Below are positions 1-64,000 of a stretch of 64,000 nucleotides of DNA, one piece after another. Below the pieces are notes generated by a model. It had not been told where the DNA came from, did not search any database, and worked only from the letters and a program-made list of their open reading frames with translations. The DNA is taken from NCBI GenBank assembly GCA_963849325.1, contig CAWKHF010000010.1, positions 160,001 through 224,000 on the forward strand, written 5' to 3'. This DNA comes from an uncultured Planctomycetota bacterium. GTDB lineage: Bacteria; Planctomycetota; Planctomycetia; Gemmatales; Gemmataceae. Position numbers and translations under genes: made by a program. Within the stretch, counting starts at the first letter, position 1. The number at the start of each line of letters is the position of its first letter.

Positions 1-628
1 AACGTGTTCAATCGGATCGATTTCAAGAAGTCCATCGACGACAAGGCCAACGCCCCGGCCCGCAAGGCGCTCGATCAAGATGTTCCTCAGTCCGCTGGAT
101 CCCATTCCGTCGGTGAAGGCGGAATGGGGCGCGACCAATTATCTCTTCAACGATCAGGTATTCTTCCTCAACTCCAAGATCGAAATCTCCGTTGACGATC
201 CTGGACGGCACGAGCAACACCGTCATGACCGGTGAGACGCTCAAGGGCGACGGCAAGACCAAGGCGGTCGACGTCCGCCGCCAGTATGTGCTGCTGAAGA
301 AAGAAGAGTCTGAAGGGCGTCGGGGCCGACACCGGCGTGAAGTATTTCAAGGACGACAAGAACATCGCCGGCGATCGCTGCGCCAGTTGGATGGACGGCC
401 GTTTCCTGCAAGGCACCTTCAACGGCCGGCTGCGGATCAACGATCGAACGACCCGACGTCAGTTGCGGCGGCGTTAGCGGCGTCTCTTCCCTGCGCAGCT
501 TCGAGTCCTTTGTAGTCATCGGCATGTGCGACGGAAGTGTGCGCATCGTCAGTAACAGTGTTTCACATGACACGTGGAAGACCGTCCTGACGCCCAGTGC
601 CGGCGACCAACCCGGTGCCGATTGGTGA
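1..628 (+). CDS. DUF1559-family protein, C-terminal part (5' end outside window, frameshifted)
   Basis: Joined frames give TILDGTSNTVMTGE...ASWMDG...VVIGMCDGSVRIVSNSVSHDTW...GADW*; DGTSNT and DGSVR are typical DUF1559 motifs; TGA at 626-628. Confidence 0.75.
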
Positions 629-635
629 GCCGCTG

Positions 636-710
636 TTCCCGTTTAGCCGCGACGCGCAGCGGAGCGCGGTAGCGTCCCGCGCTCCGCTGCGCGTCGCGGC
701 TAAACGGGAA
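636..710. repeat. REPIN-like palindrome, family A copy 1
   Basis: TTCCCGTTTAGCCGCGACGCGCAGCGGAGCGCGG-7 nt-exact reverse complement, between convergent genes. Confidence 0.9.
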
Positions 711-2655
711 TTATCCCACCGTCGAAGGATCCAATCCAATCAATTGCAGCGCCTGGCGTTTGAAATCGGCCGCCAACTGCCGGATCAACTCATCCACTTC
801 CTGACAGCCGCCCCGCCAATCCTCGTCGGACATGCCGGCGGGGCGCGGCGGCGAGCACGCTTCGAGGTACATCTTCGCCTTCGGCTCGGTGCCGCTGGGC
901 CGCAGGACGACGCGCGCCTGTTCGCCGCAGCGGAAGACCAGCACGTTGCGCGAGGCGGCGTCGGTCGCGCCCTTGAGGGGCCCGAAGCGGCCTTGCTCGT
1001 CGCGCAGGTCCTCGACGGCGGTCACGGCCAGGCCGGCGATCTGCCGCGGCGGCGTCGCGCGCAGGCGGTCCAGCATGCGTGCCATCTGCTGCTTGCCCTC
1101 CAGGCCGCGCATGAACACCGACACGCCTTCGTTGCGGAAATAGCCGAACTCGCGGGACAGCCGTTCCAGGTAATCGAGCACCGTCTGGCCGCGGCGCTTC
1201 TGGTCGAGGGCCAGCTCCGCCAGCAGCAGGGCGGCCCCGGCCGCGTCCTTGTCGCGGATGTGCGGCGTCACCAGGATGCCGTGGCTCTCCTCCACGGCGA
1301 TGACGAAATCGTCCGGCGTGCCGGTCACGTCCTCGTAAGCGCCCTCGTCGCTCCAGGTGCCATAGCACATCGGCGATGTACTTGAAGCCGACCAGCAGAT
1401 CGTCGACGACCTGCGCCTTGAAGTGGCGGGCGATGCGCGTGACCTGGCCGGTCGTGACCTCGGTGCGGACGACGATCGGCGACGGCGGCAAGCCGGCCCT
1501 GCTGCGTCAGCTTGTTCAGCTTGAAGTGCGTCAGCAGGGCGGCGATCTCGTTGCCGGTGAGGACGTGCCAGTTGGCCGGTTCGGTCGGGGACCATCGCGC
1601 CGAGGCGGTCGGCGTCGGGGTCGGTGGCCAGCACCAGGTCGGCGCTTGTGCGCGCGGGCCGTGGCCGCGGCGCGGTCCATCGACTCGGGCACTTCCGGGT
1701 TCGGCGTCTTGGTGACGTTGGGGAACTGGCCGTCGGGCGTCATCTGCTCGGCGACCGGCACGACGCGGAAGCCCTGGCCGACGAGCGTCTCCATCGCGGT
1801 CAGCGCGCCGACGCCGTGCAGCGGCGTGAAGACGACCTTGAAGTCGTCGAGCTTCGGCGGCGGCACCAGGCTCTGCTTGCGGCACAGGTCGATGTAGGCG
1901 CGGTGCGGCGCCTCGTCGAGGAAGTGGAGCCGGCCGCGAGCGCTGCGCCTCGGGCCACGGCAGCGACTTGATGACCGTGCACCTGATCGACGAGGTCGGC
2001 CATGATCTGGTCGTCGGGCGGCACCGGCTGGCCGCCGCGCTCGTCGTAGAACTTGCCGCCGTTGTCGTCGGGCGGGTTGTGCGAGGCGGAGAGTTCAGGC
2101 CGCCGTGCGCCTGCAGGTAGCGGATGGTGAAGGACAGCTCCGGCGTGGCGAGGTAGTGCTTGCTGTCCGGCGGCAGGATGTGGGCGTGAATGCCGTTGGC
2201 GGCGTAGACGCCGGCGGCGTGCTGGGCCAGGTCGCGCGAGGACAGGTGCAGCACCGGGTTGGGCAGCGCCGGGTTGTACTGCCGGCGCTGGTCCTCGAAC
2301 TGGCGCACGTCGTAGGCGAGGACGACGCGCAGCGGCTCGACGCCGGGAAAACGCTCCTTGCAGATATTCGCAATGTCCCTGAACGGAGGCGCGCGAGCGT
2401 CCAGAGGTTCATGCGGTTGGGGCCGATGCCGACGGCGCCGCGCCGGCCGCCGGTGCCGAAGGGCAGGATCTGATAGAAGCGGTCGAGCAGGCCCGCCCAC
2501 TGCTTCGACTCGATGAGCCATTGCAGCTGGGGGCGGTAGGGGGCGAAGTCCGTTTCGGTCAGCCACTGTCGTAAGAACTTCAGCGCCTGGTCCTTCAGGG
2601 CGGCGTCCGCTTCGATCCCCCGGAAGCCCTCGGTGGCCTGGGCCAGCAACTCCAT
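711..2655 (-). CDS. pgm: Phosphoglucomutase/phosphomannomutase family protein (frameshifted)
   Basis: PFGTGGRRG, ATPELSF, SHNPPDDNG, TPLHGVG, ATDPDADRLG, EESHG, RDKDA and RPSGTEPKAKMY across ORFs 2095-2655, 1531-1866, 790-1491 and 711-1634. Confidence 0.9.
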
Positions 2656-2773
2656 AATGCAACCTCATCCTGAAGATACGGTTCCGGTCGAATCCGTCGA
2701 AATGGTACTCGACAGAGCAGAGAGAGGGAAGAGAGAGTGAAGGACGCTGCGGCGCCGCAGCGGATTGGGGTAT

Positions 2774-2807
2774 TTTCGTTAGCCCAGCCCTGGCTGAGCT
2801 AACGAAA
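2774..2807. repeat. Intergenic hairpin
   Basis: TTTCGTTAGC-CCAGCCCTGGCTGA-GCTAACGAAA in the divergent intergenic region. Confidence 0.6.
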
Positions 2808-2956
2808 CCAACCCCCTACTCCCCGGATCAACGCACGCACCCGCAGGGTGTTACCTCCGCCAAAAATGCTTGACTCTGCCGCTACGGTGGGATAGCAGTA
2901 AGGAGATAGCCCTCCCGCCTCGTCCGCCGCCTCCCCGCCGTGCGAAAGGATGCGTT

Positions 2957-4594
2957 ATGTTCCCCTCCTGCACGCCTCTTCGTCTCCCGCTCGTTCTCTG
3001 CCTGACGGCACTGTCGCCGATGATGGCCTCCGCACAGACCTCTCTGCACCAGCGCATCGACCAGGTTCTCGCCGCGGGGCAAGCCGACTTCACCCGGCGC
3101 GCGGCCGGACCTGCCTCCGACGCCGAGTTCCTCCGCCGCCTTTCTCTCGACCTGACCGGCACCCTCCCCACGACGACCCAGGCGCGTGACTTCCTCAAGG
3201 ACCGCTCGGCCAACAAACGGCAAGCGCTGATCGATCGTCTGCTGGCCGGCCCGGAGCACGCCCGTCATCTGGCCACTGTACTCGACGTCATGCTCATGGA
3301 GCGCCGACCGGACAAGCACGTGCCTCATGCGGCGTGGCTCGAATATCTCCGAACCGCCGTGGCGGCGAATCGGCCGTGGGACGAGTTGGTGCGCGAAATC
3401 CTTTCCGCCAATGGCGCCGACGCCAAACAGCGGCCGGCGGCGAAATTCTACCTCGACCGCGACGCCGAACCCAACCTGCTGACGCGCGACATCAGCCGCC
3501 TGTTCCTGGGCACCAACCTGCAATGCTGTCAGTGCCACGACCATCCGCGCATCGACGATTACAAGCAGCTCCATTATTACGGCCTGTTCGCCTTCGTCAG
3601 CCGCAGCTCGGTCGTCGTCGATCCGAAGCGGAAGCTGGCCGTGCTGTCCGAGAAGGCCGACGGCGCCGTGACGTTTCAATCGGTCTTCGACCCGGCCAAG
3701 GTGACGAAAAGCACCGGGCCGCGCCTGCCGGAGAAACCGCCGCTCAAGGAACCGGCCGTCGAGAAGGGCAAGGAGTACGTCGTCGCCCCGGCCCCCGGTG
3801 TGCCGGCCGTGCCGCGCTACAGTCGCCGCGCCTTGCTCGGCCCGGAACTGGCCCGCGCCGACAATGAGTCGTTCAAACGCAACATCGCCAACCGTCTCTG
3901 GGCGTTGATGATGGGCCGTGGCCTGGTGCATCCGCTCGACCTCGATCATTCGGCCAACCCGCCTTCGCATCCGGAATTGTTGACAATGTTGGCCGACGAC
4001 ATTGCCGCTCGCAAGTTCGACATGCGCGGCTTCCTCCGCGAGCTGGCCCTCAGTCAGACGTATCAGCGTTCGAGCGTGCCGCCCCCTAGCGTCAAGGAAG
4101 CGGCGCCAACGAGCTACACCGTCGCCCTGCTCAAGCCGCTGACGCCGGAGCAACTGGCCTGGAGTTTCATGCAGGCAACCGGCCTGACCGACGCCGAGCG
4201 TCAGGCACTGGGCAAGAACGCCACGGAGGCGACGCTGTACGCGCGGCTGGCCGGCAACGTGACGCCGTTCGTGCGGACGTTCGGCGGTTCGGCCGGCAAA
4301 GCGGAGGAGTTCGACGCCCGACTTGAACAGGCGTTGTTCCTGGCCAACGGGCCGACCGTGCGCGGCTGGCTGTCGCCGCGGCCCGGTAATTTGATCGACC
4401 GCCTGGCGCGGCTGACGAACACGGATGCCGTGGCGGAGGAGCTGTATCTGAGTGTGTTCACACGCTGGCCCGGCGTCGAGGAGCGCAAGGAGGTCGCCGT
4501 CTTCCTGGCGAGTCATCCACAAGATCGCACGGCGGCGCTGCAAGACATGGCCTGGGCTCTGCTGGCGTCGGCGGAGTTTCGCTTCAATCATTGA
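2957..4594 (+). CDS. DUF1549/DUF1553 domain secreted protein
   Basis: Signal peptide; DAEFLRRLSLDLTGTLPT, LQCCQCHDHP, NRLWALMMGRGLV, PSHPELL, WALLASAEFRFNH. Confidence 0.9.
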   Translation: MFPSCTPLRLPLVLCLTALSPMMASAQTSLHQRIDQVLAAGQADFTRRAAGPASDAEFLRRLSLDLTGTLPTTTQARDFLKDRSANKRQALIDRLLAGPEHARHLATVLDVMLMERRPDKHVPHAAWLEYLRTAVAANRPWDELVREILSANGADAKQRPAAKFYLDRDAEPNLLTRDISRLFLGTNLQCCQCHDHPRIDDYKQLHYYGLFAFVSRSSVVVDPKRKLAVLSEKADGAVTFQSVFDPAKVTKSTGPRLPEKPPLKEPAVEKGKEYVVAPAPGVPAVPRYSRRALLGPELARADNESFKRNIANRLWALMMGRGLVHPLDLDHSANPPSHPELLTMLADDIAARKFDMRGFLRELALSQTYQRSSVPPPSVKEAAPTSYTVALLKPLTPEQLAWSFMQATGLTDAERQALGKNATEATLYARLAGNVTPFVRTFGGSAGKAEEFDARLEQALFLANGPTVRGWLSPRPGNLIDRLARLTNTDAVAEELYLSVFTRWPGVEERKEVAVFLASHPQDRTAALQDMAWALLASAEFRFNH

Positions 4595-4625
4595 CACTCG
4601 GCTCGCCCGATGCGGAGAGAATTCT

Positions 4626-5915
4626 ATGTGGTGCTCCTACGCTTGCGATTCGGCGGACCATCTGCTTTCCCGTCGGCATTTCCTCGCCAGCATGGCGACG
4701 GGGGCGCTCGAGGCGCTGTCGCTGGGTTCGTTCGTCCGGCCGGCGTTCGCCCGTGAACTGGACAGGCAACAGAAGCGTGTTCTCATGATCTGGCTTCACG
4801 GCGGGGCGAGTCAGCTCGAAACATGGGACCCCAAGCCCGGCACGAGCACTGGCGGGCCGTTCCAGGCCATCCCGACGTCGGTGCCCGGCATCCACATTTG
4901 CGAGCTGCTGCCGTACACCGCGAAGCAGATGCACCATCTCGCCCTCATTCGCGGTCTCAACACCGCCGAGGACGATCACGGCAAGGGCGCTTACATCATG
5001 CACACTGGCCGGCGGCAGGAGCCGGCGATGAAGTGGCCGCACCTCGGCTCGGTGTGCGCCAAGCTGCTCGGCGACGGCGACAATCCGCTACCCGGCTACA
5101 TCCACATCACGCCGCGCGGCAACGGCGGCGTCAACAGCGAGGACGCCGCCTTCCTCGGCCCGCGCTACGCCTCCGTGTCCCTGAGCGATGGCCACGCTCC
5201 GGCCAACCTCGACCGCCCGCCGGCGCTCAGTGAAATCGCCGACCGTCAGCGGCACCAGTTCCGCATGAACGCCGACGAGCGTTTCCGCCGCTCGCGCCGC
5301 ACGGCCCAGACCGAGGCGTACACCCACTCTTACGATCAGGCCGCCCAGCTCATGCGTCGGCGCGATCTTTTCGACATCGCCAAGGAGCCGCCGGCCGTGG
5401 TTGATCGCTACGGCCGGCACGACTTCGGACGGCACTGCCTGATGGCCCGCCGTCTGCTCGAAGGCGGCGCCACCTTCGTCAAGGTGGCCCACTCCAACTA
5501 CGACACGCACCACGAAAACTTCGACTTCCACATCGAGCAGCTCGGCGAGTTCGATCGACCGTTCGCCACGCTGCTCGACGACCTGCGCGAGCGTGGTCTG
5601 CTGTCCAGTACGCTGGTCGTCGTCCTGTCGGAGTTCGGCCGGACGCCGCGGATCAATCGCAATTACGGCCGCGATCACTGGTCGCGCGCCTGGTCAATCG
5701 CCCTGGCCGGCTGCGGCATCAAGGGCGGCTCCGTCAGCGGCAAGACCAACGCCGAGGGCACCGCCGTCACCGATCGACAGGTCCACGGCGGCCACCTGTT
5801 CCATACCTACCTCCGTGCTCTCGGCTTCGACTCGAAGAAGAACTTCTACGTCGAGCAGCGGCCCATCGCCATCGCCGATCCGAAGGCCGCCCCCGTCACG
5901 GAGGTGCTGGCATGA
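4626..5915 (+). CDS. DUF1501 domain protein
   Basis: Tat-like SRRHFL; WLHGGASQLETWDPKP, CLMARRLLEGG, YDTH, SEFGRTPRIN, GRDHW. Confidence 0.9.
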   Translation: MWCSYACDSADHLLSRRHFLASMATGALEALSLGSFVRPAFARELDRQQKRVLMIWLHGGASQLETWDPKPGTSTGGPFQAIPTSVPGIHICELLPYTAKQMHHLALIRGLNTAEDDHGKGAYIMHTGRRQEPAMKWPHLGSVCAKLLGDGDNPLPGYIHITPRGNGGVNSEDAAFLGPRYASVSLSDGHAPANLDRPPALSEIADRQRHQFRMNADERFRRSRRTAQTEAYTHSYDQAAQLMRRRDLFDIAKEPPAVVDRYGRHDFGRHCLMARRLLEGGATFVKVAHSNYDTHHENFDFHIEQLGEFDRPFATLLDDLRERGLLSSTLVVVLSEFGRTPRINRNYGRDHWSRAWSIALAGCGIKGGSVSGKTNAEGTAVTDRQVHGGHLFHTYLRALGFDSKKNFYVEQRPIAIADPKAAPVTEVLA

Positions 5916-6929
5916 CTCCCGCCCCGGCCGCGAAGATCGACCCAACCAAGACGCATCCAATCCAGGAGCACAAGCACACCAGTCCGCTGCTGGGCTGCAG
6001 GCTCGCCCCGTCCGGGCGATTCGTCTTCGCGGGCGCCCAGGACAACGCCGTGATTCGCTGGCACCTCGACGGCGGCAAGAAGACGCTGCTGACGGGCCAC
6101 AAGAGCTGGGTGCGTACACTGGCCTTCGCGGCGAAGGAGAAGCTCCTGTTCTCCGGCGACTACGCTGGCCGCGTACACGTTTGGCCGGTGGATAGCGAGC
6201 AGCCGACGGTGCTGCGCACCATCGAAGCGCACCGCGGTTGGGTCCGCGCCCTGGCCGTCAGTCCCGACGGCCAGACGCTCGCCTCATGCGGCAACGATCA
6301 CCTCGTCAAACTCTGGTCGGTCCCCGACGGCAAGCTCGTCCGCGAGCTGGCGGGCCACGCCTGCCACGTTTACAACACCGCCTTCCACCCCGACGGCAAA
6401 CTCCTGGTCTCCGCCGACCTCAAGGGCGTCGTCAAGGTGTGGGGCTTGGCGAAAGGCGAGGTCGACGCGGGAGCTGGACGCGAAGATCCTCTACAAATAC
6501 GATCCGTCTTTCCTGGCGGACATCGGCGGCGTGCGCGGTATGGCGTTCAACTCGGATGGCTCGCTGCTGGCTTGCTCCGGCATCACGGACGTGAGCAACG
6601 CCTTCGCCGGCGTCGGCAAGCCGCTCGTCGTACTGTTCGACTGGGCGACGGGCAAGACGAAGCAGTTGTTGCGTCCGAAGGCGAACTTCCAGGGCACCGC
6701 CTGGGGTGTGATCGTTCATCCGGCCGGCTTCGTCGCCGGCGTCGGCGGCGGCAACGGCGGCGCCCTGTGGTTCTGGAAGCCCGACAGTGCTCAGGACTTC
6801 TTCGCCCTGGCCCTTCCCAACAACGCGCGCGACCTCGACCTGCACCCCGATGGCCGGCGCCTGGCCGTGGCCTTCTTCGATGGTGCTGTCCGTATCTATG
6901 GCATGGAAGCGAACGCCGCTGCCAAGTAA
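5912..6929 (+). CDS. WD40-repeat protein (frameshift near 6465)
   Basis: GHKSWVRTLAF, AHRGWVRALAVSPDG...VKLW, GHACHVYNTAFHPDG; continues in ORF 6531-6929; start overlaps the DUF1501 stop. Confidence 0.85.
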
Positions 6930-7147
6930 GGGTCGGTTGCCCAAGCCGTTTGCGGTTTGGCGAGGCTGCGGAAACGCTAAGTAATGAAAAAATGATGATA
7001 ATGAAAAATGGATCTTGAAGTCTTCATTCTCCCTTGTTACCATCGCCTTTTCTTGGGAAAGAGGATAATGGTGCAGTTACTCCTGAGCACAATTGCCATG
7101 GAGTGCACCTATGTCCCGTCCAATCACCGACAACAATTCTGAAAACT

Positions 7148-7407
7148 CATGCTGCCACTGCGCCATGCGCCATGCGCCACTTCGCCATGCGCCATGCGCA
7201 TGCCACTGCGCCATGCGCCATGCGCCATGCGCCATGCGCCATGCGCCATGCGCCATGCGCCATCGCGCCATGCGCCAGTGCGCCATGCGCCATGTCCTGC
7301 CATGCGCCATGCGCCATGCGCCATGGCGCCACTGCGCCATGCGCCATGCGCCATGCGCCATGCGCCACTCGCGCCATGCGCCATGCGCCATGCGCCATGC
7401 GCCATGC
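7148..7407. repeat. Tandem heptamer array (GCGCCAT)n, ~36 imperfect units
   Basis: Directly visible; gives MRHAPCA/MAHGAWR in all frames. Confidence 0.95.
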
Positions 7408-7495
7408 AGTGGGGTTACGCCCTTTCCCGTCTGCCTTAACCGTAAAGTTCCCCGTCGATTCCCTCGCCCCAGGATGTCTCAGAAGAGGAGATGCC

Positions 7496-7825
7496 ATGCG
7501 TAGACAGCTCGCCGCGATGTTGCGCTGCTTGGCCCTGTTGCTGGACCCGGCGTCTGGCGGAGTCCAGTTCGCCACGCAAGGAAACACGGTCCCGTCTGGA
7601 GGACCGGGGCGCGGGTCGTACCTATGGTATGGTCCGGACGATCCCAGTTCGACCGGGCTGTGGAGTGACCCGTTGATGTGGTCGCCCAAAGACGGGTCCG
7701 GTCCCCAACCCTGCGCCTTGGTGACGTTGGGTTCCTCGTTGGAAGTGATGAAATCGGCGACCGACGAGAGCACGGTGGACAAAGCCGAGGAGGCGAGGGA
7801 CGAAGGGCCGAAGCCGCAGGCGTAG
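7496..7825 (+). CDS. Hypothetical protein (109 aa)
   Basis: GAGGAG just upstream of the ATG; no recognisable motif. Confidence 0.3.
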   Translation: MRRQLAAMLRCLALLLDPASGGVQFATQGNTVPSGGPGRGSYLWYGPDDPSSTGLWSDPLMWSPKDGSGPQPCALVTLGSSLEVMKSATDESTVDKAEEARDEGPKPQA

Positions 7826-7871
7826 GTATCGCACCGAGGTTTGCTGACGATCATTCGAGGGAGGAAGCATC

Positions 7872-9297
7872 ATGTTGTCCATTCGGGTTGTTGGCCTGCG
7901 CACCTGTGCGGGCTCGCTATGCGGCGCGATGATGCTGGTGTGCGCCGCGCCGGCGTGGGCCGATCCCAAGCCGCTGACCAAGGAGGAACAGGCCAAGGTC
8001 GATCGGGCCATTGATCGCGCCGTTGCGCTCTTGAAACGTGCCGCAGACAAAACAAGGAGACTGGCCCCGATACTGGCCAACCCAGCATCTCGTCGGTCAA
8101 TGCGCTCTGCCGGCTTACGCGCTGTTGGAAGCTGGCGTACCGGCCGACGATCCGGTCATCCAGAAGGCCGCTGACTTTCTCCGCGCGCTGGTCCTCGCCA
8201 ACGATCGGACCTACGAAGTCTCGCTGGCCCTTCTCTTCTTTGATCGTCTCGGCGATGCCAAGGACAAGCCGCTGATCCGGACTCTGGCCTTGCGGTTGAT
8301 CGCCGGGCAGCATGTGACGGGGGGATGGAATTACGGCTGCATCCGCATGGGAAAGGAGAGAGAGGACGTTCTGTTCAAGGCATTGGTGGAGTTGAACAAG
8401 CGGCAGGAAGCGGGGGGCAAATTGACGATCAAATTCTTGAAGGATCTCCATCTTCCGACCTCGGTACGCGCTCTGGCTGTGTTCCGCGATCCGAGTCAGT
8501 TGCCTTGGCAGGATCCGCCGGATTCCGAGGTCAATATGCGTGTCGTTCCCATCGTGGGCACGACGGACAACTCGAATACGCAGTTCGCCATGCTGGGGTT
8601 GTGGGCGGCCCAGCGGCATGATGTGCCGGTCGGCCCCACGTTCCGCCTGATGGTCGAACGCTTCGAGAGAACGCAAAAGCCCAATGGCTGGTGGATGTAT
8701 CTTCTCGATCGGAATCGTGGGAAGCCAGATAACCATCATCCTTCAATGATCTGTGTTGGCTTGCTTGGTTTGGCTATCGGCCGTGGGCTGAAGTCCACGA
8801 CGCCTGGAGCGTTGCGGTCGGACAAGGTAGACCTCCCGGTTATTGCAGGTCTTGCGGCTCTCAGTCAAGATATTGGTGTCGCGGCCGCCGGTTTGGGCGA
8901 TATCGCATGTCGAGGCCCGTATTATCTGTGGTCGGTTGAGCGTGTGGCGATGCTCTACAATCTACCGACCATCGGTGATAAGGACTGGTATCGTTGGGGA
9001 GCGGGGATCCTCGTTACCAGTCAGAGGCCAAGCGGAGAGTGGAGGGCTTTCTCGGTTAGCATCAACGGCCTACCCACGGTTAACCACGGTCCCATCGTGA
9101 ATACGTCTTTTGCCTTGTTGTTTCTCAAACGCTCGCATCCCATGAAGGAATTGACGCCAAAGTTACTCTTCACCGCTAAGGAACTGAATCAGGGGGTCGC
9201 TCGATTGCTAGTGGATAAGAAACTCGCAGGACAGACAGGAGCAATTTCGAGGGAAAGCAAGACCCTTGAAAGTCCAAGCAAGGTCCGTGATCCCTGA
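7872..9297 (+). CDS. Secreted prenyltransferase/squalene-oxidase-repeat-like (alpha-alpha toroid) protein (frameshift near 8040)
   Basis: Signal peptide ending AWA; AIDRAVALLK, Q..GGWNY, DNSNTQFAMLGLWAA, YYLWSVERVA, Q.PSGEW, TSFALLFL. Confidence 0.65.
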
Positions 9298-9470
9298 ACG
9301 ATCCAATCGCTCAGGTTAATGGATAGTCCATTCATTACTCCGCGTTCGACGCGAAGCCGAAGATACTCTGCGCGTTGTCGATGCCGATGCCGAGCGATCA
9401 GGCGGATGGCGGAGACCATGCAAACTCTGGAGAGTTGGTGCATCGCTTCTATTCTTAAAGGAGGTCTTCT

Positions 9471-11139
9471 ATGTGGTCCATGCTCACACGTTTGCGCGAG
9501 AAGTTTTTGCCGAGCATCCCGCCAAGGACTGTTCGCCGTGCATCCTGGTACTTCCGCCCCCATTTGGAAGCTCTGGAAGACCGTCTGGTGCCCGATGCCG
9601 TCACCTTCACGGGCGGTGGTAACGGCACCAGTTGGAACGATCCCGATAACTGGGTCGATCTCAATAACGGTGCAAATGTTGTGCCCGGAGCGTCGGACGA
9701 TGCGTCCATCCTCATTGCCGCTACCGTCGTTATCTCTGGGGCGGCCGCTAACGTCAACAGCCTGGTCACCCTTCCCGGCAGCGTCCTCACGGTCACGGCC
9801 GGCAATCAACTGACGATCAACAACAACGTGCCGGGCACCACCTCCAGTCCGTTGGCGGGATCGGTCATCGATCTGGGCCGCATCGTCGCCAACACCAGCG
9901 ACCCCCTCAACGGCACCGGCGTCGTCTTCGGCGGCGGCGCCGTCATCGGACCCGGAGACCTCAACGGCAACCTCGACGCCGGACCCAACTCCTCCATCAC
10001 CTTTGCGCCCACCAACACCGGCGAATTCGTCGCCGGTGCCACCTTTGGTCTCGGCACCGGCAACATCATCATCGCCGGTCCCGTCCAGGTGGACGGCACC
10101 CTCGATGACAACACCGCCACCCTGAACGTCGTCACCGGCGGCACCCTCATGTCGGCCCCCGGCTCCACGGCAGGCGCGGTCAACGAGAATGCCACCTGCA
10201 ACTGGACGGGCGGCTTCATCGCCCTGGCCGGCGGCTTCAACGTCGGTTCGTCGGGCAGTCTTACCGCCAGCGGCCCCGACACGAAGTATCTCGCGGGCCC
10301 TCTGAGCAACCAGAGCGCTTTCACCAGCCTGGGCGGGGCCGGACCCTTGTTTCTGGCCAGTTCTACCGCGTCCATCAGCAACGTCGTGGGCCACATGACC
10401 CTGTCGCTACCCCTGATCGCTGGCGTCGTTGGCAGCGGCGGCATCAGCAACTCTCCTCTGGGCACCCTTGAGGCGGCCCCGCCGGACGGTGCGCCGAATC
10501 ATCCTCTCCCCGTTCACCAACAACGGCAATCTGACAGTGGACGGCGGCGTCAATCTGACGCTGGTGGGCGGCACCGACCCAAGCGGCGCTTCGACGGTGG
10601 CCCTGGATGGCGTGATGCAGTTGATGGGCAACCTGACTCTGCAAGGTCCGATCGATTCGCCGACGGGGTTCGTGGAGGACGCCGCCCCCGGCTTCATCGT
10701 GGTCGGCGACCTCCATGCCGGTAACCCCAGCGTGCTGACGGTGGGCGCCGGTGCCGTCGCCAGCGTCAACGGCAACCTGGAGGTGACCTACCTCGGCACG
10801 CTGACGGGAGGAGGCGAGGTCATCAATGGCGGCCGGCTGCAATTGGACGCGGTCAGCAGCACGGCGGGTCTGGGTTCGTACCAGCAGCTGTCCGAGGGCA
10901 CGCTGGCCGTGGATGAACTGCCGGAGGAGTTTCCCACGGTGCTGGCCGTCACCGGCACGGCGCAATTGTCGGGCAACCTCATCCTGCTGAATTACACGCC
11001 GGTGGTGGGAGATGCCTTCACGGTGGTGACGGCGGGAGCTGTCAGCGGTCACTTCGATACGATCCCCGATGGTATGGAAGAGACCGATGGCCCCACCTCC
11101 GTGACAGTCACGCAAGTCAACCCGCCAGCCGGCCAGTGA
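9471..11139 (+). CDS. LEPR-XLL (planctomycete extracellular) Gly/Thr/Asn-rich surface protein (frameshift near 10495)
   Basis: RPHLEALEDRLVP motif; WNDPDNW; beta-helix-like GTLTV repeats; C-terminal part in ORF 10429-11139. Confidence 0.75.
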
Positions 11140-11303
11140 ATCGTTGACCGCGCGGCGTGCGATGTCTGCCCAAGTCGCTTGCGACTTCGTACAGCGGCGC
11201 ATAGAAAAGGTACTTAGAAATTCGGCCGTGAGGAATTTCGATACCTCTTTTACGCTCCGCTGTATCAGGTCGCAAGCGGGGAGGAGATGCGCGAGGATAC
11301 ACC

Positions 11304-12812
11304 ATGCGTCCCCTGGGGATGGCCATTGTCCTTGCGGCGTTAACTGCCGGAGTCGCCGGCGCCGAAACGTCGCGAGCGCCGAACGTCCTGTGGATCTGCG
11401 CCGACGACCACGCCCCCTACGTCTGCGGCGCCTACGGCAACAAAACCGTGCGCACGCCGAACCTCGACCGCCTGGCCTCCGCGGGCGTGCGCTTCGATCG
11501 CGCCTACTGCAATTCGCCGGTATGCACGGCGTCGCGTCAGTCGTTCCTTTGCGGCCGTTATCCGCGCAGCCTCGGAGTAACGCGGCTGCAAACACCGCTG
11601 CCCGAGGGCGAGCCGACGCTGGCGACGATCTTGCACGCCGCTGGCTATGACACCGCCGCCATCGGCAAGATGCACTTCAACAGCAACCTCAAGCACGGCT
11701 TCGACCTCCGCATCGACCTGCCGCAGCACGCGCGCCAGCTGAAGGAGCATCCGCCCAAGCCGCTGCCGGCCGATGTCCCAGTCCAGCCGCCGTGGCGGCC
11801 GTTCCGCGATCCGGCGCGCGTCTGGCTCAACAGTGCGTGTCTGCCGTTCGCGGCACACGATGAGGACATGGCCGGCACCTTTCTCGCCCGGCAAGCGGCC
11901 GGTTATCTGCGCGAACGCCGCGACAAGCCGTTCTTCCTCATGGTCAGCTTCTACGAGCCGCACTCGCCCTTTCGCTTCCCGGTCGAGTATCGCGGCAAGT
12001 ATCGGCCCGAGCAGTTCCCGGCGCCGAAGGTCGGACCCGAGGACGATGCCCAAATCCCGGCCGTCTTCCGTGACTTGACCGAGCGCGAGAAGCAAGGCAT
12101 CCTCGCCGCCTATCACACGTCCACCGAGTTCATGGACAAGAACGTCGGCCTGGTCCTCGACGCCCTCGAACGGTCCGGTCGTGCCGCCGACACGCTGGTG
12201 ATTTACACGGGCGATCACGGTTACATGCTCGGTCAGCATGGCCGCTTCGAGAAACACTGCTGCTACGAGCCGGCGGTGCGCGCCCCGTTGCTGCTGCGCT
12301 GGCCGGGACACGTCCAGGCGGATCGAGGCACGAAGGCGCTCGTCGAATTCCTCGACATCGCGCCGACGGTGCTCGACGTTTGCCGGGTGCCGGTCGCGGA
12401 ATCGATGCAGGGCCGGAGCCTAGTGCCGCTGCTGCGCGGCGAGCGCCGGCGACACCGCGAGGAGGTCGTGGTGGAGTACGCGGAGAACGAAGAGGCGATG
12501 ATCCGTACCGAGCGTTGGAAGTTCATCTACTGCACCGGCAAGCGAGCGCGGCAGGACGGCTACGCCACCGGCCGGCCGCTGCCGGGCCGGACGATCCGCC
12601 TTTACGACGAGGACAACGATCCTGAGGAAATGACCAACCTCGTCGACAAGCCCGAGCACGCCCGGCTCGTCGCGGACTTCACGGTTCGGCTCGCCGAACA
12701 CCTGAAACGCACGGCTCGCCAGCCCGAATTGGTCCCCACCAAGGGCGACGTACATGCTGTACTGGAATTCTGTTTGCAACCGCGCGACGTGCGGCTGCCG
12801 GCGAAGAAGTAA
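11304..12812 (+). CDS. Sulfatase (choline-sulfatase-like)
   Basis: PNVLWICADD, CTASR (formylglycine Cys motif), IGKMH, YTGDHG, signal peptide. Confidence 0.9.
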   Translation: MRPLGMAIVLAALTAGVAGAETSRAPNVLWICADDHAPYVCGAYGNKTVRTPNLDRLASAGVRFDRAYCNSPVCTASRQSFLCGRYPRSLGVTRLQTPLPEGEPTLATILHAAGYDTAAIGKMHFNSNLKHGFDLRIDLPQHARQLKEHPPKPLPADVPVQPPWRPFRDPARVWLNSACLPFAAHDEDMAGTFLARQAAGYLRERRDKPFFLMVSFYEPHSPFRFPVEYRGKYRPEQFPAPKVGPEDDAQIPAVFRDLTEREKQGILAAYHTSTEFMDKNVGLVLDALERSGRAADTLVIYTGDHGYMLGQHGRFEKHCCYEPAVRAPLLLRWPGHVQADRGTKALVEFLDIAPTVLDVCRVPVAESMQGRSLVPLLRGERRRHREEVVVEYAENEEAMIRTERWKFIYCTGKRARQDGYATGRPLPGRTIRLYDEDNDPEEMTNLVDKPEHARLVADFTVRLAEHLKRTARQPELVPTKGDVHAVLEFCLQPRDVRLPAKK

Positions 12813-12827
12813 AGGATCGCCGCCCAC

Positions 12828-13742
12828 ATGCCGATCAATCGCTTCGATCAGGCCAGCCGCTACGCCGCCAAGCTGGATGCGCGGGGCTTCCTCGGATGGC
12901 TGCTGCACGAAGAGCCGGCCAGTCCGCGATTCCGAGGCTGGCTGGACACGCGCACGCTCCCCTTCCCCGGCGATCCCGAACGCATTTGTGATACGGTCGC
13001 CTGGCTGAGCGATCCCGATCCGGCGGTGGAATGGGCCATCCCGGTCGAGTTCTGCATCGAGCCGGACGGCAGCCTGTTCGGCCGGTTGCTCGTCTACCTG
13101 GGACAATTGTGGCTGGAGGTCCGCCCGACGGATGTGGGCGGCGAGCGGTTCGCGGTCGGCGCCATCGTGGTCAACCTGACAGGCCACGGCCAAACTTCGC
13201 GGACGATGCGCTTTCTTCAAACGGAAATCCACACCAGCCTCACCGTGGCGGAGCGCAATCTGGCCGACGAGGACGCAGAGGCGACTCTCGCTCATATCGC
13301 CACGGGGACGCTGCCTCGCTGCGTCCTGCCCTGGATCCCGCTGATGCAACGCGGCGGCGAAGACGGTATTATCCAGCAATGGAAGGATCTGGCCGGCCTG
13401 GAACCTGATAGCCGGCGGCGGTCGGACTTCGGCGGTCTGGCGCTGGTCTTCGCCGACGCGGCGCATCGCCTCCCCATCTGGAAGGAAGCCTTGAAGGAGT
13501 GGAACATGCGCGAATCGCAGCAGGTTTTGGAATGGATCAACATGGGCCGGGCCGAGGGCCGGGCCGAAGGAGAAGCGAATGCCTTGCTGCGCTTGCTGGC
13601 GAAACGCTTCCCGCCCGGAGCGCCGCTCGATCTGGCCGCCAAGATCCAGATGACCACCGAACTGGAGCATTTGCGCAAGTGGTTCGACCTGGCATGTACG
13701 GCCGATTCACTCGATGCCTTCCGCCAGGCGGCGGCGCTGTGA
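12828..13742 (+). CDS. Rpn-like putative nuclease/transposase with DUF4351-like C-terminus
   Basis: RICDTV...VEF acidic motif, LPWIPLM, C-terminal GRAEGRAEG..LLRLLAKRF. Confidence 0.6.
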   Translation: MPINRFDQASRYAAKLDARGFLGWLLHEEPASPRFRGWLDTRTLPFPGDPERICDTVAWLSDPDPAVEWAIPVEFCIEPDGSLFGRLLVYLGQLWLEVRPTDVGGERFAVGAIVVNLTGHGQTSRTMRFLQTEIHTSLTVAERNLADEDAEATLAHIATGTLPRCVLPWIPLMQRGGEDGIIQQWKDLAGLEPDSRRRSDFGGLALVFADAAHRLPIWKEALKEWNMRESQQVLEWINMGRAEGRAEGEANALLRLLAKRFPPGAPLDLAAKIQMTTELEHLRKWFDLACTADSLDAFRQAAAL

Positions 13743-13751
13743 GAGGGCGAG

Positions 13752-14807
13752 CTACAATCCCAGGTGTTCGCGCGCATACGCCATACTCTTGCGCACGTTT
13801 TCCTCCTCAATGGCGAGTTGTTCCTTCGGAGTCCGGCCGCTGATGCGCGGCAGGGGCCGCGATGGCTTGTGCTTGCGGACCAGGGCCAGCGTGCGGGCGA
13901 GGTCGCGGCCCGGTACGCCCGTGGAGGTCGCCCAGTATTTGTCCGTCAGACAGGGCACACGTAGCGGATCGCGGGTAATCATCTCCAGGTTCAAGCGAAT
14001 CTCCGGCCGCGCCGCGCGGAGAAGTGCGATCATCTTCGGCAAATCGAGGAAGCCTTCACCCAGCGGCACCTCGGCGAGCAGGAAGCCGTCGTCGTACTCG
14101 GCGACGGCCATGTCCTTCAGATGTACCGTGAGAGCATGGGGGGCGAGCGTCCGCACCACTTCCAGCGGATTTTCCAGGAGCGCGATGCTGTTGCCGGTAT
14201 CGACGCATGCGCCGACGTGCCGGCTGTCCAGGCGCTTGAGCAGATCGATCAGTTCGCCGGCGCGATAGTCCTTGTGGTTCTCGATCGCCAGGAGCATGTC
14301 GTGACGCGTGACGATCGGCTCGGCCAACGTCACGGACTGCCAGGCTTGCTCCGCCGCGCGGCGAAAGTCGTCGGCGCCGGCGAATTGCTCGTATCGCCGG
14401 CCGCCGAAGAGCACGGTGCGCAGCACCTTCGCCCCAACCTCGCGGGCGCTGTGCAGCTCCGCCGTGAAGCGTTCGCTGTCGGCACGGTCCCTCGGCAGAC
14501 GGATCGTGCCTTCCAGATACATGCCGAACGCTTCGAGCTTCTTGCGCAGCCCGGCGAGATAGTTCCGGTCGCGCATGCCGATGCCGATCTGCACGCCGCC
14601 GGCGCCCAGCTCATGACAATGTTCGAGGAAGGCGATCGGATCGCTGAAGCCGGGCTTGCCGGCAGCGCGGTCGGCCGACAGACGGACGGCGTAGGAATAC
14701 TGGACCACGCCCAGGCGCTTTTGTTCGCCTCCGTCGGCCGCGAACAGGGCTTGCGCCAGCGGCAGAGTCGCCGCGGATGCCAGGAATCGTCGCCGGTCCC
14801 GGTTCAT
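13752..14807 (-). CDS. Sugar phosphate isomerase/epimerase (TIM barrel), Tat-exported
   Basis: RRRFL leader; AIENHKD, DTGN, VHLKD, LEMI. Confidence 0.85.
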   Translation of the reverse strand: MNRDRRRFLASAATLPLAQALFAADGGEQKRLGVVQYSYAVRLSADRAAGKPGFSDPIAFLEHCHELGAGGVQIGIGMRDRNYLAGLRKKLEAFGMYLEGTIRLPRDRADSERFTAELHSAREVGAKVLRTVLFGGRRYEQFAGADDFRRAAEQAWQSVTLAEPIVTRHDMLLAIENHKDYRAGELIDLLKRLDSRHVGACVDTGNSIALLENPLEVVRTLAPHALTVHLKDMAVAEYDDGFLLAEVPLGEGFLDLPKMIALLRAARPEIRLNLEMITRDPLRVPCLTDKYWATSTGVPGRDLARTLALVRKHKPSRPLPRISGRTPKEQLAIEEENVRKSMAYAREHLGL

Positions 14808-14811
14808 GATC

Positions 14812-16201
<1,390 letters not shown>

Positions 16202-16295
16202 GAGACGGTTCCCCCGTAGCTGCCGAAGAGGCGAAAGGCGAGTTCATTATGGCATCCGCCGCGAACGTCTCCAACGCAAAAACGAGACCGTCCGG

Positions 16296-16385
16296 CGGGT
16301 TGCGCACCTCCGACCGATAGGGGTCGATGAAGGACTCTTCGTACTCCTCGGCAGCCAGGCTCCAGTGCTGCGCTTGTTGGGACAT
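16296..16385 (-). pseudogene. Possible 5' remnant of a truncated gene (SAM methyltransferase-like N-terminus)
   Basis: MSQQAQHWSLAAEEYEESFIDPYRSEVRNP reads as protein, then runs into the oxidoreductase promoter region; family resemblance is from memory only. Confidence 0.3.
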
Positions 16386-16498
16386 GCGCGTTCGCTTGTG
16401 GTTCCGGTTAAGGCATTCCGCCATGCACCCTTTATCGTGCAACGCGGGGAGATTCAGGGCGACGAGCGGCGGACGGTCGCATGCAAGCTCAACGGTAG

Positions 16499-16527
16499 TT
16501 GCCTTGCGTACTGAACACCAGTACAAT
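16499..16527 (+). promoter_or_regulatory. Sigma70-like promoter of the GHKL ATPase gene with internal palindrome
   Basis: TTGCCT-N17-TACAAT; GTACTG-N5-CAGTAC at 16508-16524. Confidence 0.65.
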
Positions 16528-16597
16528 TTCGTTTATCAGTGCGGGATTAGCAAGAGCGGAAACCCGAATGTTTCCACCAACAAATGAGGAGCATTTC

Positions 16598-19048
16598 ATG
16601 CCGTTCGACAATGCCGAGAGTTTGTTACGGGCATTGTTGTCGTCTATCAAGAGTAGCGACATCCGTAAAATACTGGAGGAAATCGGGGACTACGGCAGCG
16701 CAGAGTTAGACCAGCCGTTCGGCCCCTTCCAGTTTTGCTGGCACGCCTTCGGCAACAACCCCTCAAACATCTCCTCCATCGGTCTGGGCACGAAGCCCGG
16801 CCGTAGCCTGACCGAACGCTACACCAACGGGACCGACAGCATCTTTGAGGACCGTGCCCCAGCCGGCGTGCCACTCCCGCGATCCGCTCGGGAGGCCGCT
16901 CAGCAATGGTTCGGTCGGCCTGTGAGCGGCCCCGAGGACGGGCTGTTTAACTGGAACTACAGCGAGCACGACTACGACCGGCGCATCTCGGTGATACTCT
17001 TGAATAGTGGTGACGAAACCGCGCCGACGGTAGACGTGTTGGACGATGGCATCGGCATCCAGCCCGACATGTTTTCCTCTACCATCCTCAGCCTACAATC
17101 GGGTAACAAGATTACCAAGTGGTACTTGATCGGAGCCTTCGGGCAGGGCGGTGCCTCCACGCTAGCGTTCGCGGACTACACGGTCATTGTGTCCCGCCAC
17201 CGGGACAACCCCAGCATCGTCGGCTTTACAATTATCCGGGTGCTGAAGTTAAACGAGCAGTACAAGGAAGACTGCTACGCCTACCTCTGCCTCAAAAGTT
17301 CCTCGGGCACCATCAGCGTCCCGTCGTGCCAGCTGGGCAATGAGACCCTCGTGATCTATGAACAGCATACTGGAGCCCGGATCCCCACACTCAAGAAAGG
17401 CACGCTGGTGCGCCACATTGGCTACCAGCTCCCGAAGCTGAGCGGCACCCTGGCCCCCAGCCCAGGCAACCTCTACCACTACCTGCACTGCTCTGCCTTC
17501 GACCCGTTGCTGCCTTTTCGGCTGATCGACTTGCGGCGCGACGAGGCGGACAACGAGATTGTGACCGGCAGTCGCAACCGCCTCATGAAGCTGGTTCCCT
17601 GGAACTCAGAGACCAGTCCGAAGACGACCGGATCCTTCCTGCGTTACCACCGTGAGATGGAATACTTCGCCCCGCACGGCACCCAAGACCCGTGCATCGG
17701 CATCGAGTTTTGGGTTGTATTCAACTATCGCAAGGGGCGAGGCGAGCAGAAGAACCTGCCCACATTGCGACCGCACTCCAATGAGTTGTTCGTCATGACC
17801 GGGCACCCCGTGGTCGGTACCCTGAACGGGCAGAATCAGGGGGAGCTGACGGCTCAGCTGCTCCGCGACTTGAGCCTCGGTATGGTAGCGCGGCACATCG
17901 TGATCCATATCGATGCCTCGAAGGCCGACAGCCGGGTCCGGCGGGAGCTGTTCGCCACGAACCGGGAAGGTTTCAAGGACGGGGCCGTCCTGACCAGTCT
18001 GATTAACATGCTCGAAAAGATGCTCAGTGAAGATGATACCCTCAAGGAGATCGAGCGCGAGTTGACGGAAAAGTTAGCGAAAAGGGAATCACAGGCCACA
18101 AGCGAGGATGTCAAGCGCCAGGTCGTTAAGCTTCTACAGGAGGCCGGCTTGAAGCTCCAATCCGAAGGACCAACCCTGGTGCCGGGGGAGGGGCAGGAAA
18201 AGATGCCGGTCAAGAAGCACCGCCCAGGCAGGCCGGTCAAGCCGCAGCCCCTGCCGACCCTGCCCTTCCCCCAGGTCACCAAGTTCACCATCGTCACCCC
18301 CAAGCCGAAGATGAGTGTCCACATCAATGACAGCGAGGTGGTGCTCGTTGAGACGGACGCCGACTCCGAGTTCGACCGCCAGGCGCGGGTTGCCATCCGC
18401 TCCGAACCCGACTGCCTGGAGTTGGCCGGGAAGTCGCCACTCGGCGGCGGCCGTATCCGCTGGCGACTCCGACCACGACAGACGGCCAAGGCGGGGGACG
18501 TTGGCCGCATCATCGTGACGCTCACCAAGCCGGATGGCTCCCAGCTCAGCGACACGACGGACTTCGAGGTCTTGGCCGCCTTGGAGCAGTCGGTAAAAAA
18601 GGCCAAGGGCGTCGTCCCGCAGTTCGATATTATCCCCATCAATCCGGTCGATAACCCGGAACAGTGGGAGGCGGCGTGGCCGAACTTGGGGACTGATGCC
18701 TCGGCTGAAGAACTGGCCTCGGTGGCCTACAAGCCGGTCTCGGTCGGCGGCGGGATCGTCGTATACTACTCGACCATCTTTGGGCCGTTCCAGGAGCAAG
18801 TGGAGAGGCTCAAGAACGCGGCGGCGGCGCTGCCGGCCCTCTTTCGCACGAACTACGAAATCTGGATCGGCTACCACGCCATCTTACAGGAGAACAGCCG
18901 CATTGGCATGAAGGGGACGATCGAGGACGAAGCCCTGGAAACAATCCTTGAGGAGGACCGTATCCGCGTGGCCAAGATGCAGGTGAAGCAGGCCAAGTCC
19001 ACAGCCGAACTGATGTACCAGACCATGCGCGACCAGGCAGCTGAATGA
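16598..19048 (+). CDS. GHKL (MORC/MutL/TopoVIB-type) ATPase, 816 aa
   Basis: N-box LTERYTNGTDS, G1 DVLDDGIG, G2 IGAFGQGG, G3 KGTLV; S5-like region ending ELFATNREGF; coiled coil; beta-rich C-terminal half; GAGGAG RBS. Confidence 0.8.
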   Translation: MPFDNAESLLRALLSSIKSSDIRKILEEIGDYGSAELDQPFGPFQFCWHAFGNNPSNISSIGLGTKPGRSLTERYTNGTDSIFEDRAPAGVPLPRSAREAAQQWFGRPVSGPEDGLFNWNYSEHDYDRRISVILLNSGDETAPTVDVLDDGIGIQPDMFSSTILSLQSGNKITKWYLIGAFGQGGASTLAFADYTVIVSRHRDNPSIVGFTIIRVLKLNEQYKEDCYAYLCLKSSSGTISVPSCQLGNETLVIYEQHTGARIPTLKKGTLVRHIGYQLPKLSGTLAPSPGNLYHYLHCSAFDPLLPFRLIDLRRDEADNEIVTGSRNRLMKLVPWNSETSPKTTGSFLRYHREMEYFAPHGTQDPCIGIEFWVVFNYRKGRGEQKNLPTLRPHSNELFVMTGHPVVGTLNGQNQGELTAQLLRDLSLGMVARHIVIHIDASKADSRVRRELFATNREGFKDGAVLTSLINMLEKMLSEDDTLKEIERELTEKLAKRESQATSEDVKRQVVKLLQEAGLKLQSEGPTLVPGEGQEKMPVKKHRPGRPVKPQPLPTLPFPQVTKFTIVTPKPKMSVHINDSEVVLVETDADSEFDRQARVAIRSEPDCLELAGKSPLGGGRIRWRLRPRQTAKAGDVGRIIVTLTKPDGSQLSDTTDFEVLAALEQSVKKAKGVVPQFDIIPINPVDNPEQWEAAWPNLGTDASAEELASVAYKPVSVGGGIVVYYSTIFGPFQEQVERLKNAAAALPALFRTNYEIWIGYHAILQENSRIGMKGTIEDEALETILEEDRIRVAKMQVKQAKSTAELMYQTMRDQAAE

Positions 19049-19054
19049 CCTGTG

Positions 19055-20209
19055 TTAGCGTGCTACCCGATGCACAAGCAAGACCTCAGATGTATGCTTC
19101 GTCTCATCCCTCAGCCCTGTGTACCATTTCCTGTTGGGTACTGATCGCCAGAATTGGCTGGGTCGATGGCCTTCGCATTCATACTCCTCGAAACCTGCTT
19201 CACGCATGGCCTCACGGTACAGGGGCAAGTGCTCGTTCGGCTTGCCGAAGCCAACCAGCTGTACGACATAGGCGTCATCCCTGACGACCTTGCGTATCTC
19301 GGTGAAGGCCAGCCGCAACTTGCCGAAGTACAGTTCCTCGTGCTTCTGATTACGGCGGTCGCCGAAGGTGTAGAAGGCAGAGCCCTGGCCATCCTGGCAG
19401 TCCGCGATCCAGAAGGGGGCGGACGTTTCGCGACGGCCCAGAACTTGCCAGCGGTGATAGAGGACGTGCGTTCCAGGGTACGGCGGCGAGGTAACGACTA
19501 GCTTGGGCGGTGACTCGCAGAGCAGCTTCGATGGCAGTGTGTTGATCTCATCCGCTGATCCGTGAAAGGCTTCAATGGTGGTGGGCTTGCCGCCCAAAGC
19601 GGATACTCGCTCGGCCAAGGCCTTGAGTCCAGCGGTCATGGAGATGGCATGCTCGATGATCCGCTCTCGGAAATCCGCCGCCGTGGGCAGACGTTTCTTG
19701 CAGTCCACGGCCCACTGCACCGTCTTGAGCACGATACACCGGACGACGGGCTGCAATCGTTCCGGCAGATGATTGACACCATTAATCGCTTGCTCCGCCA
19801 CCTTCCTGAAGCGCCAAGGCAGGTTCTCTTGGTAGCCTAGCTCTTTCCATTCCCCATGACGCTCTACGGGCTTGTGGGGAGATAATTCCGGCGTAACATT
19901 GATGGCCCAATCAAGAATAGCGTCCAACTCGTCTTGGCAAAGAAGGATCGTCTTCACCTGAGCCAAGAACACGGCCAGGCGGCTGATGTCCACGCCTACG
20001 GCCTGCCGCCCGAGGGCAAGCGCCTCGACCAGGCTGGTTGCTCCTCCCGAGAAAGGATCCAAAATTGTATCGCCTGGTTTGGTGAAGCACTCGATAGCCG
20101 CGCGGGCGACGAGAGGGGAAAACCGAGCGGGGTAGCGGTAGAAATCGTGCGTCAGTCCAGAGACCACACCCGTAAAGTTGATCGCTTCAATAAGCCGCTC
20201 CAGCCGCAT
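19055..20209 (-). CDS. Amino-DNA methyltransferase (alpha motif order, likely N4-cytosine), 384 aa
   Basis: THDFYRYPARF (motif X), LDPFSGGATS (motif I), GVDIS, VTSPPY (motif IV); GGAGGAG RBS. Confidence 0.85.
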   Translation of the reverse strand: MRLERLIEAINFTGVVSGLTHDFYRYPARFSPLVARAAIECFTKPGDTILDPFSGGATSLVEALALGRQAVGVDISRLAVFLAQVKTILLCQDELDAILDWAINVTPELSPHKPVERHGEWKELGYQENLPWRFRKVAEQAINGVNHLPERLQPVVRCIVLKTVQWAVDCKKRLPTAADFRERIIEHAISMTAGLKALAERVSALGGKPTTIEAFHGSADEINTLPSKLLCESPPKLVVTSPPYPGTHVLYHRWQVLGRRETSAPFWIADCQDGQGSAFYTFGDRRNQKHEELYFGKLRLAFTEIRKVVRDDAYVVQLVGFGKPNEHLPLYREAMREAGFEEYECEGHRPSQFWRSVPNRKWYTGLRDETKHTSEVLLVHRVAR

Positions 20210-20248
20210 CTCGTCTCTCCTCCCGCAGGTCAATGAGAACGCTCGACC

Positions 20249-20518
20249 TCAAGCTTTTGTTGGCCTGCGCTCGTACCAGTCCATCCATGCCTTCGTCGTA
20301 ATGCCGGTTAACGCCTCGATTTTGGCGAATCGATCAACCTTTGGGCGTCTCTTCCCTGTTTCCCACGAACCGACCGCTGTGTGAGATACCCCGAGACGGC
20401 GGGCCAAAACCGAGCGGTTCCACCCTTCCGGCGGCTGATTGAGCCTCCACTGACGGAGCGGATTATCATCTTTCCAGGTCGTTAAAGGATCCTTCTCGCC
20501 CCTACGGTGCTTGGCCAT
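20249..20518 (-). CDS. XRE-family HTH regulator (controller-like)
   Basis: LRQWR...LARRLGVSHTAVGSWETGKRRP; directly upstream of and co-oriented with the MTase. Confidence 0.85.
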   Translation of the reverse strand: MAKHRRGEKDPLTTWKDDNPLRQWRLNQPPEGWNRSVLARRLGVSHTAVGSWETGKRRPKVDRFAKIEALTGITTKAWMDWYERRPTKA

Positions 20519-20549
20519 AACGCCCTCAGCGGGTGTTGCATTAATTGAA

Positions 20550-20589
20550 GCAATTGATACAGCCTAGTGCTCTTCCTAATCAATTGCAA
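20550..20589 (-). promoter_or_regulatory. Promoter/operator of the XRE-MTase unit
   Basis: Minus strand TTGCAA-N17-TAGGCT (20589-20561); inverted repeat GCAATTGAT-N20-ATCAATTGC (20550-20587). Confidence 0.55.
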
Positions 20590-20958
20590 GAGATTCGTTG
20601 ATTTTTTTCGGGATTTGCTGTTTTGATGGGAGATCGGCGAGCACTCTCTTGAGACGATCGAAGACAAGTATCCTTGCTTGTCCTACACCTTTTTACCTTG
20701 GCACACACGTTCTGCCTTTAGTACGAACCTTCCTAGCCCGTCCTACTACCTCGGGGGCCGCCGGCGATCCGTACGCCGGTCAGCCCCTGCCGCGCGATGC
20801 CGGCATCGGCTCGCGCACCTTCCTCAACGCCCAAACCGGCCGCTTCCTGTCCGATTTAGGGGGAAGACGCCCCCGTTTAGGGTTTTGGTCCGCCCGTTCC
20901 CGGAGCGAACGGAAAAAAGCCCTTCCGAGTCGGCTTGTCAAAAAATCTTCTTTTGTTC

Positions 20959-20986
20959 TTGACATCCCCTTGGCATGCGTTACCAT
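20959..20986 (+). promoter_or_regulatory. Sigma70-like promoter with no downstream ORF
   Basis: TTGACA-N16-TACCAT preceded by an AT-rich tract. Confidence 0.6.
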
Positions 20987-20992
20987 CAAACC

Positions 20993-21064
20993 ATCTCTCC
21001 GGCCTCTTCTCTGTTCCGGCCCCGCTGTTCGGCCTGCTTGCAGGAAGTTCAGCGGGGTTTTTTT
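20993..21064 (+). ncRNA. Candidate small RNA (~70 nt, CU-rich 5' end)
   Basis: Lies between the promoter and a plus-strand intrinsic terminator; no plausible ORF. Confidence 0.45.
21020..21064 (+). terminator. Rho-independent terminator
   Basis: CCCCGCTG...CAGCGGGG stem with inner CCTGC/GCAGG stem, then T7. Confidence 0.75.
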
Positions 21065-21078
21065 GCGCACCCTTCTCC

Positions 21079-22146
21079 TCACTCACTCCGCCTTCGTTGC
21101 CATTGGCTCAGTGCCGTGTTGACGATGACGATAGCGCCGATGAGGACGTACTTCACCTCCACGGCCACACCGAACAGGTTGACGCCGTTTTCGAGGATGG
21201 CCAGGATGAGCACGCCCAGGAGGGTGCCGGTTACGTTGCCCTGGCCGCCGGACAGGCTCGCTCCGCCGATGACCACGGCCGCGATCACGTCCAACTCCAG
21301 GCCGACGCTGGAGGTCGGATCGCCGCCGCTGCCCTGGGCGAAGACGAGGATGCCGGCCCAGCCCGTCAACAGGCCGGCCAGCACGTAGATCCAGACCTTG
21401 GTGCGTTCGACGGCGATGCCGCACAACCGGGCCGTCGTCTCGCTGGAGCCGATCGCGTAACAGTAACGGCCGAACACCGTCAGCCGCAGCACCAGGGCCA
21501 TGAGCACGGCCAGGGCCAACACGCTCCACACGCCGGGGTCGAACAGGTAGCGATCGACAGTGGCCCGCGCCAGGGCATCGACCCAGCCCGGCCGCGCCCC
21601 CGGAAAGGAGATCGTCTTGCGGCCCGCCAGCCAGACGGCCAGGCCGCGGGCGATGCTCAACATGCCCAGCGTCGCCACGAACGGCGTCACGCGCAACCGC
21701 GTCACGGCCAGGCCGTTGACCAACCCCGCCAGGCCGCCCACGCCGACGCCGACGCTCACCGACGCCAGGCTCGCCGTCGTCGGCCCGTGCCGCGCTTCCA
21801 GCAAGCGATAAATCTGCATCGACACCACCGTCACCAGGGCCACGACGGAGCCGACCGACAGATCGATGCCGCCGCTGAGGATGACGACCAACATGCCCAG
21901 GGCGGTCACCGCCGGCACGCTGCTGGTGTGCAAGAGCACCTGAATGTTCCGCAGGCTCAGAAACGTGGTCAGCTGCCCCTTCCAGTACAGCAGCAGGACG
22001 AACAGGATCAGCACCGCCGCCAGGCCGAGCATGGGGCCGGTCAGCCAGCGCGGTTGGGCCAAGAAGATCGAGGAGGGAAGCGGCGTTGCGGCCTCTTCCA
22101 GGGCCGGGTCGGCGAGAGGCTTGGCGGTGGGGAAGTCATCGGTCAT
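21079..22146 (-). CDS. Sugar ABC transporter permease (RbsC-like)
   Basis: GGIDLSVGS, PFVATLG, FGRYCYAIG, ELDVIAAVVIGGASLSGG. Confidence 0.9.
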   Translation of the reverse strand: MTDDFPTAKPLADPALEEAATPLPSSIFLAQPRWLTGPMLGLAAVLILFVLLLYWKGQLTTFLSLRNIQVLLHTSSVPAVTALGMLVVILSGGIDLSVGSVVALVTVVSMQIYRLLEARHGPTTASLASVSVGVGVGGLAGLVNGLAVTRLRVTPFVATLGMLSIARGLAVWLAGRKTISFPGARPGWVDALARATVDRYLFDPGVWSVLALAVLMALVLRLTVFGRYCYAIGSSETTARLCGIAVERTKVWIYVLAGLLTGWAGILVFAQGSGGDPTSSVGLELDVIAAVVIGGASLSGGQGNVTGTLLGVLILAILENGVNLFGVAVEVKYVLIGAIVIVNTALSQWQRRRSE

Positions 22147-22173
22147 GGTTGTCGTCTCGGTCCCCGATGCCGA

Positions 22174-23259
22174 TTACTTCGACTTCGTGAACTCGGGCGT
22201 CTGGATCTTGCGCTTGGCTTGCAACTCCGGCTCGAACAGTTCGCGCGTCGCCTCGGCGTCGAGATTGTCCTTGGTGACCACGTATTCGCCGGTGCCGAGG
22301 TCGGTGCCGCCGGCGGAAACGTCGAAGCCCTCCAGGTGCTTCACCAGCGTCCACACGCCGAGATAACCCATGCGGTACGGATCCTGAACGATCGTCCCAT
22401 CCACGTCGCCTTCGCGGATCGCTTGCAACAGCGGCTCGGACGAGTCGAAGGTGACGTAGCGCACCTTGCCGTTGAGTCCCTGGCTGCGCAGGGCGATAAG
22501 TAGGCCGGTGGAACTGGACTCATTGACGGCGAATAGGCCGTCCAGCTTGTCCTTGTGGGCCAACAGCAGCGGCCCGGCGTTTTTTTTCGCCTCATCGACG
22601 GTGGCGCCGGCGTACTGGTCCGTGGACAGCAGGGTGATGGCCGGCTCGCCCGCCTTCTTTTGCTTCTCCATCTGCTCGTGGACGTAATCGAGGAATCCCT
22701 GTTCGCGCTGCTCGGTGCTCTCCGAGCCGACGGCATAGCGGAACAGCACCAGGTTCGGGGCCGTCTTGCCCTCCTTGCTCAGCACGTCGAGCAGACGCTG
22801 GGCGGCCAGGCGGCCGCCGTTGTAATTGTTCGTGGCCACGTATTTGACAAGGAGGTTCGGCTTCTGCTTGAGCCGTTCCGGATCGAGTCCCGAATCGATG
22901 AGGACGACCGGAATACCCCTCTCGACCACGGCCTCGACGCAGTCCACCATGCGTTTGCTGTCCTGAGGGGCAAGCACCAGGCCGTTGATGCCGCTGACAC
23001 TTTTCTGTTCGACGAGCTTGATCTGTTCGCGCGTCTCATTCTCCTTCTGCGGGCCGTCCCACTCGACGGTGGTACGGACGCCCTCGGCGCCGAGGTCGGC
23101 GGCGGCGCGTTCGGCGCCGCGGTGGATCGACTGCCAGAACTCGTGGGTCAGTCCCTTGGGAATGACGGCGATGCGGTACTTGGCGTTGTCGGCGGGCCGG
23201 CTGCAACTGCCGAGCAGCAAGCAGGCGACGGCCAGCGTCCGATAAACCCTTGGCGGCAT
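22174..23259 (-). CDS. Sugar ABC substrate-binding lipoprotein (RbsB-like)
   Basis: Lipobox LLGSC; IAVIPKGLTHEFW, VATNN, STEQREQGF, VQDPYRMGY. Confidence 0.9.
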   Translation of the reverse strand: MPPRVYRTLAVACLLLGSCSRPADNAKYRIAVIPKGLTHEFWQSIHRGAERAAADLGAEGVRTTVEWDGPQKENETREQIKLVEQKSVSGINGLVLAPQDSKRMVDCVEAVVERGIPVVLIDSGLDPERLKQKPNLLVKYVATNNYNGGRLAAQRLLDVLSKEGKTAPNLVLFRYAVGSESTEQREQGFLDYVHEQMEKQKKAGEPAITLLSTDQYAGATVDEAKKNAGPLLLAHKDKLDGLFAVNESSSTGLLIALRSQGLNGKVRYVTFDSSEPLLQAIREGDVDGTIVQDPYRMGYLGVWTLVKHLEGFDVSAGGTDLGTGEYVVTKDNLDAEATRELFEPELQAKRKIQTPEFTKSK

Positions 23260-23306
23260 GGAGTCTCCCTTCGATGGTGCCGTGTCTTGGGGCCGGTGGA
23301 GCCTGT

Positions 23307-23387
23307 AAGGTAGTGCCTGTGCCCGGAGGGGTCAAGCAGCGGGAGAGCGCGGGCTGGGGTTGACCGGAACACCGTGCCGAGTACACT
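23307..23387. promoter_or_regulatory. Divergent sigma70-like promoters
   Basis: Minus TTGACC-N17-TACCTT (23335-23307); plus TTGACC-N16-TACACT (23360-23387). Confidence 0.5.
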
Positions 23388-23444
23388 CGGCGGCGCATCC
23401 GTGGACCCGGCATCCGGCAGTTCGGGGCTGAGGATTGAGGGCGG

Positions 23445-24870
23445 ATGGGCATGTTGTTCTGTTCGCGTGAGTTTCTGCTGTTCTTCGCCGTCGTCTTCGC
23501 TCTCTACTGGATGCTCCCGTGGCGGCGGGGCCGTGTGTGGCTACTGCTGACCGCCAGCTTCTTCTTTTACGCCAGCTGGAACAAGGGACTCGCCGTCCTC
23601 ATTGGCGCGTCCACGGTGCTCGATTACCTGCTCGCCCTGGGCATGGAACGTTCCGCCGTGAGCTGGCGGCGCAAGCTGCTGCTGGGTGTGAGCCTGACGG
23701 CGAACCTCGGCTTGCTGTGCTATTTCAAGTACGCCAACTTCTTTCTCGATTCGCTGGCGCAGGCGCTCGGCGCGGCCGGCGTGACGACGGAATTTCGCAC
23801 CCTGGAAGTGATCTTGCCGGTCGGCATCTCCTTTTACACCTTCGAGGCCATCAACTACACGGTGGACGTCTATCGCCGCCGCATCCGCGCCGAGCGCAGC
23901 CTCGGCGATTTCATGCTCTTCATCCTGTTCTTCCCGCACCTGGTAGCCGGCCCCATCGTCCGCGCCCGTGACTTTTTGCCGCAGGTGAAGCGGCCCAAGC
24001 GCTGGGACTGGGCGCGGCTGTATCTGGGCACGGGATACTTCCTCATGGGTCTGGTCAAAAAAATGGCCATCGCCGATCGCATGGCCGAGTACGCCGACCC
24101 CGTCTTCGCCGATCCGTCGGCGTACCGTTCGGGAGCGGTGCTGTTCGCGGTGCTCGCCTACGCGGTGCAGATCTACGGCGACTTCTCCGGCTACACGGAC
24201 ATGGCCATCGGCACCGCCCACATGCTCGGCTACAAACTGGCGCGCAACTTCCACATGCCGTACCTATCGGTTAACGTCGCCGACTTCTGGCGGCGCTGGC
24301 ACATTTCGCTGTCGAGTTGGCTGCGCGATTATCTCTTCATCCCGCTGGGCGGCAGCCGGGGGTCCGGCTGGCAGACGACCCGCAACCTGCTGATCACGAT
24401 GACGCTCGGCGGTCTGTGGCATGGAGCCAGTTGGACGTTCGTTTTCTGGGGCGTGCTGCACGGTCTGTTTCTGATTGTCCATCGTGTTTTCCGCGGCTTC
24501 AGCGAGCGTCGGCCGTGGCTGGATTGGGCGCTGGGGACGTTGCCCGGCACGCTGCTGCGCATGTTGCTGACGTTCCTGTGCGTGGCCGTCGGCTGGGTGT
24601 TCTTCCGCGCCGACGTTCGGCACCGCGCTGACCATCCTGCATCGGCTGGTCGTGCCGAGTCACGGCCTGGGATCGCCGCTGCCGCGCGTCGGTCTGATCG
24701 ACACGCTGCTCTTTATGTGGGTCTGCCATGCGGTAGCCTACTGGGTGCCGTGGAGAAAGTGGTGGCGCGTGCCGGCCCCGATCCAGGGCTTCGCCTACGC
24801 GGCGGCCGTCGTGCTGGCGCAGGTGCTCGCCCCGGACGCCGGCAAGGCGTTTATTTACTTTCAGTTCTGA
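23445..24870 (+). CDS. MBOAT O-acyltransferase (AlgI/DltB-like; frameshift near 24612)
   Basis: LPVGISFYTF, FFPHLVAGPI, DFSGYTDMAIG, FWRRWHISLS, GLWHGA, C-terminal FIYFQF. Confidence 0.9.
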
Positions 24871-24888
24871 GCATCGCCCGAGCCAAGC

Positions 24889-25031
24889 GGATAACAAGGT
24901 GACAAGGTGACAAGGTGACAAGGCGAGAAAATGATACGGTAATGAAACCTACAACATTCGCGCTCCGGACCACTTGGTTCCTGGCTCGGCTGTTCACCTT
25001 GTCACCTTGTCACCTTGTCACCTTGTCATCC
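24889..25031. repeat. Inverted tandem-octamer hairpin (GACAAGGT)n/(ACCTTGTC)n
   Basis: 38-bp arms 24889-24926 and 24994-25031 with 2 mismatches, 67-bp spacer. Confidence 0.9.
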
Positions 25032-26219
25032 GTGAAGCGGGGCGAGCGGCGACTGACCCGCCCAGCTCGGGCGGCGCTGCTGTGGGGTCTGGCGTTCCTC
25101 GCCGTCAGTGAGGTCGCCCTGGTGATCGCCACGCAGGGGCGGCGAGGAGAGCTGCGCGACCCGGAGTTCGGCTACAAGCTGGCTCGTCTGCGCCAACATC
25201 GGGCGGCCGAGCCGGAGCGCCCGCTGCTGGTCGTGCTGGGTTCGTCGCGCACCGGACAGGGCTTTCGTCTCGGCGTGCTGCCCGAGTGCCGGACGCTAGA
25301 CGGTCGTTCGCCGTTCGCGTTCAATTGCAGCCTGGTCGGCTCCGGGCCGCTCGCGGAGTTCCTCTGTCTGCATCGCTTGCTGGACGAGGGCATTCGCCCA
25401 GACTGGTTGGCCATCGAGATCCTGCCCGCCTTGCTGGGCCGCGTGTTCGACACCTGCGGCCATCCCGACGTCGGCGTCAGCCGCTTGACCTGGAGCGATG
25501 TGCGCTGCCTAACCCCTTACGTCCCGGACCCTGGCTCCCTGGCGCGCCACTGGATCGAGGCGCAACTGGCCCCCTGGTACGCCCATCGTTTCCCGCTCAT
25601 GAACGAATACGCCCGCGATTTCCTCCCCTGGCGTCTGCGCGTCGATCAATGGAAAGCCGTGGACGCCTGGGGATGGTCGGACATCGGCGTCGATACCGAA
25701 AACCCGGTGAAAGACCCGCGCGCCTTGGAAGTGGCCCGCCAAACCTATCAGGACGAGTTGAAGCACTTTCACATCATGCCGAAGCAGGACCGGGCGCTGC
25801 GCGACCTGATCGCGCTGTGCCGGCGCGAGCGCATCCCCGCCGTGCTGTATCTCATGCCCGAAGGCCGCCTGTTCCAGAGCTGGTACGTGCCGGCGACACG
25901 CGCCTGCCTGGAGGAATATCTGACCGGGATCAGCCGCGAATGGGACATTCCGATCGTCGATGCCCGCAACTGGATCGCCGACGAATACTTCGCGGACGGC
26001 CATCATCTGGACCGTCGCGGGGCGACGCGGTTCACCCGCCGCTTCGGCGACGAAGTGATCTCCTTCCTCGTGCAAGGCAAGCTCGACGCTATCCGGTCCG
26101 TCCTTGTGCCGATCCGTGGGCCGTCCCCCGAGAACCCGCGCGAATCGTCTCCTCGGCTCGAAACGAAGGTCCGTCCGGCGCAACCTCCTCCTCCCACTCT
26201 CTCTCTCCACGGACGATAG
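24942..26219 (+). CDS. SGNH-like (DUF1574/AlgJ/DltD-like) membrane-anchored protein
   Basis: N-terminal TM helix; LGSSR block I; FADGHHL (DxxH); start may be GTG 25032. Confidence 0.7.
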   Translation: MKPTTFALRTTWFLARLFTLSPCHLVTLSSVKRGERRLTRPARAALLWGLAFLAVSEVALVIATQGRRGELRDPEFGYKLARLRQHRAAEPERPLLVVLGSSRTGQGFRLGVLPECRTLDGRSPFAFNCSLVGSGPLAEFLCLHRLLDEGIRPDWLAIEILPALLGRVFDTCGHPDVGVSRLTWSDVRCLTPYVPDPGSLARHWIEAQLAPWYAHRFPLMNEYARDFLPWRLRVDQWKAVDAWGWSDIGVDTENPVKDPRALEVARQTYQDELKHFHIMPKQDRALRDLIALCRRERIPAVLYLMPEGRLFQSWYVPATRACLEEYLTGISREWDIPIVDARNWIADEYFADGHHLDRRGATRFTRRFGDEVISFLVQGKLDAIRSVLVPIRGPSPENPRESSPRLETKVRPAQPPPPTLSLHGR

Positions 26220-26385
26220 TGACGGTCTTGTACACGGGAAACGGCAGACGGCACGGTTGAGGATTTTTCGCCTTGACAGCGAGGGGTCGCAGGTTTGAGC
26301 TATCTGTATTGGGGCGCACCCGAAGCGGGGTATGAGGGTTCTCGCGCACTCGAAGAACAAGTTCGGCGAACAAGGAGGTGCTGTT

Positions 26386-26820
26386 ATGCGGGTTTTGATG
26401 GTCCTTGGTTCTACTCTGTTCCTGTGTGTGAGCGCCGGCCGTGCGGCAGACGAGGATCAGGCAGCGGTTCACAAGAATGCGGAGAAGTACCTGGCCGCGC
26501 TGCTCCAACGGGACAAGGTAACGCTGCAATCCCTCCTCCACAAACGTTACGAGGGGCGATCCCTGCCTGGACTTGCCGGAATGGCAAGCTGGGACAAGGT
26601 ACAAGCCATTGCTCACTGGACCGACCCCAACACAACCTTCACGCGCTTGACTGGGAAAATCGAGAGTGTCCGGCTGTTTGGAGACACAGCCATTGAGACA
26701 GGCACCCTGTCTGCCAATCGGAAGGAGTATGGTGGGGACTCAACCTGGGCCGACCTTGGTTATACGCGCGTTTGGGTGAAAGAAGGGAAGGTGTGGCGGT
26801 TGGTTCACGAACAGTTTTGA
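26386..26820 (+). CDS. Secreted NTF2-like (DUF4440) protein
   Basis: Signal peptide; VRLFGDTAIETG, YTRVWVKEGKVWRLVHEQ. Confidence 0.75.
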   Translation: MRVLMVLGSTLFLCVSAGRAADEDQAAVHKNAEKYLAALLQRDKVTLQSLLHKRYEGRSLPGLAGMASWDKVQAIAHWTDPNTTFTRLTGKIESVRLFGDTAIETGTLSANRKEYGGDSTWADLGYTRVWVKEGKVWRLVHEQF

Positions 26821-26921
26821 GGGAGAAAGTGCTGAAGAAGGCACTGCGGTAGAGACGCCGGCTTCCCTTGGAATGCTTCCCGGTGATAACCAAATCGTCT
26901 CGAAGTACACCGAGGTTTCTT

Positions 26922-27152
26922 ATGAACGAGCCATGGCGATCACGGATCACCATCGAGCCGGGCAAGCGTGGCGGCCGTCCGTGCATCCGCGGCATGCGTA
27001 TCACTGTTTACGACGTCCTCTCCTATCTGGCAGCCGGAATGACCGTTGCCGAAATTCTCGATGACTTCTCGTACCTCACGCCAGAGGACATCCAAGCCTG
27101 TTTCGCTTTTGCCGCGGAGCGGGAGCGGAGTACGTTGGTCGCGGTCGCATGA
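26922..27152 (+). CDS. DUF433 antitoxin
   Basis: RITIEPGKRGGRPCIRGMRITVYDVLSYLAAG...EDIQAC. Confidence 0.9.
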   Translation: MNEPWRSRITIEPGKRGGRPCIRGMRITVYDVLSYLAAGMTVAEILDDFSYLTPEDIQACFAFAAERERSTLVAVA

Positions 27153-27481
27153 AGCTGCTTTTCGACCAAAACTTGTCGCCGAAGTTGGTCAACCGCTTGG
27201 CCGACTTGTTCCCTGGCTCCAGTCACGTACAGTCGGTGGGGTTGGATTGCGCCGACGATGATAAGGTATGGGAGCATGCCCGGCTGAATGGGTTCGTCCT
27301 TGTAACCAAGGACGCAGACTACAATAACCTGAGCGTGCTGCGGGGCAGTCCACCGAAGGTAATCTGGCTGCAATTGGGGAACTGCACGACCGCCCAGGTG
27401 GAAGCGGCGTTTCGTGCTCGCTTCGCTGCCATCGAAGCGTTCGAGAACGATCCCTCTGTAGGAACACTCGTGTTGAGTTGA
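27149..27481 (+). CDS. DUF5615 PIN-like toxin
   Basis: MKLLFDQNLS, LVTKDADY, PPKVIWLQLGN; ATGA overlap with DUF433. Confidence 0.9.
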   Translation: MKLLFDQNLSPKLVNRLADLFPGSSHVQSVGLDCADDDKVWEHARLNGFVLVTKDADYNNLSVLRGSPPKVIWLQLGNCTTAQVEAAFRARFAAIEAFENDPSVGTLVLS

Positions 27482-27532
27482 TCGGGTGGCCGCAACCCGA
27501 ATCCATGCCTTCCTTGAAGGCGTCCGATTCGG

Positions 27533-28219
27533 CTAAAGAAGGAATGTCTCCAGAAGCCGGCGGGGAACGCCCATGTCGATGACATGGACCTGGCCCAGCC
27601 ACGCGGCAGCGGACGGCTGAAGGAAGCCTTTCTTCAGGACGGCGACGGTGGCCGTATGCCGCGCCCGCACGGCGATTCCCAGTGGCAACCCGGTGTCACT
27701 ATCGAGTCCGCTGGGGACATCGACGGCAAAGACGCGGGCCGAGGCGACGTTGAGAGCGGCGATGACGCGATCGTAAGGCGGTCGAACTGAACCGGCCAGA
27801 CCGCTGCCGAAGAGGGCGTCCACGATCCAGTCGGCCCCGGCCAGTTCTTGCCGCAGTCTCTCCTCCTCAATGGCCGATCCGGCGAAGACTTCCACCGGCA
27901 TGCCGGCGGCGGCGAGGATGCGATGCTGGATCGCGGCATCTCCACCCAGTTTGGTGGGATCGGCGAACAGCAGAACGCGCACGGCGATGCCGGCATTGTC
28001 CAGGTGGCGAGCGATCACGAAGCCGTCGCCGCCGTTGTTGCCCTTGCCGCAGCAGATGACGACCGGCCCATTGATGCCGAGTCCACGCAGCAACTCCGCC
28101 ATGCCGCGGCCGGCGTTCTCCATCAAGACGACGCCGGGAACGCCGAACTCGTCGATGGCGCGGCGGTCCAGCTCGCGCGTCTGCTCTCGCGTCAGGATCA
28201 ACGGTCCTCGTGTCGTCAT
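27533..28219 (-). CDS. nnrE: NAD(P)H-hydrate epimerase
   Basis: [32 protein letters not shown]. Confidence 0.9.
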
Positions 28220-29206
28220 CGGCTGATCCGCAGTCCCGGGCCTTTCAACAGCGCCTCGACCTCGGCGCGGCGTGATCCAGGCGAAATCGCCGGGGATCGA
28301 GTGCTTGAGGGCGCTGGCGGCCACGCCGTAATCGAGGCCCTTCTGCAGATCGCCGTCGAGCAGGCCGTGGATCAGGCCCGCCGCGAACGAATCGCCGGCG
28401 CCGAGGCGATCGACGATCTCCACCTCGTAGGTCGCGCGTCTGCAGGACGCGGCCGTCCTGGTAGGCGATGGCCGTCCAGTTGTTCTTCCACACCAGCGGG
28501 TTGTCGCGCAGGGTGATGGCCACGACGCGGAGCGGGAAGCGGCGGGCCGTCTGGGCGGCGGCGTCCTCGTAGTCCTTGCCGCGTGATGCCGAAGACACGC
28601 TCGATGTCCTCCTCGGTCGTGACGAGCACGTCGCAGAACTGCCATCAGCTCGGTCATGCAGCGGCCGGCCTCGGCCTGGCTCCACAGCTTGACGCGATAA
28701 TTCAGGTCGATGCTCGTCGGCACGCCGGCGGCGCGGGCGGCCTGCAGCGCCTCGCGCGTCGTCTCGGCGGCGGTCGCGCTCAGGGCCGGCGTGATGCCGG
28801 TGACGTGGAACCACTTGACGCCGGCGAACACCTTCGGCCAGGCGACCATGCCCGGACGGATGTCGGCGATGGCCGCGCCCTTGCGGTCGTAGAGCACGCT
28901 GCTGGCGCGCGGGGCGGCGCCGAACTCCAGGAAGTAAACGCCGACGCGGTCCTCCGGCGTCCAGACGACGTGCTCGGTCGAGACGCCGGCCTCGCGGGCG
29001 TGGTTGGCGATGAGCCGGCCGAGCGGGTTGTCGGTCAGGCGCGACACCCAGGCGGTCGAGCGGCCCAGGCGCGCCAGGGCGACGGCGGTGTTCAACTCGG
29101 CGCCGCCGACCTGCACGTCGAGGCTGTGCGCCTGCTCCAGGCGGCGGAAGTTCGGCGGACTGAGGCGGACCATCGCCTCGCCGAAGGTGATCGACGTCAT
29201 AGGCAT
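28216..29206 (-). CDS. kdgK: PfkB sugar kinase, 2-keto-3-deoxygluconate kinase-like (frameshifted)
   Basis: [39 protein letters not shown]; downstream of eda. Confidence 0.8.
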
Positions 29207-29222
29207 GGCAACTCGCGGAAAT

Positions 29223-29294
29223 GGGTAGGGATAGGGAATAGGGATCGGGAGTAGGGAGAATCTTCTTTACCTATTCCCGACACCCTATTCCCTC
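29223..29294. repeat. Degenerate inverted heptamer hairpin (AGGGAAT)n/(ATTCCCT)n
   Basis: GGGATAGGGAATAGGGATCGGGAGTAGGG...CCTATTCCCGACACCCTATTCCCT. Confidence 0.7.
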
Positions 29295-29932
29295 TTTGTT
29301 TGCTGCACGATGGCGACGTACTGGCGGGCCAGGTCGCGGATGCGGTCGAAGTCGCCGTCGGCGACGGCCTTGCGGCTCGACGAGCTGGCTGCCGACGCCG
29401 AGGCAGCAGGCGCCGGCCCGGAGGAAGTCGGCGGCGGTGGTCAGGTCCACGCCGCCGGTCGGCATCAGGCGAATCTGCGGCAGCGGCCCGCGCATCGCCT
29501 TGAAGAACGCCGGCCCCACCACCTCGGCGGGGAAGACCTTCACGATGTCGGCCCCCGCCTCCCACGCCGTCAGGATCTCGGTCGGCGTGAAGGCGCCGGG
29601 CATGACCAGCTTGTCGTAACGCTGACACAGGCGGATCACGTCGAGGTTGAGCGTCGGCGCGACGAGGTATTCGGCGCCGGCCAGCAGGGCGGCGCGGGCC
29701 GTCTCCGGGTCGAGGATGGTGCCGGCGCCGAGCAGGATGCGGTCGCCCAGGGCGTGGCGCACCTGCCGCAGCACGTCGAGGGCGTCGGGCACGGTCATGG
29801 TGATCTCGACGACCGTGACGCCGCCGTCGGCCAAGCCCGTACCACCTCGACGAGCTGCTGGCTGTCCGGCGAACGGACGACGGCGACGATGCCGCAGTCG
29901 AGGACGCGGCGGAGGTGGGTTTCCTTGCTCAT
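29285..29932 (-). CDS. eda: KDPG/KHG aldolase (frameshifted)
   Basis: IVAVVR, VEITMT, GAGTILD, PGAFTPTE, VKVFPA, MPTGGV. Confidence 0.9.
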
Positions 29933-30141
29933 GGTTCGTGGCTCGCGGGGCGGCGTCGGGTGGTCCCGTGGCGCTATTGTGCGACTCGCAAGCCTCGATG
30001 GAAAGAGGGCGGCTCGCAGAGACGCTTTGTTGCCGATTTCTTCTTGATCGAAAGATCGGGGCCGAGTCTAATTCGAGAATCGCCTCGTGAGCGGCCTGCG
30101 AAACTCGAACCCTCCCTCCTTCCGGCTTGAGGCGCCCCGCC

Positions 30142-31553
30142 ATGAATCAATCGACTTCTCCGCACGAGATGGCGTATTCGTGTACACGGCGTCGCTGGCT
30201 TCAGCGTTGCGGACTTGGCTTGCTGGGCGGCCTGTCGTTGCCGAACTATCTCGCTCTTCGCGGCCGGGCGGCGGAGCCAGCGGCGGCCGGCGCCGGCTTC
30301 GGAAAGGCACGGGCCTGCATCGTCCTGTATTGTTGGGGCGGAGTCAGCCATCTCGACACCTGGGATCCCAAGCCGCACGCGCCGGCGGAGGTTCGCGGCG
30401 AGTTCCGGACCATCGCTACCCCCGTCCCCGGCGTTCGCTTCGGCGAACACATGCCGCGGCTGGCTCGGCGAATGAATCGCCTGGCGGTCGTTCGCTCGCT
30501 GCATCATCACTGCACGGCGCACGGCAAGTCGATGTACTGGAACCGAACCGGACATCCTCCGCCGCAGCCGGAGAGTCCAACCAACCTGCCGCCCTCCGCC
30601 AACGAATGGCCGGACCTGGGAGCGCAGGTGGCGCGGAAGCGGCGAGGCCAGCGGGGCATGCCGGGGTCCGTGCAGGTTCCGTATCCCCTGGTGGACAACG
30701 ACACCTTGCAGGCCGGTGATGCTCCCGGTTGGCTGGGTAATGCTTACGCTCCCCTGATGGTGCGTCCCTAGCGCGGTACGCCGTATGCCGGCGTCTCGCG
30801 CGATCCGGGCGGCATGTTGCTGCGGCTGACCGACGACGTCGATGCCGCACGCTTGCAGGCTCGGCGTCACTTGAGCCAGCGACTGGAAAGCTCGACCGCC
30901 GACAACGCCGACGTTCGCGGTTGGACGCGCTTCCAGGAGCAACGCCGCCGATCTGCTGAGCAATCCGCACATCCAGCGCACGCTCGATCTGGACCAGGAA
31001 CCGCCCTCGGTTCGCGACCGTTACGGCGAGCACATCTGCGGTCAAAGTCTGCTGCTGTCGCGGCGGTTGGTCGAGTCGGGCGTGCCCATCGTCACGGTCA
31101 TTTGCTCTGCCGGCGATCTCAACGGCGGCAGCGGCGATAACTGGGACACGCACGGCGAGAATTTTCCGCGTCTGAAAAACGCCTTGCTGCCGCCGTTGGA
31201 TCAAGGTTCGTCCGCCCTGCTCGACGACTTGGCGGATCGCGGCCTGCTGGAGACCACCCTCGTCGTGTGGCTGACCGAATTCGGCCGCACGTCCTCGCAT
31301 GATGGGGACTGGACGCAATCATTATCCCTTCTGCTATTCGGTGGCCCTCGCCGGCGGAGGCATTCGCGGCGGTCAGGTTTACGGCCGTTCCGACAGCCAG
31401 GGCGCTCATCCGCTCGATTTTCCTTGCGGACCCGGCGACCTGCACGCCACCATTCTCCACGCTCTGGGCATTGCCCTCGATTCGACGCTGATCGACGTTC
31501 AGGGACGGCCGCTGACAATCGGCGACGGCCGACCGTTGCCGCTGTTCTCGTAA
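30142..31553 (+). CDS. DUF1501 domain protein (in-frame TAG 30769-30771 and frameshifts)
   Basis: TRRRWL; GGVSHLDTWDPKP, LLSRRLVESG, WDTH, TEFGRT, GRNHY. Confidence 0.85.
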
Positions 31554-31562
31554 AGAAAATGC

Positions 31563-31591
31563 TTGCCTCGGTTCGCCCGACGGAACATAAT
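31563..31591 (+). promoter_or_regulatory. Sigma70-like promoter
   Basis: TTGCCT-N17-CATAAT. Confidence 0.5.
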
Positions 31592-31641
31592 CGATCTTGC
31601 AGTTCGGAGGAGGGCCGTCAACACATCTCGGGAGACTACCC

Positions 31642-32903
31642 ATGAAAGGGCTGCATTGGGGTTGGTATCTGCTGATCGGTTTGGTGGCGCTGGCGCCGGC
31701 GGGGGTGCGCGTCCTGACCTGGCCGGGGTTCCACCGTGCGGCGGTCAATCCGGCGATGGCGCAGGCGGGGCAAACGCTCTTCCTGCACGAGTGGAAGCCG
31801 AACGATCCGTTGTCGGCCGGCGGCGACGGACTCGGGCCGGTCTACAATGCGACCTCGTGCGTCGCCTGCCATCACCAGGTTCGACCCGGCGGCGGCGGCG
31901 GACTCGAACACAACGTCACCACCTTCGTCATCCGCGACGCCCAGAAGGCGCGAAGGCGTCGTCCACTCGCAGGCCGTCAAGTTCCCCGAGACCTTGAATC
32001 AGGTCGATCCGCAGTTGCCGGCCATCTCCCAGCCGACGCTGGCCATGTTATTGCCGCAGTCCGGCAGCGACAGGAGCCGCATCCACTGTCCCTCGCGCGT
32101 CAGCCTGTCGCAGCGCAACACGCCCGCCCTGTTCGGCGCCGACCTGATCGACGCCATCCCCGACCGCGTCCTCATCGCCAACGAGCGGAAAGAGCGGTTG
32201 AAGTGGGGGCTGGCCTCGTCCAAGAGCGAAGACCTGCCGGTCGGCCGCGCCGTGCGCCTGGCCGATGGCCGCGTCGGCCATTTCGGCTGGAAGGCACAGA
32301 GCGCCAGTCTGTCGTCTTTCGTACAGGCTGCGTGCGCCAACGAACTGGGACTCGGCAACCCCGGTCAGGCCCAACCTCGGCCGCTCGGCCGGCCCGACTA
32401 TCAGGCGGTCGCCCTCGACCTGACCGCCGAGCAGTGCGATCAGATCACGTCCTTCGTCGCCTCGCTGCCGCGGCCGATCGAACGCCTGCCCGACGACAGC
32501 TCCGCCCTCGAGCGCGCGTCGGCCGGCAAACGGCTGTTCGAGCGTGTCGGCTGCGCCGACTGCCATACGCCGAACGTCGGCAAGGTCGAGGGGTTGTACA
32601 GCGACCTGCTCCTGCACGACATGGGCCAGCCGTTGGAGGGCGGCGGCTCGTACAACGATCCGCCGCCGTCGAACCCGGACGGCACGCCCAAGGACGGTCC
32701 CAGTCCCGGCGAATGGCGAACGCCGCCGTTGTGGGGCGTGGCCGACTCCGCTCCTTACCTGCACGACGGCCGGGCATCGACGCTGGAAGCAGCGATCGAA
32801 CTGCACGGCGGCCAGGGCGAACGGTCGGCGCGCAGTTTCGCCGCCCTCAGCGTCGCCGAGAAGCGCAGCTCATCGAGTTCCTCAAGACGCTGCGGCGCCG
32901 TGA
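31642..32903 (+). CDS. Di-haem oxidoreductase-like (DHOR/DUF1111) c-type cytochrome (frameshifted)
   Basis: GLGPVYNATSCVACH, RNTPALFG, GHFGWKA, GCADCH, YSDLLLHDMG, WRTPPLWG, YLHDGRA. Confidence 0.85.
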
Positions 32904-32908
32904 AAGGT

Positions 32909-32973
32909 CGTTTAGCCGCGATGCGCAGCGGAGCGCGGGAGTCTCCGCGCTCGCTGCGCGTCGCGGCTAAACG
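32909..32973. repeat. REPIN-like palindrome, family A copy 2
   Basis: CGTTTAGCCGCGATGCGCAGCGGAGCGCGG...GCGCGTCGCGGCTAAACG. Confidence 0.9.
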
Positions 32974-32985
32974 GAGACCTCGGCC

Positions 32986-34101
32986 ATGTCCATTAAATTC
33001 TATTGCAGTTGCGGCAAGCACCTGCGTGCCCGCGACGAGATGGCGGCGCGCCGCTCGGTCTGTCCGCGCTGCGGCGCGCCGGTGGGCATCCCTTCGCTTC
33101 GGCCGACCCATGCGGGCACCGACGCGGCGCCGCTGACGCCGCAGGAGCGGCAGCGCATCCGCCGCGACAAGCCGCCCGACGAGACCACCACCATCCCACC
33201 GTGGGATCCGTTCATCGCACCCACTTCTCCCTCCGTCGTCACCACCACGGTCCCTCCGTGGAACCCGTTCGCCGCTTTTTCCGCCCCTTCCAGAAAGCCA
33301 CGACCGCGCCGGCTGCCTCGCCCCAGGCAGCTGGAGACGCACTGGCAACAGTGCCTGCTGTACCCCTGGCTCTGCCGCCGACTTCTGGCGGTCTTCACCC
33401 TGGCGCTCACTCTCCTCAGTGGCATCGCCGCCCTGTTGCTGCCGCAAATGCCGGGTTGGCCCGAACTGTCCGGACAGACCCTCTACCTGTCCTTGCCCTT
33501 CCTCCTGCTGGCCCTGCTGGTTCTGCCTTACGTGTGCGGGACATTGGAATGTGCGCTCACGTCCGCGCTGGCCGGGAAGGGGCCGGGCGTGTACTGGCCG
33601 GGCTGGCGCCTCGAAGCCGCCCTGGCAACTTGTCTGCGCTGGCTGGTCTGCTTCCTGGCCGGGCCGGTCGTGCCGGCCGCGATCGCCTGCTATTACTGGA
33701 TCTACGGCGGCGACCTGACGGGACTGGACTGGCTGATCGTGGCCGAACTGGTCGTGCTGTCCATCGCATACTGGTTCCTGGCGGTGGTCAAGACGAACGA
33801 AAGCAATCGATTCCTCGATGCCAACCCGGTGCGCATTGCTCGGTTGGTACATCGACTGCGCTACCGCGCCGCCGTCCCGGTCCTCCTCGCTCCCGCCCTG
33901 GTATTCGCTCAGGTTTCCGTCGCCTGGACCGCCCTGGGAGAACTGCACGAGCACCCCTTCTTCGGCTGGCTGCTGCTCGCGTTCGGCTGGGGCAGCGGCC
34001 TGCTCGGGGCGGTGTTTCTCTTCCGTCTGCTGGGTGTGTGGTGTTACCGCAGTCCCAAGGAGCGGGCGGAGACGGCGGACGCACCGGCCTTGTCGGCTTA
34101 G
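32986..34101 (+). CDS. Membrane protein with N-terminal zinc ribbon
   Basis: FYCSCGKHL...CPRCG; Pro-rich linker; about 6 hydrophobic segments. Confidence 0.7.
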   Translation: MSIKFYCSCGKHLRARDEMAARRSVCPRCGAPVGIPSLRPTHAGTDAAPLTPQERQRIRRDKPPDETTTIPPWDPFIAPTSPSVVTTTVPPWNPFAAFSAPSRKPRPRRLPRPRQLETHWQQCLLYPWLCRRLLAVFTLALTLLSGIAALLLPQMPGWPELSGQTLYLSLPFLLLALLVLPYVCGTLECALTSALAGKGPGVYWPGWRLEAALATCLRWLVCFLAGPVVPAAIACYYWIYGGDLTGLDWLIVAELVVLSIAYWFLAVVKTNESNRFLDANPVRIARLVHRLRYRAAVPVLLAPALVFAQVSVAWTALGELHEHPFFGWLLLAFGWGSGLLGAVFLFRLLGVWCYRSPKERAETADAPALSA

Positions 34102-34730
34102 GGTCCGTTGATGGGCTTGGGCTGCGGGATGTCGTTGTAATTGCAGTGGGCCAGGCGCTGGAGGATGACCTGCTCCAGCTTGTAATCGCGGCCGATGGGG
34201 ATCCACATCGGGTCATAGGTGGGCGTCTCGATCACTTCAAACTGGCGCTCGACCGTGGGATTGATGCGGAAGAAGGCCGCCCCGGCCGTCTGCCGCGTCG
34301 GCGTCGGCAAGTCCTCCAGTTCCTTGAGCACTTTGACGTCGATGTAATACCCGCCGTCGTCGGCCGTCGTGATGAGGACGATGCAGCGATGGCGGATGGT
34401 CTGGAAGTTGGCCAGCAAGCGCTGATAGAAGTCGGGACTGCCGGGCTTCCACGGCTGCTCGATGCCGGGAGCGACGGCCGGGTGCGTCTCGATGCGGCCA
34501 TCGTAGCGATTGCTGTAAGCGATCTCCCAGAAATCATCGATGGTGTCCAGCACCTTCTCGAAGACCTTGCCGTAGGCCCCCGGACCCTGGGGGATGTAAA
34601 GCGGGTTCTCCTGGGCGATGAGGCGGTCGGGACGGATGAAGGCAGGGTTCTCCTGAAGCGGCCCGGTCGAGCAGCCGGCGAGGCAGACGGCCGCCGTCGC
34701 GATCCATGCCGTCCCCAGAGTTCGCCCCAT
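34098..34730 (-). CDS. Hypothetical lipoprotein
   Basis: Lipobox LAGC; upstream minus-strand TTGACA-N17-CATAAC at 34898-34870. Confidence 0.7.
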   Translation of the reverse strand: MGRTLGTAWIATAAVCLAGCSTGPLQENPAFIRPDRLIAQENPLYIPQGPGAYGKVFEKVLDTIDDFWEIAYSNRYDGRIETHPAVAPGIEQPWKPGSPDFYQRLLANFQTIRHRCIVLITTADDGGYYIDVKVLKELEDLPTPTRQTAGAAFFRINPTVERQFEVIETPTYDPMWIPIGRDYKLEQVILQRLAHCNYNDIPQPKPINGP

Positions 34731-35003
34731 ACCGCCCCCTCACCGCAAGGCGCGTCCGCCGCGCCGTTCCGTGCGCAGCACGAACGGCCGGGCGTCACGC
34801 TCCGCCCGTCTCCGCGCACGGTCTGCTCGAATGCCTCCCCGGCAATGGACGTTCAGACTAAGGGGCGGCGTTATGCCAAAGGGACCGAAGTCTGTCAAGA
34901 GAGGAACGTGGGACGAGAAAACAGGTGCCGCGCCGCCCCTCCGTCGCTATTGTCTCACCATACGAACCCGCACCCCGAAGCGACTTCCGAGGGAGACAAG
35001 CAC

Positions 35004-36199
35004 ATGGGCACCAACGCACCACTCAACCGCAAACTTCGCATGGGCCTGGTCGGCGGCGGCCAGGGCGCCTTCATCGGCAAGCGTCCACAGCATCGCCGCC
35101 GTCCTGGACAACCGCGCCGCCCTCGTCGCCGGCGCCCTCTCCTCCGACCCGGCGAAGGCCAAGGCTTCCGCGCCCGATTACGACATCCCCGCGAATCGCG
35201 CCTACGGCTCCTACAAGGAGATGGTCGCCGCCGAGTCGAAGCTGCCGGCCGAGCAGCGCATCGACTTCGTCTCCGTGGCCACGCCCAACCATACGCATTT
35301 CGAGATCGCCAAGGCGTTCGCCGAGGCCGGCTTCAACGTCATGTGCGACAAGCCGATGACCTTCGACCTCGCCCAGGCCGAGGAGTTGGCGAAAGTCGTG
35401 CAGAAGACCGGCGTCGTCTTCGCCGTCACGCACAATTACACCGGCTATCCGCTGGTCCGCCAGGCCCGCGAGATGGTCCAGGCTGGCGAGCTGGGCGAGA
35501 TCAACGCCGTCCGCGCTTGCTACATCCAGGGCTGGCTGCGCACGCGCCTGGAGGCGTCGGGACAGAAGCAGGCCGGCTGGCGCACCGATCCCGAAAAGTC
35601 CGGCGCGGCCGGCTGCTTCGGCGACATCGGCACGCACGCCTACAACCTCGGCCGCTTCATCACCGGCCTGTTGCCCGAACAGATTTCCTGTCAGCTCAAG
35701 ACGTTCGAGCCGGGCCGCTCCCTCGATGACTACGGCACGGCCGTCCTCCGCTACGGCAACGGCGCCCTGGGCACCGTCACCGCCTCGCAGATCTCGCACG
35801 GCCGCGAGAACGACCTGTGGATCGAGATCGACGGCACCAAGGGATCACTGGAATGGCACCAGGAAGAGCCGAACAAGATGCTCCTGCGCATCAACGGCAA
35901 GCCGCACCAGATCTACACTCGCGCCGGCGGCCCGTACCTGTGCGAGCTGGCCGGACGCTCGGCCCGCATTCCGAGCGGCCACCCCGAGGCGATTCCTCGA
36001 AGCGTTCGCCAACGTCTACACGGCTGCGTATCAAGACATGATCGCCCGCGCCGCGGGGCAGAAGTTCGACTCTGCCCGCAGCCTGTACCCCAACGTCGCC
36101 GACGGCGTGGACGGCATGAACTTCATCACGCAGTGCGTCGCCAGCTCCGCCGAGAATGGGGCGTGGAAGTCCCTGAAACATCCGCTGTGTCGGGCGTGA
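35004..36199 (+). CDS. Gfo/Idh/MocA oxidoreductase (frameshifted)
   Basis: [37 protein letters not shown]. Confidence 0.9.
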
Positions 36200-36207
36200 A
36201 GTTTTTC

Positions 36208-36261
36208 TCCGAGCCTGAAGCGTTAGCGAAGGTTGCTCTTCGCTAACGCTTCAGGCTCGGA
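36208..36261. repeat. Perfect REP-like palindrome, family B
   Basis: 24-bp arms TCCGAGCCTGAAGCGTTAGCGAAG, 6-nt loop. Confidence 0.85.
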
Positions 36262-36283
36262 CAGGATGGCGCAAGGCGGGGCA

Positions 36284-36312
36284 TTGAAGAAACTTTCACG
36301 GCGGGTTAGAAT
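36284..36312 (+). promoter_or_regulatory. Sigma70-like promoter of the hpf-pts cluster
   Basis: TTGAAG-N17-TAGAAT. Confidence 0.55.
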
Positions 36313-36388
36313 TGCGTTGATTCCCGAGTGCCCAACTGTCGGCGGGTCGGGTCCGACCGCCGGCGGCGACGAGAGAAGGAGCGAGTCT

Positions 36389-36743
36389 GTGCAAATCAAA
36401 ATCTCCGTGCGGCATGGACATCTCAACGACGCCACCCAGCAGTTCATCCGCGACAAGGCCGAGAAACTCCTGCACTTCTTCGAGCGCCTCACCATGATCG
36501 AGGTGACGGTGGACTTGCAGAAGGACCAAAAATGGGTCGAGTTCCTCGTCCAGGCCGAGCACAAGCACGACTTCGTCGCCCGGGAGAGCATCCCGATCTG
36601 CTGGCGGCGGTCGATCTGGCCCTGGACAAGCTGTCAGCTGCAGCTGCGCCGCTACAAGGAGAAAATCCAGGACCATCGCCGGACGCCCTCGACCGGCGAG
36701 GTGGCCGGCGCGCCCGACGGTCGAAGAACCCAGCGAAGAGTGA
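36389..36743 (+). CDS. hpf: Ribosome hibernation factor (HPF/RaiA; frameshifted)
   Basis: QIKISVRHGHL...KAEKLLHFF...AVDLALDKL..QLRRYKEKIQDH. Confidence 0.8.
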
Positions 36744-36756
36744 CGGAGGAGCTGGC

Positions 36757-37220
36757 ATGCGAATGTCCGACTTCGTGGTGCGCGACGCCATCATCCCGGA
36801 ACTGCCCGCCACCAACAAGGAAGGCGTCATCCGCGAGATGGTCGAGAGCCTGCGGGCCGGCCGGCCAATTTCGCGGCGCCGACCTGGAAGACATCATCCG
36901 GGCCATCCTCAAACGCGAGTTGCTCGGCTCGACCGGCATCGGCCGCGGCGTCGCCATCCCGCACACCAAGCACAACAGCGTCGAGCGCCTCATCGGCACC
37001 GTCGCCCTGTCGCAACAAGGGCATCGCCTTCGACAGCCTCGACGGCGAGCCGGTCCACGTGTTCGTCCTGCTCATCTCGCCGCAGGACCGGCCCGGCGAC
37101 CACCTGCGCGCCCTGGAGAACGTCTCCCGTTCCCTGCGCGACGACAGTTTCGTCCGATCTCTGCGGGCCGCCACGACGCGGGAAGAAATCACCGCCCTGC
37201 TCGACAGGGCCGACCATTAA
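36757..37220 (+). CDS. ptsN: PTS IIA (Ntr/fructose type; frameshifted)
   Basis: KRELLGSTGIGRGVAIPH, FDSLDGEPV, HLRAL. Confidence 0.85.
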
Positions 37221-37223
37221 AAA

Positions 37224-37289
37224 AGGGAATAGGGAATAGCGGAATAGGGAATAGGGGCAAGAGAAGAAGGAACCTATTCCCTATTCCCT
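37224..37289. repeat. Inverted heptamer hairpin (AGGGAAT)n/(ATTCCCT)n
   Basis: AGGGAATAGGGAATAGCGGAATAGGGAATAGGG...CCTATTCCCTATTCCCT. Confidence 0.8.
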
Positions 37290-37308
37290 CGTTTTCCGAC
37301 GGGATGCC

Positions 37309-37606
37309 ATGAACGGGGCCCCCTGCAACAAAAGGTGGTCATCAGCAACCCGCAAGGGTTTCACATGCGCCCCATGGCCGCCTTCGCGCAATTGGCGGCC
37401 CGCTTCGAGAGCAGCGTCAAGGTCAGCCGGGAAGGACAGAGCGTCAACGGCAAGAGCATCCTCGATCTCATGATGCTGGCCGCCGCCCAGGGGACGGAAC
37501 TGACTTTGGAGGTCGCTGGGCCGGACGCCGCGGGCCGCCCTGGACGCCCTGGTGGCCCTGCTGAAGACGCCGACGGAGGAGGATTCGCCCGGACCGTTCC
37601 ATTTAG
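37309..37606 (+). CDS. ptsH: Phosphocarrier HPr (frameshifted, end approximate)
   Basis: NPQGFHMRP, VNGKSILDLMML. Confidence 0.85.
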
Positions 37607-37657
37607 CGATCAGCAAACGACAAGAGGAACGCCGATCGCCGACCGCTTCCTTGGGAC

Positions 37658-39408
37658 ATGGAAATCAAACGCGGCATCGCCGTCTCTCCCGGCGTGGCCA
37701 TCGGCCCAGCCCTGGTGCTGGACACCGAATGGTTCCGCATCCCGCAGCGGCTTGTTCCCGCCGATCAGGTCGAGGCGGAATGCACGCGGCTGCAACAGGC
37801 CCTGGCCGCAGGCCGCCCGCGAGACGCGCGTCAACCAGGAAGCCGTCACCGCCAAGCTCGGGCCGCAGTACGGCGCCATCTTCGGCGCCCACGCCCTCAT
37901 GCTCACCGATCCGACCCTGGGACGCGAGATCGAGACGCTCGTCCGCGACCGATCACTTCGCCGCCGAGTACGCCGTCAGCCGCGTCATGCGCCGCTACGC
38001 CAAGGCGCTGGAGAGCATCGAGGGCGGCTACCTCGCCGACCGCGTCGCCGACCTGTTCGACATCGAGAAGCGCATTCTCCGCCATCTGCTGGGCCAGCGC
38101 CGCGAACAGCTGCGCGACCTCCGCGAGCCGGTCGTCGTGCTGGCCCACGACCTGACGCCCAGCGAGACGGCCACGCTCGACCCGCACCGCGTCCACGCCT
38201 TCGCCACCGAAGCCGGCGGCCGAGCCAGCCATACCGCCATCGTGGCCGGCGTCCTGGACATCCCCGCCGTCGTCGGCCTGGGCCCGTTCATCACCGACGT
38301 TTCCGGCGGCGACATCGTCATCGTGGACGGCCATCGACGGCTTACTCATCATCGATCCCGACGAGGAGACGCTGGCAGCGCTACGAGCAGGCCCGCACCA
38401 GTTTCCGCAGCCACGAGAACCAGCTCGACGGAGCTGCGCCATCTGCCGGCCGAGACGCGCGACGGCGTTCGCGTCGCCCTGCTGGGCAACATCGAGTTCC
38501 CCCAGGAGAGCGGACCCTGCCTCGACCGCGGCGCCGAGGGCGTCGGCCTGTATCGCACCGAGTTCCTCTACCTGGGCAAGCAGACCGACCCGACGGAGGC
38601 GGAGCACCTGGAAGCGTATCTGACCGTCCTGCGCACGATGGGGCCTCAACGGCCGGTGGTCATCCGCACTCTCGACCTGGGGGCGGACAAGTTCTTGCCG
38701 CGCGCCGAACGCGCCGCGCAGGAGCGCAATCCGTTCCTGGGTTTGCGGAGCGTTCGGCTGTGTTTGCGGAATTTGACCTTGTTCAAAACGCAGATGCGTG
38801 CCATTCTGAGGGCCAGTGCATTCGGCGACGTGCGCATCATGTTCCCCATGATTAGCACGCTGTTGGAACTGCGCCAGTGCAAGATGATTCTGGCCGAGGT
38901 CAAAGAAGACCTGGAAGAAGAAGGCATCGCCTTCAACCCCCGGCTGCCGGTCGGCACCATGATCGAAGTGCCCTCGGCCGCCATCCTGGCCGAGCAGATG
39001 GCCCGCGAGGTGGATTTCTTTTCCGTCGGCACCAACGACTTGATCCAGTACACCCTGGCGGCCGACCGCAACAATGAGACCGTGGCCGCGCTGTACAGCC
39101 CCGGCGATCCGGCCGTGCTGCGCTTGATCGAAGGCGTGGTGCGGGCCGCCGCCAAGTACAACATCGCCGTCAACGTCTGCGGCGAGATGAGCGGCGAGCC
39201 TTTGTATACGATGTTGCTTCTGGGCCTGGGGCTACGTCAGTTGAGCGTGACGCCGCACAACATCCCGGAGATCAAACGTGTCCTCCGCGCCGTGACGGCC
39301 GAAGAGGCCGGCGCGGTCGCCCAAGAAGCCATGCGTCTGGAAACAGCGCGTGATGTAAACAATTACTTGCGGGAACAGACCCGACGGATCGTCCCCAATG
39401 GGGTTTGA
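37658..39408 (+). CDS. ptsI: PEP-protein phosphotransferase, enzyme I (frameshifted)
   Basis: [58 protein letters not shown]. Confidence 0.9.
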
Positions 39409-39420
39409 CGAAATCAACCG

Positions 39421-39484
39421 GGTGAGCGGGGTTGCGTCAGCGCCTCGAAGTGAATTCTCGGAGCGCTTACGCAACTCGCTCGCC
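39421..39484. repeat. Imperfect REP-like palindrome, family C
   Basis: GGTGAGCGGGGTTGCGTCAGCGC...GCGCTTACGCAACTCGCTCGCC. Confidence 0.65.
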
Positions 39485-39547
39485 GATGCTGTGCATCCCC
39501 CGCGCTGGGAGTCCGAATCCCGCCTGTTCCCCGGATGGGAATGAATC

Positions 39548-40280
39548 GTGTCTGGGGCGCCTGAGACCAGTCCCGCCGTCCCGCCATCGGCAGGCCGGCC
39601 GGAACCGAAACACCCCGCCGACAAGGTGCGCATCCGCTTTCGCAAGGACGGCGCCTTGCGCCTGCTGAGTCACCACGATCTGATGCGCACCTTCGAGCGT
39701 CTGCTGCGCCGAAGCGAGCTGCCATTCCACCGCTCGCAGGGCTTCCATCCCAAACCGCGCTTGATCTTCGCGCTGTCGCTGCCGCTGGGCGTCGTCGGCC
39801 GCGAAGAGGTCGTGGAGTTGGAACTCGCTCGGGAGCTGCCTCCGGAAGAGGTCCATGCTCGCCTGGCCCGCCAGACGCCGCCCGGTCTGGAAATCCTCTC
39901 GGTTCGACGCATCCCGCCGAAGACCAACGCCCAGGTGTGTCGCCTCGCCTACGCGCTGCGCATACCGGCGGAACGATTGCCGGACCTGACGGCTCGAATC
40001 GCCGACGTGTTGGCCGCCCGCGAATGTTGGGTCGAGCGTCATCGCCCCCATTCGCGCCAGGCCGGGCGACGGCTCGATGTACGTCCCTTTCTTGTGGATC
40101 TGCGGATCGATTCTCACCTCTCTCCCTTCGCGCTGGAGATGTTTTTACGTTTGACTCCTGCCGGGACGGCTCGGCCTGAAGAAGTGCTGGGCCTCCTGGG
40201 ACTTGAAGACCTGCTCGACGCCGGTGCCGTGCTCGAACGCAGCCGGCTCGAGATTTCCGATGAACTGGAAAAGGGATCGC

Positions 40281-40303
<23 letters not shown>
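39548..40303 (+). CDS. Radical-SAM-associated protein (DUF2344/TIGR03936-like)
   Basis: RIRFRKDG.LRLLSHHDLMRTFER, SQGFHPKPRL, LPLG; directly upstream of rne. Confidence 0.8.
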
Positions 40304-42901
<2,598 letters not shown>

Positions 42902-42907
42902 GGAATA

Positions 42908-42972
42908 GTTTAGCCGCGATGCGCAGCGGAGCGCGGGACTCTGCCGCGCTCCGCTGCGCGTCGCGGCTAAAC
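42908..42972. repeat. REPIN-like palindrome, family A copy 3
   Basis: GTTTAGCCGCGATGCGCAGCGGAGCGCGG...CCGCGCTCCGCTGCGCGTCGCGGCTAAAC. Confidence 0.9.
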
Positions 42973-43011
42973 GGGATCTCTTGTACTCTCTCGGCAAAAT
43001 CACTCTTGGAC

Positions 43012-43040
43012 TTGACACTTCTCCCCGCACTTTCTATACT
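43012..43040 (+). promoter_or_regulatory. Near-consensus sigma70 promoter
   Basis: TTGACA-N17-TATACT. Confidence 0.7.
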
Positions 43041-43153
43041 TCGCCGCTCGCACGTGAAGCCTTGTCGATGGCCGCGGCTCAGGTTGTGTTCGTGATCCCT
43101 CGCCCGGCGAACGAACACAGCGGCGGACAGGCAGCGACCCCTCAGGAGGCGCG

Positions 43154-46100
43154 GTGGTGAGGTATTCGTTCCGTTGGCTGGCAGGTCCGCTGACGCTGAT
43201 GGCTGTGGCCGGCGGCGTCGCCCTGCATGCGCTGTTCGCCCAGGACGCGCCTGGCCACGCCTCCCGCCAACGCCGCCGTCCCGAACCCGACACGCCACTG
43301 GTGGGACCGACTCGCACCGGCCCCGGCGTCCGGCACACAGCAAGTCGCCGCCATCGTCCCGGCCTCGGCCGCCGAAGCCGACAAGAACGTCTTCCGCCTC
43401 CACCGCGATCAGCCCGGCGACTCCAAACCGATCATCCTCGACGCCGACGAAATTGCCTCGTGGACGGAAAAGAACGGTTCGACGGAGTATTGCGTGTTCC
43501 TGATGCACGGCCTGGTCCTCGTGCAGCAATCGACCGTGCAGGCACGCTTTCCGCACGGCGTCGCCTGGGTGGACGTGAGCCGTTACCGGGTCACGGGCAA
43601 ACTGCGGATGGAATTGTACGCCGAGGGCGACGTGCGCATCGACGACGGCTCGGGGATCGAGGACGGCGCGACGCCGCGCGTTTATCCGCGGGCCATCCTC
43701 GACATAACGACGCGCGGCGAATTTCGGCTGCACGCCCACCGCGCTCCCCTGGCCAAGCAAACGCGGGCCGACGATCCGGTCGTCCTTCGCGGCCGGGCGG
43801 AGGGGCTGGGACCGCCCTCTCTGCGGGCGCCGAAGGCGGCCCCGCAAGCGGCCGCGCCGACGTTGCAACGCACTTCCCACGAGGAACGTCGGCTCATCCT
43901 GCCGCCCTTTGTGGGAGCGGCGCCGAAGCCGCCGGCAACGCCGCCGCCGGCACCGAAACTTCAGCCGGTCCCTCCCGCAGCTCAACCGAGTCCGCCGGCC
44001 GGCGGCGGGCCGACGTTCCTGCCGGGGGCCTCGCCGCGGAGTTCGACGGGTCCACCCGGCCCCATCGAACGTACCTCCGGCTACGGACCTCCGGACGACC
44101 CCTTTCTGGGCATAACGCCGGGCATGAGCGGCCAGAGGCCCCCGACTTCGTCGGGGCCGCGCCGCCGACGGCGCCGTCGGGACCGGCGCCCGTCCTTCCC
44201 ACGGCGCAGCCGGGGGCCGGCCCGCAGCCACCCCAGCCGGAAAGCCCCGCCAACGGAGCGCCGCGCGCTCCGGACGGCTCCGTGCCGCCCTCCGGCCCGT
44301 CGCAAGTGCCGCCGGGCACGCCGCCGGTGCCGCCGCCGTCGAAACCGACGCCGCCTCCACCGAGCAAGCCCATCCTGCCGGCGCGAAATTTCATGGTCGC
44401 GCCACGCCAGGGCGGCTCGTTCAATCTCAAACGCGAGCCCGGTCCCAACGGCGAAGCCATCTTCATCATCACCGGCGGCGTCTTCCTGCAAGTGCGCAAC
44501 GCCCCCAACATCGGCATGATCGACATGGAGGCCGACCGCATCGTCATCTGGACCAAGGGATCCGAGGGCGATCAGCTCGCCGCCAACATCCAGCAACCCT
44601 CCGGGCACACCAGCAACGATCTGGAAGTGTACCTGTCCGGCCACGTCCTCGTCCGCCAGGCGCCGATCGTCAATCCCAAGAAAGAGCAGCGCACCATCTC
44701 CGCCAACGAGGTCTATTACGACGTCAACCGCAACGTCGCCGTCGCCCTCGACGCCCGGCTTGAACTCAAGCAGCCGCTCCTCAACGACCCCATCATCGCC
44801 ACCGCCCGCGAAATTCGGCAAACGTCCGTCAACACCTTCGAGATTTATCGCAGCCTGGTCTTTTCCAGCAAACTGCCGTCCGATCCCGGCTTCACCTCGT
44901 CCATGCGCGACGGCGTCATCGAGGACGTGACGGTGCCGATGAAGAACCTGTTCGGCAATCCGGTCCTGGATCGCAAGACCGGCCAGCCGGTGATGCTCCG
45001 CGAGACCCTGCTGACGGGTAATAACACCTTCTTCGAGCTGGAGCAGGTTCCGTTCTTCTGGCTGCCGCACGTCTCGACCACCTTGCAGGAGCCGCTCGGC
45101 CCGGTTCAGAACTTCAACTTCGGCTACAACCACATCTTCGGCGTCCAGCTGGGTGTGTCGTTGAATGCCTATGAATTGCTCGGCCTGCAACCGCAGCCGG
45201 GCACGCGCTGGCTGTTCAACCTGGATTATTTGAGCTATCGCGGCCCGGGCTTCGGCAGCAACTTCAATTACAGCGGCCTCGATGCCTTCGGCATCCCGTC
45301 GCGCTACGCCGGCATGACCCGCCTCTTTGGCATGTCCGACCGCAACTACGACAACCTGGGCGGAGCGCGGCCGGTGAACGATTTCAACCCGACCAACTTC
45401 CGCGGCTGGGCCCTCAATCGCAACAGCGTGGACGACATGCCCTATGGGTTTAGCTTTCTGTCGCAAATATCCGTCCTGAGCGATCGTAATTTTCTCGAAC
45501 AATACTACAAGCGCATCTTCGATCTCGACCCCAATCCCTCGGAGAACTTCGCCTTTCTGAACCAGCAGGTGAGCAACGTGGCGTGGTCGGCCCTGTTGCA
45601 ACCGCGGCTGCCCCGCTGGGTCACGACGACGCAAGACTTGCCGCGCCTGGACGGCTGGATCATCGGTCAAAACTTCCTTGATATCTTGACCTATACCAGC
45701 CATCTGAATGCGGAGTACGCCTCGCTGAAAACGTCAACCGATCCGCTGCCGCAGGTGAGTGTTACCGATAGCCCGGACAACACCTTCCGGGGTAGCTGGA
45801 TGCAGGAAGCGGAGCTGCCGTTCTACCTTGGCCCATTGAAGTTGTCGCCTTACGGCCGTAGCGAACTGACGTCCTACTCCAACGACCTGTACGGCAACAG
45901 TATCGGCCGCGCCTGGGGGGCCGTCGGCACCTGCGCCAGCATTCCGTTCACCCACTTGTATTCGGGCGTCCAGAGCGAATTGTGGAACGTCAACGGTCTC
46001 AATCACAAGATGGTCTTCAGCACCAACTACGTCTATGCCTACACCAACACGCCGTACACCGAATTGCCGCAGTTGGACCGCCTTAACGACGACGCCACCA

Positions 46101-46864
46101 ATCAGGCGCTGCGAGACATTCGGCCCTATCAGTTTCTGTTCAATCCCACCGGCACCCTCGACAACCACGGCCTGGGCCTGGTTTCCTCGCCATACTTCAA
46201 CACACCGCAGACGTTTGCCATCCGCCGATTGTTGTTCGATCGCATCGACACGTTGAGTACCATCGAGCAGCTACAACTCGACCTCCGCCAGCGCTGGCAG
46301 ACGAAGCGCGGCTTTCCTGGTTATCAGCACATCGTGGATTGGATGGTCCTGGACACGTCGGCCAGTTACTTTCCGGCCCCCAACCGCGACAACTTCGGCC
46401 ACAATTGGGCCTTCTTGCAGTACGATTTCTTGTGGAACATCGGCGATCGGACGGCGTTCAACAGCACGGGTTGGACCGATCCATTCCCCGGCGGCGTGAG
46501 AGTGTGGACGGTGGGCGGCTACTTCAATCGTCCGGATCGCACCAATTTTTACCTGGGTTTCCGCTACATCGATCCGCTGCAGGTGCGGGCCGTCACCGGA
46601 TCGGTGACTTACGTTTTTAGTCCCAAGTACGCGGCGACGGCCAGCAGCACTTACGACTTCGGTACCAGCGAAGCCCTCGCCAACTCCGTGATGTTCACGC
46701 GCATGGGATCGGACATCCAGGTCAGCCTCGGCTTCACCTACAACGCGCTGCAGAACAACTTCGGCGTCCTGTTCAACATCGTCCCGAACCTGCTGCCGAG
46801 CAACAAGGCCCTGGGCCCCATCGGGGCGCAGGGCGGCGGCTCCCAGACGGGAGTTCTCCAGTAA
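43154..46864 (+). CDS. LptD/OstA-like outer-membrane protein (frameshifts near 43240 and 44160)
   Basis: Signal peptide; IILDADEI and EADRIVIW jellyroll-like strands; VPFFWLP, DYLSYRGPG; long aromatic amphipathic beta-rich C-terminus. Confidence 0.65.
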   Translation: MVRYSFRWLAGPLTLMAVAGGVALHALFAQDAPGHASRQRRRPEPDTPLVGPTRTGPGVRHTASRRHRPGLGRRSRQERLPPPPRSARRLQTDHPRRRRNCLVDGKERFDGVLRVPDARPGPRAAIDRAGTLSARRRLGGREPLPGHGQTADGIVRRGRRAHRRRLGDRGRRDAARLSAGHPRHNDARRISAARPPRSPGQANAGRRSGRPSRPGGGAGTALSAGAEGGPASGRADVATHFPRGTSAHPAALCGSGAEAAGNAAAGTETSAGPSRSSTESAGRRRADVPAGGLAAEFDGSTRPHRTYLRLRTSGRPLSGHNAGHERPEAPDFVGAAPPTAPSGPAPVLPTAQPGAGPQPPQPESPANGAPRAPDGSVPPSGPSQVPPGTPPVPPPSKPTPPPPSKPILPARNFMVAPRQGGSFNLKREPGPNGEAIFIITGGVFLQVRNAPNIGMIDMEADRIVIWTKGSEGDQLAANIQQPSGHTSNDLEVYLSGHVLVRQAPIVNPKKEQRTISANEVYYDVNRNVAVALDARLELKQPLLNDPIIATAREIRQTSVNTFEIYRSLVFSSKLPSDPGFTSSMRDGVIEDVTVPMKNLFGNPVLDRKTGQPVMLRETLLTGNNTFFELEQVPFFWLPHVSTTLQEPLGPVQNFNFGYNHIFGVQLGVSLNAYELLGLQPQPGTRWLFNLDYLSYRGPGFGSNFNYSGLDAFGIPSRYAGMTRLFGMSDRNYDNLGGARPVNDFNPTNFRGWALNRNSVDDMPYGFSFLSQISVLSDRNFLEQYYKRIFDLDPNPSENFAFLNQQVSNVAWSALLQPRLPRWVTTTQDLPRLDGWIIGQNFLDILTYTSHLNAEYASLKTSTDPLPQVSVTDSPDNTFRGSWMQEAELPFYLGPLKLSPYGRSELTSYSNDLYGNSIGRAWGAVGTCASIPFTHLYSGVQSELWNVNGLNHKMVFSTNYVYAYTNTPYTELPQLDRLNDDATNQALRDIRPYQFLFNPTGTLDNHGLGLVSSPYFNTPQTFAIRRLLFDRIDTLSTIEQLQLDLRQRWQTKRGFPGYQHIVDWMVLDTSASYFPAPNRDNFGHNWAFLQYDFLWNIGDRTAFNSTGWTDPFPGGVRVWTVGGYFNRPDRTNFYLGFRYIDPLQVRAVTGSVTYVFSPKYAATASSTYDFGTSEALANSVMFTRMGSDIQVSLGFTYNALQNNFGVLFNIVPNLLPSNKALGPIGAQGGGSQTGVLQ

Positions 46865-46898
46865 TGCGGAATGCGGCATGCAAAGTGGGGTATTCCCG

Positions 46899-47342
46899 AT
46901 GATTGTGCAGTCACCACCACGGCTGGCCGGAACCGACGATGCGCCGGCCCGCTTGCGCTCGCGTCGCCCCTGGCGCGACAAGCTCCGCACCGCCTTCCGC
47001 GGCATCAAGCTGGGCGTGCGCGGCCATTCCAGCTTCTTCGTCCATTTCTTCTTCACCGCCCTGGTGCTGGCCGCCGCCATCGTGCTGCACTGCGACCTCG
47101 TGCAGTGGTGCCTGCTGCTGGGTTGTATCGGGGCCGTGCTGACCGCCGAGCTGTTCAACAGTGCCATCGAAACGCTGTTCCGCGGACTCGACGACGAGAG
47201 CAAGGCTCGCGCCTGGCCGTGCCTCGACATCGCTGCCGGGGCCGTGCTGCTGGCCAGCATCACCGCCACGGTCATCGGCAGCCTGATCTTCCTCTCGCGC
47301 CTGATCGACACGTGCGGCTCGCTCCTGCAGAGTAGACAGTAA
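46899..47342 (+). CDS. dgkA: Diacylglycerol/undecaprenol kinase
   Basis: AFRGI, AELFNSAIE, DIAAGAVL. Confidence 0.85.
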   Translation: MIVQSPPRLAGTDDAPARLRSRRPWRDKLRTAFRGIKLGVRGHSSFFVHFFFTALVLAAAIVLHCDLVQWCLLLGCIGAVLTAELFNSAIETLFRGLDDESKARAWPCLDIAAGAVLLASITATVIGSLIFLSRLIDTCGSLLQSRQ

Positions 47343-47361
47343 CCCGCCGCCTCGTACAAAT

Positions 47362-47428
47362 CGTTTAGCCGCGACGCGCAGCGGAGCGCGGGACCGTCCC
47401 GCCGCTTCGCCGCGCGTCACGTCGAAAC
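47362..47428. repeat. REPIN-like palindrome, family A copy 4 (right arm decayed)
   Basis: Left arm CGTTTAGCCGCGACGCGCAGCGGAGCGCGG intact; right arm degenerate. Confidence 0.8.
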
Positions 47429-47446
47429 TCCTCGTGAGGTGCAATC

Positions 47447-48846
47447 ATGGGCGCTGACGCATCCGTCCTCAACTGGTTGACCAGCCATCACAGCGAGCTG
47501 GTACGCGACCTGGCCCAGCTGGTCGCCGTGCCGAGCATCAGCACCGACGGCGAGCATCAGAAGGAAATCGAACAGACGGCCGAGCTGACCTGCGAGCAGA
47601 TGCGCCGGGCCGGCCTGCAAAACGTGTCCGTCCTGCGGACGAGCGGCTCCAACCCCTACGCCTACGGCGAATGGCTCGGCGCGCCCGGCAAGCCGACGGT
47701 CTTCCTCTACGCCCATCACGACGTGCAGCCGATCAACTACGTCGAGGAGTGGCGTTCGCCGGCCTGGACGCTGACGCCGCGCGACGGCCGGCTGTTCGGC
47801 CGCGGCGCCGCCGACGACAAGGGCGCCATCACCGCCCAGCTCGCCGCCGTCGCCGCCTGGCTGAAGACGCGCGGCGAACTGCCGGTCAACGTCAAGATGC
47901 TCGTCGAGGGCGAGGAGGAGGTCGGCTCGCAGAACCTGCTGGCGTTCTTCCGCGAACACCAGAAACGCCTGCAATCCGACGTCATCGTCGTCTGCGACAC
48001 CGAGAACCTCGACACGGGCTTGCCGAGCATCACCTATTCGCTGCGCGGCATCGTCGCCGTGGTGGTCGAGGTCGAAAGTGCGCGGCTGCCGGTCCACAGC
48101 GGCATGGCCGGCGGCGCGCTGGCCGACGCGGCCCTTGCCCTGAACGTCATTCTGTCGCGCCTGTACTGGGGCAACGGCCGGCTGCCGATTCCGCACTTTT
48201 ACGATAAGGTTCGTCCGCTGACGCCGCGCGAACGACAGGCGCTGGCGGCCCTGCCCGGCGACGAAGCCAAGTTCCGCGAAGACCTCGGCATCCTGCCGGG
48301 CGTGCAGTTCGCCCTCGAAGGCCAAACCGGCGTCTACGAGCAGACCTGGCGCAAGCCCGCGGTCACGGTCATCGCCCAGGAGGCCAGTTCGATCAAGGGC
48401 GCGTCGAACCAGGTGTTGCCACGCGTCCGGCCATCGTCAGTTGCCGCATCGTGCCCGACCAGGACCCGCAGGAAGTCTACGAGCAGCTGAAGGCGGTGCT
48501 GACCGCCGACCCGCCGTGGGGCGTGCGCGTCACGGTCAAGGAGCACGGCAAGCCGGTGAAATGGTGGATGACCGATCCGACCGGCCCGGCCTTCGAGGCG
48601 GCTGTCGATGCCATGCGCCAGGGCTTCGCGCGCGAACCGATCTCGATCGGCTGCGGCGGCACCATCGGCTTCGTCGGCCCGCTGGCCGAACTGTTCGGCG
48701 GCGCCCCGGCCCTGCTGCTGGGCATCGAAGACCCCCGCAGCAACGCCCATGCCCCGAACGAGAGCCTGCACGAGGGCGACTGGAAAAACCTGATGCGCTC
48801 GCTGGCGCACCTGTTCGCCAACCTCGGCCACAAGAAAGAAAACTAG
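47447..48846 (+). CDS. M20 family dipeptidase (frameshift near 48425)
   Basis: YAHHDVQP, GRGAADDKG, EGEEEVGS, VHSG, AHAPNE. Confidence 0.9.
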
Positions 48847-48856
48847 TGGAGGAGCC

Positions 48857-49594
48857 TTACTTCGCGGCCGGTTTCCGAACTCCCCAGACTTTTTCGAGCG
48901 TGTCGTACATCCGCGGATCGATCTTCTTCAACTCCGCCCGGACGAACGGATAAAAATCGTTTGTCCCGAAATAGGCCTCCGTCATCTCCGCGAAATACTC
49001 CTTGGCATTGTTCAGCGCGTAATGACGCGACTTGCTGCCGCGAACATTCAGCACCGACTCATACAGCTTGGCGCTCACGGCGGCGTCGTAACAAGCCTGG
49101 ACCTCGGCATGATCGAAGCCGAGCACCTGATGGTGATAGCCGTGGGCCAACTCGTGCAGGACCATCCACGGTTGCTGAAGTGTCCAGCTGTTGAAGTTGC
49201 GTGCGTTGGCGACCTCGACGGAGCCGGCCTTCTCGGGATTCATGTCGTGCTTGCGGAGCCAGCGCGCGTCCGGATGGTAACACATGCACGGATGATGCCC
49301 CTCCTCCAACTCGACCCAGATGGGAATTTTGCGCAGCTTGCCGAGCGACTCGGTGGGCACGACACGGGTGATCTGAAAGAGTTGATCGCTCAGCACTCGT
49401 AGCGTCTTCTCGCGCAGCGCCCGCTGCTCGTCGGCGAGGAGGCGCTTGTTGACGAGGATTTTCCACCCCTCCAGGCGCCTCGCCTCATACTGGTCGCTCG
49501 AATCATACGCTGGCTTTGGCTCCGCCGAAGCGGCGGTCAGCGCCGCGCAACACCACACCACCGCCCCAAGCAGGACCGTCGCGGCATACTTCAT
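48857..49594 (-). CDS. Secreted zinc metallopeptidase (gluzincin-like)
   Basis: Signal peptide; VLHELAHGYH; YALNNAKEYFAEMTEAYF. Confidence 0.75.
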   Translation of the reverse strand: MKYAATVLLGAVVWCCAALTAASAEPKPAYDSSDQYEARRLEGWKILVNKRLLADEQRALREKTLRVLSDQLFQITRVVPTESLGKLRKIPIWVELEEGHHPCMCYHPDARWLRKHDMNPEKAGSVEVANARNFNSWTLQQPWMVLHELAHGYHHQVLGFDHAEVQACYDAAVSAKLYESVLNVRGSKSRHYALNNAKEYFAEMTEAYFGTNDFYPFVRAELKKIDPRMYDTLEKVWGVRKPAAK

Positions 49595-49619
49595 AAGATG
49601 TTCTCTCCTTCGCGGCTAT

Positions 49620-51092
49620 TCAGGCCATGATTTCCGGGACCAGATGCCCATGTACGTCGGTCAAACGGCGGTCGATGCCGTTGTGACGGACGGTCAGCTT
49701 TTCGTGATCGATGCCCAGCAGGTGCAGGATGGTGGCGTGGATATCGTAGCCGTAGGTCGGCTTCTTCGGGTCGGCCGGCTTGTACGACCATTCGTCGCTG
49801 TCGCCGTGACGTGACGCCGCCCTTGATGCCGCCGCCGGCGAGCCAGTTGGTGAAGACGAACGGATTGTGATCGCGGCCCTTGCTGCCCTGGCTGCACGGC
49901 ATCCGGCCAAACTCCGTCGTCCACAGCACAATCGTGTCGTCGAGCATGCCGCGCTGCTTGAGATCTTTCAACAGCGCCGCCGCGCCGACGGCCAGGCCGC
50001 GGCCCAGCGGCCAGTGATCGCGCTCGATGTCCTCGTGCGAGTCCCAGTTGCGGCGCGGGAAGCCGTTGTCGGCCCCGCTCCACACCTGCACGAAACGCAC
50101 GCCGCGCTCCAGCAGACGCCGCGCCACCAGGCAATTGCGGCCGAAATACTGGATCTCCGCCTTCTCGCTGATGCCCGTTTGCAGCGGGATGTCGAGCGAA
50201 TCCAGCCCGTACATCCGCAGGACGTGCATCGGCTCCTTCGACAGATCGAGCACCTCGGGGCGCTCGAGCTGCATACGGGCGGCCATCTCGTAGGAGCGGA
50301 TGCGGGCGTCGAGCCGGGAATCGCCGGGACGCTCCGCCTCGTGACGGCGATTGAGCTTCGCCAGCGCCGCCTGCATGTCGGCGTCGCTCCGCCGGGTGAC
50401 GTAGCTGTCTTTCGGAGGAAACAGATCGGCGATGGGGTTTCTGGCACTGGGACGGACCATCGTGGCCTGGTGCTCGGCGGGCAGGAACGCCGAACCCCAG
50501 TTTTGCGGGCCGTTGGGCGGAAAGCCGCGCGGGTCGGGCAGCACGACGAAGGCCGGCAGATTGTCGCGTCATGCGGCCGAGTCCGTAGCTGATCCACGCT
50601 CCCATGCTCGGAAAGCCGGGCAGGACGAAGCCGGTCGCCTGCATGAACGTGGCCGGGCCATGAACGTTCGATTTCGCCACCATGTTGTGGACGAAGGCCA
50701 TGTCGTCCACGCAGGCGCCCAGCGGGGCGACGCAATCGTTGATCCACTTGCCGCACTGGCCGTACCGCCGCCACTTCCACGGCGCTCGCATCGTCTGGCC
50801 AGGGACTAGACTGGAACAGCTCGACCTTCTCGCCGGGATCCCACGGTTTGCCGTGGTCGCGGATCAGGCGCGGCTTGTAATCGAACGTGTCGCACTGGCT
50901 GGCGGCACCGGACATGAACAGTTGAATGACGCGCTTGGCTTTCGGGGCGAAGTGCGGAGTGGCGAGCAGTCCGTCGGCATCAAGCAGACTGGCCAGGGCG
51001 ATTCCGCCGAGTCCGCCGCCGAATTGCCACAGAAATTGCCGGCGATCAGTGTAGTGGATGCCGCCGTGAATGCTGGGATCGCGTGCCGTCAT
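49620..51092 (-). CDS. DUF1501 domain protein (frameshifted)
   Basis: [54 protein letters not shown]. Confidence 0.9.
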
Positions 51093-51105
51093 GGGTTCGC
51101 TTCTC

Positions 51106-51160
51106 TTTGCCCCCTCACCCTCAACCCCTCTCCCCCGAGTACAGGGGAGAGGGGAGCAAA
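51106..51160. repeat. REP-like hairpin, family D
   Basis: CCCCTCACCCTCAACCCCTCTCCCCCGAGTACAGGGGAGAGGGG. Confidence 0.7.
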
Positions 51161-51162
51161 CG

Positions 51163-53508
51163 TCAATCGATGAAAGAAAACTCGTTGGTATTCAGGATCA
51201 ACCGGCAAGCGTTCGCCAGGCCGTGCTTGCGGGCGTACTCGATCAACACGCCGTCCTTCATCGTCGGTCGGCCCTCGTCCCAGCGCCAGCCGATACGCCG
51301 CGGTCAGTCGCGCCGGCAAATCGTCGCCCCTCTTTTCAACGCGGGCCGCGAAATGTTCGGCCATGCGCAGCATGAACTTGTCATTGAGCAGGGCCAATGC
51401 CTGCAACGCGGTCAGTGATTCGTTGCGTTTCTCGACGCGCAGCGACGGGTCGGGGCAGTCCAGCGTTTCCATGAACGGATCGGGTACCGAACGCACCAGG
51501 AAGCGGTACACCGAACGCCGATGGCCGGTCGGATCATCGGGATTGTACTCCTCGTACTTGTAGTGCGGCGAATGGTCGTCGAGGAAGCCGAAGGTGCGGA
51601 AGCCGGGTCCGTACATCGTCGGGTCGAGCCGGCCGCCGACGGCCAGCACGGCGTCGCGGATCGATTCGGCGTCCAGCCGCCGGCGGTTCATGCGCCACAG
51701 CAACCGATTGCCGCCATCCAGACGGGCATGGGCGGCGTTGTCCGTCGAGGCTTGCCGGTAGGTGGTGCTGGTGACGAGCAGGCGGTGCAACTGCTTGATC
51801 GACTGGCCGCCGTCGCGGAACTCGACGGCCAGCCAGTCGAGCAATTCGGAGTGCGAAGGTTGGCCGCCCATGCGGCCGAAATCGTTCGGCGTCTCCACGA
51901 GTCCCTGTCCGAAGTGATACAGCCAGATGCGATTGACCAGGCTTCGCCAGGTCAGCGGATTGTGCGTGTCGGTGATCCAGTGGGCCAGGGCGGCGCGGCG
52001 CTCGCCCTCCGGCCGTTCGGCGAGCGGGAAGCGCGACGGCAGACCCGGCAGACAGGCCACCGTGCCGGGACCAACCTCACGCACGGGATTTTTCTCGCTG
52101 CCGCGACGAAGGAGGTAGATCGGCCGCGGCTTACCCTGTGTCGGCGAGAAACTGCCGGCCGGCGCGAACGACGTGGCGGCGGCGTAGACGAGGCCCGGAG
52201 GCGGCAGGGCGGCGAGTTGACGAGCCGCGTCCTTCCTCTCGCGCTCGATGGTTTCGCTGTCCTGCCGTAGCACGGTGCGGCGGCTTGCTCGGCCAATTCG
52301 TTCAGACGTTTCTTGAGGGCGATGCGTTTGCCTGCCGCCTCCGCATCGACCTCGTAGGGGCGATCCGCTCGGTCCACGGCGGCGAACACGGCTTGCAGGC
52401 TGTAGTAATCTTCCTGCGTAATCGGGTCGAACTTGTGGTCGTGGCAGCGGGCGCACTGCGCCGTCAGGCTGGTGAAGGTGTTCAGGACCGTGGCAACCAT
52501 GTCGTCGCGGTCGAGGTTGCGGGTGATCTTCTTATCCAGCGTGCCCTCGCGCAGCTCGACGTGGCCGACGAAATCCCACGGGCCGGCCGCGAGAAAACCC
52601 AGGCCGACGATGCCGTCGCGCGTGTCGGGATACAGTACGTCGCCGGCGATTTGCTCCTCGATGAAGCGCGAATACGGCCGGTCCTCGTTGAAGGCGCGGA
52701 TGACGTAATCGCGGTACGGCCAGGCGTTGGGCCGAACCTTGTCCTTGTCGTAGCCGTGCGTGTCGCCGTAGTGGACGACATCGAGCCAGTGCCGCGCCCA
52801 GCGTTCGCCGTAGTGCGGCGAGGCGAGCAGGCGGTCCACCAGCCGTTCGTAGGCGTTGGGCGAGCGATCGCGCACGAAAGCGTCGATCTCCGCGGGCGCC
52901 GGCGGCAGGCCGAGCAGGTCGAAGTACAGCCGGCGGATGAGCGTGCGGCGATCCGCTTCGGGAGTCGGTCTCATGCCGCGCTCTTCGAGCCGATGCAAGA
53001 TAAAGGTGTCCAGCGGCATCCGTACCCAGCCCGGCATCTGGACCCTCGGCAGCGGTGGCCGGGCGAGCGGCCGCAGCGACCACCAGGTTTCGGCCTTATC
53101 CTTGCGCTCTCGCAGCGTCATGTCCCTGGGCCACGGCGCCCCTTGCCCGATCCACTTCCGCAGGACGGCAACTTGCTCGCGCGAGAGGGGAGCCGCTTTT
53201 TTCGGCATTTTCGGCTTTTCGCCGGAGACCATTTCGAGGAGGAGGCTGTCGTCCGGTTTGCCGACGACGAGGACGGGTCCGCTGTCGCCGCCGGCCGCGA
53301 GGTCCATCGCCGTCGCCAGCGACAGTCCGCCGCGCGACGTGTTCGGGCCGTGACAGCGCAAGCAGTGCTGTTCAAGGATCGGGGCGACCTCGGTGCGGAA
53401 GAACCCATTGTCCGCGGCGCTGGCCGGTTCGACCGGCGCACCGGCCAGCACCAACAGGCCGACAAGGAAGACTCCCCTCCTCCCATGACCAATCCGATGC
53501 GGATTCAT
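51163..53508 (-). CDS. Planctomycete cytochrome c + DUF1549 + DUF1553 protein (frameshifted)
   Basis: [62 protein letters not shown]. Confidence 0.9.
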
Positions 53509-53791
53509 GACGTTTCTCGGAATGTCCCCGCCTTCGTGGCTCGGAGGGATTGTCAACGCCGGGCTGTTCGAGTTATATCCTCCCTTCGCCTGCTTGGCCG
53601 CATGTTCCTTGAGTAGCTTGTCCACCACTTCCTCCCACTCGGGAATGGATCTCTCGCTCTCGGGGAGCGGACACCTATAAAAGAGAAGGGGGCCAGCACG
53701 GCGTGATGGGCTGGCCGGCCGCCGAGAGGTTGGTGGTTTGGCAGTCCGGTCGGGAGCGGCGGTCCACGATCGGTCGTCGGAAAGGACGTTG

Positions 53792-54484
53792 ATGAATCGG
53801 TTGTCGCGACTGGTCCGCTCGTCCGTCGGCGCCAAGTACGTCATGGCGCTGACCGGCCTGGGGCTAATGATCTTCGTGATCGCCCACATGAGCGGAAACC
53901 TTCTCATCTATGGTGGCAAAGACGCTCTCAACTCCTACGCCCACGGTCTGACCGAGCACCCGGTCCTGCTGTGGGCCGCTCGCGGCGGTCTGCTGACGAT
54001 CTTCCTTCTCCACTTGCTGCTGGCCGTCCGGCTGACGCAGGAGGACCAGTCGGCCCGGCCCGTCCATTATGTTCACGAGAACACCATGCAGGCCAGCTGG
54101 GCGTCGCGGCACATGCTGTTTACCGGCCTCGTCGTCCTCGGCTTCGTGATTTACCATCTGCTGCACTTCACCTTCGGCCTCGTTGATCCTTCCCACTTCA
54201 AGGAAGGGATACCCCATGACCCCAAGGAATACGCGGACGTGGCCGGCATGGTTGTCGCCGGCTTTCAGCAGCCGATCATTGCCGTATCGTACCTTATCGC
54301 CCAGCTGTTCCTCGGCCTGCACCTGTGGCACGGCGGCAGCAGTTGGTTGCAGCACCTGGGGCTGAACGGCCACGGCTACGATAGGTTGGTGAACAACCTC
54401 GGCGCCGTGGTGGCCGTCGTCGTCGTCGTCGGCAATTGCTCGATCCCGCTGGTTATCCTGATGGGCTGGAGTCCGGGTTCGTGA
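53792..54484 (+). CDS. sdhC: Succinate dehydrogenase/fumarate reductase cytochrome b558 subunit (orphan here)
   Basis: SSVGAKYVMALTG, AHMSGNL, ASRHM, YHLLHF, LHLWHG; 5 TM helices. Confidence 0.85.
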   Translation: MNRLSRLVRSSVGAKYVMALTGLGLMIFVIAHMSGNLLIYGGKDALNSYAHGLTEHPVLLWAARGGLLTIFLLHLLLAVRLTQEDQSARPVHYVHENTMQASWASRHMLFTGLVVLGFVIYHLLHFTFGLVDPSHFKEGIPHDPKEYADVAGMVVAGFQQPIIAVSYLIAQLFLGLHLWHGGSSWLQHLGLNGHGYDRLVNNLGAVVAVVVVVGNCSIPLVILMGWSPGS

Positions 54485-54661
54485 CTCCAAGTTTCGCCGC
54501 GACGAGAGCATCCGGGTCGTGGCCGCCGACTCGCCAACGGTTCCGTAGCTCCGGTTCGATGCGAATTCGTGCGGGAACGGCCGAATGTTCCTTGCTCATT
54601 GCCCGTCCCCGCGTTACCATCAACTCAGCCCACGAGTTCGAGGAGAAAAGCCCTCCGAGGA

Positions 54662-56904
54662 ATGCGGTCCATGTGCCGTGCCTGCCTCCTGCCCGTGCTG
54701 GCGGGATCGATCCTTTTTTCGTTAGCGATCCCCGCGCGAGCCGAGAAACCCACTCCGCCCGCGGATGCCGCCTCTTTCCAACCGCCCCGCCGCCCGGCCA
54801 TCCCTACGGTCAAGGACGCACGTGGAATCGTCAATCCGATTGACGCCTTTCTTCTCGCTCGCCTGGAAGCGGAAGGTCTGACCTTCGCCGCGCAGGCCGA
54901 CCGGCTGCGCCTGCTCCGCCGCGTCACCTTCGATCTGACCGGGTTGCCGCCCACGGTCGCCGAACAGGATGCGTTCGTGGCTGATCCTTCGCCGGATGCT
55001 TATCGCAAGGTGGTCGATCGCCTGCTGAACTCGTCGCACTATGGCGAACGCTGGGCGCAGCACTGGCTCGACCTCGTGCGCTACGCCGAATCGGACGGCT
55101 TCAAAGCGGACGACCTTCGCCCCACCGCCCACCGTTATCGCGACTACGTCATTCGGGCGCTCAATGCCGATCTGCCCTACGATCGCTTCATCCGCCAGCA
55201 GCTCGCCGGCGACGAGCTGGAGCCGGACAATCCGGAGGCGTTGATCGCCACCGGCTTTCTGCGGCTGTGGCCCGACGAGTACAACGCGGCCAACCTGGAG
55301 CAGCGACGGCAAGAAATCCTCGACGACGTGACCGACGTGACCGGTCAAGTCTTCCTCGGTCTGACCTTCGGCTGCGCCCGTTGTCACGATCATAAGTACG
55401 ATCCGATCCTGCAAAGCGATTACTTCCGTTTGCAGGCGTTCTTCGCGTCGATGCAGCCGCGCGACGATCTGCCGGCGGCGACGGCCGAGGCGCAGCGCAC
55501 GATTACCAGCGCCGGCTCGCCGCCTGGGAGAATGCCAGCCGCGACATTCGGGCCGAGATGGAGACGCTGGTTGCCGACAAGCGACAGGAACAACGCCGGT
55601 TCGCGCTGGAGAAATTTCGTCCCGAGATCCAGCAGGCGGTCTTGATGCCGGACGACAAACGCTCGCCGTATCAACGGCAAATCGCGGCCATCGCCGAAAA
55701 GCAGTTGCGCGCCGCCGAACAGGCGACCCCCGCTCGTCTGCCCGCCGACAAGAAGAAACGATATAAGGAACTGGAACGCAAACTGGCGGACATCCAACCG
55801 GCACGGCCCGAAGCGCTGGCTCCGGCGATGGCCGTCACCGACATCGGCCTGGACGCTCCTCCGACCTATCTGCTGGCCGGCGGCGACTGGCGCAAGCCGC
55901 GCGACCTGCTCCAGCCGGGTTTTCCGCATTTCCTCGATGAATCCGCACCGGACATCCGCTCGCTGCCCGAACGACACAGCACCGGCCGACGCGCCGCCCT
56001 CGCTCGCTGGCTGACGCACCCGGACAATCCCCTGACGGCGCGTGTGCTCGTCAATCGTCTGTGGCAGCATCACTTCGGCGTTGGCATTGTCGGCACGCCC
56101 AGCGATTTCGGCACGATGGGCGATGCCGCGACGCACCCGGAATTGCTCGATTGGCTCGCCGTCGAATTCGTCGAACACGGCTGGAGCCTCAAGCACGTGC
56201 ATCGTCTGATGGTGCTGTCCGCCGCCTACCGCCAGGATTCACGGGTCGATCCGAACAATCCCGTGCATCGCCGTGCCCTGAACATCGATCGCGAGAACCA
56301 CCTGCTCTGGCACGCGCGCCGGCGCCGCCTGGAAGGCGAGGCGTTGCGCGACGCCATGCTGGCCCTGTCCGGCGAATTGAATTCGCGCACGTTCGGCCCC
56401 AGCGCTCGACCGGCCCTCCCTGCCGGCATCAGCAAATACGCCTGGAAACCGGACCCGCGACCGGAAGACCAGAATCGCCGATCGATCTACGTTTTCGCTC
56501 GCCGCAACATGCGTTACCCGTTGTTCGACGCCTTCGACCTGCCCGACATGCACAACAGTTGCGCCCGGAGGTTAACGACTACCACGGCCCCACAAGCGTT
56601 GTTGCTGCTCAACGGCGATTTCAGCCTCGAACGCGGCCGCCGTCTCGCCGCCATACTGCGCGAGCGCTTCGGCGTGGAGGATACAGCCCTGGTGACACAC
56701 GCCTACCGCCTGGCCTGGGGTCGTCGGCCCAGCGCGGAGGAAATACGCCTGGGACTGCGGTTCATCAGCAGGCAGGCGGAGACCCTGCGGACGCGCGATC
56801 CGCTCGCCGGAGCCCAGTCCGACCACTCCACGGCCCGCGCCGACGCCCTCGTGGATTTCTGCCACGCCCTGCTGAACACCAACGAATTTCTGTTCATCGA
56901 TTGA
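54662..56904 (+). CDS. DUF1549/DUF1553 protein (frameshift near 55495)
   Basis: [59 protein letters not shown]. Confidence 0.9.
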
Positions 56905-56930
56905 CCCTCCCTGGACGAAATGCTGGCATC

Positions 56931-58404
56931 ATGACCACCTCGCGCACCCCTGTCCTCTCCGCCACGCCGCATCGTGAACCGGCGCACTCTCGCCGCGACT
57001 TCCTGGCGCGGGCCGGCGGCGGTCTGGGCTTGCTGGCCCTGCTGGACCTCCTCGAAACCGACGCACGCGGCAGCGAGAATCCGCTCTCGAAGGACGCCAA
57101 CCCTCTCGCCGCCCGGCAACCGCGTTTCGCAGGCCGCGGCCCGAAGCGTCATCTGGTGTTTCCTCGACGGCGGTCCCAGTCACATCGACCTTTTCGATCC
57201 CAAGCCGGCGCTGACGAAGCTGGACGGCCAGCCGCTGCCGGGTTCGTTCAAGCGGCCGGTGACGGCGATGGGGCGCACGGCCTACACGCCACTGTTGGCC
57301 TCGAAACGCCGCTTCCAACAGCACGGCCAATCGGGCCTGTGGGTCAGCGACTGGTATCCCGAGATCGCCACCTGCGCCGACGACCTGGCCGTCCTCCGCG
57401 GCTGCTGGGCGGACGGACTCAATCACGTCGGCAGCGTCTGCCAGATGAACAGCGGCAGCGTCCTCGGCGGCCGGCCGTGCCTCGGTTCGTGGGCGCTGTA
57501 CGGACTCGGCAGCGTCAGCGACAACCTGCCGGGTTTCGTCGTCCTGCTCGACTATCCCGAAGACCCGCCCGGCGGAGCGCGCAACTGGTCCACCGGCTTC
57601 ATGCCGGCCACCTACCAGGGCACGCGCTTCCGCGACGGCAAGACGCCGGTCCTGCACCTGCGGCCGCCGCTGTCCGAGTCGGGTCCGGCCCAGCGGAGCA
57701 AGCTCGATTTCGTGCAGGAGCTGAATCGCCGTCACCGTGCCGCACGCGGCGAGGACCACGACCTGGACGCACGCATCGCCTCCTACGAGCTGGCCTATCG
57801 CATGCAGTCGGCCGCGCCGGAGGCGGTCGATCTGTCGCGCGAGACGGAAGAGACGCGCCGGCTGTACGGCCTGAACGACAAGACTACGGAGCGCATGGGC
57901 CGCAACTGTCTGCTGGCTCGCCGCCTCGTCGAGCGCGGCGTGCGCTTCGTGCAGCTGTACTGCGGCTCCGGCAGCAAGTGGGACGCCCACAGCAACGTCG
58001 AAGGCAATCACGCCCGCTATTGCCGCGAGAGCGATCGGCCGATCGCCGGATTGCTCAAGGATCTCAAGCGTCGCGGCCTGCTGGAGAGCACGCTGGTCGT
58101 TTGGGGCGGCGAGTTCGGCCGCACGCCGATGAGCGAGAGCGGCAACGGCCGCGATCACAACCCCTACGGCTTCACGACCTGGCTGGCCGGCGGCGGCGTC
58201 AAGGGCGGCATCGTCCACGGCGCCACCGACGACATCGGCCTGTACGCGGTCGAGGATCGGGTCCACGTCCACGATCTGCACGCCACCATCCTGCACTGTC
58301 TGGGACTCGATCATCGCAAGCTCACCCTGCTGCACGACGGCCGCGATGAGCGCCCGACCATCAACGGCGGCCACGTGGTCGCCGAAATCCTCAAGAATGC
58401 CTGA
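56931..58404 (+). CDS. DUF1501 domain protein (frameshift near 57135)
   Basis: SRRDFL; GGPSHIDLFDPKP, CLLARRLVERGVRF, WDAH, GEFGRTP, GRDHNP. Confidence 0.9.
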
Positions 58405-58619
58405 GTCCGATCCTCGCCCTTTCGGCTCCTGCGCCGCACAACGGCCCGCGGTTTCCAGGGTCATCTTGACTCCGGCGGTCGCAACGGGCCACAATGGGTT
58501 CATGATGTGAATTCGCTGTCATTCGTCGAACCGAGCGGCCTCACGCCGCTTGCCGCGTCGATGAACCGCGCACCGCATCGTTGCGGAGAAGAGGTCCACC
58601 ACAGCCGGAGAGACTTGGC

Positions 58620-59033
58620 ATGAGCAGCAACCCGCGGAAACTCGCGGCGACTTCACGAGACGCTCGAAGGGCTGCGCGTTCGACCTCGGACGCGACCTCC
58701 GCTCTGGCCGGCATGATCCGCTCCATGAGCGCCGGGCCCGCCCTGGACGAGCAGCTCAGCCGAGCCTTCGCGCGTCTGAGCCACCAGATGTACTCGCCGG
58801 GACTTTCGACGACCTGGGCCGGCACTCAGCAATTGATCGAATCGCTGACTCGTCTCGGTTACTATGTGGAAGTGCAGGCGCATGCGGACCATTGTCACTG
58901 CCGCGTGTCGCGCGTGCTGAAAGGCAACGCCATCGCCAAACAGCTGGCGAGCACGGATGCCTCCTCGCTGCCGGAGGCCGTCGCCAAGGCTGCCTTGCTC
59001 ACGCTGGTCGAGGTCGAACCTCCGTCGGCATGA
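58620..59033 (+). CDS. Hypothetical protein, phage ABA-sandwich-like
   Basis: MSAGPALDEQL...LSTTWAG...LPEAVAKAAL pattern; upstream TTGACT-N18-CACAAT. Confidence 0.45.
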   Translation: MSSNPRKLAATSRDARRAARSTSDATSALAGMIRSMSAGPALDEQLSRAFARLSHQMYSPGLSTTWAGTQQLIESLTRLGYYVEVQAHADHCHCRVSRVLKGNAIAKQLASTDASSLPEAVAKAALLTLVEVEPPSA

Positions 59034-60779
59034 TCCCCATGCGGAAGGCAGAAGGCAGAATGAATGCGAGGCAGCCCGGCGCAACCGGGAGTCGTGGTTG
59101 GTTTTTATTCTGCCTTCTGTCTTCCACCTTCTGCATGGGTTCGGTGCCCGCGAGGACGGATCCACCTCCGCCGGACGCGGACGTTGCTTTCGCGGAGAGA
59201 GCGTTGCGCGCCGCCGGCGTTGCGACCGATGGATCCAGTGTCCTGGCGTTTATCCGCGAACACACCCTCTCGGAAGAGGAGCTGGAACGCCTGGCCGTCA
59301 CGGTTCGCCAACTCGGCTCTCCGGAGTTTGAAGCGCGCGAGAAGGCCAGCCGGAGTCTCATCACCGCCGGCCGGGCCGCCCTGCCCCATCTGCGTCCGGC
59401 CTTGATGGACCCCGACCTGGAAATCGCCCGCCGCTCACGAAGTTGCATGGAGGAGATCCAGCGCAGCCCGACGCCGGTCCTGATGACGGCGGCGGCGCAG
59501 CTGGTGAAGGACCGCCGGCCGCTCGGGTCGGCGTCCGTCTTGTTGGCCTATTTGCCCTGCATCGACGAGGAGCCGGTCGAGGACACCTGGTTTGACGTCC
59601 TCGGCGTCGTTGGCGTGGTTGATGACCGGCCGGACCCCGCCTTGCTGGCCGCCCTCTCCGACAAACGATCCATCCGCCGCGCCGCCGCCGCCCACGTCCT
59701 CGGCCGCACCTCTGCGCCCGAGCTGCGCCGCCGTGTCACACCGCTCCTTGCGGACCCCGATCCTCGCGTCCGCTTCGAGGCCGCCGCCGGTCTGCTCCGT
59801 TTCGGCGAGCAAAAGGCGGTGCCGGTCCTGACCATGCTGCTGAGCGATGCTCCGCTGTCGATCGCCTGTCAGTCGGAATACCTCCTTTGCCTGCTCGCCG
59901 ACGGCCAGGGTCCGGCGGCGACACTCAATGAGGGCGATGGCGCCTCACGTCGCGCTTGTCGCACGGCCTGGGAAGCGTGGTGGCAAAAACACGGAGATCG
60001 CGCCGATGTCAACCGGCTTGCGCGTGAGCCGCCGCCGCGCGGCCTGACGGTGGTCTGTGAGTACGACGGCGCGGAGGATGGCGGCCGCGTCTGGGAGTGG
60101 GGACCGGCCGGAGAGCTGCGCTGGCAGGTCCCGCGCCTGGAGGGGCCCAACGACGTCCAGGTCCTCCCTGGAGGCCGCGTCCTCATCGCCGAGCGCAACG
60201 CCCAGCGCGTCACCGAGCGCGATCATCAAGGCAAGGTGCTCTGGCGGCACTCGGCTTCCGGCAACCCCATCGCCTGCCAGCGCTTGCCCAACGGCAACAC
60301 GCTCATCGCCACGTTCCGCGAGCTGTATGAAGTGACCATCGATCAGAAGCCGCGTTTTCAGCCGCAGCGACCGCCGGGAGTTCCGCCACGCTCTCAAGCT
60401 GCCCAACGGCCACGTCCTCTACGTCACGCGCAACGGCCAACTCGTGGAGCTGGATGCATCCTGGAAGCATGAGATCCGTGTCATCCAGCCCGAGAACCAT
60501 TCCGCCGGCGCGACCTACTGGGCCAGCGTCGAGCCGCTGCCCAATGGCCGCTATCTGCTGGCGCTGGGCGGCAGCAACCGCGTCATCGAGATCGACGCCG
60601 CCGGCAAGGTCCACTGGCAATGCGCCATCCCCTCGGCCGTCTTCGCCACGCGGCTGCGCAATGGGCACACGCTGATCTCTTCATTCGAGGGACATGCGGT
60701 GATCGAGGTCGATCGGGCCGGGAAGGAAGTGCGCAAACAACGACTGCGAGGTCGGCCCTTCGCCGTGCGCCGCTACTAA
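59030..60779 (+). CDS. HEAT-repeat + beta-propeller protein (frameshift near 60360)
   Basis: LGSPEFEAREKA, LADPDPRVRFEAA; repeats LPGGRVLIA, LPNGNTLIA, LPNGRYLLA, LRNGHTLIS. Confidence 0.75.
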
Positions 60780-60782
60780 AAA

Positions 60783-60871
60783 AGTTCTGAGTTCTGAGTT
60801 CTGAGTTCTGAGTGAAAGACAAGAAAAGTCGTTTTTTTTACTCAGAACTCAGAACTCAGAACTCAGAACTT
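60783..60871. repeat. Perfect inverted heptamer hairpin (AGTTCTG)4/(CAGAACT)4
   Basis: 32-bp perfect arms 60783-60814 and 60840-60871, 25-bp spacer, between convergent genes. Confidence 0.95.
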
Positions 60872-60876
60872 GGAAT

Positions 60877-61662
60877 TTATGCCGCGGCGGGCAGGTAACG
60901 CAGTTCCGCCAGGATTTCGTGCGTCAGCACGTTCTCCAGTTCGGCCAACGCCCGGGCCACGGTGGCGCCGTCCAAAACTCGATGATCGTAGATGATGCGC
61001 ACATCGACCGAGCCGTCCGGCTCGATGACGCCGTAGTTGAGTGTCGTCGTCAACAGCGACAGCGGATGCAGCGAAGACGCGCCGAGTCCGGCGTACACCG
61101 TAATGCCGGACGTGCCCATGAAGGCGGCGCGCTTGCGTCCCCAGACGTTGAGGCCGATCCACATCAGCATTCGCCGCAGCGGTCGCGGAAAGCGGTTCAT
61201 CAGCAGAATGCGCCGGTAATCGCCGATCGTTTCCAGCGGTTGCTCCTTGAAGCGCCGCAGCCGAAGGTCGATGTCGGCGAGACTGAGCGTTTCGGGCTGA
61301 CGGATGGGAGCGAAGAAGACGGCGTCCTCGTCGCCGAACTTGCGTTCGATGGCCACGGACGTGACGTTGATGGGGTGCTCGTACAGGTGCGGCCGAGGGA
61401 AGGACATGTAGGCGCGTCGCAGCGGCGGCCGGGCGGCGGTGACGAAACCATACGCCTTGGTGAAGAGGGCGCACCAGCTGGGCCGCAGGCCGGTGGCGGC
61501 GCGAGCGGCGACGACGGCCTCCAGCTTCATGCGTCGCTGCACCGGCACCGACGGGATTTGCCGCGCGAAATGCAGATAATCGCAGATGAGTTGTCGCGGC
61601 AGTGATAGCGGGATCGATACGCCGGCGGGTTGGGACATCCATGCACCTCCTGATTTCGCCAT
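60877..61662 (-). CDS. Stand-alone 2-oxoacid dehydrogenase E2-type acyltransferase catalytic domain
   Basis: YDHRVLDGATVARAL; no lipoyl domain. Confidence 0.75.
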   Translation of the reverse strand: MAKSGGAWMSQPAGVSIPLSLPRQLICDYLHFARQIPSVPVQRRMKLEAVVAARAATGLRPSWCALFTKAYGFVTAARPPLRRAYMSFPRPHLYEHPINVTSVAIERKFGDEDAVFFAPIRQPETLSLADIDLRLRRFKEQPLETIGDYRRILLMNRFPRPLRRMLMWIGLNVWGRKRAAFMGTSGITVYAGLGASSLHPLSLLTTTLNYGVIEPDGSVDVRIIYDHRVLDGATVARALAELENVLTHEILAELRYLPAAA

Positions 61663-61727
61663 CGCTAGGGCGACGGACCTTCTATCATGCCGTCCCGCCG
61701 GGCAAAAGCAACCTCACTTGCATCCGC

Positions 61728-62963
61728 TCACAGTTCGTCCAGCGCCTGCAACAGTCGATCGATCTCCGCGAAGGTGTTGTAATGTACCAGTCCAATCCGC
61801 AGCAATCCGCCGCGTTCTTCCAACCCCAGGCGTTCGGTCAGCTCCAGCGCATACATATTGCCATTCCAGGTGTAAATCTCCCGGCTCGCCAGGTGCTCCG
61901 CGATTTGCAGCGGCGTGCGATCCATCGCCGTGATCGACACGGTTGGCACGCGCTCGTCGAGTTGTTCGCGTCGTGTGATGCCCCAGACACGGAAGCGCGG
62001 CCGGGCGTTGAGTCCCTCCAGGAGGCGGCGGGCCAATTGCGATTCATAATCGCGGATGGCGGCGAAGGCCGCATCAAGTCGTTGTCGGCGCGGGGCCTTG
62101 GGATCGGTCCCGTCGGCGAGGCCGGCAAGGTAATCGATGGCCGCCACGGTTCCGGCGAGACCCTCGTGGTTTTGCGTTCCGGTCATCCAGCGCCCCGGCA
62201 ACTCCTCCGTCGCTGGCCGCACCTTGTACGCCGGCAGACTCATCAGCAGCTCGCGCCTCCCCCACAGGATGCCGATGTGTGGGCCGAAGAACTTGTACGC
62301 CGAACACGCCAGGAAATCACAGCCCCAGTCCTGCACGTCGATGAGTCCGTGCGGAGCGTAATGCACCGCATCCAGATAAACGAGCGCCCCCGCCTCGTGG
62401 GCCAGGCGCGTGATCCGGCGGACATCATTGACCGTGCCCACTGCATTCGAGGCGCACGTCAGCGCGAGAAGACGGACCTTCGGCCCGAGTCGCCGGCGCA
62501 GGTCGTCGAGGTTGAGAGTGCAATCCTCTGGGTGAATGTCCACGAAACGAACCGTGGCCCCCGCGTCGCGCGCCGCCAGCACCCACGGGCTGACGTTGGC
62601 ATCGTGATCCATGCGCGTGACGTGTACTTCGTCGCCCGGACGCAGCGTGCGGCCGAACGCTCGGCTGACCTGGAAGGTGAGTGTCGTCATGTTGGGGCCG
62701 AAGACGATTTCGTCGGCCGAGGGGGCGTTGAGGAGGTCGGCCGCGGCCTGGTGGGCTTTGTGCAGGATGGCGTCGGACAGGCGACTCGTGGTGAAGACGC
62801 CGCCGTGGTTGGCGTTGCAGGTGGTCAGATACTCGGTCATGGCGTCGATCACCCGTTGCGGCACCTGCGTTCCGCCGGGTCCATCGAGGAACACCGGCGT
62901 TCGCCCTTCTCTCGTTTGCTGCAAGGCGGGAAACTGTCGGCGACTTGCTTCCACGTCGAACAT
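61728..62963 (-). CDS. Cysteine desulfurase-like class V PLP enzyme
   Basis: FLDGPGGTQVP, DHDANVSPW, ASNAVG, DAVHYAPH, SAYKFFGPH. Confidence 0.9.
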   Translation of the reverse strand: MFDVEASRRQFPALQQTREGRTPVFLDGPGGTQVPQRVIDAMTEYLTTCNANHGGVFTTSRLSDAILHKAHQAAADLLNAPSADEIVFGPNMTTLTFQVSRAFGRTLRPGDEVHVTRMDHDANVSPWVLAARDAGATVRFVDIHPEDCTLNLDDLRRRLGPKVRLLALTCASNAVGTVNDVRRITRLAHEAGALVYLDAVHYAPHGLIDVQDWGCDFLACSAYKFFGPHIGILWGRRELLMSLPAYKVRPATEELPGRWMTGTQNHEGLAGTVAAIDYLAGLADGTDPKAPRRQRLDAAFAAIRDYESQLARRLLEGLNARPRFRVWGITRREQLDERVPTVSITAMDRTPLQIAEHLASREIYTWNGNMYALELTERLGLEERGGLLRIGLVHYNTFAEIDRLLQALDEL

Positions 62964-63090
62964 GAGACACCTCACCACGGCACTCGAAACAGAAAGGGCT
63001 TTTCTAGCGGCCAACACGGAAAAAAGGAGTCTCCGCGATCATCGCGGCTCGCTCGGCTTGCGGTATTGACCCTCTGCGCAGCACACTCCC

Positions 63091-63212
63091 TCTCGTTCCC
63101 AAGCTCTGCTTGGGAACGCAAGTTTGCGAAGCTCTGCTTCGCGGCCCGTCGCCGATGGGGTGGGAAGCATAGCTTCCCGACGTGCGTTCCCAAGCAGAGC
63201 TTCGGAACGAGA
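63091..63212. repeat. Composite REPIN-like element, family E
   Basis: 30-bp outer arms TCTCGTTCCCAAGCTCTGCTTGGGAACGCA (1 mismatch), each self-palindromic, enclosing two smaller GAAGC-N3-GCTTC hairpins. Confidence 0.85.
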
Positions 63213-63289
63213 GAAACCGCCGTGCCGCCCAGCAGATCACTGCCCGGATTGCGCTGGCCGCCCTCGCGGCGCAAGCGTAAATTGCCTGC

Positions 63290-64000
63290 ATGGCGAACCT
63301 CCCTCTTCTCCCCGCGACGGTCATCGGCAGCTGGTCCTTCCCCGGCTGGTATGCGAAGTTCTGCGACGACGCGGCACGTCATCCCGAGTTATTTGGACCC
63401 GACGACCGCGAGGAGGCGCTGCGCGACGCCGTGCGGCTGGCGGTGGACGACCAACTCCGCGCCGGCGCCGACCTCATCACCGACGGCGAGATGCAGCGCG
63501 TCGATTTCAACCTCGGCTTTTACGATTACCTGACGGGCATCGAACCGCTGCCGCCGGCGCGGCGCTGGGGTCCGCCGGCCCACGATCAGCGCAGCCGCTA
63601 TCGTTGTGTCGCCCCGCTCGCCGCGCCGAAGGGTCTCGGCCTGGTCGAGGAGTACAAACGTCTGCGGACGATCGCGTCCGTTCCCGTGAAAGTGCCGGTG
63701 CCGGGACCGTTCACGCTGGCCGGCTGTTTGCAAGGCGGCGACGTGTACCGAGACCGCAACGAGATCACCGCTGCCCTGCTGCCGCTTGTCAACCGCGAGA
63801 TGCGCGCCCTGGTCGATGCCGGCGTGGACTTCATTCAGCTCGACGAACCGAGTTTCGCCTGCCGCCCCGATCATCCCGAGGAGTTTCTCGACCTCATCGA
63901 GCGCACCGTCGCCGACGTGAAGGCGACGATCAGCATGCATATGTGTTTCGGCAATTATCGCGGCCGCGCCGTCGGCCATCGCAGCTATCGGCCGCTGTTT
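63290..64000 (+). CDS. Cobalamin-independent methionine synthase II (MetE C-terminal-like) family protein, runs off window
   Basis: TVIGSW, ITDGEMQR, PGPFTL, FIQLDEP, MHMCFGN; frameshift near 63310. Confidence 0.85.
   Translation, partial: MANLPLLPATVIGSWSFPGWYAKFCDDAARHPELFGPDDREEALRDAVRLAVDDQLRAGADLITDGEMQRVDFNLGFYDYLTGIEPLPPARRWGPPAHDQRSRYRCVAPLAAPKGLGLVEEYKRLRTIASVPVKVPVPGPFTLAGCLQGGDVYRDRNEITAALLPLVNREMRALVDAGVDFIQLDEPSFACRPDHPEEFLDLIERTVADVKATISMHMCFGNYRGRAVGHRSYRPLF

Follow-up and report, generated by a model that had tools for sequence, protein, structure and literature searches.

BREX is a methylation-based exclusion system that has no known nuclease and blocks the replication of unmethylated DNA without obvious degradation. 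[quoted passage not shown] Among GHKL ATPases, MORC proteins are defined by the motif GhXhhpXXRhl in the S5 domain, and the available part of the same survey (PMC2292703) distinguishes paraMORC groups by ExxxH in S5 (paraMORC2), a C-terminal RecB-like nuclease (paraMORC3), a TIR domain (paraMORC4), an HxH C-terminal domain (paraMORC5) or co-occurrence with a MORC gene or HNH endonuclease (paraMORC1). A minority of the MORC/paraMORC neighbourhoods it covers contain methylases or restriction enzymes without a helicase (PMC2292703). As far as the accessible text of each source goes, paraMORC3 corresponds to the Shedu protein VcSduA (type I-D), for which anti-phage activity has been validated and the ATPase Glu is required (PMC12137116); Tiamat and Tiamat-like GHL ATPases place an Hsp90-like ATPase in defence, with effector domains swapped among relatives (bioRxiv 10.64898/2026.09.30.754977); and C. 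elegans MORC-1 entraps DNA, a precedent for a GHKL DNA clamp (PMC8277788).

We describe here a GHKL ATPase and a DNA methyltransferase that together look like an undescribed way of separating own from foreign DNA. Our tentative explanation is that the cassette is a mobile two-gene, methylation-based self/non-self module in which the ATPase acts on unmarked DNA, likely as a non-cutting clamp.

Layout and composition of the cassette

In the window (the whole 64,000-nucleotide stretch of DNA that was analysed), the ORF listing confirms the three intact genes of the initial sequence-only reading: ATPase on the plus strand, methyltransferase and XRE regulator on the minus strand. The features are as follows.

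16499..16527, plus strand: promoter-like sequence TTGCCT-17-TACAAT, some 70 bp before the ATPase ATG
16598..19048, plus strand: GHKL-type ATPase of 816 aa (ORF), the methyltransferase's conserved partner and presumed effector
19055..20209, minus strand: predicted permuted amino-DNA methyltransferase of 384 aa, with motif I DPFSGGAT, a variable region and TSPPY
20249..20518, minus strand: XRE-type HTH regulator of 89 aa, upstream of the methyltransferase and co-oriented with it (Pfam HTH_3, E 8.1e-10)
20550..20587, no strand: perfect inverted repeat of 9 bp, GCAATTGAT / ATCAATTGC, its arms 20 bp apart, at 32-69 bp before the XRE start

The ATPase ORF (16499-19048) opens with TTG; the 816-aa form begins at the ATG of position 16598. 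This codon is preceded by GAGGAG at a distance of 8 nt and is the start point that the homologues use. The promoter-like site is a pattern match only, with 9 of 12 consensus matches, in a region that holds 3 such sites against 1.3 expected. The methyltransferase ORF spans 19055-20233, and translation probably starts at the ATG of position 20209, ahead of which lies GGGAGGAG. The convergent stop codons of the two genes lie 6 bp apart (19049-19054), exactly as first read.

The GC contents of the ATPase, methyltransferase and XRE genes are 60.5%, 58.5% and 57.0%, against 64-68% in flanking genes, and the tetranucleotide deviation of 16401-20800 is 0.284 (mean 0.154, SD 0.035), second among 150 sliding windows, so that the cassette lies in the part of the window that deviates most in composition. 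A compositionally foreign cassette is thus supported, in agreement with the earlier suggestion of horizontal acquisition. That suggestion had also cited an excess of A/T-ending codons, which holds for the methyltransferase and XRE genes (GC3 0.70 and 0.63) and fails for the ATPase, whose GC3 of 0.81 falls within the flanking-gene range of 0.79-0.91. Both flanking genes inspected are apparently disrupted: the Gfo/Idh/MocA ORF (14812-15945) lacks the first ~52 Rossmann-profile positions and has a TAT-signal ORF upstream in another frame, and the C-terminus of the MBOAT gene is out of frame.

RM controller proteins are small HTH proteins with a palindromic operator upstream of their own gene, which usually precedes the R gene. 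The XRE gene encodes an HTH_3 domain and has the inverted repeat, a candidate operator, upstream; unlike most controller genes it precedes the methylase and not the ATPase, the putative toxic gene, and its PADLOC Control_protein match is weak (E 0.0094). Across 26 related loci, a homologue (59% identical) occupies the same position only in L001, where a different repeat (CAGTTG..CAGTTG) stands at the matching place; HTH genes occur in the window, L001, L017 and L022. The regulator is therefore not upheld as part of a conserved system and is best read as a lineage-specific addition to a two-gene module in the window.

The ATPase and the search for a nuclease

The ATPase is a member of the GHKL superfamily, with all four Bergerat-fold motifs (ExxxNxxD, DxGxG, GxxGxG, GT) and the corresponding fold. 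Its parts are as follows.

16598..17497, plus strand: residues 1-300, N-terminal arm and GHKL (Bergerat) ATP-binding domain (motifs, Foldseek)
17498..17977, plus strand: residues 301-460, predicted transducer/middle domain, through which the alignments to Hsp90 N+M and GyrB 43K pass
17984..18142, plus strand: residues 463-515, long helices (model helices H463-477, H480-499 and H503-515)
18284..18577, plus strand: residues 563-660, Ig-like beta-sandwich in the C-terminal model, with conserved ETDAD and GGRxRWR motifs
18623..19045, plus strand: residues 676-816, modelled as a small beta/alpha unit followed by a long helical hairpin, with invariant Y753 and H760

The four boxes named from the sequence (N box E73/N77/D80; G1 D149xGxG153; G2 G179..G185; G3 G268-T269) are invariant or nearly so at identities as low as 22% in an alignment of 32 sequences, in which E73/N77/D80, D149/G151/G153, G179/G182/G184 and T269 show no variation. 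Foldseek matches of the N-terminal domain are the N-domains of Hsp90, GRP94 and GyrB, and alignments to Hsp90 N+M and GyrB 43K cover 415-493 columns; for the N-terminal ~500 residues, the top-scoring structures include 7kw7_A (E 2.3e-8) and 4prx (6.3e-8). The modelled fold backs the S5-like region claimed earlier and fits the GHL subgroup (GyrB/Hsp90/MutL-type), in which a second, transducer domain follows the ATP-binding domain and completes its active site. Sequence similarity to the Hsp90, GyrB and MutL modules was undetectable by phmmer and by profile search. Transducer residues G324, L329, G411, Q412 and R456 are invariant in the wide alignment, Q412 and R456 being candidates for the catalytic finger.

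The model helices at 463-515 are compatible with the coiled coil previously called there and likely form one. The C-terminal part had been described as beta-rich; this stands for the Ig-like sandwich (~563-660) and not for 676-816, where the model has a beta/alpha unit and a helical hairpin that is possibly a dimerisation end. The C-terminal model has a pLDDT of 88, and its named Foldseek matches, among the best 49 in the PDB and the best 50 in BFVD, are modules of the Ig/FN3 type or proteins that include such modules. Residues 281-335, ETDAD (585-589) and H760 are poorly modelled yet strongly conserved, and an active site could be concealed there.

The only Pfam match is HATPase_c_3 at residues 141-214, with 20 bits against a cut-off of 25; PADLOC (E<=0.1), NCBIfam, PHROGs and the phage collection returned none. 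Homologues fall into 361 clusters, with 52-76% identity among the 120 listed, and the wide family has 1056 representatives at E<=1e-3 (50% clustering), every member annotated "hypothetical".

The sequence-only reading saw no nuclease in the ATPase, and the searches agree. A motif scan found no PD-(D/E)xK, HKD, GIY-YIG or MutL-type motif, and a loose H..N..H pattern matched only in the transducer, without conserved histidines. No nuclease HMM matched in Pfam, PADLOC (its REase models included), NCBIfam or PHROGs, searches of PDB sequences returned no match, and Foldseek returned solely GHKL+transducer and Ig-like folds. Classical Type II RM was rejected, as no known-fold endonuclease adjoins the methylase and the ATPase has no REase model, motif or fold.

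The ATPase could instead be a true ATP-dependent restriction enzyme with a cryptic nuclease site that severs or nicks DNA lacking the mark, in which case the pair would be a Type II/III-like RM system of an unusual kind. Highly conserved polar residues fall within its low-confidence or unassigned stretches (H297, D302, D311, R313 and R326-R328; E580, D587 and D589 around ETDAD; Y753, H760 and E785), and nucleases occur in other conflict-system GHKL families, namely VcSduA (PMC12137116) and Tiamat (bioRxiv 10.64898/2026.09.30.754977), in the portions of those accounts available. PADLOC REase_II models with a GHKL N-terminus also exist, though they match an adjacent paraMORC-kinase fusion and not the 816-aa ATPase, and the RM-like gene arrangements and decayed ATPase copies described below would fit equally well. 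We nevertheless judge a cryptic nuclease unlikely: besides the negative searches, the few invariant residues outside the core in the wide family do not form a recognisable metal-binding set, and D587 and D589 of ETDAD are not conserved in the wide alignment.

The methyltransferase and the related loci

From its sequence, the methylase is classed as an amino-DNA methyltransferase (N6A/N4C) of permuted order, with motif I (DPFSGGAT) before motif IV (TSPPY), both invariant in an alignment of 21 sequences. Pfam N6_N4_Mtase (8.1e-13) matches only the N-terminal, motif-I part, and PADLOC gives MTase_II (5.4e-20) and a weak mad2 match. SPPY is the mark of N4C enzymes, and the best PDB sequence matches are cytosine-N4 methyltransferases (8s9m at 3.6e-7), which together make an N4-cytosine type likely. 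Conservation is low across residues 80-240 (0.21-0.53 per block, against 0.6-0.8 in the catalytic blocks), and no ATPase domain is as variable; the methylase probably sets sequence specificity, since the other components lack a variable region of the target-recognition-like kind. Its family has at least 4991 clusters, against 361 for the ATPase, and its closest relatives (11 clusters) are 79-87% identical, compared with 76% for the best ATPase match. The methylase thus also lives without the ATPase, and the two may have come together only recently in the window.

It had been allowed that ATPase homologues might not co-occur with this methylase family. In 24 of the 26 near-family loci, which span six phyla at 44-70% identity, the two are direct neighbours, in two main gene orders: the methylase is upstream and co-directional in 14, convergent in nine and rearranged in one. 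It comes first in the co-directional operons, where the gap in 13 of the 14 is ~1-16 bp when ORF ends are read (values of up to ~65 bp for L004 and L010 are estimates from match ends, not ORF ends) and ~100 bp in L006. Convergent pairs overlap or have small gaps, except in L001 (663 bp). The pairwise identities of the ATPases track those of the methylases (21 pairs; Mantel r 0.69, a value reached by 0 of 5000 permutations), showing that the two genes are co-inherited.

Methylase-first operons, HTH genes and decayed ATPase copies at loci with a broken or missing methylase (L004, L005, L024) point to RM-like behaviour. In L021, an intact ATPase has no methylase in 885 bp upstream or ~6 kb downstream, which argues against obligatory toxicity unless a methylase lies elsewhere in that genome.

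A Pfam scan of 124 neighbours at 23 loci found no recurrent third partner and no recurrent nuclease gene, at odds with the possibility, raised earlier, that homologous loci always carry a separate nuclease; nuclease-family matches occur at four loci, from a different family each time. The scan also found no MutS/MutH-type partner and no MORC or HNH neighbour (the paraMORC1 co-occurrence trait). Mobile-element genes are present at 7 of the 23 loci, and in L003 the pair lies between lpxB and lpxI. Other defence genes lie near only ~5 of the 23, and many neighbours are housekeeping genes. The ATPase family is patchily spread over six phyla, which its tree intermixes.

These surroundings bear on a non-defence role, in which the pair would serve in epigenetics or DNA repair, the ATPase acting for instance as a MutL-like strand-discrimination/loading factor or as a processivity helper for an otherwise orphan methylase. 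The GHKL+transducer architecture shared by MutL, GyrB and Hsp90, the housekeeping setting of many near loci and the methylase's occurrence without the ATPase all suit such a role. We consider it distinctly unlikely, given the patchy, phylum-mixed distribution, the foreign composition, the nearby mobile-element genes, the lack of MutS/MutH-type partners among the neighbours scanned, and compact, selfish-looking pairs with decayed copies, a pattern of RM and not of core repair.

In a quick tree, three ATPase clades track the modification partner (the permuted methylase, a Dcm cluster, and a phosphorothioation/DndB context). Relatives with Dcm or phosphorothioation genes as neighbours suggest that the ATPase is a scaffold of general use for reading modifications and acting on them. 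Distant clades have additional conserved genes beside the ATPase: the small F2, F5 (with a DpnI_C domain in L031), SIR2, a GmrSD_N/NsnA-like gene and a paraMORC-histidine-kinase fusion. These additions, and the presence of F2 ahead of the ATPase unit in seven near-family loci, would be expected if the two genes were incomplete and the ATPase were a sensor or motor needing an unlinked host factor, or an abortive-infection toxin restrained by methylation. However, neither the window nor 19 of the 26 near loci have F2, most near loci have no conserved third gene, no neighbour family recurs, and F5 is unrelated to any part of the 816-aa ATPase (hhalign probability 0.4%), leaving an incomplete system very improbable.

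Proposed mechanism and comparison with known systems

Under our preferred explanation, a two-gene module with a non-cutting effector, the permuted SPPY methyltransferase would mark the host's own sites and the 816-aa ATPase, as a dimer, would target DNA lacking the methyl mark, probably recruited by, or working jointly with, the methylase. ATP binding would shut the N-terminal gate, as in Hsp90, GyrB, MutL and MORC, and the ATPase would clamp or compact unmethylated DNA, blocking its replication or expression. We lean towards an effector that does not cut, in the style of BREX or MORC, with any DNA damage being secondary; the XRE protein and inverted repeat would set when the methylase operon is expressed. 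What we infer in this scheme is a role in defence, toxicity towards unmethylated DNA, clamping by a dimer and a complex with the methylase.

A bolder form, which we put forward as an improbable extension, is minimal two-gene, nuclease-free restriction, in which a dimeric GHKL ATPase would topologically clamp or compact unmethylated incoming DNA, silencing it without cutting. This would be the bacterial counterpart, possibly the forerunner, of eukaryotic methylation-linked MORC silencing and the smallest known BREX-like device, with one scaffold reading N4/N6 methylation, C5 methylation and phosphorothioation across the three clades.

If the proposal holds, this would be the smallest methylation-based exclusion system with an ATP-gated clamp, not a nuclease, as effector. 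It would then offer a tractable two-protein model for how GHKL/MORC-type ATPases sense DNA modification state and for how nuclease-free systems such as BREX halt foreign DNA, would bear on a possible descent of eukaryotic MORC silencing from modules of this kind, and would add to the catalogue a widespread system whose large ATPase family is invisible to current defence finders.

The cassette fits no named defence model in PADLOC, a match that had been left open at first. It resembles BREX in that the methyltransferase would provide both self mark and site specificity while the ATPase stands on the effector side, as proposed from the genes alone. BREX, however, has 4-8 genes including PglZ, BrxC, BrxL and a gamma-type N6A methylase, against two in this unit, and was rejected because PADLOC gives only the generic MTase_II (and weak mad2) for the methylase and nothing for the ATPase, with no further genes present. 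The likeness to Type III RM lies in a methylase with a recognition-like region, an ATP-dependent partner and the methylase-first operon; Type III Res, in contrast, combines an SF2 helicase and a PD-(D/E)xK nuclease, and the GHKL ATPase has neither.

VcSduA shares an N-terminal GHKL ATPase and a clamp-like middle domain with the present protein but, in the available part of its description, works as a one-gene system that has a DUF4263 PD-(D/E)xK nuclease at the C-terminus and lacks a methylase (PMC12137116); the ATPase has no DUF4263/Shedu match. Tiamat is likewise built on an Hsp90-like ATPase and has methyltransferases in some neighbourhoods, although in the accessible portion of that survey these appear only alongside helicases (bioRxiv 10.64898/2026.09.30.754977), which the cassette lacks. 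Tiamat itself (DUF3684, usually with PD-(D/E)xK in that portion) was rejected, the ATPase having no DUF3684 or nuclease Pfam match and no PADLOC match at E<=0.1. The N-terminal modules of Hsp90, GyrB 43K and MutL have no counterpart to the C-terminal Ig-like domain and helical hairpin.

The "MORC-like" label of the sequence-only reading did not survive. The S5 motif of MORC sensu Iyer et al. 2008 has 0 strict and 0 relaxed regex matches over the ATPase, assignment through HATPase_c_3 was rejected on its sub-threshold score, and the nearest folds are Hsp90/GyrB, not MORC/MutL. The ATPase also has no ExxxH (paraMORC2), no HxH (paraMORC5) and no nuclease or TIR Pfam match (paraMORC3, paraMORC4), its modelled C-terminal fold being Ig-like plus helices. 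Most MORC/paraMORC neighbourhoods in the available part of the 2008 survey carry SF2 helicases and nucleases (PMC2292703), and the cassette has neither. Within that same part (PMC2292703), the features held in common are a GHKL plus S5/transducer core, a C-terminal extension of its own, a patchy mobile spread and methylase linkage, and we rate the cassette as a variant on the paraMORC/RM theme predicted there.

Gene layout and composition

The three genes of the cassette are intact open reading frames and lie where the sequence-only reading had placed them:

16598-19048, forward strand: GHKL ATPase, 816 aa, with an ATG start behind GAGGAG that homologues share
19055-20233, reverse strand: methyltransferase open reading frame
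20249-20518, reverse strand: XRE regulator gene (HTH_3, E 8.1e-10)

The ATPase frame opens with a TTG at 16499, and the 816-aa form begins at the ATG at 16598. The likely methyltransferase start is the ATG at 20209, which is preceded by GGGAGGAG and gives a protein of 384 aa. The stop codons of the convergent ATPase and methyltransferase (methylase) genes are 6 bp apart, as had been claimed. The GC contents of the ATPase, methyltransferase, and XRE genes are 60.5%, 58.5%, and 57.0%, respectively, against 64-68% for flanking genes. The cassette is thus less GC-rich, as first proposed, and the accompanying claim of more A/T-ending codons holds clearly for the methylase and XRE genes only and fails for the ATPase. 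The tetranucleotide profile of 16401-20800 ranks second among 150 sliding windows, about 3.7 SD over the mean, and the stretch is compositionally foreign. Neither a tRNA gene nor flanking direct repeats were found at the island ends. Both of the flanking genes examined are apparently disrupted. The N-terminus of the Gfo/Idh/MocA oxidoreductase gene (14812-16201) is not in frame, its TAT signal (16037-16201) lying in a different frame from the catalytic body, and the C-terminus of the MBOAT gene (23445-24902) runs on in another frame (24652-24870). These disruptions represent either pseudogenes or assembly indel errors.

A second compositional outlier lies at 6400-11600, with a GC content of about 58-62% and a tetranucleotide distance of up to 0.26 (rank 3 of 150). 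Seven open reading frames of 235-419 aa at 7034-11139 lack a Pfam match, and a WD40 protein is encoded at 5912-7018. A 304-aa open reading frame (12828-13742), which separates the sulfatase gene from the sugar-isomerase-like gene, gave no Pfam match at a threshold of E<=0.001.

The methyltransferase and its linkage to the ATPase

In the methyltransferase, the block HxxYRYPARFSP...DPFxGGGT comes first and TSPPY follows about 190 residues further on, an order that is permuted relative to the Pfam N6_N4_Mtase model, of which the motif-I part alone matches. Its best solved sequence relatives are cytosine-N4 methyltransferases, from which we infer a putative N4-cytosine specificity. Conservation in the protein is lowest at residues 80-240, between the catalytic blocks, as would be expected of a target-recognition region. 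The plasmid collection yielded two distant methylase matches. Among the relatives listed, the closest methylases share 79-87% identity (11 clusters) and the closest ATPase shares 76%. The methylases encoded on the contigs of the closest ATPases show about 58-62% identity. These values hint that modules have been shuffled between the methylase and ATPase lineages.

The ATPase shows tight, repeated, and co-inherited linkage to a methylase having a variable recognition region. Taking one genome per species, a scan with the near-family profile (A1), which biases the sample toward that family, gave 34 loci. Near relatives with 44-70% identity account for 26 of them, distributed over Planctomycetota, Verrucomicrobiota, Acidobacteriota, Pseudomonadota, Bacteroidota, and Chloroflexota. 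The ATPase directly adjoins the same methyltransferase family in 24 of these 26 loci. The methylase is upstream and co-directional in 14, with a gap of about 1-16 bp by ORF ends, or at most about 65 bp where only match ends were available (L004 and L010), in 13 of the 14, and of about 100 bp in L006. It is convergent with the ATPase in nine loci, as in the window, and in one more locus the genes are rearranged and both are truncated. Of the two loci without an adjoining methylase, L005 has an ATPase truncated at residue 432, and L021 has an intact ATPase with no methylase within 885 bp upstream or about 6 kb downstream. Across 21 pairs, ATPase and methylase identities are correlated (Mantel r 0.69; 0 of 5,000 permutations as high), a correlation to which host kinship could add. 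In Singulisphaera sp. PoT (L001), the convergent ATPase and methylase genes are 663 bp apart, versus 6 bp in the window, and this gap (L001:10446-11108) contains a 208-aa open reading frame without a Pfam match.

An XRE homologue is present at L001 only among the near loci; L017 and L022 carry a different small HTH gene ahead of the methylase. The Pfam scan of neighbors took in 124 proteins from 23 loci, all of them 160 aa or longer and encoded no more than 5.5 kb away; L004, L005, and L024 were left out because of the size limit. No recurrent partner gene was found among these neighbors. Nuclease-family neighbors occur in four of the 23 loci and are all different (RNase_T, XhoI, Mrr_cat, and a TnpB-like RuvC), and mobile-element genes occur in seven. 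The ATPase and methylase thus make up an autonomous cassette of two genes. At L003:1386-5148, the ATPase-methylase pair is inserted between the lipid A genes lpxB and lpxI; the two genes therefore move as a unit into housekeeping contexts.

ATPase family, predicted structure, and proposed mode of action

The sole Pfam match of the ATPase is HATPase_c_3, at 20 bits against a cutoff of 25, and no match was found in PADLOC, NCBIfam, PHROGs, or the phage collection. PDB sequence searches, run with the single sequence and with profiles A1 and A3, produced no usable match; the best-scoring entries (E 0.79 for Hsp86 and E 0.2 for influenza PB2) were treated as chance. A word-indexed search returned 361 clusters of relatives, of which the best 120 share 52-76% identity, are almost all about 800-840 aa long, and have "hypothetical protein" as every given name. 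An exhaustive search of 50%-identity representatives returned 1,056 proteins at E<=1e-3, of which 183 reach E<=1e-30; many of the 1,056 are 740-820 aa long, with about 30% identity across nearly their full length. The ATPase is a member of a large, well-conserved family. No longer, fused forms were found, which is weak evidence given the search type. The plasmid collection holds four relatives only, all distant (24-25% identity). In the ESM Atlas, the whole protein matched clusters named "hypothetical" only, and the C-terminal part gave weak leads below reliability marks (DUF6551, 0.90; AbiGii-like, 0.89).

The full-length AlphaFold model (pLDDT 72) has its best fold matches among Hsp90 N and M domains and the GyrB 43K fragment (e.g., 7kw7_A, 2.3e-8; 4prx, 6.3e-8), and ranks 1-50 as listed are all Hsp90-family or GyrB. 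Helices 463-515 of the model are consistent with a coiled coil. The last 272 residues were modeled separately (pLDDT 88), with an Ig-like sandwich predicted at about 563-660 and, beyond it, a small beta/alpha unit and an extended helical hairpin; in Foldseek searches of this part against the PDB and a viral library, the named matches among those listed are Ig/FN3-type modules or proteins containing them.

The GHKL motifs are intact and strongly conserved, all four being unchanged in every sequence of an alignment that extends to 22% identity. A detectable nuclease is absent, both inside the ATPase and as a recurring neighbor. Pattern searches of the ATPase found no PD-(D/E)xK, HKD, GIY-YIG, or MutL-type motif, and the description "no visible nuclease" is upheld by motif, HMM, and fold tests. 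The specific label "MORC-like" is not upheld; neither the MORC S5 motif nor the paraMORC2 and paraMORC5 signatures were found. A MutL-like "QHAxxE" site at H760 was considered and rejected, its spacing being different and the regular expression giving no match.

By analogy with Mod in Type III systems, the methylase would mark self and set specificity, and the ATPase would dimerize on ATP, like other GHL proteins, and act on unmarked DNA. We tentatively favor a non-cutting clamp or exclusion mechanism for the ATPase. A cryptic nuclease within it ranks next and is rather unlikely; this reading is kept alive by highly conserved, poorly modeled stretches (281-335, ETDAD at 585-589, and Y753/H760). 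Against a self/non-self module of methylase and ATPase stand the solo ATPase of L021, the size of the methylase family (at least 14 times that of the ATPase family), the closest methylases, which have no equally close ATPase among the relatives listed, and the small number of defense neighbors in the near loci.

Other gene contexts and known systems

Loci of Bacillota and Mycoplasmatota, with ATPases 24-28% identical to that of the window, contain a five-gene array (e.g., L034:5158-11430), as follows:

Gene 1: MTaX1-domain protein, matching the PADLOC Type II REase model (8.5e-56)
Gene 2: Dcm methylase
Gene 3: F2, a helical protein of 71-78 aa without a Pfam match
Gene 4: ATPase, about 747 aa
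Gene 5: F5, 410-510 aa, with a DpnI_C domain in one case

The first four genes are found in this order in L027, L028, L031, L032, and L034. F5 follows and overlaps the 3' end of the ATPase gene in L027, L031, and L034; the sequences of L028 and L032 stop within the ATPase gene. In L031, the C-terminal end of F5 is a DpnI_C methyl-DNA-binding domain. F5 was also considered as a split-off ATPase C-terminus, to which it proved unrelated (hhalign probability, 0.4%). F2 lies directly ahead of the ATPase-bearing transcription unit in 14 of 38 loci across near and distant clades, namely seven Bacteroidota loci of the near family (L014, L016-L020, and L022, where it lies at about 6550-6790 or immediately ahead of the ATPase) and the distant loci L027, L028, and L030-L034. 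It is absent from the window and could be a controller or small subunit.

A divergent ATPase paralogue adjoins DndB at L007:3819-7330, and three of the four plasmid homologues (L035-L037) adjoin Ssp/Dnd-type phosphorothioation genes encoding PAPS reductase, DUF4007, and class-V aminotransferase. In L035 and L036, a HATPase_c_3+HEF_HK+HATPase_c fusion (paraMORC-histidine-kinase) likewise lies beside the ATPase homologue, and L037 encodes SIR2 and a GmrSD_N/NsnA-like protein. The fourth plasmid homologue, at L038, lacks a phosphorothioation context. The plasmid and L007 loci may represent an undescribed phosphorothioation-linked restriction module. The distant plasmid trio was considered as SspFGH, and this identity was rejected: the paper on that system reports one Walker-A and one FtsK-like protein rather than GHKL proteins. 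In a quick maximum-likelihood tree, each of the three context types falls into a well-supported group of its own, and phyla are mixed within the methylase-linked group. Across its Dcm, phosphorothioation, and methylase contexts, the ATPase scaffold seems to partner DNA-modification modules in general.

No description of the pairing of this ATPase with a permuted methylase was found in full-text searches of the main articles of open-access papers. GHKL ATPases in restriction-modification neighborhoods were predicted in 2008 (PMC2292703), paraMORC3 was later validated as a Shedu nuclease (PMC12137116), and Tiamat is a GHL ATPase-DNase (bioRxiv 10.64898/2026.09.30.754977). Compared with the 2008 set, Shedu, and Tiamat, the window family is without helicase, nuclease, DUF3684, or MORC motif, has a predicted Ig-like C-terminus, and forms a strict two-gene pair with a permuted amino-methyltransferase.
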